Virus record (IMG/VR): IMGVR_UViG_2718218098_000005
Location: 1 to 40,480 of that record
From: a virus
Lineage: Duplodnaviria > Heunggongvirae > Uroviricota > Caudoviricetes
Direction: 5' to 3' (one strand)
Length of the DNA stretch: 40,480 nucleotides
Shown here: positions 1 to 40,480 of the stretch, in pieces
Layout of the letters: each line of letters opens with the position of its first letter
Numbering within the stretch: position 1 is the first letter of the stretch
The notes under the pieces: generated by a model
Databases searched by the model: none
Told to the model about the DNA's origin: nothing
The model's input: only the letters and a program-made list of their open reading frames with translations
Program-made: the position numbers and the translations under genes

Positions 1-387
1 TCACTTCTCCAGTGGCTTATACCGTACCTCTCCATAATTACCCCGACCAAACAGCCTGACGGCAGCATACATCAGCACCCTGCGCCAGCGGGGAACACCC
101 AGGACTTTCATGGCGTCCAGAAATATCCGGTCTGCCTCCGCTTTTGTCCTCAGCGCATTGTCGTACAGCCAGTCGTGGATAATCGCTGCCTTGGCATAAC
201 GCCCGTGTGGCGGAAATACGGACCACAGAATACGTGGTACGCTCGCAAGGTCTGTCACGTACCCCTCCGGTACATATATCACATCATCCGGACGCTCTGT
301 CTGCCAGAACTCAAAAGGTTCAACCAGCCGCCAGCGGTAATCACCGAGCATCTCCAGTACTGCGGGCGTGGTAAATTTACTCATCAT
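1..387 (-). CDS. DUF1353-like phage protein (128 aa), downstream of tfa
   Basis: ORF with stop at 1-3; start taken at second ATG pair (MMSKF) preceded by GGGAGGGAG, overlapping tfa stop; family name from memory of motif IIHDWLYD. Confidence 0.55.
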   Translation of the reverse strand: MMSKFTTPAVLEMLGDYRWRLVEPFEFWQTERPDDVIYVPEGYVTDLASVPRILWSVFPPHGRYAKAAIIHDWLYDNALRTKAEADRIFLDAMKVLGVPRWRRVLMYAAVRLFGRGNYGEVRYKPLEK

Positions 388-916
388 CTCCCTCCCATCC
401 GACAACAAACCGGTTAATTTCCTCTGTCACCGTCAGACGCTCAACAGCCTCTTTCATCTGCCGCTGACGCTCATGAATTTTAAAACCCCGCATCACCATT
501 GCCTGCAGCATTGCGCCATCCAGTTGTACCAGTTCTTCCGCCGTCAGTCTCACATCCCGGTTATCCACATCCGTCCAGAAAAAACCTTCAGGAAGTGCTC
601 CCGACTGTGCCACGGCTGTAACCGGAGACAGACGGCTGCGGGCAGCCTTACCACCATCCCAGCGGTGCCCATGCCACTCAAATATCACCCCCGCATTCTC
701 CTGTTCATCACGCCAGCGGCTGATTTCTGCCAGCTTGCGTTCACGGGCAATCTCCGCTGTTTCATTTTCTCCTGTCACCACATCCGTCTGTTCACGGTAC
801 ACCTCATCAGCCACCACCCTGCCATCCTCCGGCCAGCGACCGGCGTGTTCATAAACCGCCTTCAGTGCAACCGGATAAAACAGGTTACGTGATGGTGAGT
901 AAATATATTTACCCAT
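377..916 (-). CDS. tfa: Tail fiber assembly protein (Tfa-like), 179 aa
   Basis: N-terminus MGKYIYSPS typical of Tfa; RBS AAAGGAGAGAAC 5' of ATG at 916; directly follows tail fiber gene. Confidence 0.8.
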   Translation of the reverse strand: MGKYIYSPSRNLFYPVALKAVYEHAGRWPEDGRVVADEVYREQTDVVTGENETAEIARERKLAEISRWRDEQENAGVIFEWHGHRWDGGKAARSRLSPVTAVAQSGALPEGFFWTDVDNRDVRLTAEELVQLDGAMLQAMVMRGFKIHERQRQMKEAVERLTVTEEINRFVVGWEGDDE

Positions 917-926
917 GTTCTCTCCT

Positions 927-2096
927 TTAACATCCTGTTGCATACCAGTAAACCTCACCAAACCATTCATTTATGGTGCCAACGGTAAACCCGCTGTCTG
1001 TCATACTCATCACGCACGGCACGGTTGCTGATAAATCGTCCTTTACTGTCAGCTGGATATTCCACGGTCCCTGAGGAAACGGAACAGGAAAACGACACTG
1101 GTTACCGTAACGACCTGCAACGGCAAACACACCCCACTGTCTCATAATCCCTGTAGCCGTATCCCGCTCCCAGCCATTAATCCCTCCCTCGCCGGTATTA
1201 CGGTAGCGGGCATCCGACTCTGCCCTGCTGTAAGCATTATCACTGCCAGCTGGCCCACGTGGACCCGCGGGTCCCGTATCACCTCTGGGACCACGTGGCC
1301 CTGCCGGACCGGTGTCGCCTTTCAGCCCCTGTTCACCCTTCGGACCTGTGTCGCCTTTTGGTCCCCGTTCACCCTTCGGACCTGTGTCGCCTTTCGGACC
1401 AGGCTCACCCTTTGGCCCTGCGTCGCCTTTCGGCCCCTGAGGTCCTGGTACTCCCCGCTCTCCGGTATCACCTCTGGGTCCCTGTGGCCCCGCCGGACCG
1501 GTGTCCCCCCGGGGACCCTGCGGGCCGCCGGGGTCACCTTTTTCCCCTTTTTCGCCCCGCTCACCCCTGGGTCCCGGTACACCCTGTGCACCTGTCATGC
1601 CCCGCTCCCCTCTGGGGCCGGTCTCACCCCGGTCACCTTTCGGTCCTGGCTGCCCCTGCGGTCCCGTATTCCCTTTGTCCCCCTTCGGCCCCCGTGCATT
1701 TTCTGCCCGTCGGGCTGCTTCTTCCGCACGGGATTCACTCCCGCGTGCCCGTTCAAGGATTTCTGCAGCAACGGCCTCCAGCTCTGCCAGTGCTCTGGGA
1801 TATTCCGCCGCCGTTTCTTCATTCAGCAAAAACTCATTCAGCGTCCCTGCACGGGATTTTTCACTGACGGTTATCTCTCCGGCATACACCGGCGGATACC
1901 CTTCTGTCTGCAGAATGACGCTGTAATTCCCCGGCTCCACTGACATACTGTAGCGACCGGCATCACCGGGTTCACAGGAGGCCACGGTATGCACTATCAC
2001 TGTGGCACTGGTCCGTTTTGCCTTCAGCCGGATGACACATCCCGGCACCGCTTTTCCTGTACCGTCTTTCAGCACGCCTGAAATCTGTACTGCCAT
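927..2096 (-). CDS. Side tail fiber protein with prophage tail-fiber N-terminal domain and long collagen-like Gly-X-Y region
   Basis: ORF 927..2102 begins with GTG; ATG at 2096 has GGAG 5 nt upstream; ~49 consecutive G-X-Y triplets in translation. Confidence 0.8.
1247..1691. repeat. Collagen-like (Gly-X-Y)n coding repeat inside tail fiber gene
   Basis: Translation [26 protein letters not shown]... through [11 protein letters not shown]; repetitive GGN-CCN-rich DNA. Confidence 0.85.
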
Positions 2097-2107
2097 ACTC
2101 ACTCCAC

Positions 2108-2133
2108 AAAAAAGCCCGCCTGAACCGGCGGGC
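2108..2133 (-). terminator. Intrinsic terminator-like hairpin downstream of lom
   Basis: Minus strand reads AGCCCGCCGGTTCAGGCGGGCTTTTTTGTGG: 7-bp GC stem followed by T6. Confidence 0.6.
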
Positions 2134-2160
2134 TGTCATAACACTGTGTTACCTGGCTAA

Positions 2161-2760
2161 TCAGAATTTATAACCGACACCCACGATGAAACTGTTGGTA
2201 CGCCAGTCACCGCTGCCGGAGCCTTCATAAGCGACGTCAACGGCCACGGATTCGGTCGGGTTAAACTGCACGCCAGCTCCCCACGCCAGAGACGTGTTGC
2301 TGTGGCGACCGTCATCACTTCCGGTCAGCACATCGTGCGTTTTCCCCTTGTTGTCAGTTACGCGGATATAATCTCCGGAGAAAGTCGAAACACGGCTGTA
2401 AGCCATACCCGCCATCGCATACGCGCTGAACCATTCATTCACGCGCACAGACGGCCCCGCCATCACGCTGAACCAGCGGTTACGCACGGAATCTTCATGC
2501 CAGCGGGTATCGCTGTGATGCGTTTTTTGCTCATCTTCAGCGTTGGCATAACTGAATGACGTAATCAGCCCCAGCGTGTCCGTAAACTCATAACGGTATT
2601 TCACGTTAATCCCGTTCAGATTATCGCTGCCGGGAGCGTTCGTACGGGCATGAAGATACCCTGCGCTCAGTGTGGCCTGCTGCTCAGACGCCCATGCAGG
2701 CGCACCGGATACGGCCAGACAGATGGCTGCGGACAAAATGGCTGCACAAACTTTACGCAT
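2161..2760 (-). CDS. lom: Lom outer membrane protein (Ail/Lom family), 199 aa
   Basis: Near-identical to lambda Lom N-terminus [22 protein letters not shown] (signal peptide) and beta-barrel body; position after J. Confidence 0.92.
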
Positions 2761-2784
2761 AATTACCTCTCGCTTTTCTGCAAT

Positions 2785-2808
2785 AAAAAAGGCGCCATTT
2801 CTGGCGCC
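2785..2808 (-). terminator. Hairpin plus U-run between J and lom
   Basis: Minus strand GGCGCCAGAAATGGCGCC followed by TTTTTTATTG, 20 nt upstream of lom ATG. Confidence 0.5.
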
Positions 2809-2827
2809 CGTATATGGGGTATAAAAT

Positions 2828-5800
2828 TCAGCTGATACTGATGCCTGCGGTGGCTTTCTTCATCACCACAACCAGCAAATCACTGATACTTGCTGTGGGA
2901 TACCAGTCATTTACCAGCCATGCTGACACCGAAAACTCCAGCGTCATGTGACCGTGACCGGCAGGCATATCAATAACGCCACTGTAAATCAGCGTATTAT
3001 CCAGCGCGGTACGGTTATAAATTTCAGCACCGTTTTTCCGCACTATCAGACGGCATGAGGAGTAAATATCAGTATGCTCTCTCTCATGTTTAGCGCCGCT
3101 GAATGCCACCGCCGGAATAACAATCTGCCGGTCAAACGGCTGATTGTCATAAACCCTGACGGTAATGGTCCCTGATGGCCACCGTTCCGGTGCACGGGAG
3201 TCCCGGGGGAAAGCTTTGCCCACGGTTTTAACGAGATCACCTTCAATCTGGTTCGCGGACAGTTTTCCCAGAACCCGACAGTTCTCGTTAATCGTGACGT
3301 TGTTGAGCGTCCCGGCGTTCGCATTCACGTTACCGCTGATATCCGCATTTTTCGCCGTCAGCCGCCCATCCGGTGTCAGGGAAAATGCCGGAGGATGACC
3401 ACCACTGGTAATGGTGGGGGCCGTCAGGCGCTTCAGGAACACGTCGTTCATGAATATCTGGTTGCCCTGCGCCACAAACATCGGCGTTTCATTCCCGTTT
3501 GCCGGGTCAATAAACGCGATACGGTTAGCGGCAACCAGAAACTGACTCACCGTGTCCTCCATGCTGAGGCCAATACCCGCGACATAATGTCTGCCGTCTC
3601 TGGTCTGCTCAATTTTGACGCCCCACATGACATTCCATTTATCACTGGCGTCCTTCCACGCTTTCGAAAACTCCTCCAGTCTGCTGGCGTTATCCTCTGT
3701 CAGCTCGACTTTTTCCAGCAGCTCCTTGCCGAGATGGGATTCGGTTATCAGGCCTTTGAAAAAATCCAGGTAACCTTCGGCATCATCGCTCGCCCGACCG
3801 ACAGCCTCCACGAATGTCGATTTGCCGACGGTGTTCACACTGCGGATATAAAAGTAATAATCACGACCCGGTTTGATATTGATACTGGCGGCTATCCAGT
3901 ACAGCGCCGTACCAAGATAGCGGGCTGTGGTTTCAACCTGCCTGATATCCGCAATCCGTTTTTCCGAGAACCAGAACTCAAACTGTACCGTCGGATCATA
4001 AACCGCAAGATGCGGCGTGGCGGTTATCTGAAAATAGCCCGGCGTCAGCTCAATCCTCGACGGTGCTGCCGGTGCGGCAATCCGGAACGATACCGACGCC
4101 GGATCGCCCCGCTGCCCCCACGCATTTACCGCCCGGACCGTCAGCGTGTAACGCCCCAGCGCCAGCTGCCTGAAGCGGTATGTGGTTTCCGTCGTCCTGG
4201 CTGTACTGACCAGCCGCTCACTGCCGTCGTCCGCTGTTACGGTCAGGCGAAGCATAAAGCTCACCCCCTTCACCACCTTCGGTGTGTCCCAGCGCGCCAG
4301 CACCTGATATTCCCCGCTGTCTGCAGTGACTTCTGCGGTCAGGTGCTGCACCGCTGGCGGCGTGACACCATTCACCGTGCCGCTCTGGTCGCCGTCAAAG
4401 TGCGCCCCGTTATCCACGATGGCCTCTTTTTCCGGTACATGCTGCACGGCGGTGATGGCATACGTGCCGTCGTCGTTCTCACGGATACTCACGCAGCGGA
4501 ACAGGCGCTGGCGCAGCGTCGGCAGCTTCAGCCCCCACACGCTGTATTCAGCAACGCCGTCAGGAACCCGGCTCACTTTCACCTTCACGCCGTCGGTGAC
4601 GGACTGAACCTCCACGCTGACCGGATTGCCATTTCCGTCAACCAGGCTTATCAGCGTGGTGCCGGAGGATGGCAGCGTGATTTCACGGTCGAGCGTCAGC
4701 GTCCGGGTCTGGCTGTTCACCGCCAGCACGCGACCACCGGTGCTGATACCGGCATAGTCATCATCGCAGATTTCAATGACATCGCCCGGTACATGGCGAA
4801 GCCCTTCGGCACCCACGCTGAAGTCCACGGTCTGCGTTTCCAGCAGCTCCGTTTTAATCAGCCACAGCCCGGCGCGGTGCGCCTGCCCCCGGCTGGTACA
4901 GCCAAAGGCATCCATCTTCGTGACGTTACGACCGTAACGGGCAATGGCCTGCGTGTCCTCCACAAGCTCTGTCGCCGTCTGCCAGCCGTTGTCCGGGTCA
5001 ATCCAGTTCACCTCAACGGCATTATGGCGGTCCTTCAGGGCGCTGAAGCTGTAGCGGAACGGCGCGCCATCCTCCGGCATCACCACATTACTGCGGTTAT
5101 AGGTCCACACCTTATCCGACGGCCGGTCCTGCACGAACGTCAGCGTCTGCCCGTTCCATACCGGCATACAGCGCATCGCCGAGCAGAAATCACTGAGCAC
5201 ATCCCACGCCTTACGCTGCGTGGTCAGCCACGCATTACAGGTGATGCGCGGCTCCGTGCCGCCAGAGCCGTCCGGCACTGACTGGTCGCAGTACTGGCCG
5301 ATGGCGTACAGCGCCCATTTGTCCACGTCCGCCGCGCCAAGACGTTTCCCCATACCGTAGCGCGGGTGGGTCAGCATATCCCACAGACACCAGGCCGGGT
5401 TGTCACTGTATGCCGGTTTGAGGGTGCCGTCCCAGATACCGCTGTATTGCCGTGTCTGCGGGTTATAGTTCGACGGCACCTGCAGAATACGCCCACGGAA
5501 ATGGTAAGTGCGGCTCACCTGCTGGCTGCCGAACTGCTCCGAATCCACCTGCACGCCGACCAGTGCCGTGTTCGGGTGGCATTGTTTCACATCGATGATT
5601 TCGGTGTATGACGACCAGAGCGTTTTGTTCTGCAGCTGGTCTGTGGTGCTGTCCGGCGTCAGCCTGCGCATCCGGATATTAAACGGGCGCGGCGGCAGGT
5701 TACCCACCACCACCGAGGCCAGATACTGTGAGGTGGTTTTTCCCTTAATGGTGATGTCTTTTTCCGTCACCCAGCCACCGTTACGTTGTATCTGAACCAG

Positions 5801-6211
5801 CAGGCGGACTTCCGACGGATTCCGGTCCCCCTTTGAGGTGGTTTCCACCAGTGCCTGCACACCAAAGGTCAGGCGCAGACGGTCGATGTTTGCAGACGTG
5901 ATGGTCCGGGTAATCGGCGTGTCGTACTTCACTTCCGTACCCAGCACCGTCTCGGAGCCGGAGGATTCAAATCCCTCCGGCGGTGTCTGCTCCTGCTCAC
6001 CTGCCCGGAACACCGCCGTGACACCGGAAAAACTGGCATGTCCTTCCCGGTCCAGCACCGGCGTACCGTTCAGAAACACGCTTTTTAATCCGTCCACCGG
6101 ACCATAAACCGGCCCTTCGCTGATGGCATCAATCACACTCAGCATCTGGGATGATTTCAGGTTATCCTTCGCTTCACGCGGGGTATGCCCCTTACTGCTG
6201 CCTTTACCCAT
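2828..6211 (-). CDS. J: Tail tip / host specificity protein J, 1127 aa
   Basis: Full-length match by recollection to lambda J ([20 protein letters not shown]... through C-terminal receptor-binding region). Confidence 0.95.
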
Positions 6212-6271
6212 TCCTCACGCTCCGTAAACGACAAAACCGCCCGCAGGCGGTTTCACATAAAACGTTCTTCA

Positions 6272-6907
6272 TCAGCGACCAATCACCACAACCTGACCAC
6301 CATCCCCTTCGTCTGCCGTGCTGATCTCCTGCGAAATCACCCGCGATCCCACGCGCATTTCCCCGTACAGAACGGGCAGAACATTGCCCTGGGCAATCAT
6401 GTTATCCAGTGAGGAGAAATAGGTGTTCTGTTTGCCGTTATCCGTGGTCTGCGTGCGTGGTGTTTTCGGTTTCGGTGCCAGCATCTGCGCCACACCGCCC
6501 AGCATCATGGCCACCCCAAGATTACCGATAACGGCCCCAACCCCGGTCCAGCTCAGGGCATACCCCACCACAGCCAGCACCGCACCGGCCACAATCTGAA
6601 AAACACCACCGTTTTTTGCCCCGGCTGTCCGCGGGAGCAAATGTATCACTGCGCCGTCAGGAAGTGGCTCATGCAGACGGGCGGACAGTTCACCTTCACC
6701 GGTGTCCTTCCCCGCAATCCGCAACTGATACCAGCCCTGCGACAGATGCTGACGAAAACCGGGAAGCAGTAATGACAGTGCCCGGATGGCTTCAGCCCCC
6801 GTTTTCACACGCAGGTCGATACGGCGGCCAAATCGTTGCAAATCCCCGTAAAGGCAGATGCGTGCCATGCCCGGTGCCGCCAGACGGAGTGTGTGCGTCG
6901 CAGCCAT
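6272..6907 (-). CDS. I: Tail assembly protein I
   Basis: MAATHTL..ARICLYGDLQRFGRRIDLRV.. and C-terminus ..EISTADEGDGGQVVVIGR as in lambda I; overlaps K 3' end. Confidence 0.9.
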   Translation of the reverse strand: MAATHTLRLAAPGMARICLYGDLQRFGRRIDLRVKTGAEAIRALSLLLPGFRQHLSQGWYQLRIAGKDTGEGELSARLHEPLPDGAVIHLLPRTAGAKNGGVFQIVAGAVLAVVGYALSWTGVGAVIGNLGVAMMLGGVAQMLAPKPKTPRTQTTDNGKQNTYFSSLDNMIAQGNVLPVLYGEMRVGSRVISQEISTADEGDGGQVVVIGR

Positions 6908-7548
6908 TTATCGGTATACCTCTCTCGTTTGCTCAGTTGTTCAGGAATATGGTGCAGCAGCTCACCGTCGCCGCAGTAAATGGCGGCATGATTCGGCACC
7001 GGTGAACCAAAACAGCACAGCAGCACATCGCCCGGCTGCGCCTCTGTCAGTGCGACACGGTAAAAACCCGTCGCCTCCAGATTATCCAGATAGAGATTCT
7101 GACCGTGACGCCACCAGTCATCCCCGCGATGAAAATCCGGCATCTCAATCCCCGCCAGATGATAAGCATCCCGGAACAGCGTGTAACAGTCCGTCACCCC
7201 GTGCTCAAAGCGCCGCCCGGTAAGATGCGGCACACAACGGAACTTGTGAATCGCCCCCCGGCAGACCAGCCACCACGGCAAATCACTCTGCACCTGCAGC
7301 CGCCGGTCGGCCTCACTCAGCCAGGGCAGACCACCGGGATGACTGTGGACCAGCGCCACAATCTCACCCTGCATTTCTGCCTGCAGCCAGTCTTCCGGCG
7401 ACATCCGGAAATACGCCTCCGGCTCACCGGAGATATTCATGCAGGGAAAATATCTTTCCCCCTCCGGCGTTCTCACCACGAAGCCGCACGACTCCGCTGG
7501 CGCACATCGCCGGGCGTGCGCCAGAATCGCTGATTCTGTCTGTGTCAT
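6805..7548 (-). CDS. K: Tail assembly protein K (NlpC/P60 + JAB/MPN-like)
   Basis: MTQTESAILAHARRCAPAESCGFVV..HSHPGG motif as in lambda K; start at ATG 7548 rather than ORF-track start 7557. Confidence 0.88.
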   Translation of the reverse strand: MTQTESAILAHARRCAPAESCGFVVRTPEGERYFPCMNISGEPEAYFRMSPEDWLQAEMQGEIVALVHSHPGGLPWLSEADRRLQVQSDLPWWLVCRGAIHKFRCVPHLTGRRFEHGVTDCYTLFRDAYHLAGIEMPDFHRGDDWWRHGQNLYLDNLEATGFYRVALTEAQPGDVLLCCFGSPVPNHAAIYCGDGELLHHIPEQLSKRERYTDKWLRRTHSVWRHRAWHASAFTGICNDLAAVSTCV

Positions 7549-7553
7549 GATAA

Positions 7554-8252
7554 TCACTGCGAAAGTTTGTTAATGGAAAGGAAGCCGCCAAAGTTGCCGA
7601 CGTTATTGCGAAACTTGCAACCACTCAGGCATTTGCTGCACTTATCCTTCGTGATATCGGACGTCGGCTGGTCATATTCATCCGCGACAGCCGGACCGTG
7701 ATAACCGCACTCATCACCGCGATAGGTCCAGGTGCAGGTATTAGCCAGCATGATGCGCCCCGGGAAAACGGCACCATCCGTTTCCGTCGGCGTGGACAGT
7801 ACAAAGGAAGCACTGATTGCCGTCAGCTCGCTGCACTGCTCGATGCGCCAGCGGCTGATCACTTCCTGCTCCGGATCGGCGTCACGGTTTCCATTAACAA
7901 AGTTCACCGCATCCAGAAAACGGGCGTAAACCTTACGCCGGACCACCGTTCCGCCGACCAGACTCTGCAGATCTTCCACCATACCGGTGACCATACCGTA
8001 CAGGTTAGAGACTTTCAGCGTTGGCCTTGCACTGGCTCCTTTGCCGTTCATCTCAAATCCACTTCCCTGAATGGGATAAGCCTGATACTGCCGCCCCTGC
8101 CAGATGACCGGCTCACCTTTTTCGTTCTGCTCATTACAGAAGAAATAACGATCTCCGCCGACCTCTGTCAGATCGATTTCCCAGAGCACGACCAGCGCGG
8201 ATTGCTCCGTTTTAGTGCACTCATTGAGTGTTTCCTGCTGTATATCCTGCAT
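7554..8252 (-). CDS. L: Minor tail protein L
   Basis: MQDI.QETLNEC..LWEIDLTEVGG..; C-terminal CSKCLSGCKF Fe-S-type Cys cluster as in lambda L; ATGA overlap with M stop. Confidence 0.92.
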   Translation of the reverse strand: MQDIQQETLNECTKTEQSALVVLWEIDLTEVGGDRYFFCNEQNEKGEPVIWQGRQYQAYPIQGSGFEMNGKGASARPTLKVSNLYGMVTGMVEDLQSLVGGTVVRRKVYARFLDAVNFVNGNRDADPEQEVISRWRIEQCSELTAISASFVLSTPTETDGAVFPGRIMLANTCTWTYRGDECGYHGPAVADEYDQPTSDITKDKCSKCLSGCKFRNNVGNFGGFLSINKLSQ

Positions 8253-8593
8253 CAGTGAGTGACCTCTTCAAAGGTACAGTTAAAATCGGTATACATGGCA
8301 TTATCCGAAATGCTCCACTCCCTGCAGACAACCCGGACAGTCCTGTTGTGTTTTGGCGGACGCCACAAAAAAGCACGAATCCCGGCATGACGGGATAAAA
8401 AACTGTCCAGCGCGGCACGGGAATATTCATCTGTGACACGAAATACCGGTTTAAACGTTTTCAGATCCGCATTCAGACCACCAGCCCGTCGCTGTTCATA
8501 TCCGTCACCAAACTTTACCGTAATAACTGATGGCTTTCGTGTCGTCTCCATCCCCTCACGGGGGATCCAGTTAAAAACTTCAGGCTCAGGCAC
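8252..8593 (-). CDS. M: Minor tail protein M
   Basis: ..VKFGDGYEQR.AGGLNA.LKT.. matches lambda M core; start set at GTG 8593 with GGAGGA 7 nt upstream (aligns with lambda M N-terminus); ORF-track start 8638 likely too long. Confidence 0.75.
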   Translation of the reverse strand: MPEPEVFNWIPREGMETTRKPSVITVKFGDGYEQRRAGGLNADLKTFKPVFRVTDEYSRAALDSFLSRHAGIRAFLWRPPKHNRTVRVVCREWSISDNAMYTDFNCTFEEVTH

Positions 8594-11500
8594 TGTACAA
8601 TCCTCCATCCCGACGCGATGACTGCATAATTGACACAACCCTGCTGTCGATCAGATCCACCAGTCCCCTGGCTGAGCGCGCATCTATCTCGCCATTGCTC
8701 CCTTGATTCTGAATGCTGATGTGATACACGGGAGAATAAACAAATCCACCGCCACCATTCACATTTCCAATGGCCCTGACCCCAAGAGAGCCGTCCGCTG
8801 CCCGTGTCAGTGGCATGATTGCTTCAGGCCCGGCCTCGCCCATCAACCCGGCACCTTTCGCAAAAGCAAAATACGTCGGTGTATCCACAATAGTGTTACT
8901 GTAAGCACTCAGATTTGCCGATGTGTAAACACCACCTTTTGCGTTTGCCACTGCCCCCGAAATCCATCCGCCGACCGTACCAAGCCACCCTCCGGCACCG
9001 GAGAGTGATTTCAGTCCGTTAACAATGGCTGCATTCATCAGAATTTTTGAAACTTCCCGGAGAACTGAACTCCCCCAGTTCCTCCAGTCCACAACATTCC
9101 CGGCCAGTGCATCGGAAATATTTGATACCAGCCCGTCCATCGTGGAAACGACAGCATCTGCCGCCTGTGAAGCATAATCGGTGGCACTGTCTGCCCAGTT
9201 GGTCAGTCCCTCCTGGAGTCCGGCATTCCAGTTATTACGTAAAGCATCGGCCTTTGCATAATAATCCTGCTGATCGCTGAGACGCTCTTCCAGATATTTT
9301 TTATTCAGTTCTTTCTCCTGTTTCCACAGGGCTTCTTCAATTTCTCCGGCCTGATACTGTCTCAGCAGCTCGTTATTTTTCTGCTCAAACGCCTGCCGGA
9401 TACTCCACATTTCCTGGAGTCGTTCACGCATCCGTGAGCCTTCACCATATCCCAGCAACTGCGCGTAGTCAGATGCCCGGGCACTGGCATTACTGTCTGC
9501 CAGACTGCTCTCATACGCAGCAAGCTGCTCACGAATCTTTTTCTGGTCGATGAGTGCTGCATTCTGCAAAAGCGTTTTTTTCTGCGCTTCTGACAGGGTT
9601 GATAATTCGCCCTGACTGACCTGATATTTCATCTTAGCCAGTTCAGTATTCTGCCCTGCCAGTGCTATTTGTTCTTTTTGCTGTTTAATCAGCCGTTTAT
9701 AAATATCTTCTGTTTTTTCCGCTTCGGTCTTTTTATGCGCTTTTGGTTTATTTGCCTGGTTATTTCGCCAGGCATCCAGTGAGTTATTGATATAATTCTG
9801 TCTGGCTGTCTGATACGCCTCTCCCACAAAGCCGAGATCATCCGCAGCATAACCCAGGCGGGCACGCTCACGGGCTTCCCCCTTCAGGCGGGACAGAGCC
9901 AGTTCGCGCTCGCTGTTATTCAGTGCGGTCTGCTGTTTATCATCCAGGGTTGCCTGTGGTAGCCGTAACGGTACATTCACCAGCCCCTGTCGCTGCTGAA
10001 GTAATTCATTACCGAGGCCGAGAAGGCGATTAAACTCGGTATGCTGCCCATTCATGATCAACAGGGACTGATACGCTTTGTTTTGTTCCGCTGCCTGTTG
10101 ACGGATCAACGTCACCCGTCGCTCCTCCAGCCCGGCAAGCACATCCTGAATGGATTGCGCTTTGCCCTGCATTTGTGTGAGACGGGACTGTTCAACTGCC
10201 AGTTGATTTGTTGCTTCTGCAAGCCCTTCTGTGACAGTTTTTACCGACGTCATGTGGTTAATCATAAAACCGTTATCGGTTGTCCAGCCCGGGTTTGCCA
10301 GCACATACTGATAGCCAGCAATTTTTTCCTGTAAGGATTTAATCTTACTTTTCTGCTCGTCAATTAACCTGTTTTGCTCATCAAGTGCCTGCCGCGTCTT
10401 TTCCTCATTATCTGACGCTTCAGGAAGCGACATTGCCGACGTTTTCTGGCGAATTTCGTCGATTGTTGCGGCATACTGGCGTGCAGATTCTCTGGCCTGC
10501 TCCTGATTCTGATACATCGTGTACCAGGCCGCGGCCCCCAGCATGACAAGCCCCGGCACCCCACCAACCAGTCCCAGTGCTCCACTTAACAGACGACTTC
10601 CCACTGACGTGACAGTATTCAGCGTTGTCTGTGCTGCTGTTCTGGCCGCAATATTACGGGTAAGTGATGCCTGGGCAGCAGCCAGTTTCGCTTCTGCGGC
10701 TGCCTGCCTTTCGGTACCGCGAGCAGCAACAACCGCCTGTTGCGCACGATAAACCGCCGCACGCGCCCTGGCTGTTGCTATCTGTATCCCCCGGAGCTGC
10801 GCTTCCGCAAGAGCCACTTCGTTTCTGGCTGCAGTAATTAATCCGGCAGTTGCAGATCCAGCAGAAGACGCCATATTGCCAAAATATCGGGCTACCCCGA
10901 CGGCAACCAGAGCACCGGCAGCGGTTGCCACAGTGTCAATATTGCCTGCAATACCATTCAGCACACCGGAGAGCGTCTTCGTCACTCCGCTTGCCTCGTT
11001 CGCACCACCAACCCAGGCCATAAAGGCGTTTTCAACTTTGGTTACAGAGGATGAAACCGTATCAGGCATTGCCGCATATTCATCACGTAATGCCCCAAGC
11101 TGACTAATCAGTGCAGGAACAACCTTATCGGCGGTCAACTTTCCGTTATCCGCCATGGCCTTCAGATCCTTACGGGCAACCCCCATTCCCGCAGCCAGCG
11201 CACGAATAACACGATCGCCGTTCTCATTCACCGAGTTAAACTCTTCACCGCGCAGCACTCCCTGCGCCAGTGCCTGACTGAACTGCGTGATCACCGAACT
11301 GGCTTCTGCTGTACTGGCACCGGATAATTTCAGGCCCGTGGAGATCGCCTCGGTGACTTTCAGTACCTCCTCAGAACTGTAACCATACTCCCGCATGGAA
11401 GCTGCAGAACGGGCAAAAAGGCTGGCGTTATCAGAAAACGCCGTCCCCGTTCTCTGGCTGATCGCCATTAATTCACGCTGTGATGCCTGAAAATCATCAC

Positions 11501-20497: not shown

Positions 20498-20848
20498 TCA
20501 ATTGATGCGTTCGCGCGCTGTTTTTGCTTTATGGCAGGGCCAGCACAGACTCTGCAGGTTACTGTCTGCATCCGTGCCACCATGAGCTTTCGGAATGATG
20601 TGGTCCACAGTTCTGGCTTCAACGGCTCTCCCATTGCGCAGGCAGTTCTGACACAGATGATTATCACGCTTCAGTATGCGCGCACGTATGGCATCCCATT
20701 TCGAGCCATAGCCACGCTGGTGGCGACTCAGTCCGCGTTGATGCTGTACCCATCCTTCGCCACGATGTTTATCGCAGTAACCAGAACTGTCGGTGGTTGT
20801 ACCTGCGCATCCACGCTTACGGCAGGCACGTGGGATTCGTGATGGCAT
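20498..20848 (-). CDS. HNH endonuclease (terminase-associated)
   Basis: Cys-rich N-terminus and ..DHIIPKAHGGTDADSNLQSLCWPCH.. HNH motif; located just upstream of terS as in HK97 gp74. Confidence 0.85.
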   Translation of the reverse strand: MPSRIPRACRKRGCAGTTTDSSGYCDKHRGEGWVQHQRGLSRHQRGYGSKWDAIRARILKRDNHLCQNCLRNGRAVEARTVDHIIPKAHGGTDADSNLQSLCWPCHKAKTARERIN

Positions 20849-20855
20849 AAATACC

Positions 20856-21056
20856 TCATACCCTGTTCAGTTTAATGACGGGCTGATTCTCGATATGTTC
20901 TGCTGTCAGTCTGAAAGTCACTGTGACTGTTGGTAGCTCGCCTCCGCGTGACTCTGTTCTTGCGGAAAGCTGCCCTTCCAGTAACTCACCATTAACTGCA
21001 ATCCCATAACCTACGAAATGTTTACCACGATAAAGTTTTGCCAGTTGGTAATTCAT
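20856..21056 (-). CDS. Hypothetical protein (66 aa)
   Basis: ATG at 21056 with AGGAGG 6 nt upstream; no domain recognised. Confidence 0.5.
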   Translation of the reverse strand: MNYQLAKLYRGKHFVGYGIAVNGELLEGQLSARTESRGGELPTVTVTFRLTAEHIENQPVIKLNRV

Positions 21057-21142
21057 TTGCATCCTCCTGCAAAAATCCAGTTCGTGATGTGCATAAAAAA
21101 GCCCCGCGTATGTGGGGCTAATGATTGCAGGGATTTATTGTC

Positions 21143-21445
21143 TCAGTCTAATTTAATAAGTTTTACAGGTTTCTCTCCTGCATCTACGCACCAGTTGTTG
21201 TACTCATGTACAGCCCGCATCAACTCACCATCATAATGACCAACCTTCTCTACAAGATCCGTAAGCGATTGGGGATTAAATTCAACAATTTCAGGTGGGA
21301 CGAGATTCACATTCCCTTTCTGATGAAGGGCATAGACCGCAGTACGCAGATCACCAATAGCTTTCATTCGTTCAGCATAAAGGTCCTTGATCTTTTCATT
21401 GAGAATTTTGCAGCGACCAATTGCTTCATAATTCAGTTCAGACAT
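21143..21445 (-). CDS. Hypothetical protein (100 aa)
   Basis: ATG at 21445 (MSELNYEAIG) with AGGAGG 4 nt upstream. Confidence 0.55.
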   Translation of the reverse strand: MSELNYEAIGRCKILNEKIKDLYAERMKAIGDLRTAVYALHQKGNVNLVPPEIVEFNPQSLTDLVEKVGHYDGELMRAVHEYNNWCVDAGEKPVKLIKLD

Positions 21446-21527
21446 TTTGCCTCCTGTTTTCAATGGAGATATTCAGGCCAATAGCATTATCGCAGCCCCT
21501 CTCACTGAAGGGGTGCTATAATACCTG

Positions 21528-21824
21528 TTACTCAGTAACTACCGCACCTTCCGGTAATTCCATACCAGCAAATACCGGACAACCAGGATGACGATCATCT
21601 TCTGTTGCTTCCAGCATTGACTCACCAAACCACTCCGTCGTGGCGCGACCATCAGCTGCTTTGTAGTGGATCAAGTACTGGTTTTCGCCATCCGCATACT
21701 GCGCACGGGCTTTAACCTCACCCCATTCATCACTGATGCGCATCTCCACCAGTTGAGACAACTCAAACTTAAACGGAGCAGCATCAGCACCAATTACAAT
21801 CGGTTTGTTTTCTGTTTTTTCCAT
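21528..21824 (-). CDS. Hypothetical acidic protein (98 aa)
   Basis: Tandem ATGs at 21827/21824 after AGGAGA; no domain recognised. Confidence 0.55.
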   Translation of the reverse strand: MEKTENKPIVIGADAAPFKFELSQLVEMRISDEWGEVKARAQYADGENQYLIHYKAADGRATTEWFGESMLEATEDDRHPGCPVFAGMELPEGAVVTE

Positions 21825-21998
21825 CATCGTCTCCTGATATTGAAGCCCGTCGCCGCACCGGGCACTGATCAACATTTGAGTATTCGCGGCGACAGAAAGA
21901 ATTTATTTTATTGAGTAGCCACAAACACAGAATTTCATGCTTTCTGGACACTGGCGCATCCTTCATTTTTCAGCAAAATATTCTGCTATTACAGGCGA

Positions 21999-22154
21999 TC
22001 AGTTCTGCATACACTGCCGAACACCGTCGACAATTTCACAGACCTGAGAAGCTGTATCGAAAAGCTGGCGCGCCTTATTCAGGCTGACGCATCCCACCAA
22101 TAAAAAAGGCACCAGTATCGCTACCAGTGCCCATTTCGCTGCCGTTCGCGGCAT
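21999..22154 (-). CDS. Small lipoprotein (lipobox LLVGC), possible lysis accessory
   Basis: Signal peptide MPRTAAKWALVAILVPFLLVG-C; directly after endolysin; alternative start ATG 22181. Confidence 0.5.
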   Translation of the reverse strand: MPRTAAKWALVAILVPFLLVGCVSLNKARQLFDTASQVCEIVDGVRQCMQN

Positions 22155-22195
22155 TCTATGTGTCCAGTGTTTTCGACTCATAACTCGCCCGGCTA

Positions 22196-22573
22196 TCAGC
22201 GTTTCAATTGGAAGTGCGGCCCGTCCTTCAGCGTTTTCCAGTCCCCGCCCCATTCGATGGCGACTCCCAGCTCTGCGGCAGCCTGCTTAAATGCCTGTGC
22301 GATTTTCTCGTACAGAGGCCAGTCCCATGACACCTGGCTGTCAACATAAGCCACAACATCCACAGCATCACCGGTCAGGTGGCGGCTGTTCATGGTCTGG
22401 CTTTTCCCTTCCGCGACCAGCTGTTTCTGGCGTTCTTTCGTGCGCAGCCCTTCCGTAATACCGAAATCAACCTCCGTCAATTCCAGCGCACGGCGAACGA
22501 CAGCAACCAGCTGTGGTTTGACGCCCTCCAGATTTTTTTTACTGCGACGACTGAATCTGAATTTACCCGACAT
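22196..22573 (-). CDS. Endolysin, peptidase M15 family (L-alanyl-D-glutamate peptidase type)
   Basis: Zn-ligand motifs SRHLTGDAVDV and DGPHFQ; RBS GGAGGTGA; follows two membrane proteins. Confidence 0.8.
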   Translation of the reverse strand: MSGKFRFSRRSKKNLEGVKPQLVAVVRRALELTEVDFGITEGLRTKERQKQLVAEGKSQTMNSRHLTGDAVDVVAYVDSQVSWDWPLYEKIAQAFKQAAAELGVAIEWGGDWKTLKDGPHFQLKR

Positions 22574-22575
22574 GC

Positions 22576-22851
22576 TCACCTCCGGAATGAAAGGATTTTT
22601 GAAACGTTCCCGCGTGCGCGTATTACCAGCACGCAGAACAGCAGATTAAGCCCCACCGCCAGCCAGTTCGCCGCTAACGGGCGACCGCACAGATAGCTGA
22701 GTGGTGCAAAGGCATACAGCAGCATCAGCAGCCAGGCCAGCCATGACATCAGCGGTTTGTGTCTGGAATCACGGCGACGATAAAAAAAGAGCGTCAGCAC
22801 GATAACCGTGCATAACGCTACATTCAGCAATCCGGGAATGTTACTTAACAT
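22576..22851 (-). CDS. Membrane protein (91 aa, 2-3 TM), holin/antiholin-like
   Basis: ATG 22851 with GGAGGAGG 5 nt upstream; hydrophobic segments; between holin-like gene and endolysin. Confidence 0.6.
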   Translation of the reverse strand: MLSNIPGLLNVALCTVIVLTLFFYRRRDSRHKPLMSWLAWLLMLLYAFAPLSYLCGRPLAANWLAVGLNLLFCVLVIRARGNVSKILSFRR

Positions 22852-23233
22852 TGCCGCCTCCTCCACCCCGCAGACGGGAGAACAGGCCGGACACCAGTGA
22901 TGCAATATCCTGCTGGTGGATGAACGAGAGAATCTTCACCGACACCACTGACACCAGCACTGCACACAGTGCGTCGACAGGCGCACCGTCAAACCCTGTA
23001 TGCTTTACCAGCCAGGATGCCAGAACCTCTGCGCCCAGCACGCCGATAATGAACGACACCAGAAAATGCGCCGCCACACGCCAGGCTGAAAGCGCCTGCG
23101 GCATCGTTGCCACAAATAACGCCCCGGCGAACGCACCAAACACAATCCCGAAATCCGTTCCGGTAAACAGCCCGAATACCGTCGCCCCGCCGAGCGCCAC
23201 AGCCGTGCCGGAACCGGATAAGGGTTCAGACAT
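22841..23233 (-). CDS. Putative holin (130 aa, Gly/Ala-rich TM segments)
   Basis: ATG 23233 (MSEPLSG) with AGGAG 8 nt upstream; first gene after terminator; multiple TM segments. Confidence 0.6.
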   Translation of the reverse strand: MSEPLSGSGTAVALGGATVFGLFTGTDFGIVFGAFAGALFVATMPQALSAWRVAAHFLVSFIIGVLGAEVLASWLVKHTGFDGAPVDALCAVLVSVVSVKILSFIHQQDIASLVSGLFSRLRGGGGGNVK

Positions 23234-23250
23234 ACTTTTTTCTCCTGTAA

Positions 23251-23274
23251 ATAAAAAAGGGCCACCAGCGGCCC
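23251..23274 (-). terminator. Intrinsic terminator immediately upstream of lysis genes (tR'-like)
   Basis: Minus strand GGGCCGCTGGTGGCCC followed by TTTTTTATTT, then RBS and holin ATG. Confidence 0.6.
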
Positions 23275-23553
23275 GTAAAAAACACCCCGTCAAAAGCACC
23301 GGCATCCGCAGATGCCCTTTGCGTGGCGTTATTTGATGCGCGCCAGATGTGGCGCAAAGAAATGAAATAAGACTTATCGGAAATTAAGGTTAATTTGAGG
23401 ATTTAAACCACTTCTGAAGCTTAGTAGTATGAACATGTCCCCGGAAGGGGGCCAATACTTATTATTCTTCATGGACTTTGTCCCGCGGTCTTAATCCGAC
23501 GACCGCGCTACTTTTCACCCTCTCGCAAATTGCTATCCAAAGGACGTTGTCCC

Positions 23554-23586
23554 ACGAGTATTCCTGGATGCTCGTGTCTTTTTTTG
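23554..23586 (+). terminator. Plus-strand hairpin + T-run (weak terminator candidate)
   Basis: CACGAG-12 nt-CTCGTG followed by TCTTTTTTTG. Confidence 0.35.
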
Positions 23587-23601
23587 TCCTGAGAAAGGAA
23601 T

Positions 23602-23627
23602 AAAAAAAACCGCCATATCTGGCGGTT
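23602..23627 (-). terminator. Intrinsic terminator within ORF-free region between tRNAs and lysis genes
   Basis: Minus strand AACCGCCAGATATGGCGGTT followed by TTTTTTTT. Confidence 0.55.
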
Positions 23628-23990
23628 GGTCAATGCAAGGGATGAATTTTTTAATTGTTATTAAACCGAGGCGTCGGGTGCCTCCCGAAGTATTCCGTGC
23701 TGTATGGATACTGTGGTTTCCCGCTAAACCGACTCTTTAAACCACCCTCGCTCTGAGGTGCGCCTCTTTGGTGCGATTTACAACACCAGAATGATGCATC
23801 ACCGACCCTGCCAGGAAATACAAAATCTCCACCGATAATGCACCATTCTGCTGTCGTAAAAAAATCAGCACTGAGGCTACACCTGGTCTCAAATCATAGC
23901 CAGAGAACAGAATGCTTTTTCAAAACAACCTGCTCCCACGTAATAAAAAATACGCCAGTGCCGCAATACAATAAGGCTTGTTTCAAATGC

Positions 23991-24065
<75 letters not shown>

Positions 24066-24068
24066 ATA

Positions 24069-24144
<76 letters not shown>

Positions 24145-24146
24145 AC

Positions 24147-24223
24147 TGGACCGCCACCGGGGACTCGAACCTCGCACACTCAACTTAAAGTGTTGACGCT
24201 CTTTCCTGATGAACTAGTAGCGG
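24147..24223 (-). tRNA. tRNA-like, probable anticodon TTT (Lys) with C33
   Basis: Acceptor CCGCTAC/GTGGCGG, 5-bp anticodon stem TCAAC/GTTGA, loop ACTTTAA, T-loop TTCGAGT, CCA encoded. Confidence 0.5.
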
Positions 24224-24224
24224 T

Positions 24225-24300
24225 TGGTGGCCCTGGCTGGATTTGAACCAGCGACCTGGCGATTATGAGTCGCTCGCTCTCACCACTGAGCTAAAGGGCC
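24225..24300 (-). tRNA. tRNA-Ile2-like (anticodon CAT; ileX/ileZ type)
   Basis: Strong similarity by recollection to E. coli ileX; anticodon loop CTCATAA; CCA encoded. Confidence 0.8.
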
Positions 24301-24308
24301 GGCGCAAG

Positions 24309-24337
24309 ATAATAACGTTACGAAATCAATGTAGCAA
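24309..24337 (-). promoter_or_regulatory. Candidate sigma70 promoter for the tRNA cluster
   Basis: Minus strand TTGCTA-17 nt-TATTAT, ending 8 nt before first tRNA. Confidence 0.4.
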
Positions 24338-24413
24338 GCATTCAAAAATCACCTGGTTAAAAATCACCCTTATCTCCTCCACCAGCGCATTCACCATGTC
24401 TATCCGAGATAAG

Positions 24414-24443
24414 TGGCACAAACAAAACCCGCTTGTGGGCGGG
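24414..24443 (-). terminator. Hairpin + U-rich tail just downstream of Q-like gene (candidate tR')
   Basis: Minus strand AAAACCCGCCCACAAGCGGGTTTTGTTTGTGCC. Confidence 0.5.
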
Positions 24444-24498
24444 TTTTGTTTGCTTTTGCCATCACGTACAAAATCGGCAAAATATCAGATTTGCATGA

Positions 24499-24527
24499 AA
24501 TATATGCCTTTCAATCTACTTTTGCAA
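24499..24527 (-). promoter_or_regulatory. Candidate late promoter overlapping 3' end of Q-like gene
   Basis: Minus strand TTGCAA-17 nt-TATATT; Q stop codon lies between the two hexamers. Confidence 0.4.
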
Positions 24528-25200
24528 CACTTTGCTTTGAAAATACCGCCTTTTGTTTTGAACGTGTTCTCATTACAAACAATAAAGCCTCACTATCCAG
24601 TCGGTGAAAAATGTGTTTCAATGCAACCCAGTGACGAGTAAATGTTTTGGACCAGTTTTTAGTTGTCACTCCCGCCAGTAATGCCAGCTCCTGGTATTCA
24701 TAACCTTCCCCACCAAAAAGTTCTGCTTTTACTGCCTGCGCCGCCAGCCAGATTAATTTTTTCAGGCGTTCCTGCGTTTTCCCTGCAATTTTTCTGGTAC
24801 CGGGTTGAGTATTAAATTCATTCCACGCCCACTGTGTTATCGCGATCTGATATGCCCAACAAATATTCCCGCTGTAACACCACAGCAACCAGGCTTTATG
24901 ATGTTCTTCAAGAGACAGAACAGCCCGCCGCCACGATGATGTCGAAAACTCAACCGGACTGACCAGAGGAATTGACGTCCCCTTCGCCAGCGATTGCTTC
25001 CCCGGGATTGGTGGATTATCCCGCGTTATCATTTTTCCAGTCGCTTCATCGCGGTACCGGATTTTTTTTCGCCTGTAACGCCCTGTATCGAACATGGCAT
25101 TCTCTTGCCAGGCTTCAAGCTGACCTTTTGTTGCCGCACTCAAATCAGCGGTAGCGATAATGAGCTGCTCACGCACAAACTGTAAATACTGGTTATTCAT
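24511..25200 (-). CDS. Putative late antiterminator Q (QuuQ-like)
   Basis: 229 aa; position between rusA and late promoter/lysis region as in Qin; ATGA overlap with rusA stop; family not verified. Confidence 0.55.
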   Translation of the reverse strand: MNNQYLQFVREQLIIATADLSAATKGQLEAWQENAMFDTGRYRRKKIRYRDEATGKMITRDNPPIPGKQSLAKGTSIPLVSPVEFSTSSWRRAVLSLEEHHKAWLLWCYSGNICWAYQIAITQWAWNEFNTQPGTRKIAGKTQERLKKLIWLAAQAVKAELFGGEGYEYQELALLAGVTTKNWSKTFTRHWVALKHIFHRLDSEALLFVMRTRSKQKAVFSKQSVAKVD

Positions 25201-25556
25201 GCGCACTCCAGTTCTGTGATTTTTATCCCCAGCCGCCCACCAGGAACGAGCTGACCGCGCACAATATTGATTTCATCAAACTGCTCGTCGTCTATAAGTA
25301 GTCCGGCATGCGTCAGCGCATCCAGTGGTGCCTTCAGGATATTGTCCAGGTCACGACGGCGCTTATCCGGCGGCTCTGCAATAATTTTTATTGCCAGCCT
25401 TCCGGACAGGTTTAATTTCAGCCGCTGCTGGCGAACAATAAGTGCCACATCCCGGCGATAACGCTCACCGGCTTTTGATACAAAATATGTGCTGCCACGA
25501 CGACGCCAGTAGGTGTTCACCGTCGGCGGGTAAGGCAAAACAAACTCTATACGCAT
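25197..25556 (-). CDS. rusA: RusA Holliday junction resolvase
   Basis: MRIEFVLPYPPTVNTYW..RRRDLDN..GGRLGIKITE closely parallels E. coli RusA motifs. Confidence 0.9.
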   Translation of the reverse strand: MRIEFVLPYPPTVNTYWRRRGSTYFVSKAGERYRRDVALIVRQQRLKLNLSGRLAIKIIAEPPDKRRRDLDNILKAPLDALTHAGLLIDDEQFDEINIVRGQLVPGGRLGIKITELECA

Positions 25557-25568
25557 CAGTAACCTCTT

Positions 25569-26615
25569 TTACCCGAGCACACCGGTTGCAAAGGCGTGAT
25601 CAAGAAAACGAAAAATTAAATCAACCTGAGAACCATGCTTTTCTTCGAACGCCAGCGGATCCGCATGAAGTTCGTTGTGATGCTCCCGGCACAGCGGTAG
25701 CGTGAAAATATCGTGGGATTTTGTCCCCATTCCGCCCTGACCATGACCAATCAGGTGATGGGGATCGTCGGCTGGCTTACCACAACACGCACACGGCTGT
25801 GTCTTTACCCAGCGCGTGTATTTCTCATTTACCCAGCGGCGACGTTTAGGCCGCTTCATGAAAGATTCAGGAGACTCAGGATCAACGGCGATGTTTACCA
25901 CCGTCTTTTCCTGTGGCGGGTTTTGCTGGTGGGAGTGAGGCAACGGCGCAAGATTTTTTGTGCGCTGCTTCAGTATGATGGTGGCGGTCTGCTCTCCCGG
26001 TACGATGTCGCTTTCGCGATATACCGAGTGGATTTTTTCCGCACGTAACCCCAGAGAACGACGTAATACTGCCTCCGGTAGCGCGTCCGCTACCTGATTG
26101 CGGACCGCCCACCAGGATAATTCAGCCAGCGATAATTCCCGCTCCTGCGCACCGCTTATTGCGTGACGGATGACGTCAATCATCCATGCTGTCAGGTTTT
26201 GTTGAGCAAGTTGCTCAAGTGATTCTAAGGTCTGGTCACGCAGCTGGTTGTCGCAGTGCCAGCACAACACCATCGCGCCGGTGCCGTAACGATGTATGAC
26301 GGTTTCGCTGTGGTGATAGTCACCATGAGGCCACTGGCAGGATTTAACATGACGCAGGAGCCAGTCAGACAGTGCACCAGCGCCGCCGGCAGCACGAATC
26401 ACCCGTTCGTCGCTGAAAAATGGCAGTAATGATTTATCTTCTGCCAGCGGCTGGCGAACGGCAGGAACAACTCCGGACGGCAGACTGCGCATGCTTTTCG
26501 GTTCCGGCTCCACCAGCACTCGAGGATTATGAAATATCTGTATGGATTCAAAGCCCGGCTTTAGCACCACCAGCCCAAGTTCCGGTACCAGTACAGGTCG
26601 AAGCAATACCCGCAC
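25569..26615 (-). CDS. ydfU: DUF968 protein (YdfU-like) with C-terminal HNH/zinc-binding motif
   Basis: 348 aa; C-terminal CACCGKPADDPHHLIGHGQGG..CREHHNELH; GTG start with GGAGGT upstream; synteny with rem/hokD. Confidence 0.8.
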   Translation of the reverse strand: MRVLLRPVLVPELGLVVLKPGFESIQIFHNPRVLVEPEPKSMRSLPSGVVPAVRQPLAEDKSLLPFFSDERVIRAAGGAGALSDWLLRHVKSCQWPHGDYHHSETVIHRYGTGAMVLCWHCDNQLRDQTLESLEQLAQQNLTAWMIDVIRHAISGAQERELSLAELSWWAVRNQVADALPEAVLRRSLGLRAEKIHSVYRESDIVPGEQTATIILKQRTKNLAPLPHSHQQNPPQEKTVVNIAVDPESPESFMKRPKRRRWVNEKYTRWVKTQPCACCGKPADDPHHLIGHGQGGMGTKSHDIFTLPLCREHHNELHADPLAFEEKHGSQVDLIFRFLDHAFATGVLG

Positions 26616-26616
26616 G

Positions 26617-26841
26617 TTACCTCCAGATGCGTTGCTGGAATGTGCGGGACGGACGCGGTGGCGTTCGGAATAAGGGAGCCTGACGGAGATTATCCAGTGA
26701 CGATATTAGCCATTCAGCTTGTTCTTCAGTGCAGGGGTCATGCTGGAACCAGTAAGATTTAAATGCGTGAGAGCGCCGCCCGTGCCTGCTGGCAAAGACG
26801 GCTGAATTATCAGAATTGTGTAGTCTGGAATTTTGCGCCAT
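26617..26841 (-). CDS. Hypothetical protein (74 aa), translationally coupled to ydfU
   Basis: ATG 26841 with GGAGAAA 7 nt upstream; stop adjacent to ydfU GTG. Confidence 0.5.
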   Translation of the reverse strand: MAQNSRLHNSDNSAVFASRHGRRSHAFKSYWFQHDPCTEEQAEWLISSLDNLRQAPLFRTPPRPSRTFQQRIWR

Positions 26842-26907
26842 CGGCTTTCTCCGGTGGCACAGTGTTACTCAACAGGGGTTCAGCCCTGCGCTGAATTGTA
26901 GATGAAT

Positions 26908-27168
26908 TCACTCATCTTCAAAAGCAGAAAAACCAGCCTTAATCCCAGCTTCTTTCAGAGACGGCAACGATGTGACAAATTCATTTGCACGCAAAATAAA
27001 ACCATCCGTCACAAGCCCATCCACCAAATGAATTAACGCAGCTCCACTCTTCCTTTGTTGAGACTGTAAACATTTAATACGGCAGAGGCTGACAATAGCA
27101 CCATTCTCAACGTGCACAGCATAGAGGCCATTTTCACTAAAAATTTCACGCAATTTTTCGATTTTCAT
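26908..27168 (-). CDS. rem: Rem-like protein (86 aa)
   Basis: Synteny (between ydfU and hokD as in Qin); RBS GGAAGGA; sequence identity not verified. Confidence 0.5.
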   Translation of the reverse strand: MKIEKLREIFSENGLYAVHVENGAIVSLCRIKCLQSQQRKSGAALIHLVDGLVTDGFILRANEFVTSLPSLKEAGIKAGFSAFEDE

Positions 27169-27292
27169 CTTCAGAATCCTTCCAGATAAATAGCACCCCC
27201 CTGTTCGGGGTCCATCCCTCTTCTCCCTGCGCGCTACTTAAGTATTTTTGATTCTATTCCGGCACCGTCCAAAACTTCAAATGCATTGAAAA

Positions 27293-27320
27293 TCAAAACA
27301 AAAACCCGCCGAAGCGGGTT
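27293..27320 (-). terminator. Terminator downstream of hok
   Basis: Minus strand AACCCGCTTCGGCGGGTTTTTGTTTTGATTTTC. Confidence 0.55.
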
Positions 27321-27388
27321 AAGTGCGGGTGCGTTGAGGATGCCTGACACATCAGAGGTGGCGAGGGATTTCACCCTCGCCTGGTCTC

Positions 27389-27544
27389 TTACTCCTCAGG
27401 TTCGTAAGCTGTGAAGACAGCGACCTCCGTCTGGCCGGTTCGGATTCGTACCTCGCAGAGGTCTTTCCTCGTTACCAGTGCTGTCACTATGACGGTTAAA
27501 CAGATGACGATCAGGGCGATTAACATCGCCTTTTGCTGCTTCAT
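27389..27544 (-). CDS. hokD: Hok/Gef family type I toxin (HokD/RelF-like, 51 aa)
   Basis: MKQQKAMLIALIVICLTVIVTALVTRKDLCEVRIRTGQTEVAVFTAYEPEE matches HokD by recollection; single TM + conserved Cys. Confidence 0.85.
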   Translation of the reverse strand: MKQQKAMLIALIVICLTVIVTALVTRKDLCEVRIRTGQTEVAVFTAYEPEE

Positions 27545-27732
27545 AGCCTGCTTCTCCTTGACCTCTCGGTCCGTAAGAGGCAATCTATATGTGACGAGCA
27601 TATAGGGGCCTCACTTCGATTTATAGTCGGGTGGGGCTTTTATCTATCTGCCTTTGGTGTTCATGCCTGAGGCAGATAGCCTCAAGCACCCGCAGCAATT
27701 CTACTTAACTCTCCTTTTCCCGCAAACCGTTT

Positions 27733-27816
27733 TTATCCCCAGCGGCAAATCGAATACACCACCAGCGCCACCGCCATCGCAATTCCTACCGTTGTGAATG
27801 CTTCAGGCCAGGTCAT
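27733..27816 (-). CDS. Unannotated small membrane peptide (27 aa, single TM)
   Basis: MTWPEAFTTVGIAMAVALVVYSICRWG; AGGAGG 7 nt upstream; ATGA overlap with stop of upstream gene; below ORF-track size cutoff. Confidence 0.45.
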   Translation of the reverse strand: MTWPEAFTTVGIAMAVALVVYSICRWG

Positions 27817-28208
27817 CGATTCACCTCCTGCTCAATATTTTTAAGGTCATTTTCCGCATACAGTATTGCTGTCCTGGTTGCTCGTAACCGGGCTTTGGCG
27901 TTTTTCTCTTCACGTTCAAGTTTTGCCACAGCTTCACGAAGAGCATCTCGCTTTGCATAGAGTGATTTAATCTCTGATACGATGTTTTCACCGTTTCTCG
28001 CACGGTCGAGAACAAGTTCGAACGGATCTAAAGTCAATCCACACCGTTTGCAGGTAATCGTACGATTCACTTCTGAAATTGTTGTACGGATATGCTGACA
28101 GCATTTTTGCTCGACACTTTTTTCGTCGGTTATCACAACGTTGAGAAGTCCTTCCTCCTCTGATTTTGGCTGTACCAGAGTGATAACATTGTCGACTTCA
28201 TTTTTCAT
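27813..28208 (-). CDS. Hypothetical zinc-ribbon + coiled-coil protein (paralog A2)
   Basis: C-x-H ... C-K-R-C-G motif then coiled coil with EKNAKARLR; paralogous to 30638..30994. Confidence 0.6.
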   Translation of the reverse strand: MKNEVDNVITLVQPKSEEEGLLNVVITDEKSVEQKCCQHIRTTISEVNRTITCKRCGLTLDPFELVLDRARNGENIVSEIKSLYAKRDALREAVAKLEREEKNAKARLRATRTAILYAENDLKNIEQEVNR

Positions 28209-28873
28209 CAGTTCACCTCCTGCGGTGGCTCCGGTAGCGGCATCCAGTGAGTTGCCTGCTCAATACCATTACCCGGCTTAATCGTTGCTTCTCCTCGCCG
28301 GAATGTGCTTCCTGTATAGCGTGCGGAGCATATTAGCGGTTCAACCAGAGAGCTATCGAAATTCACCGAAATAAGCACGTTCTGGTTCTTTTCCGGCATT
28401 CGCTCACCACAGCTTATCCAACCAGCCGGAGTTCCCGGAGAGCTGGTTGACGTTTCCGAGATTTCCCGAAAATTGTTGGTTGACGAATTCTTATTTTCCC
28501 GAAAGTTTCCGGCCTGAAGCATGGCGACGCGGCAATCGTTCCATCCTTCAGCATAATCACTATACGCAAGAGGCCAACCTCTTATGTATTCACGCGGCAA
28601 CTTATCAGGCACTACCAGCGCTGGCGGCGCGGAGAATAGTGGTTTAGGTGATATTTCCGCACGTTTTGCGTATGCTTCAACTGTGTCAGGGTTAAACAGG
28701 ATTATGTTTTCACCGCATTCCCACGCCACCGGCTCTGCTTCCAGTGACGCCAGTGCGATACGAAACACATTGGCAAGCAGGCTGTCTGAAGATTGGTTAT
28801 CGTGCGCCGGGTCGCTCAGGAAACCAGTGATGAATGATTTAATTTCCGCGTTTTCTCTGGTAATAGTGGTCAT
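28208..28873 (-). CDS. Hypothetical protein (paralog B2) with C-terminal DUF551-like segment
   Basis: N-terminus MTTITRE and RIALASLEAEPVAW shared with 29081..29593; C-terminal ..ATHWMPLPEPP. Confidence 0.6.
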   Translation of the reverse strand: MTTITRENAEIKSFITGFLSDPAHDNQSSDSLLANVFRIALASLEAEPVAWECGENIILFNPDTVEAYAKRAEISPKPLFSAPPALVVPDKLPREYIRGWPLAYSDYAEGWNDCRVAMLQAGNFRENKNSSTNNFREISETSTSSPGTPAGWISCGERMPEKNQNVLISVNFDSSLVEPLICSARYTGSTFRRGEATIKPGNGIEQATHWMPLPEPPQEVN

Positions 28874-29079
28874 TTGTTAATCCTCAAAACTTTATGCCCG
28901 GGCGCAAAAGCACGTGTTTTGTCTTTGCTTATTCGCCAGCCATCCTTACGCGCCTCTTTTGCACAACCAGCCCATGACGTACCGATATACTCTCCGAAGT
29001 CTGGCACTGGATATACACCTTCCGTACACTTGCGGCAGTAACAATAGAGATGCATGGTGTAACTTGCAGCGATAGCCAT
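28870..29079 (-). CDS. Small Cys-rich protein (69 aa)
   Basis: HLYCYCRKC..C Cys cluster; AAAGGAG RBS box; ATGA overlap with next gene. Confidence 0.5.
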   Translation of the reverse strand: MAIAASYTMHLYCYCRKCTEGVYPVPDFGEYIGTSWAGCAKEARKDGWRISKDKTRAFAPGHKVLRINK

Positions 29080-29080
29080 A

Positions 29081-29593
29081 TCAGTCTCCTTTGATGTCAG
29101 CGTTTACAACCTGGCAGGCCTCTTTGAGCACCCAGTCAACAGCGTCTTTCCATGCTCCGGTTTCGACTGGCGGATTTTCACGCTTAACCTGTTCATAGAA
29201 GCGCACTGCTTTAATCAATCCTTCTGGTGTCAGTGGCACAGGCGGGGCAGTGAATAACGCCTGAATTTCATAGTTCGGCCTGTCGTTGCAATCCTCTTTT
29301 GTCGGTACATATTTCCAGTCACCAACCCACGGCTCCCCCTGTGAGTCCGTAATGCCTTTTTTCACGTAGCGATATCGCCATGCCATCGGTTCTGCTTCCA
29401 GCGATGCCAGAGCAATCCGCGCCAGTTCGCGCACAACTTCCGGCGGCGCGTAACGGTCATTCAGGTCATCCCACAGGAGTAGCATGTTATCGCTACCAGG
29501 GTGAACATCCTCGTTAGTTCCGGCAAGCGCACTAATAACCTCTTCGGCTGCTTCAATAATTTTCAGAGCTTGTTCTCTGGTAATAGTGGTCAT
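29081..29593 (-). CDS. Hypothetical protein (paralog B1)
   Basis: Start at ATG 29593 (MTTITREQ) with AAAGGAGAG upstream; shares N-terminal domain with 28208..28873. Confidence 0.6.
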   Translation of the reverse strand: MTTITREQALKIIEAAEEVISALAGTNEDVHPGSDNMLLLWDDLNDRYAPPEVVRELARIALASLEAEPMAWRYRYVKKGITDSQGEPWVGDWKYVPTKEDCNDRPNYEIQALFTAPPVPLTPEGLIKAVRFYEQVKRENPPVETGAWKDAVDWVLKEACQVVNADIKGD

Positions 29594-29594
29594 A

Positions 29595-30197
29595 TCACTC
29601 TCCTTTGATGCAAATGACAGCGGCGCGGGAATCATCCCATCGCTTTACTTCTTCACGAATTACGTCAATGCATTCTTTCGAATCCATTAGGTAATCTTCA
29701 TCAAAAAGACGTTCCTGTTCGTTTTCTATCGCAACAATGATTGCTTCAACTAACTTTTGTGCCTGAGAACCACTTTCTAACCCTGCTATGCGCTTACTTC
29801 CATCCGAGATAACACCTTCGTAATACTCACGCTGCTCGTTGAGTTTTGATTTTGTCTCCTCAAGCTCAGCAACCAGTTTTCGAAGCCCTTCAATCTCACC
29901 ATTACGAGCAATGAGGTCGCGGCACATGCTTTCGTTCTCATCCAGCAGTGCCAGTACGGTAGCCGGGTTAGCCTCTGCTATAAATGCTGCGTTTGCATGA
30001 GCCTGAGCATCTGTTTCAACCAGGCAGTTAACATGACATTCTGCAATCACGCCACCTGGTTCTCCTTTCCATTTTTGACAAACAAAAACTCCTGTTAAAT
30101 TACCGTGCTGGTTAACAGATGTATGCCCTACGATGTAGCCTCCTTTAGTTGCTTTCTCTGCCTTATCCCGCAGCATCTGATAGTTAATCCCGCTCAT
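29595..30197 (-). CDS. Hypothetical protein, possibly Ead/Ea22-like (200 aa, C-terminal coiled coil)
   Basis: ATGA overlap with upstream small ORF; family assignment tentative. Confidence 0.55.
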   Translation of the reverse strand: MSGINYQMLRDKAEKATKGGYIVGHTSVNQHGNLTGVFVCQKWKGEPGGVIAECHVNCLVETDAQAHANAAFIAEANPATVLALLDENESMCRDLIARNGEIEGLRKLVAELEETKSKLNEQREYYEGVISDGSKRIAGLESGSQAQKLVEAIIVAIENEQERLFDEDYLMDSKECIDVIREEVKRWDDSRAAVICIKGE

Positions 30198-30370
30198 TCA
30201 TCGCCCCACTCATCACAATATGCTTCGACCGGAGTTTTCCCTGCTTCATAATCATCACGCCATGCTTCAGCATCAGCAGCACTTCCACCGCGTAACTCTG
30301 CATAATCCATTAACAATTCATGCCATTCTTCAAAACTGACGTTATATTTAGTTGAACCAAAATCAGCCAT
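30194..30370 (-). CDS. Unannotated small acidic protein (58 aa)
   Basis: MADFGSTKYNVSFEEWHELLMDYAELRGGSAADAEAWRDDYEAGKTPVEAYCDEWGDE; RBS GAGGAAG; ATGA overlap with downstream gene. Confidence 0.5.
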   Translation of the reverse strand: MADFGSTKYNVSFEEWHELLMDYAELRGGSAADAEAWRDDYEAGKTPVEAYCDEWGDE

Positions 30371-30371
30371 T

Positions 30372-30545
30372 TTATTCTTCCTCTTCGCCTTTTATTTCGT
30401 GGTATGAGTAATTGCAGTAGTTAAAGAAAATTTCTTTTGCTTCGTCATGAATTTCATCAGGTGTTGCGTCATCGTCTACTTCGAATACATCCTCAAAATC
30501 TCCACCGGCTATTCCCGTCTCGATAATTATTTTAAATTTTCGCAT
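30372..30545 (-). CDS. Unannotated small acidic protein (57 aa)
   Basis: MRKFKIIIETGIAGGDFEDVFEVDDDATPDEIHDEAKEIFFNYCNYSYHEIKGEEEE; stop 1 nt before next ATG. Confidence 0.45.
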   Translation of the reverse strand: MRKFKIIIETGIAGGDFEDVFEVDDDATPDEIHDEAKEIFFNYCNYSYHEIKGEEEE

Positions 30546-30637
30546 TTCACTACCGTCCTGCCGGGCGGCCTCCTTATGTTCTGAGGGTGCAGAAATCCCT
30601 CCTGTTAAGGATTAATTTTTAGCAGTGCTAAATTTAA

Positions 30638-30994
30638 TTATTCAGTTCTGGATTTTGTCGCTCTGCGTATCCGCGCTTTCGCGTTACGCTCAATCTGAAT
30701 TAGCTTTTCTATATTTTTTCGCCTTTCCTGTTCCTCCTGGCGCAATAGCCTTACATCATCTGCCAGTCTGGTTTCTCTTTTCGCCACAGAGAGCATCCAG
30801 TCAAATGGCTCCACAACTGCACCGCAGATTTTACAGCGGACCTGACGCTCTTTTTCGTCAACCCGGACAGAAGCGTGATGGCAGTATGGTTTTTCCGATG
30901 GCTCATAAAGAAAATTAACCTGATTACGTGGGTCATCCTCTTTTACCGGAAATAAAACAATATTACTTAACTCATCTTCTGGTTTTATTTCCAT
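30638..30994 (-). CDS. Hypothetical zinc-ribbon + coiled-coil protein (paralog A1)
   Basis: Start ATG 30994 (MEIKPED) after AAAGGAGAGGAGC; C-x-H-H ... C-K-I-C-G; ERNAKARIR as in 27813..28208. Confidence 0.6.
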   Translation of the reverse strand: MEIKPEDELSNIVLFPVKEDDPRNQVNFLYEPSEKPYCHHASVRVDEKERQVRCKICGAVVEPFDWMLSVAKRETRLADDVRLLRQEEQERRKNIEKLIQIERNAKARIRRATKSRTE

Positions 30995-31051
30995 GCTCCT
31001 CTCCTTTGATGCGAATGCCAGCGGCAATTGAAGCCTGATAGCTAATTTCAC

Positions 31052-31480
31052 TCACAGCATCACCTCCTGAAAACTCCCCTGATAAAACGCCAGCACGCGC
31101 TGCATAACTTCGCTCTTCCGGCACTCGCTACAGATTATGTTCTGACGCCTGTCGTAGCGGCGTATCTCTCCGTCTGGTAACTTTCGAATCAGCGTCTGGT
31201 CAGTTGTTTTCTCCGGTGTCTTACGCCATTCGCGATACGTCTGCTCTGACGCAAAAACACCGTATTTACCGGACATGTATAAATCGCCACAAGCCAGCAC
31301 ATCCACAAGGCAGCGTCGGACCGAATGCCAGCCAGCCCCAGTCGCTCTCTCCAGCTGCGACATCGTCATGCGTTCATTTTTGCGCACCAGAACGATGATT
31401 CGAGTCTTCAGCTCCTCCCGTTGTTCGGGTGTGTATACTTTTGCCACAAGCCCTCCTGAAAAATCACCTTCACAATTCAT
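31052..31480 (-). CDS. Hypothetical protein (142 aa), possible winged-helix regulator
   Basis: ATGA overlap with P-like gene stop; internal HTH-like segment MSQLERATGAGWHSVRRCLVDV. Confidence 0.55.
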   Translation of the reverse strand: MNCEGDFSGGLVAKVYTPEQREELKTRIIVLVRKNERMTMSQLERATGAGWHSVRRCLVDVLACGDLYMSGKYGVFASEQTYREWRKTPEKTTDQTLIRKLPDGEIRRYDRRQNIICSECRKSEVMQRVLAFYQGSFQEVML

Positions 31481-32142
31481 ACAAAACCAGCCGCTTTCCG
31501 GCGTTCATACTCCTGTTTCAGCAACTCAATTGGTGTTGGCCCCGACGGGCGTTTTGGTGCTGCCAGTTGCCGCCGTACGGGCGGAACGCTGAGGCCGTTA
31601 CCAACATGCTTTGCCCATTTTGTAAGCTGCCGTTCCGCAAGTCGTTTTAACTCCCCCTCGGTCATCTGGCGCTCAATCCCCTTTGAACGCATCTCGAGGC
31701 AAATGTGATACAGCACAGGCTGAGACCACGGGTACTTATCACTTCCGTCATATCGCCAGGACTCATTGCGCCAGCGGCGGTACTCCTCCATCACAGCATC
31801 CACCGTCAGACCGAATGGATTGGCTCCGCTTTCCGAAATCAGTGCCACAAACTCAGCCAGGTCCGGAGGCCATGTTTCACCCGCCCGGCAGCGGTCCATG
31901 CACTGGCGGCAGACCTGTCGGATTTGCTGCTCAGTCATCGCGCCAATCTGTGCAATCCAGAGCTTCGAAGGTGCGGCCCCGTTCTTCTGGGTCCAGCGGT
32001 TCGAATAAACCTCCCCCATGAGTTCCCACAGCTTCCAGACCGTTTCCGTCGCTGATAAATCCGTTTTCACGTTCCCACTGCTCACGTGCTGCCCGAATTT
32101 CCTGAACTGCCCGTGATGCGGTGCCACCTGGTGCTGCTGCAT
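31477..32142 (-). CDS. Replication protein P-like (helicase loader)
   Basis: Central/C-terminal similarity to lambda P by recollection (..TEQQIRQ.., ..YPW..); ATG 32142 with AGGGGGT 5 nt upstream. Confidence 0.65.
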   Translation of the reverse strand: MQQHQVAPHHGQFRKFGQHVSSGNVKTDLSATETVWKLWELMGEVYSNRWTQKNGAAPSKLWIAQIGAMTEQQIRQVCRQCMDRCRAGETWPPDLAEFVALISESGANPFGLTVDAVMEEYRRWRNESWRYDGSDKYPWSQPVLYHICLEMRSKGIERQMTEGELKRLAERQLTKWAKHVGNGLSVPPVRRQLAAPKRPSGPTPIELLKQEYERRKAAGFV

Positions 32143-32971
32143 GGTTTACCCCCTTGCTGACTGGTTTAACCTGCGCCCTGACGTGATTTACGTGACGGGC
32201 GAATTTCTGCTCCCACTGAATCTGCGTAAACACTTTCCCCTCCGCTGCCCAGTAGTCCCGGAAGGCGGCAAGTTCAGCAGGTGTAAATTCTGTCTCCGGC
32301 AAAGCCATCCCCCACAACGCAGCCCGTCGTCGAAAATCCCGTGACGGATACCAGCTATCGGTCATCGGAAATTTTCCGATGGGTTCGCTCAGGCCATCCA
32401 GGAATACAAGGGGTGCTGCCTGTAACGATAAAACTTCCTGCTCACTGGTCGGAGCACTCTCGCGTGCGTTATGTGTGGGGTTTAGATCTTTGGGTTCCTT
32501 TGGGTTCCGTGATCCGTTTTTGGGTGTCTTTGATGGAAAATTTGGGTGTCTTTGGTTATTTTCCATGCAGCTAAGAGTTCCGTTTTTGGGTCTGTTTTTT
32601 GCTGAAACATAACCATTTTCGGTACTGTTTTTATTAACAGCACCAATTTTACCCACCTTTAAAGACTCCCGTTTTTGGGTGTATTCAGGCTCGGCAACAC
32701 TTTCTTCTACACCGATAAGTCGGTACACCACAATTTGCTTTGTTCTGCCTTTTCTCTCACCGGTATCAACAATTAACCCAATCTCCATCAGGTGTCGTAA
32801 GCTGTCCTGCACAGTCTTTTTGTTCAGTTCCGTTACTTCTGCCAGTGCAGATACAGACGGGTATGCACACAAATCGGCACCGCACATATCAGCAAGCCAG
32901 GTCAATACAGACTTACTGGATGAACTGCCGGTTTTCACCTTTTTAGCCCATCGTAGTGCATCGATACTCAT
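31931..32971 (-). CDS. Replication initiation protein (O-like, N-terminal HTH)
   Basis: Start ATG 32971 (MSIDALRWAKKV); N-terminal winged-helix region; 3' 211 nt overlap P-like gene out of frame. Confidence 0.6.
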   Translation of the reverse strand: MSIDALRWAKKVKTGSSSSKSVLTWLADMCGADLCAYPSVSALAEVTELNKKTVQDSLRHLMEIGLIVDTGERKGRTKQIVVYRLIGVEESVAEPEYTQKRESLKVGKIGAVNKNSTENGYVSAKNRPKNGTLSCMENNQRHPNFPSKTPKNGSRNPKEPKDLNPTHNARESAPTSEQEVLSLQAAPLVFLDGLSEPIGKFPMTDSWYPSRDFRRRAALWGMALPETEFTPAELAAFRDYWAAEGKVFTQIQWEQKFARHVNHVRAQVKPVSKGVNHAAAPGGTASRAVQEIRAAREQWERENGFISDGNGLEAVGTHGGGLFEPLDPEERGRTFEALDCTDWRDD

Positions 32972-33494
32972 ACGAACCCCTGGCAGACATTTGTTTATCT
33001 GCAAAGTAATATTGATATTGCTGACGATACGCATGCTTGAAAGCAATAGCTTTTTCTATAAGCTCGTCAGTCTCACGTTCCACAACAGATGGATCCGCAA
33101 AAAGCAGCCCGGACTCCACCACATCGCCATATTCTTTGTTTAACCCGGCGATCATGTACGTAATGCTTTTTCCGTCAGTAATTTCACAATACAATCTGAA
33201 ATCGCTGATCCGGATAGCCTCCATAATTGCCGGAATCAGCGCCGTGAATTTTTCCCGCTTATCCCTGGTGTCGATAGCTTTCCAGCGTTCGAATATCTTC
33301 ACCCTGTTAACGCCCAGCGCCCGTTGATCAACCTCGCCATCATTAAACGTGACGCGTTGAACATCGATGTTCGGGCGTTCTTTCAGAGCCCAGAATGCTT
33401 CCGTGATTAATATCGTCGCCTGCTCCTGTGTCATTCCTGGTCGGCATACCCAGGCATCCAGAGCCTCACAAACCTGTTCAGGGATGATTTTCAT
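32943..33494 (-). CDS. YdaT-like regulatory protein (cII-position analogue)
   Basis: 183 aa directly downstream of Cro-like dicC with 17-nt overlap; assignment by position. Confidence 0.45.
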   Translation of the reverse strand: MKIIPEQVCEALDAWVCRPGMTQEQATILITEAFWALKERPNIDVQRVTFNDGEVDQRALGVNRVKIFERWKAIDTRDKREKFTALIPAIMEAIRISDFRLYCEITDGKSITYMIAGLNKEYGDVVESGLLFADPSVVERETDELIEKAIAFKHAYRQQYQYYFADKQMSARGSYEYRCTTMG

Positions 33495-33705
33495 TGTTCA
33501 ACCGCCCCGCCCGCTTTGCCTTACGATATTCGTCATAAACTTTGGGGTCGTACTGAAGTTCCCCACCGGATGCCTCTTGCAGGCGCATCGCGCGACCTTC
33601 AGGAACCAGTTCCCCCCATTGAGAAACAGCAGATGGATCAACACCAGCAGCTTTCGCTACTTTGGCTTTCGTCCCATAAAAATTAATTACGTCTGATTTA
33701 AACAT
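33478..33705 (-). CDS. dicC: DicC/Cro-like small HTH regulator (75 aa)
   Basis: ATG 33705 with GGAGGGG upstream; ..LVPEGRAMRLQEASGGELQYDPKVY..; divergent from dicA. Confidence 0.75.
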   Translation of the reverse strand: MFKSDVINFYGTKAKVAKAAGVDPSAVSQWGELVPEGRAMRLQEASGGELQYDPKVYDEYRKAKRAGRLNNENHP

Positions 33706-33782
33706 CACCCCTCCAAAGTTGAGTTTTCTCAATAGTAATCACTCAAGGAATCTCAAGTCAAGGGTTATTAAGATATCTAAAT
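33706..33782. promoter_or_regulatory. Divergent dicC/dicA promoter-operator region
   Basis: 77-bp AT-rich intergenic with palindrome TTGAG-TTTT-CTCAA (33719..33732); dicA ATG has no obvious SD (possibly leaderless). Confidence 0.6.
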
Positions 33783-34190
33783 ATGAACGAGAAAACTTTA
33801 GGTCAACGAATTAGAGAAAGACGCAAACAGGTTGGTTTAAGTCAAAACGATTTAAGCAAAGCCGCTGGCGTATCTGGCTCATCAATTTCACTATGGGAAA
33901 GCGACCATACAGCCCCGCGCGGGCAAAATTTGCATCGCCTAGCTGAGGTATTGCAATGTTCACCAACTTGGATACTGTTTGGTGACGAGGATAAAACACC
34001 AGATCCACCAGTTGCACTCAACAGCGCCTTAGACTTATCGGAAGATGAGTTGGAGATGTTGCGATTGTATCGCGCACTTCCAAAATCAGAGCAGCAAGCA
34101 CAAATCAGCGAACTCCGTGCCCGCGTTGAGAATTTTAATCGCCTATTCACCGAGCTACTAGAAGCTCGCAAACGTAACAAACATCAGTAA
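33783..34190 (+). CDS. dicA: DicA-like HTH (XRE family) repressor, 135 aa
   Basis: N-terminal XRE HTH (LGQRIRERRKQVGLSQNDLSKAAGVS..); ..LQCSPTWILFGDEDK.. matches DicA by recollection. Confidence 0.85.
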   Translation: MNEKTLGQRIRERRKQVGLSQNDLSKAAGVSGSSISLWESDHTAPRGQNLHRLAEVLQCSPTWILFGDEDKTPDPPVALNSALDLSEDELEMLRLYRALPKSEQQAQISELRARVENFNRLFTELLEARKRNKHQ

Positions 34191-34251
34191 CCCCCTTCAC
34201 AAATTTTAAAGCCTTACATTTCAATGTATTGGCTTTATTTTGCATTAAATA

Positions 34252-34301
34252 TTGAGTTTTCTCATTAAAAACGCTTGACCAACATTCATGAGAAAACTAA
34301 A
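34252..34301 (+). promoter_or_regulatory. Second operator-like site overlapping a candidate rightward promoter downstream of dicA
   Basis: TTGAGTTTTCTCA (34252..34264) and inverted copy GAGAAAACT (34290..34298) flank TTGACC-17 nt-TAAATT. Confidence 0.4.
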
Positions 34302-34383
34302 TTACCACCCATCAAGACACCGCACGGTGTTCTCAGCAAACAGTTCCGCTACCCGGCGTTAAGGGGAAACAGAGGATTTCTCA

Positions 34384-34740
34384 GTGGGCGAACTCAAACA
34401 TCAGAATGGAAGGTATCCTGGGATCAGCAAAGAAACAGCAATGGCGCTTTATATTGATATCAGCGCCATTGCCGGACAGGTAAGAATGATCAGAGCGGTA
34501 ACTAAACGGTATGCGCCTTTACTTCAGAAAGTCTCTGGTGAGTGCGCCGAAGATATCGTCAACGATTTCGTCATCGAATTGCGAGGACTCATCTTCAGTT
34601 ACAAGGTGACCACAGTTTTTGCAGATGGCTCCCGCGAAACTGTCAGAGCCCTGCGGTTTAAAGGATGTGTCAAAGACTTCGCCACCACATTCTGGGCAAG
34701 AAAACTTGATTGTATTCATAACCAATTTCCTCTCGAGTAA
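34384..34740 (+). CDS. Alternative candidate ORF (118 aa, GTG start) on operon strand
   Basis: GAGGA 7 nt upstream of GTG 34384; co-directional with dicA operon; no domain recognised. Confidence 0.3.
   Translation: MGELKHQNGRYPGISKETAMALYIDISAIAGQVRMIRAVTKRYAPLLQKVSGECAEDIVNDFVIELRGLIFSYKVTTVFADGSRETVRALRFKGCVKDFATTFWARKLDCIHNQFPLE
34519..34719 (-). CDS. Candidate C4 zinc-ribbon protein (66 aa); mutually exclusive with plus-strand ORF 34384..34740
   Basis: CPECGG...CKNCG motifs; GAGAGGAAA 6 nt upstream of ATG 34719; antisense to dicA operon direction. Confidence 0.4.
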   Translation of the reverse strand: MNTIKFSCPECGGEVFDTSFKPQGSDSFAGAICKNCGHLVTEDESSQFDDEIVDDIFGALTRDFLK

Positions 34741-34811
34741 CAGACCTCTCAGAGGATACCACCTCGCCTGACGTGGTTAAAAGCAGGCAACGCTAACCAC
34801 GAGGAGCCGAC

Positions 34812-35030
34812 ATGCAGAAACGAGAACCCGTCATCATCGCGCCAGACTATACCGATGATGAACTTTATGAGTGGATGCGCCAGAAAATTAATGCAGCGCA
34901 GGATCTGAAATGGGCCAATGAAGCCAGGGCTAAGCAGGCTGAAAATCTGTCCGCTCTGGAGCAGGATATCACCAATCTGGAAAAAGCAGCGGCATTAAGC
35001 ATTGCCAGAATGATTACATACCCACGTTAA
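34812..35030 (+). CDS. YdfC-like small protein (72 aa)
   Basis: GAGGAG 5 nt upstream of ATG; size and position match ydfC of the dicA-dicF-dicB operon; sequence identity unverified. Confidence 0.6.
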   Translation: MQKREPVIIAPDYTDDELYEWMRQKINAAQDLKWANEARAKQAENLSALEQDITNLEKAAALSIARMITYPR

Positions 35031-35052
35031 TAGCTAACCAACGAGGCTAATA

Positions 35053-35460
35053 ATGGAATTTAAAGATTTACCAAAAGAAATCCAGACAATTGCTGCAACG
35101 GCTCTCGGTGATAGTCTGGTGAAAATTGACCCGGCATACACCAAAAAAGAAACCATCGATAATATGGTTCGTAATGTGCGCAATGCTTTTTCTGGGCTAT
35201 ATGGTCCTGATAATCAAAAGCAGGAAAGCGATGTTAATAAACGGGTAATTTCTGTTTGCGTGAATGGCCATGTTCTTTCATCAATCAAAACAGAAACAGC
35301 GACAGTCTTCGATTGCCTTTGCATTGTACAGAGCCTTGTTGATGCCCTGTTTCGTTCAGTGAATTTAGAAAATGATGCAAATCTGCGAGGGCGCACAATA
35401 GCACATCCATATGCACATACTTTAGGCTCTGTGGATATCAAAGATCCCACAAATCTTTAA
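35053..35460 (+). CDS. Hypothetical protein (135 aa)
   Basis: GAGG 6 nt upstream of ATG; no domain recognised. Confidence 0.6.
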   Translation: MEFKDLPKEIQTIAATALGDSLVKIDPAYTKKETIDNMVRNVRNAFSGLYGPDNQKQESDVNKRVISVCVNGHVLSSIKTETATVFDCLCIVQSLVDALFRSVNLENDANLRGRTIAHPYAHTLGSVDIKDPTNL

Positions 35461-35671
35461 TGAAATAGTTAACGCGAATTGTACTTGCTCTTTCAGTTGC
35501 TTTCAGAATACGCGTTGAAACTGCTGGCGGTAATTTGGTATTCCATTTATTAAAATCATGCCCGGGAAAGTACTCTTCGAAAATACTTTTAACTGCAGAC
35601 TCGCCTATTGAAATGCTGCTTACCATGCGATTTTGATAAAGGCATTTAGCAATAAGAGTTGATTTTAACAT
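35438..35671 (-). CDS. Hypothetical protein (77 aa), convergent with and overlapping 3' end of 35053..35460
   Basis: ATG 35671 with AGGAGGG upstream; 23-nt 3' overlap with plus-strand gene. Confidence 0.4.
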   Translation of the reverse strand: MLKSTLIAKCLYQNRMVSSISIGESAVKSIFEEYFPGHDFNKWNTKLPPAVSTRILKATERASTIRVNYFIKDLWDL

Positions 35672-36005
35672 TCACCCTCCTGAGGGTTGGTAATTAAGGA
35701 GTTCTCCACGGGTGAGGTGGAGTGCGTGCGCCGGACACGGGTGAACATCCGGCACAGACAGTTTACTGAAAGGATATTTCCCTGAAAAGTCAGACCATAA
35801 CGCGAAAGCGCACGGCGAGGTAGCTGGTTCATAGATAGCCTGTCGTTAAATTTTCGTCGACCGTGCGCTTCCGGTTGTGGCAATCCGCGAAATGGCGCGG
35901 CGGTAAGTATGGCGGGGTTATTCCTTCCCCCGTTGAGGACACCGGGTTGTCAGGTTGACCATACGCTTAAGTGACAACCCCGCTGCAACGCCCTCTGTTA
36001 TCAAT

Positions 36006-36062
36006 TTTCTGGTGACGTTTGGCGGTATCAGTTTTACTCCGTGACTGCTCTGCCGCCCTTTT
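36006..36062 (+). ncRNA. dicF: DicF small RNA (ftsZ-targeting sRNA)
   Basis: TTTCTGGTGACGTTTGGCGGTATCAGTTTTACTCCGTGACTGCTCTGCCGCCCTTTTT matches E. coli DicF by recollection incl. terminator hairpin; located just upstream of dicB. Confidence 0.85.
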
Positions 36063-36232
36063 TAAAGTGAATTTTGTGATGCGGTGAATGCGGCTAAGCG
36101 CACGCGGAACAGTTAAAACCAAAAACAGTGTTATGGGTGGATTCTCTGTATCCGGCGTTAATTGTTAACTGGTTAACGTCACCTGGAGGCACCAGGCACT
36201 GCATCACAAAATTCATTGTTGAGGACGCGATA

Positions 36233-36421
36233 ATGGAAACGTTATTACCAAACGTTAATACGTCTGAAGGTTGTTTTGAAATTGGTGTCACTATCAGTAA
36301 CCCTGTATTTACTGAAGATGCCATTAACAAGAGAAAACAAGAACGGGAGCTATTAAATAAAATATGCATTGTTTCAATGCTGGCTCGTTTACGTCTGATG
36401 CCAAAAGGATGTGCACAATGA
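36233..36421 (+). CDS. dicB: DicB cell-division inhibitor (62 aa)
   Basis: METLLPNVNTSEGCFEIGVTISNPVFTEDAINKRKQERELLNKICIVSMLARLRLMPKGCAQ matches DicB by recollection; ORF-track N-terminal extension rejected. Confidence 0.9.
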   Translation: METLLPNVNTSEGCFEIGVTISNPVFTEDAINKRKQERELLNKICIVSMLARLRLMPKGCAQ

Positions 36422-36609
36422 ATTCAGCATTTGCGCTTGTTCTGACAGTTTTTCTTGTTTCCGGAGAACCAGTTGATATTGCAGTCAGTGTTCACAGGAC
36501 AATGCAGGAGTGTATGACTGCAGCAACCGAACAGAAAATTCCCGGTAACTGTTACCCGGTCGATAAAGTTATTAACCAGGATAATATCGAAATCCCGGCA
36601 GGTCTTTAA
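36418..36609 (+). CDS. ydfD: YdfD-like lysis protein (63 aa)
   Basis: MNSAFALVLTVFLVSGEP.. TM N-terminus; ATGA overlap with dicB stop; synteny with Qin. Confidence 0.75.
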   Translation: MNSAFALVLTVFLVSGEPVDIAVSVHRTMQECMTAATEQKIPGNCYPVDKVINQDNIEIPAGL

Positions 36610-36702
36610 AACAGTTCCGTAATAAATATCCGGTTTCATTCTTATATGCCAGCAATGGCAGGGATTTGTTCATCCTTAAATCTGTCATGAGGTTAAAACA
36701 AA

Positions 36703-39174
36703 ATGAGTAAAGTCTTTATTTGCGCCGCTATTCCTGACGAACTGGCAACAAGGGAAGAAGGCGCTGTGGCTGTAGCCACAGCCATTGAAGCTGGCGACGA
36801 ACGCCGTGCTCGAGCAAAATTTCACTGGCAGTTCCTGGAACATTATCCGGCTGCTCAGGACTGCGCTTATAAATTTATTGTCTGCGAGGATAAACCCGGT
36901 ATACCCCGCCCTGCCCTCGATTCCTGGGATACTGAATATATGCAGGAAAACCGCTGGGATGAGGCGTCTGCTTCCTTTGTCCCGGTCGAGACTGAATCCG
37001 ATCCGATGAACGTCACTTTTGACAAGCTGGCCCCTGAAGTACAGAACGCTGTCATGGTTAAGTTCGACACATGTGAAAACATCACTGTTGATATGGTGAT
37101 TAGCGCACAGGAATTGTTGCAGGAAGACATGGCAACATTCGACGGCCATATCGTTGAAGCGTTGATGAAAATGCCAGAAGTTAACGCCATGTATCCGGAG
37201 CTTAAGCTGCATGCCATCGGGTGGGTTAAGCATAAATGTAAGCCTGGTGCCAAATGGCCCGAAATTCAGGCAGAGATGCGCATCTGGAAAAAACGTCGCG
37301 AAGGTGAACGCAAGGAAACCGGAAAATACACGTCTGTTGTTGATCTCGCCCGCGCCAGAGCCAATCAACAGCACACTGAAAATTCAACAGGAAAAATCAC
37401 CCCGGTCATTGCTGCCATTCATCGCGAATACAAGCAGACATGGAAAACACTGGATGACGAACTGGCCTACGCTCTCTGGCCTGGTGATGTGGATGCCGGA
37501 AACATTGACGGCAGCATCCATCGCTGGGCAAAAAATGAAGTTATCGACAACGACCGCGAAGACTGGAAGCGTATCTCGGCATCAATGCGCAAACAGCCTG
37601 ATGCCATTCGCTACGACCGCCAGACTATTTTTGGCCTTGTTCGTGAACGTCCGATCGACATTCACAAAGACCCTGTGGCACTGAACAAATACATTACTGA
37701 ATACCTGACTACAAAGGGCGTGTTTGAAGATGAAGGAAGAAATCAGAGCGCGACTGATACTCTCTCGTCGCCAGTACCAGAAACTGATGCAGTGGAAACG
37801 GCAATTCCGGACAACGAAAAAACCGAATGCAAAGTGGAAGTCGAACCATCTGTAGAGCGTGAGGGGCCGTTCTACTTCCTCTTCACCGACAAGGATGGCG
37901 AAAAATACGGTCGCGCAAACAAACTTTCTGGTCTGGATAAGGCACTGGCTGCCGGGGCTACTGAAATCACGAAAGAAGAATATTTCGCCCGCAAAAACGG
38001 TACATACTCAGGTTCACAACAAAATACTGGTGCATCTGACACGACCGCACAACCAGGGCCGGTAAAAGTTACCGCTGACGAAGTAAACAAAATTATGCAG
38101 GCAGCCAATATCAGCCAGCCTGACGCCGATGAACTGCTTGCAGTATCACGTGGTGAATTTGTTGCAGGGATTAGCGATCCGAATGATCCGAAATGGGTAA
38201 AGGGGATTGAAACCCGCGATTCTGTGAATCAGAACCAGCAAAAAACGGAACAGAACGACCAGAAAGCGGAACAAAACAGCCCAAATGCGTTACAAAACGA
38301 GCCAGAAACGAAACAACCTGAGCCAGTAGCGCAACAGGAACCGGAAAAAGTCTGCACCGCCTGCGGTCAGAGCGGTGGCGGCAACTGCCCTGATTGTGGT
38401 GCGGTGATGGGCGACGCAACATACCAGGAAACATTCGATGAAGAGAATCAGGTTGAAGTTCAGAAAAATGATCCGGAGGAAATGGAAGACGCTGAACATC
38501 CACACAAGGAGAATGCTGGCAGCGCTCAGGACCACGCCAGCGATAATGAAACTGGCGAGACGGCAGATCCCTTAATTGCGGTGAACGGTCATCACGTTAT
38601 CACATCCACCAGCAGAGTGTGGTACCACCTGATGATCGACCTTGAAACCATGGGGAAAAATCCCGATGCTCCGATTATCTCAATAGGTGCAATATTTTTC
38701 GATCCACAAACCGGAGATATGGGGCCGGAATTTAGTAAGACTATCGATCTGGAAACTGCTGGCGGAGTCATTGATCGTGACACCATTAAATGGTGGCTTA
38801 AGCAATCACGCGAGGCGCAATCTGCCATTATGACCGATGAAATCCCGCTAGATGATGCACTGTTACAATTGCGGGAATTTATCGCCGAAAACTCCGGTGA
38901 ATTTTTTGTTCAGGTCTGGGGAAATGGAGCCAACTTCGACAACACGATTTTGCGCCGTTCGTATGAACGGCAGGGGATCCCCTGCCCGTGGCGTTACTAC
39001 AACGATCGCGATGTACGCACAATCGTTGAGCTGGGGAAAGCCATAGACTTCGATGCCAGAACGGCTATTCCATTCGAAGGTGAGCGCCATAATGCACTTG
39101 ATGACGCCCGTTACCAGGCAAAATACGTTTCAGCAATCTGGCAAAAACTGATCCCGAATCCGGTTGATTTTTAA
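36703..39174 (+). CDS. Large exonuclease-family protein (823 aa): long N-terminal region, Q/E-rich linker, C4 zinc ribbon, C-terminal DEDDh 3'-5' exonuclease domain
   Basis: Exo motifs MIDLET (Exo I), NGANFDNTIL (Exo II), HNALDDARY (Exo III); CTACGQSGGGNCPDCG zinc ribbon; low-complexity NQNQQKTEQNDQKAEQN linker. Confidence 0.75.
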   Translation: MSKVFICAAIPDELATREEGAVAVATAIEAGDERRARAKFHWQFLEHYPAAQDCAYKFIVCEDKPGIPRPALDSWDTEYMQENRWDEASASFVPVETESDPMNVTFDKLAPEVQNAVMVKFDTCENITVDMVISAQELLQEDMATFDGHIVEALMKMPEVNAMYPELKLHAIGWVKHKCKPGAKWPEIQAEMRIWKKRREGERKETGKYTSVVDLARARANQQHTENSTGKITPVIAAIHREYKQTWKTLDDELAYALWPGDVDAGNIDGSIHRWAKNEVIDNDREDWKRISASMRKQPDAIRYDRQTIFGLVRERPIDIHKDPVALNKYITEYLTTKGVFEDEGRNQSATDTLSSPVPETDAVETAIPDNEKTECKVEVEPSVEREGPFYFLFTDKDGEKYGRANKLSGLDKALAAGATEITKEEYFARKNGTYSGSQQNTGASDTTAQPGPVKVTADEVNKIMQAANISQPDADELLAVSRGEFVAGISDPNDPKWVKGIETRDSVNQNQQKTEQNDQKAEQNSPNALQNEPETKQPEPVAQQEPEKVCTACGQSGGGNCPDCGAVMGDATYQETFDEENQVEVQKNDPEEMEDAEHPHKENAGSAQDHASDNETGETADPLIAVNGHHVITSTSRVWYHLMIDLETMGKNPDAPIISIGAIFFDPQTGDMGPEFSKTIDLETAGGVIDRDTIKWWLKQSREAQSAIMTDEIPLDDALLQLREFIAENSGEFFVQVWGNGANFDNTILRRSYERQGIPCPWRYYNDRDVRTIVELGKAIDFDARTAIPFEGERHNALDDARYQAKYVSAIWQKLIPNPVDF

Positions 39175-39240
39175 TGTTCAACCCTGATCGCCGTCCCCGA
39201 ATTATATTGGCGGCGGTCATGCTGTAAGGCACGTGACCAC

Positions 39241-39492
39241 ATGTACGAATTAACTCTATCGCCAGCAGAGATTCAAGAGATCACAAGATACGAGCGATAC
39301 ACAAGACAGCAACACCAGCTAAGGCTGCACGGCATCCCGTTTGTAATCGGACCTAAAAACGAACCAATAGTTCTTCGCCGGGATGTTCCGCACGGGCTGA
39401 CAGCAATGTCGAAAGTATCTGAACTGGTTTCTGCTGAACCCGATTTTGAGGCGCTGAACAATGGGAAGACCAAGAAAAAACAAAAAAGATAA
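39241..39492 (+). CDS. xis: Putative excisionase-like protein (83 aa)
   Basis: Small basic ORF immediately upstream of and overlapping int; assignment by position. Confidence 0.45.
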   Translation: MYELTLSPAEIQEITRYERYTRQQHQLRLHGIPFVIGPKNEPIVLRRDVPHGLTAMSKVSELVSAEPDFEALNNGKTKKKQKR

Positions 39493-40480
39493 TGCACTAC
39501 CACCGCGTGTTAGATCGAATGGTTACAGTTACGTATGGAAACCCGAAGGAAGCACAAGAACTATAGGGCTCGGAAGAGTGCGGGAAACCAGCGTAGCTAA
39601 AGTCTGGCAAAATTATGAGCTGGAAAAAGCAAAACTCCACGACATAATGACCGTCGCTAAATTATGGCACATGTTTATGGACTCCCCTGCATTTACAGAA
39701 CTGGCCCCCCGAACCCAAAAAGATTATCGGCAACATCAAAGGGCATTGTTGGCAGTATTCGGAAAAGTGCTTGCTGATAATGTAAAAATTGAACAGGTAA
39801 GAATTTTCATGGATAAGCGGGGACTTGAGAGCAAGACCCAGGCAAATCATGAACTGGCAAGTCTGAGCCGTGTATACGGATGGGGGTATGAGCGTGGGTA
39901 TGTGAAAAATAATCCATGCAGAGGAGTCAGAAAATTCACACTTAAAGCTCGTACTGTTTACATCACCGATGAACAGTATGCTGCAATATATGCGGAGGCA
40001 ATTCCACAGTTACGTATTGCAATGGAGATATCCTATCTTTGTGCGGCAAGGCTCGGTGATGTACTCGAGCTGAAATGGCAGGATATTATGGATAAAGGGA
40101 TTTACATTGAGCAAAACAAGACCGGCACTAAACAAATCAAGGAATGGTCTCCGCGATTACGTACGGCGATCCAGTTAGCCCGAAATGTATCTTCCGGCAC
40201 ATGCGAATATGTGATCAACACAACCAAAGGCGGGAAGGTTATAGCCAAGACGCTGAACAACTGGTGGAATCAGGCTAAACGTGCAGCCGAGCAAAAAGCC
40301 GGCGTTCCGTTTGGGTGCAACTTCCATGACATAAAAGCCAAAGGGATTTCAGATTACGAAGGTAGCAGCCGTGACAAACAAATTTTCAGTGGACACAAAA
40401 CAGAAAATCAGGTGTTGATTTACGATCGTAAAACCAAAATCACCCCAACACTGGATTTGCCGCTTGTGGTCAGTAAGTAG
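39461..40480 (+). CDS. int: Tyrosine integrase (lambda Int family), 339 aa
   Basis: N-terminus MGRPRKNKKDNALPPRVRSNGYSY parallels lambda Int arm-binding domain; C-terminal catalytic-domain-length body; stop at window end. Confidence 0.9.
   Translation: MGRPRKNKKDNALPPRVRSNGYSYVWKPEGSTRTIGLGRVRETSVAKVWQNYELEKAKLHDIMTVAKLWHMFMDSPAFTELAPRTQKDYRQHQRALLAVFGKVLADNVKIEQVRIFMDKRGLESKTQANHELASLSRVYGWGYERGYVKNNPCRGVRKFTLKARTVYITDEQYAAIYAEAIPQLRIAMEISYLCAARLGDVLELKWQDIMDKGIYIEQNKTGTKQIKEWSPRLRTAIQLARNVSSGTCEYVINTTKGGKVIAKTLNNWWNQAKRAAEQKAGVPFGCNFHDIKAKGISDYEGSSRDKQIFSGHKTENQVLIYDRKTKITPTLDLPLVVSK

Follow-up and report, generated by a model that had tools for sequence, protein, structure and literature searches.

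The stretch of DNA analysed here, referred to as the window, comprises 40,480 bases and is an Escherichia coli lambdoid prophage, which in strain M19 is 100% identical over the region tested. A dicC-like cro gene is found on the minus strand at 33478-33705, encoding a protein of 75 amino acids (Pfam P22_Cro, E 1e-17; Cro/CI family regulator in RefSeq), and a dicA-like repressor gene on the plus strand at 33783-34190, encoding a protein of 135 amino acids (Pfam HTH_3, E 1e-16). The two genes are divergently transcribed, which is the arrangement typical of a CI/Cro-type switch, and their family assignments bear out the DicA/DicC-type pair proposed in a preliminary description of this DNA. The repressor shares 55.6% identity with K-12 DicA over its full length and 61% in residues 46-135, and displays the DicA-type LQCSPTWILFGDED motif and a helical C-terminal part; for the Cro-like protein and K-12 DicC the overall identity amounts to 71%, with 95% in the C-terminal 43 residues versus 37.5% in the N-terminal 32, which form the HTH part. 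A Peptidase_S24 domain, that is, the self-cleaving C-terminal domain, is absent from the 135-residue repressor according to Pfam, and this absence puts the protein in the antirepressor-controlled subclass. YdaT-like and O/P-like replication genes are found to the left of the cro-like gene, while ydfC, DicF RNA (36007-36058, plus strand; Rfam, 76.7 bits), dicB and ydfD are located rightward of the repressor gene, ydfC and dicB being annotated in the identical M19 locus. A Rem-like antirepressor gene is present at 26908-27168 on the minus strand (tblastn with K-12 Rem: 69% identity, E 5e-32), adjoining a hokD/sok locus whose sok RNA corresponds to 27542-27691. Rfam searches, at the gathering threshold over the whole window and at E<=5 over 34200-34500, retrieved only DicF, sok and tRNAs, with no match at the sites or at the leader discussed below.

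The DicA/DicC immunity locus and the dicBp promoter of the Qin cryptic prophage of E. coli K-12 were reportedly described by Bejar et al. in 1986 and 1988. Judging from its sequence, the present locus is a DicA/DicC module whose specificity segment, roughly 33610-34310, differs from that of Qin. When this segment is compared with loci L002 (K-12 Qin), L004 and L006, the mosaic boundaries of the swap are sharp: the left one falls within dicC, between the HTH part and the conserved C-terminal 43 residues, and the right one falls exactly at CATCAA after the -10 of the dicBF promoter. The allele has been found in 797 of 5,426 complete E. coli genomes (about 15%) and is also carried by the functional phage mEp460.

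The 9-base motif GAGAAAACT, or its complement AGTTTTCTC, occurs as four exact copies in the 40,480 bases, against 0.34 expected, and none of 100 dinucleotide shuffles reached this number. The copies are located at 33722-33730 (minus), 33789-33797 (plus), 34255-34263 (minus) and 34290-34298 (plus), all inside 577 bp; the preliminary description had counted them correctly but had placed the first and the third one base too low (33721-33729 and 34254-34262). Tolerating one mismatch yields 13 occurrences in the window versus 8.4 expected, which is no enrichment, so the signal resides in the exact copies. The motif had been taken for a repressor half-site; instead, it comprises the inner two or three bases of both half-sites together with the 4-bp A-tract centre of one and the same dyad, and can be described as the centre of a 14-18 bp dyad of the type bound by P22 C2. 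Very probably it is the core of the predicted repressor-binding sites of a lambda/P22-style immunity switch with an operator sequence specific to it. Of the four copies, three appear to belong to genuine operators (A, C and D), the copy at 33789-33797 being the probable exception. A position weight matrix (PWM), for which the training set consisted solely of A, C and D of six lineages, was used to score 80,934 window positions and ranked A first, C second, D third and E, a site outside the training set, fifth. The four sites have a 5+4+5 dyad core with TTTT or ATAT centres, and the operator consensus would be [T/C/A]T[G/A/T]AG-WWWW-CT[C/A]A[A/T]. About 12 kb away, the sequence TTGAGACAACTCAA at 21753-21766 matches the outer 10 operator dyad positions perfectly. 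It was rejected as a distant operator: it lies in a phrog_1935 ORF and is kept identical in prophages L105 and L106, which have unrelated immunity regions and no copy of the 9-mer; it is a coding-sequence coincidence.

Operator A (TTGAGTTTTCTCAA, 33719-33732), which holds the first copy and has the highest PWM score in the window, is the palindrome TTGAG-TTTT-CTCAA noticed from the beginning; its arms are perfect and its centre is asymmetric. It begins at the last base of the -10 of a PR-like dicC promoter candidate and covers the likely start site, after which comes the GGAGG Shine-Dalgarno sequence of dicC. This promoter candidate (33732-33761, minus strand) consists of a -35 TTGACT (33761-33756) conserved across genera, an 18-nt spacer and a -10 TACTAT (33737-33732), with 9/12 consensus matches in a consensus scan, and the same arrangement is found in K-12 Qin, where Oc occupies the position of site A. 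A second dyad, TCAAGGAATCTCAA at 33743-33756, has a perfect right half-site and a left one matching at 3/5 positions (PWM rank 35 of 80,934); it is probably a weak middle operator, equivalent to Om, given that the block CAAGGAAnCTCA is kept across genera within the dicC promoter spacer, although spacers need no specific sequence. The third site, operator E (TTAAGATATCTAAA, 33768-33781; rank 5 of 80,934), equivalent to Oa, abuts the dicA ATG. From A to the middle site and from there to E the centre-to-centre distances are 24 and 25 bp, an OR-like triplet, so that the intergenic region would be a three-site OR rather than a single site plus a copy inside dicA; the initial reading had overlooked 33743-33756 and 33768-33781. 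The positions of the dicA promoter and of all transcription start sites are predicted ones. A weak -10-like TAAGAT (33769-33774) lies within site E, 8 nt before the dicA ATG, and dicA has no Shine-Dalgarno sequence; the dicA mRNA may therefore be leaderless, like that of lambda cI transcribed from PRM. The papers on K-12 likewise report no recognisable dicA promoter (PMC3441716; Reg-Seq).

Downstream of dicA, a terminator-like hairpin followed by a U-run is located at 34207-34243 on the plus strand (RNA fold -12.3 kcal/mol, z -3.8, then AUUUUG), and no polymorphism is observed in the hairpin region 34213-34236 among the 47 E. coli haplotypes described below. This element probably terminates dicA, in which case the downstream dicBF promoter would be independent. 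The candidate for this PL-like promoter, dicBp, is TTGACC-17-TAAATT at 34275-34303 on the plus strand (consensus scan); its K-12 counterpart is the TTGACC-17-TAATCT promoter that precedes ydfA, its -35 is kept across genera, and it is predicted to control ydfC, DicF and dicB. Two operators are found around its -35. Operator C (TTGAGTTTTCTCAT, 34252-34265; PWM rank 2), holding the third copy of the 9-mer, ends 9 bp upstream of the -35, and operator D (ATGAGAAAACTAAA, 34288-34301; PWM rank 3), holding the fourth, lies in the spacer and the -10, the 9-mer itself lying over the spacer and reaching one base into the -10. The promoter had been correctly recognised, but of the two copies said to overlap it only the fourth does so. 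The proposal of repressor-operator DNA at two places, similar to OR and OL, agrees with the data: one set lies at the divergent promoters and a second, C and D, at the promoter preceding the dicBF operon, in a layout like that of K-12 Qin. Single substitutions within C or D are present in some E. coli haplotypes (L022, L023, L025, L030, L057, L067, L072 and L094), with TTGAGTTTTATCAT, TTGAGATTTCTTAT and ATGATAAAACTAAA as examples among the IMG/VR loci, and may represent decay or tuning of the operators in cryptic prophages.

The conservation of these sites has been examined at two evolutionary distances. Among 47 distinct E. coli haplotypes of the allele, collected from IMG/VR and genome loci, polymorphism affects 8 columns out of 56 within operators A, E, C and D, versus 59 out of 143 in the rest of the non-coding DNA (Fisher p 2e-4; p 0.005 for random placement of four 14-mers). 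Operators A and D each have 2 polymorphic columns out of 14 and operator E has none; variable columns are found beside C (34249-34251, 34266 and 34271-34273), and the flanks of D (34283-34287 and 34305-34308) are hypervariable. Outside E. coli, five lineages, namely two Buttiauxella loci and three IMG/VR lineages, encode a DicA that is 75-80% identical and has the recognition helix SDS[S/T]ISLWESD. Across these genera the flanks are scrambled and the invariant blocks are A, the middle block with its -35, E, C, the second -35 and D. In terms of sequence they correspond to TGAGTTTTCTCAA at A, 13 bases invariant across six lineages, to CAAGGAAnCTCA[A/G]GTCAAG, to ATTAAGAT..CTAAATATG at E, to the dyads C and D and to both -35 hexamers. 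Operator E is retained in all five lineages and also in Citrobacter braakii. In lineage L102 the sequence of site D, CTGAGATATCTAAA, combines the D form with the E form, which indicates that E belongs to the same operator family.

Four other specificity types, K-12 Qin among them, possess their own dyads at the same positions. Such dyads were seen in K-12 Qin, in an O157-type allele, in L006 and, at a greater distance, in relatives from Citrobacter, Yersinia, Rosenbergiella and E. whittamii. The shared layout consists of a dyad beside the dicC start, a dyad at the dicA ATG, present in every type, and two downstream dyads flanking a TTGAC-like -35, always 20-22 bp apart with the -35 in between. 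In these types the operators were assigned by position, since an automatic choice of the best palindrome mispicked the dicC-proximal site in several loci; under this assignment the dicC-proximal dyad differs from the downstream pair by a mean of 3.2 mismatches within its own type versus 6.25 in other types. Moreover, the dyad follows the recognition helix of the repressor: SGSSISLWESD is associated with TTGAG, SHVSVSQWERG with TTAGT/C and AHVTISQWERD with TTAGA/G. With both its dyad and its recognition helix differing from those of K-12 Qin (operator TTGTTAGTCATAACTAACAA), the present module is predicted to be heteroimmune to it.

The A, middle and E sites match the Oc/Om/Oa triplet that has been described for K-12 Qin (PMC3441716; PMC10448788). 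There, DicA binding to Oc in vivo is lost upon one base substitution, while the sequence-predicted Om and Oa showed no DicA binding when tested alone in vivo (PMC3441716). For this reason E and the middle site of the present locus may be weak, dependent on cooperativity or bound mainly by DicC. K-12 DicA, which likewise has 135 residues (PMC10448788), represses dicC and dicBp (PMC3441716; PMC10448788; Reg-Seq). The two loci have in common the divergent dicC/dicA genes, the repressor lacking a cleavage domain, the Oc, Oa and weak middle dyads, a TTGACC promoter downstream of dicA whose -35 has a dyad on either side, a transcript leader of identical sequence, the dicBF operon (ydfC, DicF and dicB) and a Rem antirepressor in the same prophage. 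They differ in the operator (TTGAG-TTTT-CTCAA here, TTAGT-CATA-ACTAA in Qin), in the recognition helix (SGSSISLWESD versus SHVSVSQWERG) and in the antisense zinc-ribbon ORF that here replaces ydfA/ydfB. Reg-Seq lists the DicA site of dicB as one of unknown location; by position, the dicB-promoter operators of K-12 Qin (L002, 3785-3850) would be TTAGCTATAGCATA and TTAGTCATGGCTAA, flanking the -35 TTGACC.

A further comparison can be made with the P22 repressor. Residues 1-68 of the present repressor align without gaps with the N-terminal domain of P22 C2 (48.5% identity, E 2e-15; phmmer, PDB 1adr/2r1j). The P22 repressor recognizes 18-bp dyads in which positions 2-7 and 12-17 are contacted, the central 4 bp are not, and A-tract centres are bound best (PMC4267663). 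The dyads described here, of 18 bp with a 4-bp A/T centre, fit this geometry, the contacts being predicted ones. As in P22 immC, a homologous repressor N-terminal domain is found together with a Cro of the P22_Cro family and with dyads made of outer halves and a 4-bp A/T centre, and site E (TTAAG-ATAT-CTAAA) nearly matches the P22 half-site TTAAG. Unlike in P22, the base-reading residues are changed (N32G, V33S, A34S, Q37L and R40S; recognition helix SGSSISLWESD versus SNVAISQWERS in C2), and the main half-site is TATTGAG rather than ATTTAAG, TTAAG occurring only in site E; the difference in the helix is consistent with a half-site TTGAG rather than TTAAG. Furthermore, DicA does not have the C-terminal S24 domain of C2, and RecA-dependent cleavage is therefore not expected, while the PL-like promoter has two operators flanking the -35 instead of three in tandem.

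The likeness to lambda concerns the logic of the CI/Cro switch, the tripartite OR and the presence of a second operator set at the leftward early promoter. The centres of the lambda OR operators are 24 and 23 bp apart, compared with 24 and 25 bp here. In contrast, operators and Cro are unrelated in sequence to those of lambda, no cleavable repressor is present, and C and D are separated by 36 bp, about one helical turn more than adjacent lambda operators. The Gifsy prophages offer a parallel for the type of repressor: GfoR and GfhR are controlled by antirepressors (Lemire et al., as cited in PMC10448788), and, according to that account, they are short, non-cleavable repressors, like the one described here, which a small antirepressor protein inactivates. 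Relative to the Gifsy prophages, the Rem-like gene found here is not preceded by a LexA box; none was found upstream of it in a search for SOS control. A LexA-box-like sequence, CTGTTTTTATTAACAG (CTGT-N8-ACAG with an A/T centre), is present at 32625-32640 within the O-like (DnaT-like) replication gene; the pattern has two matches in the window versus 0.43 expected, and two were reached by 7 of 100 shuffles.

The copy of the 9-mer inside dicA deserves separate consideration. Site B (ACGAGAAAACTTTA, 33787-33800) covers dicA codons 2-6, with the 9-mer itself in codons 3-5, and it had been counted among the operator-like copies. Were all four copies operators, B would be an extra site, located shortly after the start of the gene, for the repression of dicA by DicA or DicC, and some observations speak for this: the chance that an exact 9-mer falls about 100 bp or less from real operators is roughly 0.005 (own 4^9 estimate for a 600-bp region), site B ranks 23 of 80,934 by PWM when the centre is counted, and it is kept in every E. 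coli allele examined, that of the functional phage mEp460 included. This last point carries no information, since B is coding sequence and 99-100% protein identity was the basis on which the loci had been chosen. In addition, the five lineages outside E. coli retain A, E, C and D, yet none has the 9-mer at B, where GAAATGACG, GAGATAACC and GAGATGACG are found instead (Buttiauxella, L102-L104). Both half-sites of B, ACGAG and TAAAG, do not have the second-position T that is invariant in 8/8 half-sites of A, C, D and E; its rank falls to 735 when the ten outer positions are scored; and its centre is 19 bp from that of E, off the 24/25 bp register. Site B is thus probably not an operator, although the improbability of an exact 9-mer falling so near to real operators by chance leaves a small share of likelihood to a lineage-specific auxiliary site.

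The remaining alternatives concern the nature of the sites as a whole. That they are read mainly by a protein other than DicA, either DicC alone or a host nucleoid protein drawn by the A-tracts, is considered quite improbable. The N-terminal HTH of DicC also varies with the immunity type, and since DicA and DicC both change between types, covariation suits DicC as well and cannot assign a protein to a site; H-NS/Cnu, Fis and Hfq, for their part, have been reported to influence the K-12 locus (PMC3441716; PMC10448788). K-12 genetics, however, attribute Oc binding and the repression of dicC and dicBp to DicA, the 5+4+5 geometry with an A/T centre is that of the dyads of P22 C2, whose homologue is DicA and not DicC, and host factors would not switch specificity with the prophage allele. 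Still less likely is that the inverted copies 3 and 4 form a hairpin, in RNA or DNA, and work for example as a terminator or attenuator instead of binding protein, as could be suggested by the inverted repeat 34251-34268/34285-34302, whose 18-nt arms are 89% complementary and 16 nt apart. The would-be loop holds the -35 hexamer, the dicA terminator lies upstream of the repeat, so that little transcription should cross it, and in the other immunity types each downstream site is a dyad without mutual complementarity beyond that; on these grounds the hairpin was rejected. Besides, each arm is itself a dyad similar to site A, and neither arm-to-arm compensatory changes across relatives nor pairing-dependent read-through termination was seen. 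Finally, the notion that the 9-mers are chance matches in A/T-rich intergenic DNA could appeal to the lack of enrichment at one mismatch, but it is practically incompatible with the exact-copy count, reached in no shuffle, with the clustering of the copies, and with the conservation of the sites within E. coli and across genera against diverged flanks; the exact-copy enrichment and this conservation refute it.

Taking the sites as operators of the DicA/DicC switch, a mechanism can be proposed in which the anatomy of the sequence, its conservation and the way dyad and recognition helix vary together are direct observations, and protein binding, affinity order, cooperativity and the logic of autoregulation are extrapolated by homology with K-12 Qin, P22 and lambda. 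The DicA-like repressor and the P22-Cro-like DicC would most likely bind the 14-18 bp dyads as dimers, contacting the outer half-sites and leaving the A-tract centre uncontacted, with TTGAG-TTTT-CTCAA as the best site. In the lysogen, DicA on A, presumably the strongest operator, placed over the dicC -10 and start, would keep dicC and the downstream replication genes off. Site E, on the dicA start and its weak promoter, would probably serve, together with the middle site, for the repression of dicA by DicC and by excess DicA. DicA on C and D, which bracket the -35 and extend over the spacer and the -10, would silence the dicBF operon (ydfC, DicF and dicB), and the 36-bp distance between C and D, equal to the OR spacing plus about one helical turn, would bring dimer-dimer contacts across the -35 in phase. 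In the absence of an autocleavage domain in DicA, induction is expected to occur via a Rem-like antirepressor or through DicA/DicC bistability; in K-12, Rem relieves the DicA repression of dicBp (PMC10448788).

A more specific version of this scheme, to which we give limited credence, is that the DicA family uses a fixed two-operator clamp on its PL-type promoter, with dyads whose centres are 34-36 bp apart on either side of the -35. This layout is kept across at least five specificity classes, and its angular phase is the same as that of the 24-25 bp OR spacing. If this were true, a DicA tetramer would bridge the -35, unlike the three tandem operators of lambda and P22 OL. In the E. coli allele, copy B might serve as an additional, allele-specific site of autoregulation.

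As to the novelty of the sites, a full-text literature search with the operator sequence retrieved no paper containing the 14-mer among those searched, the shorter fragments occurring only in unrelated papers. It would seem, therefore, that the operator sequence of this type had no earlier published description; the system itself is known, and the present one is an ordinary heteroimmune variant of it. The practical value of these results is small, and the understanding of such switches is unchanged by them. They define the operators, and the probable arrangement of the promoters, for a DicA/DicC immunity type that mEp460 shares with about 15% of complete E. coli genomes, they suggest from positions where DicA should bind at the K-12 dicB promoter, and they add one more natural pair of helix and half-site, SGSSISLWESD with TTGAG, among the P22 C2-like repressors.

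Some minor features have been observed downstream of the dicBF promoter. A small zinc-ribbon ORF with two CxxC pairs (34519-34725, minus strand; 'ECs_2282 family' in RefSeq) is antisense to the transcript and fills the slot of ydfA/ydfB in K-12 and mEp460. The leader of the transcript, 34311-34375 on the plus strand, is identical across the heteroimmune E. coli types and comprises, in order, CATCAA, hairpin 1 (34316-34331), YTCAG, GTTCCGCTA and hairpin 2 (34352-34365). Its fold energy is unexceptional (z -0.03) and no Rfam match was obtained; RNAalifold gave weak support, on a MAFFT alignment that misplaces the stems. The leader may be a nutL-like or processing element. In other genera its stems co-vary in a compensatory manner, ACACCG/CGGTGT being replaced by AATCAC/GTGATT and CCC/GGG by GCC/GGC, and the loop of hairpin 2 is GAAAG or GGAAGA, similar to that of lambda boxB, in the relatives from Yersinia, Rosenbergiella and E. 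whittamii.

Follow-up and report, generated by a model that had tools for sequence, protein, structure and literature searches.

The question raised by this locus is which of its two strands carries the gene, or whether both do. In the window analysed here – all 40,480 nt of the IMG/VR virus record IMGVR_UViG_2718218098_000005 (Caudoviricetes) – a 66-aa minus-strand open reading frame (ORF) with a CxxC...CxxC pattern and a strong Shine–Dalgarno (SD) sequence lies wholly inside a 118-aa plus-strand ORF that starts with GTG and stands first in the early-left operon (Table 1). The original prediction had described this arrangement, doubted which strand is coding and concluded that only one ORF is likely to be real. 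The description holds good in the sequence and the ORF list, including the plus-strand start signals (AGAGGA, 7 nt 5' of the GTG, within 34371–34386).

The doubt about the strand is shared by the databases. RefSeq/PGAP annotates the minus-strand zinc-ribbon gene, named ECs_2282 family putative zinc-binding protein at the identical locus of E. coli M19. The plus ORF is a 'hypothetical protein' CDS in 14 GenBank phage records (PPompW and vB_EcoS phages) and a family of unknown function in PHROGs v4 (phrog_21318), annotations that leave out the zinc-ribbon gene on the opposite strand. In O157:H7 NE92, whose zinc-ribbon ORF is cut by a nonsense mutation, RefSeq instead gives the 99-aa form of the plus ORF. 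The homology search of both translations proposed as a check did find homologs for both, and for that reason did not discriminate between the strands: both have 'homologs' because the DNA is conserved, and the 23 database relatives of the plus ORF exist because gene callers often choose it. As RefSeq on one side and GenBank phages and PHROGs on the other annotate different strands of one DNA, pan-genome and prophage comparisons will split or miss the genes of this cassette, which is present in 550 of 5426 complete E. coli genomes (about 10%). We found no paper mentioning ECs2282.

The minus ORF runs from an ATG at 34719 to a stop codon at 34519–34521 (the ORF listing lengthens it to a TTG at 34725, giving 68 aa), and its translation contains MNTIKFSCPECGGEVF...AICKNCGHLV. 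Since 34717 − 34384 is divisible by 3, the two frames are codon-aligned, with plus codon position 1 facing minus position 3 and the second positions facing each other; in such a register, only the codons TTA, CTA and TCA place a stop on the opposite strand. With the zinc-ribbon protein fixed and its synonymous codons randomised, the plus frame is open with P = 0.16, and a codon-aligned antisense frame is open in 32% of 66-codon windows from long ORFs of these phages. Given these two figures, the nesting in one sequence is not beyond chance, and the case therefore depends on comparative data. The same figures are the starting point for an alternative that we consider unlikely but take seriously: that only the zinc-ribbon gene exists, and that the plus frame is a shadow ORF, open by chance and codon choice and mis-annotated in GenBank phages, PHROGs and some RefSeq entries. 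The same window also has a shadow-type ORF of 628 aa within a 1127-aa gene.

Table 1. Features of the nested cassette and its flanks (window coordinates)
Feature	Position	Strand	Basis
Operator-like repeat TTGAGTTTTCTCATTA, 5' of the early-left promoter; identical 16-mer at 33719–33734 beside dicC	34252..34267		repeat search; putative binding site
Early-left (dicBp/PL-like) sigma-70 promoter, TTGACC-17-TAAATT	34275..34303	+	promoter scan
Conserved 5' leader of the early-left transcript	34310..34370	+	alignment; nearly identical to K-12 Qin ydfA leader
Plus ORF, long form (118 aa, GTG, SD AGAGGA)	34384..34740	+	sequence; GenBank phage CDS
Plus ORF, 99-aa core (phrog_21318)	34441..34740	+	PHROG match; AF2; RefSeq O157:H7 NE92; periodicity
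Intrinsic terminator of the zinc-ribbon gene: stem-loop 34437–34473, T-rich tail 34425–34436	34425..34473	-	fold and covariation
Zinc-ribbon gene, ECs_2282 family (66 aa + stop)	34519..34719	-	NCBIfam match; PGAP annotation; homologs; selection tests
Zinc-ribbon SD GAGAGGAAA, 7 nt 5' of ATG	34726..34734	-	sequence
Hairpin B (CCTCTGAG...CTCGAGAGG), between zinc-ribbon -10-like element and SD; plus-ORF stop region	34729..34755		inspection
Putative zinc-ribbon promoter: TTAACC, 16 nt, extended -10 TGgTATCCT (34753–34761)	34753..34780	-	conservation
Hairpin A (GCCTG-N13-CAGGC) at conserved outer cassette boundary	34766..34788		inspection

The zinc-ribbon gene

Comparison across 12 lineages drawn from multiple enterobacterial genera leaves little doubt that the minus-strand gene is real. 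Its product, a putative zinc binder of the ECs_2282 family, matches the NCBIfam model NF047912 with 57.4 bits (E = 1e-15; residues 4–59 on model positions 1–56 of 60), above the curated cut-off of 37 bits; the family offers a name only, without function or structure, and its description is silent on the conserved antisense ORF that encloses each member examined. The protein is laid out as CPEC...CKNC followed by an acidic C-terminal helix. C8, C11, C33 and C36, the GH, the ATG and the position of the stop are invariant among the 12 lineages at identities down to 47% – the four cysteines, in two CxxC knuckles, also in the members at 47–52% identity – and all intact copies, in these lineages and in 50 unique sequences, are 66 aa long. 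AAGGA or GGAGG stands at equal spacing before the ATG in all lineages, and the stop always lies opposite a rare plus-strand Leu codon (TTA/CTA).

The zinc-ribbon frame is under clear purifying selection. Pairwise dN/dS is 0.18–0.35 in this frame versus 0.29–0.79 in the antisense frame, its amino-acid identity exceeds that of the plus frame in 65 of 66 lineage pairs, and its non-synonymous classes of change run at 0.22–0.41 of the neutral reference. Within the E. coli clade, transitions are found at 6 of 132 non-synonymous versus 14 of 66 synonymous sites (p = 6e-4). Substitutions in the overlap, counted by plus codon position, number 195/56/118, with the peak at the zinc-ribbon wobble position.

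It is consequently scarcely credible that only the plus ORF codes, the zinc-ribbon ORF being a chance antisense frame with an incidental Cys pattern: an overlap peak at plus position 1 is the reverse of what that reading expects, and the 2.5- to 5-fold depletion of non-synonymous zinc-ribbon changes, the invariance of cysteines, ATG, SD and stop position, the match above a curated cut-off and a covarying terminator belonging to the zinc-ribbon gene all argue against it. What can be said for it is that the plus ORF runs with the operon and has a confident predicted fold, whereas the AF2 model of the zinc-ribbon protein (short strands at 3–5, 15–17 and 31–33, a helix at 50–64) is poor, with a pLDDT of only 54, and hence unfit for a fold search. 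Moreover, E14* disrupts the zinc-ribbon gene both in O157:H7 NE92 and at 17 of 90 IMG/VR loci, with the plus ORF retained.

All 33 matches of the protein to Pfam zinc-ribbon families (Zn_Ribbon_TF, Zn_ribbon_3, DUF5795 and others) fall under the gathering threshold, the best being DUF5795 (23.4 bits, cut-off 27) and Zn_Ribbon_TF (21.8, cut-off 29). The protein is a member of no Pfam family, though its motif would work like a zinc ribbon. The Lar-like restriction alleviation family phrog_6422 gave E = 0.0068, with no stretch passing by itself, and the best of the PADLOC-DB anti-phage profiles, PDC-M14A (15.9 bits, E = 0.003), does not make the protein a member. A scan of genome contigs for the zinc-ribbon family returned only two spurious short matches, in a Bacteroidota MAG and an archaeal MAG, and a metagenome scan no further lineage type. 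Two other readings of the minus strand were rejected. A type I toxin is at odds with a protein that is acidic and not hydrophobic, and a frameshift extension through the minus +1 frame past the stop lacks a start codon and meets a stop after 13 codons in two lineages (L004 and L009); this +1 frame, whose wobble positions are common with those of the plus frame, has a low pN/pS of 0.51. As a working guess, the protein may be an accessory or exclusion-type factor expressed by the lysogen, as its gene occupies a cargo hot-spot beside the repressor gene.

The plus-strand reading frame

Several lines of evidence suggest that the plus ORF is probably translated and selected as well. Its residues 20–118 cover the whole phrog_21318 profile (positions 1–99 of 99; E = 1.2e-65), which also matches the plus ORF of a Klebsiella copy (P0031) at 6.9e-36. 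For the 99-aa core, AF2 gives a pLDDT of 85 and a pTM of 0.69, a confidence that, based on 14 related sequences, is not proof; the predicted fold consists of three successive helices, a beta-hairpin and a further helix. Across the overlap, the frame has no internal stop in any copy among the 12 lineages and 50 unique sequences, including the distant lineages L105 and L108, and 11 of 12 lineages have a start codon preceded by an SD, with duplex energies of -4.9 to -10.9 kcal/mol. Among about 80 E. coli loci, no nonsense allele of the plus ORF was seen, as against two independent stops in the zinc-ribbon gene.

The N terminus behaves differently. Codons 2–19 evolve fastest and show no periodicity, so the 19 GTG-proximal codons look unconstrained, and if the plus ORF codes, its conserved core begins at the ATG at 34441. 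Among lineages, its length ranges from 93 to 174 aa through N-terminal variation. No PADLOC-DB profile matches the plus ORF, and BLASTP gave no alignment to YdfA, ruling out a ydfA remnant. As the first ORF past the early-left promoter, it was also considered as an antiterminator of the lambda N type, which is marked by an arginine-rich motif at the N terminus; the alignments show no Arg-rich stretch at the N termini (MALYIDISA, MMTTLRVDASA, MTVTTKQVRATLA), and this reading was dropped.

Signs of selection on the plus frame are clearest in the 84 nt that lie beyond the zinc-ribbon CDS. There, substitution events by plus codon position number 73/58/110 (chi2 p = 1.3e-4), a periodicity upheld at the level of sites (Mann–Whitney p = 6.5e-5; 1e-4 without the hairpin stems) and seen at 34441–34518; non-synonymous transversions run at 0.39 versus 1.22 for synonymous ones, and omega is about 0.47. 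Wobble sites of the zinc-ribbon frame, in turn, evolve more slowly, at 2.95 versus 3.93 for the plus-frame wobble sites beyond the overlap (p = 0.02), with a value of 2.47 for the ribbon core. Constraint on the plus frame within the overlap is weak at best: relative to the neutral reference, substitutions that alter the plus protein but leave the zinc-ribbon protein unchanged occur at 0.84 (95% CI about 0.65–1.08). For the E. coli clade, the rate of such substitutions is the neutral one (14/61), and this clade taken by itself shows no significant constraint in the non-overlapping part of the plus ORF either (p = 0.4; p = 0.17). A both-non-synonymous to zinc-ribbon-only rate ratio of 0.53 was dropped as evidence, a phantom frame outside the overlap giving 0.54. 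Most likely, selection on the plus protein is weaker than on the zinc-ribbon protein.

It is here that the shadow-ORF reading has to be weighed. In its favour, beyond the register, the frequency of open windows and the 628-aa example, selection in the overlap tracks the zinc-ribbon frame, the first 19 plus codons lack constraint, and a stop-avoidance event test was not significant at its low power (third-position changes to A in 0 of 15 cases at TCN/CTN versus 5 of 35 at other four-fold codons, p = 0.30). In addition, the plus-ORF family was never found apart from the zinc ribbon, which leaves its separate existence unproven. However, a shadow ORF does not explain the periodicity outside the zinc-ribbon CDS, where no other open frame could account for it, nor the depressed zinc-ribbon synonymous sites in the ribbon core. 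It would also have to accommodate start signals in nearly all lineages, a frame open in all of them despite a per-lineage probability of 0.05–0.32, the confident AF2 model, and a 3-nt indel in L105 just beyond the overlap that keeps the plus frame.

An intermediate reading, which we find improbable, has both strands translated and the plus protein functionless: the plus ORF would stay open only to let ribosomes cover the first ~350 nt of the early transcript, and so avert Rho-dependent polarity on the downstream ydfC-dicF-dicB-exo where an antisense cassette has been inserted. Conserved start signals and openness alongside weakly constrained amino acids in the overlap would suit such a role, as would the variable N-terminal length. 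Against it stands sequence-specific constraint, indicated by the 3-fold depletion of non-synonymous transversions outside the overlap and by a helix-like pattern retained down to 38–39% identity; the confident fold of the core is a further objection. The presumption of a single gene is not supported: the minus frame is clearly selected, and the plus frame combines openness, start signals, periodicity and a confident fold.

Regulatory signals and a proposed switch

The signals around the two frames fit a prophage early region. The immunity genes are of the DicA/DicC type (NF007257, 238 bits; NF007282, 167 bits), and ydfC, DicF (Rfam, 76.7 bits) and dicB lie downstream. Operator-like repeats flank the early-left promoter, and an inverted copy (34289–34301) overlaps it; its -35 element aligns with a conserved one 5' of ydfA in K-12 Qin, and the leader that follows is also found in lineages L097–L103. 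In every lineage the cassette is placed with its long ORF along an early operon – PL in most, PR after cro in L008 and L009.

On the minus strand, the terminator falls where the plus ORF encodes its N-terminal part. It folds with -31 kcal/mol (z = -3.2), and across the 12 lineages 81% of cells are paired, five pairs have changed on both sides and none of 500 shuffles equalled the covariation score. The putative promoter is weak by consensus and was missed by the consensus scan; at this edge of the cassette, 10 of the 12 lineages retain GGTGGTAT(C)(C/T)T. By inspection, other lineages have different stems at the site of hairpin B (CTTGG/CCAAG, CGGT/ACCG). Hairpin A, at whose GCCTG the homology between lineages begins, has a counterpart in L105 (GCCGGG...CCCGGC).

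The reading that we favour, with moderate confidence, is a nested pair of opposite-strand genes in a cassette of ~400 bp heading the early operon of a Qin/DicA-type lambdoid prophage. The minus strand would be a self-contained unit of weak extended -10 promoter, strong SD, CDS and terminator, producing a Cys4 zinc-ribbon protein of 66 aa that ends in an acidic helix. On the plus strand, a DicA-repressed early-left transcript (the dicBp/PL analogue) would cross the whole cassette, its product most likely being a protein of ~99–118 aa with an alpha/beta fold. Because the units are convergent and fully complementary, their expression is expected to be mutually antagonistic: in the lysogen, DicA would hold the early promoter off and the zinc-ribbon protein would be made, and upon derepression early transcription would silence the zinc-ribbon gene – through transcriptional interference and RNA duplex formation – and yield the plus protein.

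More tentatively, the cassette may be a conserved switch that draws two proteins from one DNA, with mutually exclusive expression and functionally coupled products, such as a factor for exclusion or regulation paired with a counterpart of the lytic phase, the two being structurally unrelated. The locus is genetically tractable: for the E. coli prophage region in which it lies, both the repressor (DicA) and inducers are known. E14* in O157:H7 provides natural null alleles of one partner, and mutations that stop one frame while remaining synonymous in the other can readily be designed (Ser TCN to TCA, Leu CTN to CTA).

Relation to known systems

One close parallel is the Qin prophage of K-12, in which the order dicA - dicBp - ydfA - ydfB - ydfC - dicF - dicB (PMC10448788) matches the architecture found here, and in which DicA represses dicBp via operators at this promoter (PMC10448788). 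Compared with K-12 Qin, the nested cassette here replaces the ydfA-ydfB segment.

A second parallel is sieB of lambda and P22. This small gene has a promoter and a terminator of its own, lies between the repressor and the early-left genes and points to the repressor. Like sieB, the zinc-ribbon gene appears to be an autonomous unit (its promoter being putative) between the repressor and early-left genes, directed towards the repressor; unlike sieB, it does not lie between genes but inside an ORF of the opposing operon, and it shows no sequence similarity to SieB. In an Enterobacter lineage (L010), a SieB-family gene (PF14163) directly adjoins the zinc-ribbon gene on the same strand. A terminator of its own downstream also gives the zinc-ribbon gene one feature of a 'moron'-type prophage unit.

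Functional antisense overlapping genes in bacteria and phages are disputed, most candidates being young ORFs with expression data only. The present locus offers the opposite case, as the pair is conserved in Escherichia, Citrobacter, Klebsiella, Enterobacter and relatives. In O157:H7, the antisense pairs nog1, ano, asa, pop and others are reported mainly on the basis of RNA-seq, Ribo-seq and phenotypes and involve young, taxonomically restricted ORFs (PMC5960689, PMC6294744, PMC7103648, PMC9927249). The likeness lies in an ORF fully embedded antisense in another, of which pipelines keep one; the difference is that the pair described here, a candidate from sequence comparison, has both frames conserved across several enterobacterial genera, each with its own start signals. 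If the proposed two-protein switch is real, this pair would be among the few antisense overlapping gene pairs in bacteria or phages backed by selection on both frames across genera.

The locus and its two reading frames

The window corresponds to a complete E. coli prophage of the lambdoid type, and its stretch 34200-34900 has a 100% match in five complete genomes of mouse E. coli strains. The dicA/dicC immunity genes are recognised by NCBIfam NF007257 (238 bits) and NF007282 (167 bits); past the nested ORFs the order is ydfC, a 135-aa ORF, DicF sRNA, dicB, ydfD and exonuclease. The 3' end of the 135-aa ORF (35053-35460, plus; phrog_1363) is overlapped by 23 nt by a 77-aa minus-strand gene (35438-35671; WP_000920491.1 in RefSeq) that opposes the early-left operon. 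The prophage also carries a sok antitoxin RNA (27542-27691, minus; Rfam, 107 bits), marking a hok/sok-type type I toxin–antitoxin locus, and a cluster of four phage tRNA genes found by ARAGORN (23991-24300, minus: Gly-TCC, Thr-TGT, Lys-TTT, Met-CAT), of which Rfam at gathering threshold reports three, missing Lys-TTT at 24147-24223.

Features of the immunity and early-left region
Feature	Position	Strand	Details
dicC, cro-like	33478-33732	minus	
Palindromic repeat, third copy	33719-33734		dicC promoter, dicC side of immunity region
dicA, repressor	33783-34190	plus	
Palindromic repeat, 13-16 nt, two inverted copies	34252-34267, 34289-34301		bracket early-left promoter
Sigma-70 promoter	34275-34303		TTGACC-17-TAAATT; plus ORF is first ORF behind
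Plus ORF	34384-34740	plus	118 aa; GTG start; AGAGGA 7 nt upstream
Stem-loop and T-rich tail	34425-34473		3' of zinc-ribbon gene; -31 kcal/mol, z=-3.2
Minus (zinc-ribbon) ORF	ATG 34719 to stop 34519-34521	minus	66 aa; CPECGG, CKNCGH; GAGAGGAAA 7 nt upstream
Two hairpins	34729-34755, 34766-34788		stems differ between lineages
ydfC	34812-35030		downstream of nested ORFs
DicF sRNA	36007-36058		Rfam 76.7 bits

Both ORFs match the original prediction exactly, in sequence and in the ORF list. Their frames are codon-aligned, minus position 3 lying opposite plus position 1, and because in this register antisense stops arise only from TTA, CTA and TCA codons, an antisense ORF across a 66-codon gene is common: the chance of an open frame is 0.16 from codon usage and 0.32 empirically from neighbouring genes. 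The length that shadow-type ORFs can attain in this genome is shown by a 628-aa ORF (3395-5281, plus) antisense inside a 1127-aa ORF (2828-6211, minus) of the structural region. In a single sequence the nested ORFs are real, yet within chance; the remaining case rests on comparison.

Existing annotations are in concrete conflict over a cassette – the ~400-bp block carrying both ORFs – that occurs in about one in ten complete E. coli genomes (550/5426). RefSeq/PGAP calls the minus ORF, as 'ECs_2282 family putative zinc-binding protein', while 14 GenBank phage records (PPompW phages, vB_EcoS-640R1 and others) carry the plus ORF as a 118-aa 'hypothetical protein' and omit the minus gene. In PHROGs the plus ORF is phrog_21318, a 99-aa profile whose first residue lies at window ATG 34441, and RefSeq carries the plus ORF in its 99-aa form (WP_001240336.1) for O157:H7 strain NE92, where codon 14 of the zinc-ribbon ORF is mutated to a stop (GAA->TAA). 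Searching for homologs of the two translations, which the original prediction had offered as a check, does not decide: both have relatives in the protein collection, since the DNA is conserved and gene callers choose either strand.

The zinc-ribbon gene

The minus gene is a member of NCBIfam NF047912 (57.4 bits, cut-off 37), a family named but uncharacterised. Its product falls below threshold for every Pfam family, though it behaves like a zinc ribbon, and its N-terminal part is weakly similar to the start of the 194-aa phrog_4852 (2e-9). Homologs, with identity as low as 47%, occur in prophages of E. coli, Citrobacter, Klebsiella, Enterobacter and Serratia. The ORF has exactly 66 codons in all 12 lineages with DNA, none of which varies in the ATG, the stop position, the four Cys or the GH that follows the second knuckle. 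Pairwise dN/dS is 0.18-0.35, and among 80 IMG/VR E. coli loci transitions affect 6 of 132 possible non-synonymous sites versus 14 of 66 synonymous ones (Fisher p=6e-4; p=0.06 for ydfC in the same test and loci). On a parsimony tree of 50 unique sequences, overlap substitutions number 195/56/118 at plus codon positions 1/2/3, and the peak is therefore the zinc-ribbon wobble position; of 66 lineage pairs, 65 show stronger conservation of the zinc-ribbon protein than of the plus-frame translation. The pairing of the terminator behind the gene is kept in 81% of cells across the 12 lineages, versus 25-62% with the partner slid, and five pairs have changed on both sides, a covariation score reached by none of 500 shuffles. 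The zinc-ribbon gene is almost certainly real, and a reading in which only the plus ORF codes is effectively excluded by its conservation, selection and terminator evidence.

Two independent zinc-ribbon nonsense alleles occur in E. coli, E14* in 17 of 90 loci and another in a single locus (L092). The codon-14 change is widespread, being found in L068-type loci (17/90 IMG/VR) and in L189, the NE92 locus, and it alters the plus ORF by Phe->Leu only; E14* prophages are natural zinc-ribbon-null, plus-ORF-intact material.

The plus-strand frame

That only one of the two ORFs is likely real, as had been proposed, is not supported: the plus ORF is open, has start signals and shows coding periodicity outside the overlap. 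Across the overlap it lacks internal stops in every lineage and in 50 unique sequences, and its openness extends to the most distant members recovered by exhaustive profile search (P0038 and P0039). Eleven of the 12 lineages have a start codon with a Shine–Dalgarno duplex (-4.9 to -10.9 kcal/mol), placed 28-45 codons upstream of the zinc-ribbon stop. The 84 nt that separate this conserved start region from the zinc-ribbon stop are not part of the minus CDS; their substitution events by plus codon position are 73/58/110 (chi-square p=1.3e-4), with a per-site mean of 3.93 at position 3 versus 2.34 at positions 1 and 2 (Mann–Whitney p=6.5e-5; p=1e-4 with the terminator stems removed), and transversions per possible change are 0.39 for non-synonymous versus 1.22 for synonymous. 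The minus-strand +1 frame, the sole other one sharing the plus wobble positions, lacks a start, and in two lineages it runs into a stop after 13 codons.

A one-codon indel just outside the overlap in one locus (L105) keeps the plus frame, and no plus-ORF nonsense allele was found in the E. coli population (about 80 loci). AlphaFold2 with 14 sequences predicts for the 99-aa core three helices, a beta-hairpin and a long C-terminal helix (pLDDT 85, pTM 0.69), the zinc-ribbon protein reaching a pLDDT of only 54; a search for structural neighbours of the plus-ORF model found none. The plus ORF is probably translated and under selection, most clearly in its N-terminal part.

Within the overlap, the rate of changes that are synonymous in the zinc ribbon and non-synonymous in the plus frame is 0.84 of the neutral reference, with a confidence interval that includes 1; in the E. 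coli clade by itself the rate is the neutral one (14/61 vs 15/89 and 8/44 outside the overlap). The low rate of doubly non-synonymous changes is no evidence for the plus frame, because a phantom frame outside the overlap gives the same ratio (0.54 vs 0.53). Zinc-ribbon wobble sites have a lower rate than the plus wobble sites outside the overlap (2.95 vs 3.93; p=0.02), at 2.47 in codons 1-49 versus 4.35 in the tail – the effect that a second constraint should produce, though modest in size. Evolution is fastest, and periodicity lacking (22/17/17), in the 19 codons that follow the GTG; were the plus ORF to code, ATG 34441 would be where its conserved part starts. The exhaustive profile search never found the plus family without a zinc ribbon on the opposite strand.

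The plus protein may have longer forms. In the Enterobacter-type lineage (loci L010/L011 and L110-L129) the frame is open for ~30 further codons (MSTSANRKTIKLPAGETFAPISNKCKSCGYVE...) and the usual internal SD-ATG is absent; in the Citrobacter type it stays open over 118 upstream codons, a stretch showing weak similarity (KTIK...TF).

Promoter, cassette and possible working

The -35 element of the early promoter and the 60-nt leader are common to the K-12 Qin dicB-operon promoter region. This leader (34310-34370) is almost identical to that upstream of K-12 Qin ydfA, the downstream genes differing: ydfA-ydfB there, the cassette here. It holds the small hairpins ACACC-GCAC-GGTGT and CCC-GGCGTTAA-GGG, and other lineages have a different conserved element, AGTAGCC(A/G)CCCGAGGCG; these leader elements could be antitermination or processing signals. 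The three copies of the operator-like repeat (TTGAGTTTTCTCA) look like DicA operators of this phage; at K-12 dicBp, which has lambda-like operators, DicA represses 22-fold (PMC10448788).

Conservation of the block starts at the terminator tail (about 34425) and ends with GCCTG at 34788, past which the lineages diverge. Upstream of the zinc-ribbon Shine–Dalgarno sequence, GGTGGTAT(C)(C/T)T recurs in every lineage except two; from it we infer a possible weak extended -10 promoter (34753-34761), TTAACC lying 16 nt upstream of that element. Orientation is constant, the long ORF running along the early operon and the zinc-ribbon gene against it, facing the immunity genes; the cassette follows PL in most phages and, in L008/L009, follows cro within the PR operon. 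The repressor-to-cassette gap is a cargo hot-spot, often filled, with contents that differ between prophages (loci L099 2031-2509, L101 2228-2705, L103 2057-2721, L012 4930-6084, L105 3171-3578): ParE/PaaA2 pairs, a HigB-type toxin with an HTH partner, a 384-aa HSDR_N-domain protein and a YedD-like protein. In an Enterobacter hormaechei prophage the zinc-ribbon gene is directly preceded, on its own strand, by a superinfection-exclusion gene of the SieB family (PF14163; L010, 3323-3823).

In the lysogen the zinc-ribbon unit would be expressible because the early promoter would be off. On derepression, that unit would be expected to be silenced by convergent transcription and full RNA complementarity, with the plus protein being produced meanwhile.

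Comparative sequence evidence makes the locus a good candidate for a nested antisense gene pair that is conserved, and one that can be tested. As a pair, its closest known kind is the antisense overlapping genes of EHEC and Pseudomonas, from which, judging by the published outline of those pairs, it differs in being conserved across genera and in having separate start signals for each partner.

Follow-up and report, generated by a model that had tools for sequence, protein, structure and literature searches.

By position and logic, the systems that appear closest to the locus considered here are lambda/P22 sieB (with esc) and BstA/aba. SieB is a membrane protein, and the self-protection of P22 is attributed to Esc, which is an internal product of sieB and not a separate convergent gene; the antidote of BstA is a DNA element within the gene. 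In lambda, sieB (34482..35036, +) abuts N (35037..35438, -). The SieB protein of P22 is expressed from the prophage and aborts relatives, while sparing P22 itself (PMC10883804). BstA is described as encoded by a prophage defence gene located by the repressor region, with a dedicated element that spares the phage's own lytic cycle (bioRxiv 10.1101/2020.07.13.199331).

By architecture, the nearest systems seem to be the polymorphic toxin-immunity cassettes (CdiA-CT/CdiI, Rhs-CT/RhsI) and, by neighbourhood, the type II toxin-antitoxin modules PaaA2/ParE and HigBA. Overlapping small genes on opposite strands have also been reported in the lysis-lysogeny region of Pseudomonas phage Fc02, one of them expressed in the lysogen and the other located in the early lytic operon, both with exclusion activity (PMC9936078).

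The dicBF operon, a well-studied model for toxic cryptic-prophage genes, comprises ydfABC, a long untranslated region with dicF, and then dicB (PMC5069750). Its promoter, dicBp, is repressed by DicA, and DicA and DicC act like CI and Cro in K-12 (bioRxiv 10.1101/2023.04.14.536235). The published descriptions consulted give the K-12 gene order, without the cassette described below (PMC5069750). Among 5426 complete genomes of E. coli, many, O157:H7 and O26 included, carry one of at least six uncharacterised two-gene cassettes in the middle of this operon, and in several genera of Enterobacterales one such pair is preserved in prophages with unusual rigidity, even in its overlap length. On the comparisons given here, the pair and its slot can be regarded as a prophage accessory or conflict cassette of uncharacterised families. 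No paper on these proteins or on the slot turned up in literature searches by accession or topic.

Organization of the locus

The window, i.e., the whole 40,480-nt stretch of DNA that was analysed, carries a lambdoid (Qin-like) prophage, in which the region of interest is 100% identical to E. coli M19 and M15. The gene order is given in Table 1. Relative to the K-12 gene content, ydfA and ydfB are replaced at this locus by an antisense zinc-ribbon gene. Two ORFs on opposite strands lie between ydfC and the dicF spacer, and the coordinates, lengths, and overlap that an earlier note on this DNA, made from the sequence alone, had given for them agree exactly with the ORF list. Both are called as CDS by PGAP in the identical strain M19, and each is preceded by a Shine-Dalgarno motif, located 4 nt before the ATG of the 77-aa gene and 6 nt before that of the 135-aa gene. 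The same note had placed the two genes inside an operon of toxic genes, which is borne out by the identity of their surroundings, i.e., the DicA-repressed dicBF operon (PMC5069750; bioRxiv 10.1101/2023.04.14.536235).

Table 1. Positions of the features of the ydfC-dicF region in the window.
Feature	Position	Strand	Basis
Cro-like gene	33478..33732	-	gene order of the locus
DicA-like repressor gene	33783..34190	+	gene order of the locus
68-aa zinc-ribbon gene, antisense	34519..34725	-	gene order of the locus
ydfC, conserved left flank of the slot	34812..35030	+	PGAP annotation in identical strain M19
Shine-Dalgarno GAGG of the 135-aa gene	35043..35046	+	
Two-gene cassette, 634 nt, present here and absent from K-12-type Qin	35051..35684		DH1 alignment
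135-aa ORF, ATG start, sense to the dicBF early operon	35053..35460	+	ORF list
Tail-to-tail overlap, 23 nt	35438..35460		ORF list and sequence
77-aa ORF, ATG start, antisense to the operon	35438..35671	-	ORF list
Shine-Dalgarno AGGAGG of the 77-aa gene	35676..35681	-	read from the sequence
Structured spacer, 5' precursor region of dicF	35685..36006	+	identity with K-12-type strains, fold
Weak sigma-70-like candidate promoter, TTTTCA-17-TAAACT, ~88 nt before the 77-aa ATG	35760..35788	-	
DicF sRNA	36007..36058	+	Rfam RF00039, 76.7 bits versus gathering score 48, full length
dicB, ydfD, then 2.4-kb exonuclease gene	3' of DicF		order of genes at the locus

Comparison with K-12-type prophages

Alignment with the K-12-type strain DH1 leaves a clean 634-nt gap over the cassette, the K-12 junction reading ...GCTAA/GGTTAGTAATTAAGG (with the slash at the position of the gap). 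In K-12-type Qin, ydfC is, thus, directly followed by the spacer and both ORFs are absent, in agreement with the earlier note. With regard to the operon as a whole, DicF is found downstream of ydfC after a long K-12-homologous untranslated region, and the gene content departs from that of K-12, where nothing lies between ydfC and the spacer, by the 634-nt insert. The GC content of the cassette is 0.39, versus 0.54 in the adjoining spacer.

In K-12-type strains, the counterpart of 35672..36006 between ydfC and dicF is 97–99% identical to it, and that of 35685..36005 is 97.5–99% identical. The spacer corresponds to the long untranslated region of the dicBF operon that contains dicF (PMC5069750). 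Folding of the RNA from 35672 to 36006 gives a minimum free energy of -124.8 kcal/mol (z = -2.5), with one of 100 shuffled sequences as stable. The hairpin-rich non-coding stretch of ~300 nt, previously counted as part of the island, is indeed structured, but as this structured ~320-nt spacer is shared with K-12, it does not belong to the additional DNA.

Of the 5426 complete genomes of E. coli, 645, among them those of O157:H7 and O26 strains, carry the full 975-nt segment between ydfC and dicF, which in every case bears the annotation 'hypothetical protein (x2)'; it had, thus, already been annotated in hundreds of genomes, solely under this name, while being absent from K-12-type Qin. An empty, K-12-like junction is found in ~2695 of the 5426 genomes. 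In O157:H7 Sakai, the slot is empty in Sp12 and the region is missing from Sp8.

A polymorphic slot in the dicBF operon

In E. coli, the ydfC-dicF slot harbours at least six non-homologous two-gene cassettes, which share their flanks and architecture. Designated by the lengths (in aa) of their + and - products, these are the cassettes 135/77 (645 of the 5426 complete genomes), 208/69 (594), 179/80 (387), 106/91 (198), 133/92 (125), and 201/63 (8), counted 1957 times altogether. The + genes of all six begin with a common leader of ~50 aa (MEFKDLP...NVRxAFxGLY), followed by complete divergence. Two alleles of this leader exist, which differ at codons 8–31 and reassort with the C-terminal types. 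The small - gene is convergent on the + gene in all six cassettes, with overlaps of 23, 41, 23, 20, and 0 nt, and in four of the six it is preceded, at the edge of the dicF spacer, by a nearly identical 5' leader and ribosome-binding site. Every alternative cassette swaps both genes jointly. The 201-aa form contains the C-terminal domain of the 135-aa protein (hereafter, the partner domain) and an extra domain, and is paired with an unrelated 63-aa gene, without the 77-aa gene; it looks like a recombinant made at the junction.

The ten proteins of the other five cassettes have no Pfam or NCBIfam match and, when compared with PADLOC-DB v2, yielded only noise (E of at least 0.014), the pair of the window giving no match at all. 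In related prophages, the adjoining interval, located ~1 kb from the slot, carries the toxin-antitoxin modules PaaA2/ParE and HigBA. On these genome comparisons, what had been described as an island is one of the alleles found at a hypervariable slot for two genes in the dicBF operon.

The convergent pair and its overlap

An HMM of the partner domain was run on 80 IMG/VR loci encoding a member of the 77-aa family. In 79 of them, the partner and the 77-aa gene converge; the 80th locus is cut by a contig end. The overlap measures 23 nt in 77 of the 79 paired loci and 26 nt in the other two, and all 79 assessable loci keep the pairing, at identities as low as 58%. Prophages of Dickeya and Serratia likewise have the 77-aa gene convergent, with a 23-nt overlap, with a gene of 77–79 aa, the product of which is homologous to residues ~62–135 of the 135-aa protein. 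The same convergent pair, with a 23-nt overlap, occurs in two Proteus species, in which a ydfC-like gene precedes the partner, followed by the 77-aa gene. The partners of Serratia, Dickeya, and Proteus are entirely devoid of the ~50-aa leader, which is absent outside Escherichia and Salmonella. No Rfam element, and no DicF, was detected in the Serratia and Dickeya loci.

The Photorhabdus locus has an intact partner and a frameshifted 77-aa gene. Two distant metagenomic relatives (~81 and 74 bits with the 77-aa profile) have the pair as well, the genes overlapping by 75 and 20 nt, and three relatives of the 77-aa protein have no convergent partner (L013, L025, and the contig with P0110). The scan of genome contigs retrieved four related loci only. 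Together, these comparisons establish, at the level of gene content, that the 77-aa gene and the partner domain form a conserved, obligately linked, tail-to-tail pair with a fixed short overlap, which is conserved across genera and not an oddity of E. coli. The idea of an acquired cargo module put forward earlier is an oversimplification, since the slot is polymorphic, with at least six cassettes. The K-12 state could equally result from a loss, considering the polymorphism of the slot, the many empty junctions, and the order of the ydfC-like, partner, and 77-aa genes in Proteus.

The overlap itself, TCAAAGATcccacaaATCTTTAA, is an imperfect palindrome, in which the stop codon of either gene is complementary to the Ile-Lys codons of the other, both proteins ending in IKDxxxL. 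This palindrome was rejected both as a terminator acting in the two directions and as a stable hairpin.

Properties of the two proteins

The 77-aa protein belongs to phrog_10348, a PHROG family without assigned function, which was also the only match obtained when 73 diverse members of the family were scanned. Its length is kept at 55–72% identity over at least eight genera, homologues being found in Klebsiella, Raoultella, Dickeya, Xenorhabdus, Yersinia, Serratia, Morganella, and Salmonella, and a profile search with the family retrieved 163 representative clusters, mostly of 74–78 aa. About half of the codon differences between genera are synonymous (e.g., 28 synonymous versus 27 non-synonymous), and the protein of this stretch is identical to that of O157 and O26 strains, whereas the DNA around it differs by 4.5%. 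The structural model consists of five helices with a pLDDT of 96, and a structural search of the PDB with this fold returned no match. No hydrophobic segment was detected, and the 77-aa product is predicted to be a small soluble five-helix protein. One source names it 'dGTP triphosphohydrolase', for which no supporting similarity was found, and this name was treated as a misannotation.

The 135-aa protein falls into phrog_1363 (3.8e-46), another PHROG family without assigned function. Its N-terminus also matches phrog_9419/2151/6937/33007, and its C-terminus phrog_23433. The AF2 model is weak (pLDDT 61), and delineates a shared N-terminal leader predicted as a helical hairpin of two helices (residues 1–55), a putatively disordered linker (46–60), and the partner domain (~62–135), with a predicted beta-hairpin (65–79), a long helix (85–111), and a conserved disordered tail with the motif LExEANxxGKTIxH. 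This C-terminal half is conserved in Serratia, Klebsiella, Raoultella, Dickeya, and Proteus, and the residues R64, A83, D87, L105, E106, A109, N110, G113, I116, and H118 are invariant. The leader has no family match in Pfam, NCBIfam, or PADLOC, and shows no secretion, delivery, or trafficking domain.

The statement that neither protein has a recognisable domain holds after these searches: Pfam, NCBIfam, and PADLOC were all empty for both, homology was limited to PHROG families without assigned function, and profile searches against the PDB gave no match for either protein, so that no characterised family was matched. No helix-turn-helix or other nucleic-acid-binding family was detected by family and profile searches. 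The charge pattern of an acidic antitoxin and a basic toxin is present in this pair (pI 5.9 versus 9.5), but is not conserved in other genera. Judging from their conservation, both ORFs are genuine genes, more than chance ORFs, and both proteins are under purifying selection.

Promoters and expression

The 135-aa gene is in the sense orientation in a DicA-repressed operon, so that its expression would be expected on derepression and not in the lysogen. In Serratia, an S24 repressor gene is followed by a terminator and a TTGACG-N16-TAAACT promoter, and then by the partner as the first gene. On the opposite strand, all 14 distinct non-E. coli regions upstream of the 77-aa gene contain a TTCACC-like -35 element and an extended -10 element (TGnTAyyyT), ~40 nt before the ATG, and the conservation of these elements speaks for a separate promoter. 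In the window, the extended -10 is degenerate (GTGGAGAACT), and the only sigma-70-like candidate for the - gene is the weak one listed in Table 1, which is not among the promoters called by an automated scan and is also present in K-12, where no gene follows. No terminator was found between the convergent genes, so the two transcripts would have to be mutually antisense.

Comparison with described systems

In lambda, as here, a small prophage gene lies antisense in the early-left operon, tail-to-tail with the promoter-proximal gene, and this antisense layout is found both in the window and in Serratia and Dickeya. Nevertheless, SieB has 185 aa (from the lambda coordinates) versus 77 aa here, there is no similarity of sequence or fold, and no SieB homology was found with Pfam or PHROG. 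As SieB is much larger and unrelated, the likeness to lambda is limited to position. N acts as an antiterminator, features of which are not seen in the partner. The likeness to BstA/aba would lie in a prophage defence gene by the repressor region, associated with a self-sparing element; BstA is a large protein, whereas both parts of the present pair are small proteins of unrelated families.

Polymorphic toxin-immunity systems offer a parallel in architecture. In CdiA-CT/CdiI and Rhs-CT/RhsI, a conserved N-terminal part is followed by a variable C-terminus and a co-varying small neighbour swapped as a unit, and the same organization (conserved N-terminus, variable C-terminus, co-varying small gene) was observed over the six cassettes. 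Unlike in these systems, the leader has only ~50 aa, the neighbour is convergent, and the context is intracellular and phage-borne; neither a delivery domain nor a recognised toxin fold was found, the C-terminal domains having no Pfam match. Type II toxin-antitoxin modules, such as the PaaA2/ParE and HigBA modules located ~1 kb from the slot, also consist of a pair of small cognate genes, which can be exchanged from one prophage to another, and the putative neutraliser of the present pair would share with them a disordered tail, according to the model. They are, however, co-directional autoregulated bicistrons, whereas the genes here are convergent with a 23-nt 3' overlap and have no consistent charge asymmetry, and no recognised toxin or antitoxin family was matched (Pfam, NCBIfam, PADLOC, PDB profiles). 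Fc02 differs in that it belongs to another phage group, with unrelated proteins and another overlap geometry. Each known family, thus, fails on at least one defining feature, i.e., homology, gene orientation, or delivery domain.

Proposed mechanism and alternative explanations

The favoured model, to which a probability of roughly 35% can be given, is that a 77-aa effector expressed by the prophage is paired with an antidote, the partner domain, encoded by the early operon. The 77-aa gene would be a self-contained 'moron', placed like sieB relative to N in lambda, and probably has a promoter of its own that is active in the lysogen. Its product would act as an effector of the prophage state, by superinfection exclusion, abortive infection, or another action on the host. 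The + gene, belonging to the dicBF early-left operon, would deliver its product only on derepression or induction, and transcription of the early operon would then cross the 77-aa gene in antisense, leading to mutually exclusive expression of the two genes. The partner domain could constitute the cognate early neutraliser, binding through its conserved disordered tail and conferring self-immunity on the phage as it goes lytic, and the swapping of cassettes might diversify specificity in phage-phage conflicts. The Photorhabdus locus and the 201-aa variant, in which the partner is kept and the 77-aa gene is lost, agree weakly with this polarity, as loci with a partner only would be harmless if the partner is an antidote. 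Also in favour of the model are the linkage of the pair, the polymorphism of the slot, the repression of dicBp by DicA, the promoter elements in other genera, the lambda precedent, and the toxin-antitoxin modules of the adjoining interval in relatives.

Several observations are unfavourable to the favoured model: the -10 element is degenerate here and the sole candidate promoter is weak and shared with K-12; three members of the 77-aa family have no partner; and there is neither a PADLOC match nor a conserved charge pattern, the model of the partner being of low confidence.

More tentatively still, the ydfC-dicF slot may encode an unrecognised class of prophage conflict modules, made of non-homologous effector/antidote pairs assigned to opposite lysogenic and lytic programmes by their convergent overlap, and diversified by cassette exchange behind a common leader. 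In such modules, the 77-aa protein might be an effector of new fold directed against superinfecting or competing phages, and the partner domain a dedicated self-immunity protein. If the cassettes are effector/antidote modules, they would represent a new family of small prophage exclusion or toxin systems missed by defence catalogues and a natural set of orthogonal protein pairs, and they could alter how DicF and DicB, located further along the same transcript, are expressed.

The polarity could also be the reverse, which is unlikely but is the most serious of the alternatives. The + gene would then encode an early host-directed toxin or takeover factor with an exchangeable C-terminal 'warhead', and the - gene an immunity protein or antitoxin, constitutive in the prophage and guarding the lysogen against leaky expression or related superinfecting phages. 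The conserved leader, variable C-terminus, and variable small neighbour of the six cassette types are what such a system would look like, in an operon otherwise full of host-toxic products, namely DicB, DicF, and YdfD (PMC5069750; bioRxiv 10.1101/2023.04.14.536235), and with toxin-antitoxin modules in the neighbouring interval of relatives. The existence of partnerless 77-aa relatives fits as well, an orphan immunity gene being harmless. Nevertheless, the leader is wholly absent from the partners of Serratia, Dickeya, and Proteus, no secretion or trafficking domain is present, and the partner domain is small, partly disordered, and without any toxin-family match. Moreover, it is the putative toxin that would be kept in Photorhabdus, where the putative immunity gene is frameshifted.

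It is improbable that the two genes are independent morons merely packed tail-to-tail, with the overlap and co-occurrence resulting from compaction and co-inheritance. Lambdoid early regions are indeed mosaics of small unrelated genes, the partner domain is associated with a different - gene in the 201/63 cassette, and some relatives of the 77-aa gene are solitary; but the pairing observed in 79 of 79 assessable IMG/VR loci, with divergence down to 58% identity, persists in relatives scoring only ~74–81 bits with the family profile, and both genes are exchanged in each alternative cassette. Even as inert morons, the genes would usefully amend the map of this model operon.

A pair regulating the choice between lysis and lysogeny, modulating DicA/DicC or transcription elongation, or acting through an antisense RNA that tunes read-through into dicF/dicB with the proteins being secondary, is the least probable explanation, as the position directly downstream of the repressor (the partner being first in the early-left operon in Serratia), the location of the - gene between the operon promoter and dicF/dicB, where its transcription could interfere, and the fixed overlap length are outweighed by the lack of any detected helix-turn-helix or nucleic-acid-binding family, the empty slot in this operon in about half of the E. 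coli genomes, the oddity of six non-homologous cassettes for a core regulator, and the purifying selection on both proteins, which would then not be mere carriers of antisense RNA.

The structural models themselves contain a hint as to polarity, in favour of the model with a 77-aa effector, in that the 77-aa protein is predicted as a compact fold with high confidence, and the partner with a tail that is conserved yet disordered.

Variation within the operon

The N-terminal leader of the 135-aa plus-strand gene occurs as two sharply different alleles, KEIQTIAAT... versus MPFQEMAAN... (codons 8-31, window 35074..35145). The independent reassortment of leader alleles and C-terminal cassette types indicates that recombination breakpoints fall inside the leader itself.

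Besides the ydfC-dicF slot, the operon has another variable one, in the stretch that separates ydfC from the DicA-like repressor. In K-12, ydfA and ydfB occupy the place of the window's zinc-ribbon gene (see the table), while related prophages carry PaaA2/ParE (locus L016) or HigB/HigA (locus L019) there.

For the convergent 77-aa gene (window 35438..35671, minus strand), one public source names the exact protein 'dGTP triphosphohydrolase', a name without support from sequence or structural search. The Photorhabdus temperata copy (L012 4001..4227) is frameshifted at about codon 39, with an intact convergent partner gene; this could reflect either gene decay or a draft-assembly error.

The ydfC-dicF spacer

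Spacer hairpins were compared between lineages (window 35685..35760; L008 4960..5000; the L017 and L019 spacers), and they differ in a compensatory manner, GCCGGA..TCCGGC versus GCCGGG..CCCGGC and, in a second case, CTCCAC..GTGGAG versus ACACG..CGTGT. These paired changes suggest that the spacer has kept an RNA structure, on either the plus or the minus strand. The minus-strand ORF found within the spacer, in both the window and O157:H7 Sakai, is probably spurious.

Other prophage elements

In E. coli E300010 (L004 3606..4574), a truncated dicB copy, an inserted Rha-family regulator gene and a second, intact dicB follow one another 3' of dicF. Elsewhere in the window's prophage, the sok antitoxin RNA match (107 bits) indicates a hok/sok module, and the prophage also has three tRNA genes away from this operon.

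Coordinates of additional features in the window and in the Sakai locus (L014)
Feature	Location	Strand	Remark
ECs_5735, ORF within dicF spacer	L014 10469..10633	-	annotated CDS in O157:H7 Sakai
72-aa ORF	window 35665..35883	-	TTG start; similar to Sakai ECs_5735
68-aa zinc-ribbon gene, 'ECs_2282 family'	window 34519..34725	-	antisense, between DicA-like repressor and ydfC
sok antitoxin RNA	window 27542..27691	-	
Three tRNA genes	window 23994..24300	-

Follow-up and report, generated by a model that had tools for sequence, protein, structure and literature searches.

The 40,480-nt stretch of viral DNA analyzed here (positions 1 to 40,480 of IMG/VR record IMGVR_UViG_2718218098_000005, referred to below as the window) very probably carries an undamaged, classical dicBF early-left (PL-type) segment in its natural place within a lambdoid temperate phage that resembles Qin and is integrated at a tRNA-Ser gene. 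What the DNA itself establishes is the sequence identity, the order and spacing of the genes, the conservation of the promoter and leader, and a complete-looking set of prophage genes flanked by two att sites.

The DicF-DicB-YdfD module

The initial annotation had described a DicF-identical sRNA, DicB, and a YdfD-like lysis protein arranged as in the Qin prophage of Escherichia coli K-12, and the alignments bore this out. The interval 36006-36609 runs exactly from the 5′ end of DicF to the stop codon of ydfD, and all three elements lie where they had been placed. The DicF sRNA (36006-36058, plus strand) was identical to MG1655 dicF at 53 of 53 nucleotides, including the target-pairing sequence, and the Rfam covariance model RF00039 matched the plus strand at 36007-36058 over model positions 1-52 of 52 (76.7 bits, against a gathering score of 48; E value, 2.3e-15). 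It ends in a terminator-like 3′ hairpin with a GGCGG...CCGCC stem in the Rfam alignment, followed by a T-run (TTTTT at 36059-36063). The plus-strand spacer between DicF and dicB (36059-36232) is 174 nt long, which is equal to the Qin length in the alignment. The Rfam family STnc100 matched over 36056-36265 below its threshold (34.7 bits; gathering score, 47), and a permissive Rfam scan of positions 34200-36700 gave no further RNA elements beyond this subthreshold match.

The dicB gene (36233-36421, plus strand) encodes 62 aa, and both DicB profiles covered residues 1 to 62 of the 62, with scores of 137.3 bits for Pfam DicB (PF05358; cutoff, 27 bits) and 133.7 bits for NCBIfam NF049927 (cutoff, 100 bits). 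The protein is identical to K-12 DicB at 61 of 62 residues, the sole change being K2E; the same E2 variant also occurs in 5 of the best 80 of at least 589 DicB-encoding IMG/VR loci. The ydfD gene (36418-36609, plus strand) encodes 63 aa, matches Pfam DUF1482 (PF07358) with 92 bits (cutoff, 25), and differs from its K-12 counterpart by two substitutions, V6A and H53N (61 of 63 residues identical). Both the N and the C terminus, which are each needed for lysis by YdfD (PMC8835842), are intact and unchanged. The two genes overlap by 4 nt (ATGA), as they do in Qin.

Positions 35685-37469 of the window, in which the module lies, are 98.0% identical to Qin, and the alignment to K-12, which had been proposed as a check, revealed no frameshift, stop codon, or truncation that would inactivate dicF, dicB, or ydfD. 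Nothing in the sequence speaks against the identity of the module. Because the effectors are identical or nearly identical to those of K-12, the same activities would be expected here. DicF represses the ftsZ, xylR, and pykA mRNAs (PMC5069750). DicB targets MinC to the septum via ZipA, inhibits ManYZ, and blocks ManYZ-dependent entry of lambda DNA (PMC6832061). YdfD binds IspG, which it is reported to inhibit, and lyses dividing cells, and this lysis is counteracted by DicB (PMC8835842).

The early-left operon and its regulators

In K-12, the operon promoter dicBp is repressed by DicA, and the antirepressor Rem relieves this repression (PMC10448788). Putative counterparts of these components lie in the window. 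A short repressor of the DicA type (33783-34190, plus strand) is, like DicA, 135 aa long and shares 56% identity with it over 128 aa; since the identity is no higher than this, its immunity specificity is probably different from that of DicA. The only Pfam families matched by the repressor were of the helix-turn-helix type (HTH_3 and relatives), and no peptidase family was found among its Pfam matches, i.e., it has no autocleavage domain. A Cro/DicC-like regulator (33478-33705, minus strand; Pfam P22_Cro, 64 bits) faces the repressor gene, and the segment 33215-33615, which overlaps the 3′ part of the Cro/DicC-like gene, shares 88% identity with the ydfX-dicC region of Qin. Farther away, at 26908-27168 on the minus strand, lies a gene for an 86-aa protein with 69% identity to Qin Rem (E value, 1e-37), in the same position as in Qin, between a DUF968 gene and hokD. 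By analogy with K-12 (PMC10448788), this Rem-like protein is the likely trigger for derepression of the DicA-type repressor. No LexA box was found near or upstream of the Rem-like gene; the pattern CTGT-N8-ACAG matched twice in the window, both times elsewhere, and two or more matches also occurred in 7 of 100 shuffled sequences. Since the Rem-like gene has no LexA box nearby and the repressor has no cleavage domain, SOS induction would not be predicted for this prophage.

A consensus scan placed a putative dicBp-like (PL-like) promoter at 34275-34303 on the plus strand (TTGACC-17-TAAATT), and its −35 hexamer and flanks can be aligned with the sequence between dicA and ydfA in K-12, where dicBp lies. 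It is followed by a 60-nt operon 5′ leader (34310-34369, plus strand) that is 95% identical to the Qin sequence just upstream of ydfA (L001 8438-8498), despite the different genes that come after it. This leader is a conceivable antitermination site of the nut or put type and is offered as a lead only; no N-like antiterminator that could carry transcription past the DicF hairpin was identified. After the leader, the ydfA/ydfB interval of Qin is replaced by unrelated sequence, and only ydfC is present (34812-35030, plus strand); it has 95% DNA identity to Qin ydfC and is named YdfC by PGAP in strains M6 and M19. Strains differ in the genes that they carry upstream of dicF (PMC5069750), so the missing ydfA and ydfB do not disqualify the segment as a Qin-type dicBF operon.

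Between ydfC and the DicF leader, the alignment showed a 634-bp insertion relative to Qin (35051-35684), at a point where Qin positions 9062 and 9063 are contiguous. The insert contains an open reading frame (ORF) of 135 aa on the plus strand (35053-35460) and a convergent ORF of 77 aa on the minus strand (35438-35671), which belong to the PHROG families of unknown function phrog_1363 and phrog_10348, respectively. The possibility that the insert is a rare or novel element was rejected, given these family assignments for both ORFs, its presence at ≥80% coverage in 646 of 5,426 E. coli genomes, and its occurrence in phage Evi. A second minus-strand ORF within the operon lies at 34519-34725. The replacement of ydfA/ydfB and the insert with its convergent ORF could dampen read-through from the promoter, which makes expression uncertain.

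The noncoding precursor leader of DicF (35685-36005, plus strand) is approximately 98% identical to both Qin and phage Tritos. Its predicted fold was only marginally better than that of shuffled sequence (z-score, −1.95). In K-12, this leader holds the RNase III site that gives rise to a 190-nt species and the RNase E site that defines the 5′ end of the 53-nt DicF (PMC10448788), and the same processing may take place at 35685-36005.

Downstream of the module, a plus-strand gene at 36703-39174 encodes an 823-aa protein with a C-terminal Rv2179c-like 3′-5′ exonuclease domain (Pfam PF16473, 227 bits) and a full-length match to phrog_2082. The Qin pseudogene ydfE, truncated by IS2, can be aligned with the 5′ portion of the gene as far as window position 37469; it is the 5′ stump of the exonuclease gene that is intact here. 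The exonuclease gene is followed by a DUF4224 excisionase-like (xis) gene (39241-39492, plus strand; Pfam DUF4224) just upstream of the gene for a 339-aa tyrosine integrase (39461-40480, plus strand; Pfam Phage_integrase), the stop codon of which is the end of the window.

The surrounding prophage and its relatives

The mouse E. coli strains M6, M9, M11, M15, and M19 each carry a chromosomal segment that matches the window at 100% identity. In M6, the copy is the reverse complement of positions 854591-895070 of NZ_CP010186.1 and belongs to a 41.8-kb element at a tRNA-Ser gene, between yccA and hyaA. A 60-nt repeat of the 3′ end of the tRNA-Ser gene (31 + 28 nt with 1 mismatch) stands at both ends of the element in M6, outside the window, with the attL copy approximately 140 bp past the integrase gene; the window leaves out both att copies and about 1 kb of the element at the tail-fiber end.

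The gene content of the prophage was read from the PGAP annotation of the identical M6 copy. The packaging and head genes comprised those for the small and large terminase subunits, portal, an HK97-type protease, the major capsid protein, and connectors, and the tail genes comprised those for the tube, chaperones, the tape measure, homologs of M, L, K, I, and J, Lom, a 389-aa tail fiber, and two assembly proteins; PHROG and Pfam matches backed the major tail protein and the tail fiber. Lysis and late control were represented by two holins, an M15 endolysin, and antiterminator Q, and the early genes by RusA, DUF968, O-like, P-like, Cro-like, HTH repressor, DUF4224 excisionase-like, and tyrosine integrase genes. 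The only pseudogenes flagged were a partial ead/Ea22-like gene and one frameshifted hypothetical gene; none was flagged among the late genes. The full-length morphogenesis genes noted in the initial annotation form a full head and tail set. No spanin family was recognized among the small ORFs downstream of the holin and endolysin genes. The O-like replication protein is intact, and the P-like loader as annotated has 153 aa, is without about 73 N-terminal profile positions, and has a doubtful start; a 221-aa ORF extends its Pfam match upstream to profile positions 27-161 of 162. The term “apparently intact” is reasonable as a statement on gene content, which marks the prophage as potentially productive.

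The likeness to Qin extends well beyond the three effectors, the spacer length, the dicB/ydfD overlap, and the DicF leader of ~98% identity. It includes ydfC, the promoter −35 hexamer, the operon 5′ leader, a DicA-type repressor, a Cro/DicC-like gene, and a Rem-like gene with hokD nearby, as well as the order dicF-dicB-ydfD-ydfE with K-12 spacing, in which the ydfE homolog is full length in the window. In contrast to Qin, the window has no ydfA or ydfB, contains the 634-bp insert, and encodes a repressor only 56% identical to DicA; it has a complete 823-aa exonuclease gene where Qin has the IS2-truncated ydfE, and it has xis, int, replication, lysis, and all morphogenesis genes, most of which Qin is without. 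The initial annotation had presented the module as “retained” in an intact prophage, and here the direction has to be reversed: it is the complete phage that is ancestral, and Qin represents a decayed version of such a phage.

The module is already on record in functional phage genomes. In Tritos (OV696610), which is prophage 3 of the adherent-invasive strain (AIEC) LF82, a 1-kb block is 98.8% identical to the window, the order of ydfC, DicF, dicB, ydfD, the 823-aa exonuclease gene, xis, and int is the same, and the deposited record annotates DicF, DicB, and YdfD. Tritos differs from the window in having its own CI-type repressor, replication module, lysis cassette, head genes, integrase, and integration site, in having no 634-bp insert, and in one substitution at the 3′ end of DicF. 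Tritos is a lambda-like siphovirus whose virions have been quantified and imaged by transmission electron microscopy and which yielded a plaque on MG1655 hsdR−; the paper describing it makes no mention of DicB or DicF (PMC9928086). The arrangement in the window, common and annotated in a plaque-forming phage, is ordinary.

A second relative, phage Evi (LR597642), shares the head-tail module at ~96% identity as well as the early-left operon, in which the 634-bp insert, the spacer, and the exonuclease gene are all present; its DicF has one mismatch to that of the window. In Evi, however, a 73-aa protein annotated as Kil replaces dicB-ydfD in the same slot. The breakpoints of this swap are clean, at about window positions 36213 and 36634, and the spacer is conserved up to about 36213. 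The RefSeq label for an identical cassette is Rac prophage Kil protein, a division inhibitor; KilR acts on FtsZ. The Evi-type variant was found in 55 complete E. coli genomes. Since Evi carries a KilR-like protein in place of dicB-ydfD, the comparison suggests that this position is an interchangeable division-inhibitor slot of the early-left operon. In lambda, Kil is a small division inhibitor that is expressed on derepression and causes transient filamentation. Its gene occupies the corresponding early-left (PL) slot, with the immunity region on one side and the recombination and int genes on the other, and by position the DicB/DicF/YdfD cassette would sit where lambda carries kil. The sequences are unrelated, and lambda has neither an sRNA partner nor a YdfD-like protein.

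The block is widespread. The 1-kb block around the module had a match in 4,750 of 5,426 complete E. coli genomes, at a median of two places per genome, and at ≥80% coverage it was present in 3,817 of the 5,426. At least 589 IMG/VR viral contigs encode DicB, many of them 40 to 50 kb long. In the best 80 of these loci, ydfD came after dicB in all 80, DicF was found at the same spacing in 66, and the exonuclease gene was full length in 55; about ten of the 80 carried dicB-ydfD with no DicF upstream, and the cassette is therefore mosaic. Among deposited phage genomes, 20 encode DicB and 8 carry the whole block; the block is present in Tritos, Ev081, and several others. The framing of this prophage as an unusual case and a special context in which to study the module finds no support in these figures. 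They also bear on a 2016 paper, which reported no DicB or DicF match in ~2,000 phage genomes and described the operon as conserved in defective prophages (PMC5069750); the premise that no phage has DicB or DicF is contradicted by present databases.

Proposed role of the module in a complete phage

For how the module is expressed and processed, what it does to its targets, and whether it acts in the lytic cycle or in exclusion, the account given here draws on the K-12 work. There, some transcription ends at the DicF hairpin and some reads on into dicB-ydfD (PMC10448788). By this model, the DicA-type repressor at 33783-34190 would shut the promoter at approximately 34275-34303 in the lysogen. 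Displacement of the repressor, probably by the Rem-like antirepressor encoded at 26908-27168, would allow a polycistronic transcript to run through ydfC and the DicF leader, from which RNase III and RNase E would release DicF, and read-through of the DicF hairpin would supply dicB, ydfD, the 823-aa exonuclease, xis, and int. DicF would then pair with ftsZ and other mRNAs, DicB would bring MinC to the septum via ZipA and inhibit ManYZ, and YdfD would inhibit IspG. Together, these products would halt host division in early lytic development, much as lambda Kil or Rac KilR would, and leaky expression could, as a side effect, exclude ManYZ-dependent phages. A transient division block during early lytic growth would be the most likely role of the cassette in a complete phage. 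The fuller reading, in which the module is a working lytic host-takeover unit in an exchangeable slot that in lysogens could also exclude ManYZ-dependent lambdoid phages, is put forward tentatively, as somewhat short of an even chance.

Among the alternatives, the one with the strongest claim holds that the prophage is grounded and that the module is kept, as has been proposed for Qin, since its occasional expression helps the host through phage exclusion or stress filamentation, and not for any use that the phage makes of it. Such a state would fit a repressor with no autocleavage domain, a Rem-like gene with no LexA box nearby, the lack of a recognized spanin, the ambiguous start of the P-like loader, and the two accessory pseudogenes. 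The five carriers, moreover, are sibling mouse isolates with an identical copy and thus give no sign that the element has moved, and the published view is that dicBF is conserved in defective prophages (PMC5069750). Against it stand the condition of the element itself, which has kept both att repeats, int, the xis-like gene, Q, the holins, the endolysin, and the whole complement of head and tail genes intact, and its kin among deposited phages: a closely related head-tail module occurs in Evi and 640R1, and the same early-left block occurs in Tritos, Ev081, and 640R1, of which Tritos forms plaques. Today's databases, furthermore, contradict the 2016 statement on phages without DicB and DicF, and a grounded prophage is considered unlikely, at about one chance in four.

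A second alternative, that the ydfA/ydfB replacement and the insert with its convergent gene have cut the module off from the immunity promoter and left DicF, DicB, and YdfD as silent cargo, finds its support in the differences from Qin upstream of the DicF leader, including the minus-strand ORFs at 34519-34725 and 35438-35671. However, the same upstream layout, insert included, occurs in 646 genomes and is shared by the deposited phage Evi, where the exonuclease, xis, and int genes hold the same operon position and would presumably need to be transcribed through the insert. Conservation extends to the promoter −35 hexamer, the 5′ leader, and, at ~98%, the DicF leader in which the K-12 RNase III and RNase E cuts lie, and silent cargo is accordingly rated as improbable. 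Finally, decayed remnants or chance similarity can be dismissed with near certainty, given E values of 1e-15 to 1e-40, two full-length reading frames, and near-identity to characterized K-12 genes.

The host-takeover reading, if true, would overturn the conclusion drawn in 2016 that dicBF persists in defective prophages alone, where it is maintained because it benefits the host. A full-text literature search found no study of what DicB or DicF does while a phage goes through a productive cycle, and this role is apparently unstudied, which leaves a real but modest question. The plaque-forming Tritos is a better system for addressing it than an uncharacterized prophage of a mouse strain. Taken alone, the present case carries little weight, with three genes, an order, and regulators that are textbook K-12 biology. 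Published discussion of dicBF still treats the operon as a trait of cryptic prophages; that it is a module of living phages is shown by Tritos, Ev081, and Evi along with complete prophages like the one described here.

Late genes, tRNA genes and the hok/sok locus

The tail-fibre gene (927-2102, minus strand), whose product combines a collagen-like repeat with a C-terminal gp53-like domain, was a single ORF both in the window and in the mouse E. coli strain M6, one of five strains (M6, M9, M11, M15, and M19) with a prophage 100% identical to the window. In M19, a 1-nt indel divided the gene into two CDS, probably reflecting an assembly difference among sibling strains. Beyond the window in M6, about 1 kb of AT-rich DNA (positions 42572-43623 of the M6 locus) separated the last tail gene from the tRNA-Ser attachment site, and no convincing ORF was found in this interval.

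Between Q and the lysis genes, ARAGORN predicted a tightly spaced cluster of four minus-strand tRNA genes (23991-24300), namely, Gly-UCC, Thr-UGU, Lys-UUU, and a Met/Ile2 tRNA with a CAU anticodon. Three of the four were recovered by Rfam, and two, named Ile and Gly, were present in the PGAP annotation. A hok/sok type I toxin-antitoxin locus (27389-27691, minus strand) comprised a sok match at 27542-27691 (Rfam, 107 bits) and hokD at 27389-27544, as annotated in the identical M6 copy. The position of hokD relative to its neighbours was the same as in the cryptic K-12 prophage Qin; HokD has been reported to be the most highly expressed moron of the plaque-forming phage Tritos.

Replication genes and the early-left operon

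In the P-like helicase loader region (31477-32142, minus strand), the start of the annotated 153-aa protein fell within the Pfam P domain, more of which was recovered by a 221-aa ORF that shares about 210 nt with the end of the O-like gene. The 482-aa phrog_15931 looks like an O-P fusion with the arrangement of the O-like gene and 221-aa ORF here.

The predicted PL-like promoter was followed by a 60-nt plus-strand leader (34310-34369) that was 95% conserved with Qin, despite different downstream genes, and whose 3' part was also kept in phage Evi. It contained two short hairpins, ACACCG..CGGTGT and CCC..GGG, and may act as a regulatory or antitermination element. Downstream, the place of ydfA/ydfB in Qin was occupied by two overlapping ORFs on opposite strands (34384-34740): a plus-strand ORF of 118 aa, matching phrog_21318 (E 1e-65) and chosen in the Evi annotation, and a minus-strand Zn-ribbon ORF of 68 aa (34519-34725), matching NCBIfam ECs_2282_CxxC (57 bits) and chosen by PGAP.

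On the far side of the module, an 823-aa exonuclease gene (36703-39174, plus strand) encoded a C-terminal Rv2179c-like 3'-5' exonuclease domain; the ydfE pseudogene of K-12 corresponds to its 5' end, cut off by IS2.

Exchange and uncoupling of the dicB-ydfD cassette

A 73-aa KilR-like gene stood in for dicB-ydfD (exchanged interval, 36213-36634) in phage Evi (positions 4480-4880 of its locus) and in 55 E. coli genomes, bordered by the same flanks. The in-frame stretch 5' of this gene was labelled partial DicB by PGAP, which looks like an annotation artefact. An STnc100 match spanned the DicF-dicB spacer (36056-36265, plus strand; 34.7 bits, E 2.9e-5), scoring below the Rfam gathering score of 47.

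Among the best 80 of at least 589 DicB-encoding IMG/VR contigs, nine loci (L012, L014, L020, L021, L033, L067, L071, L077, and L078) carried dicB-ydfD with unrelated sequence, instead of DicF, directly upstream; DicF can therefore be separated from the two protein genes.
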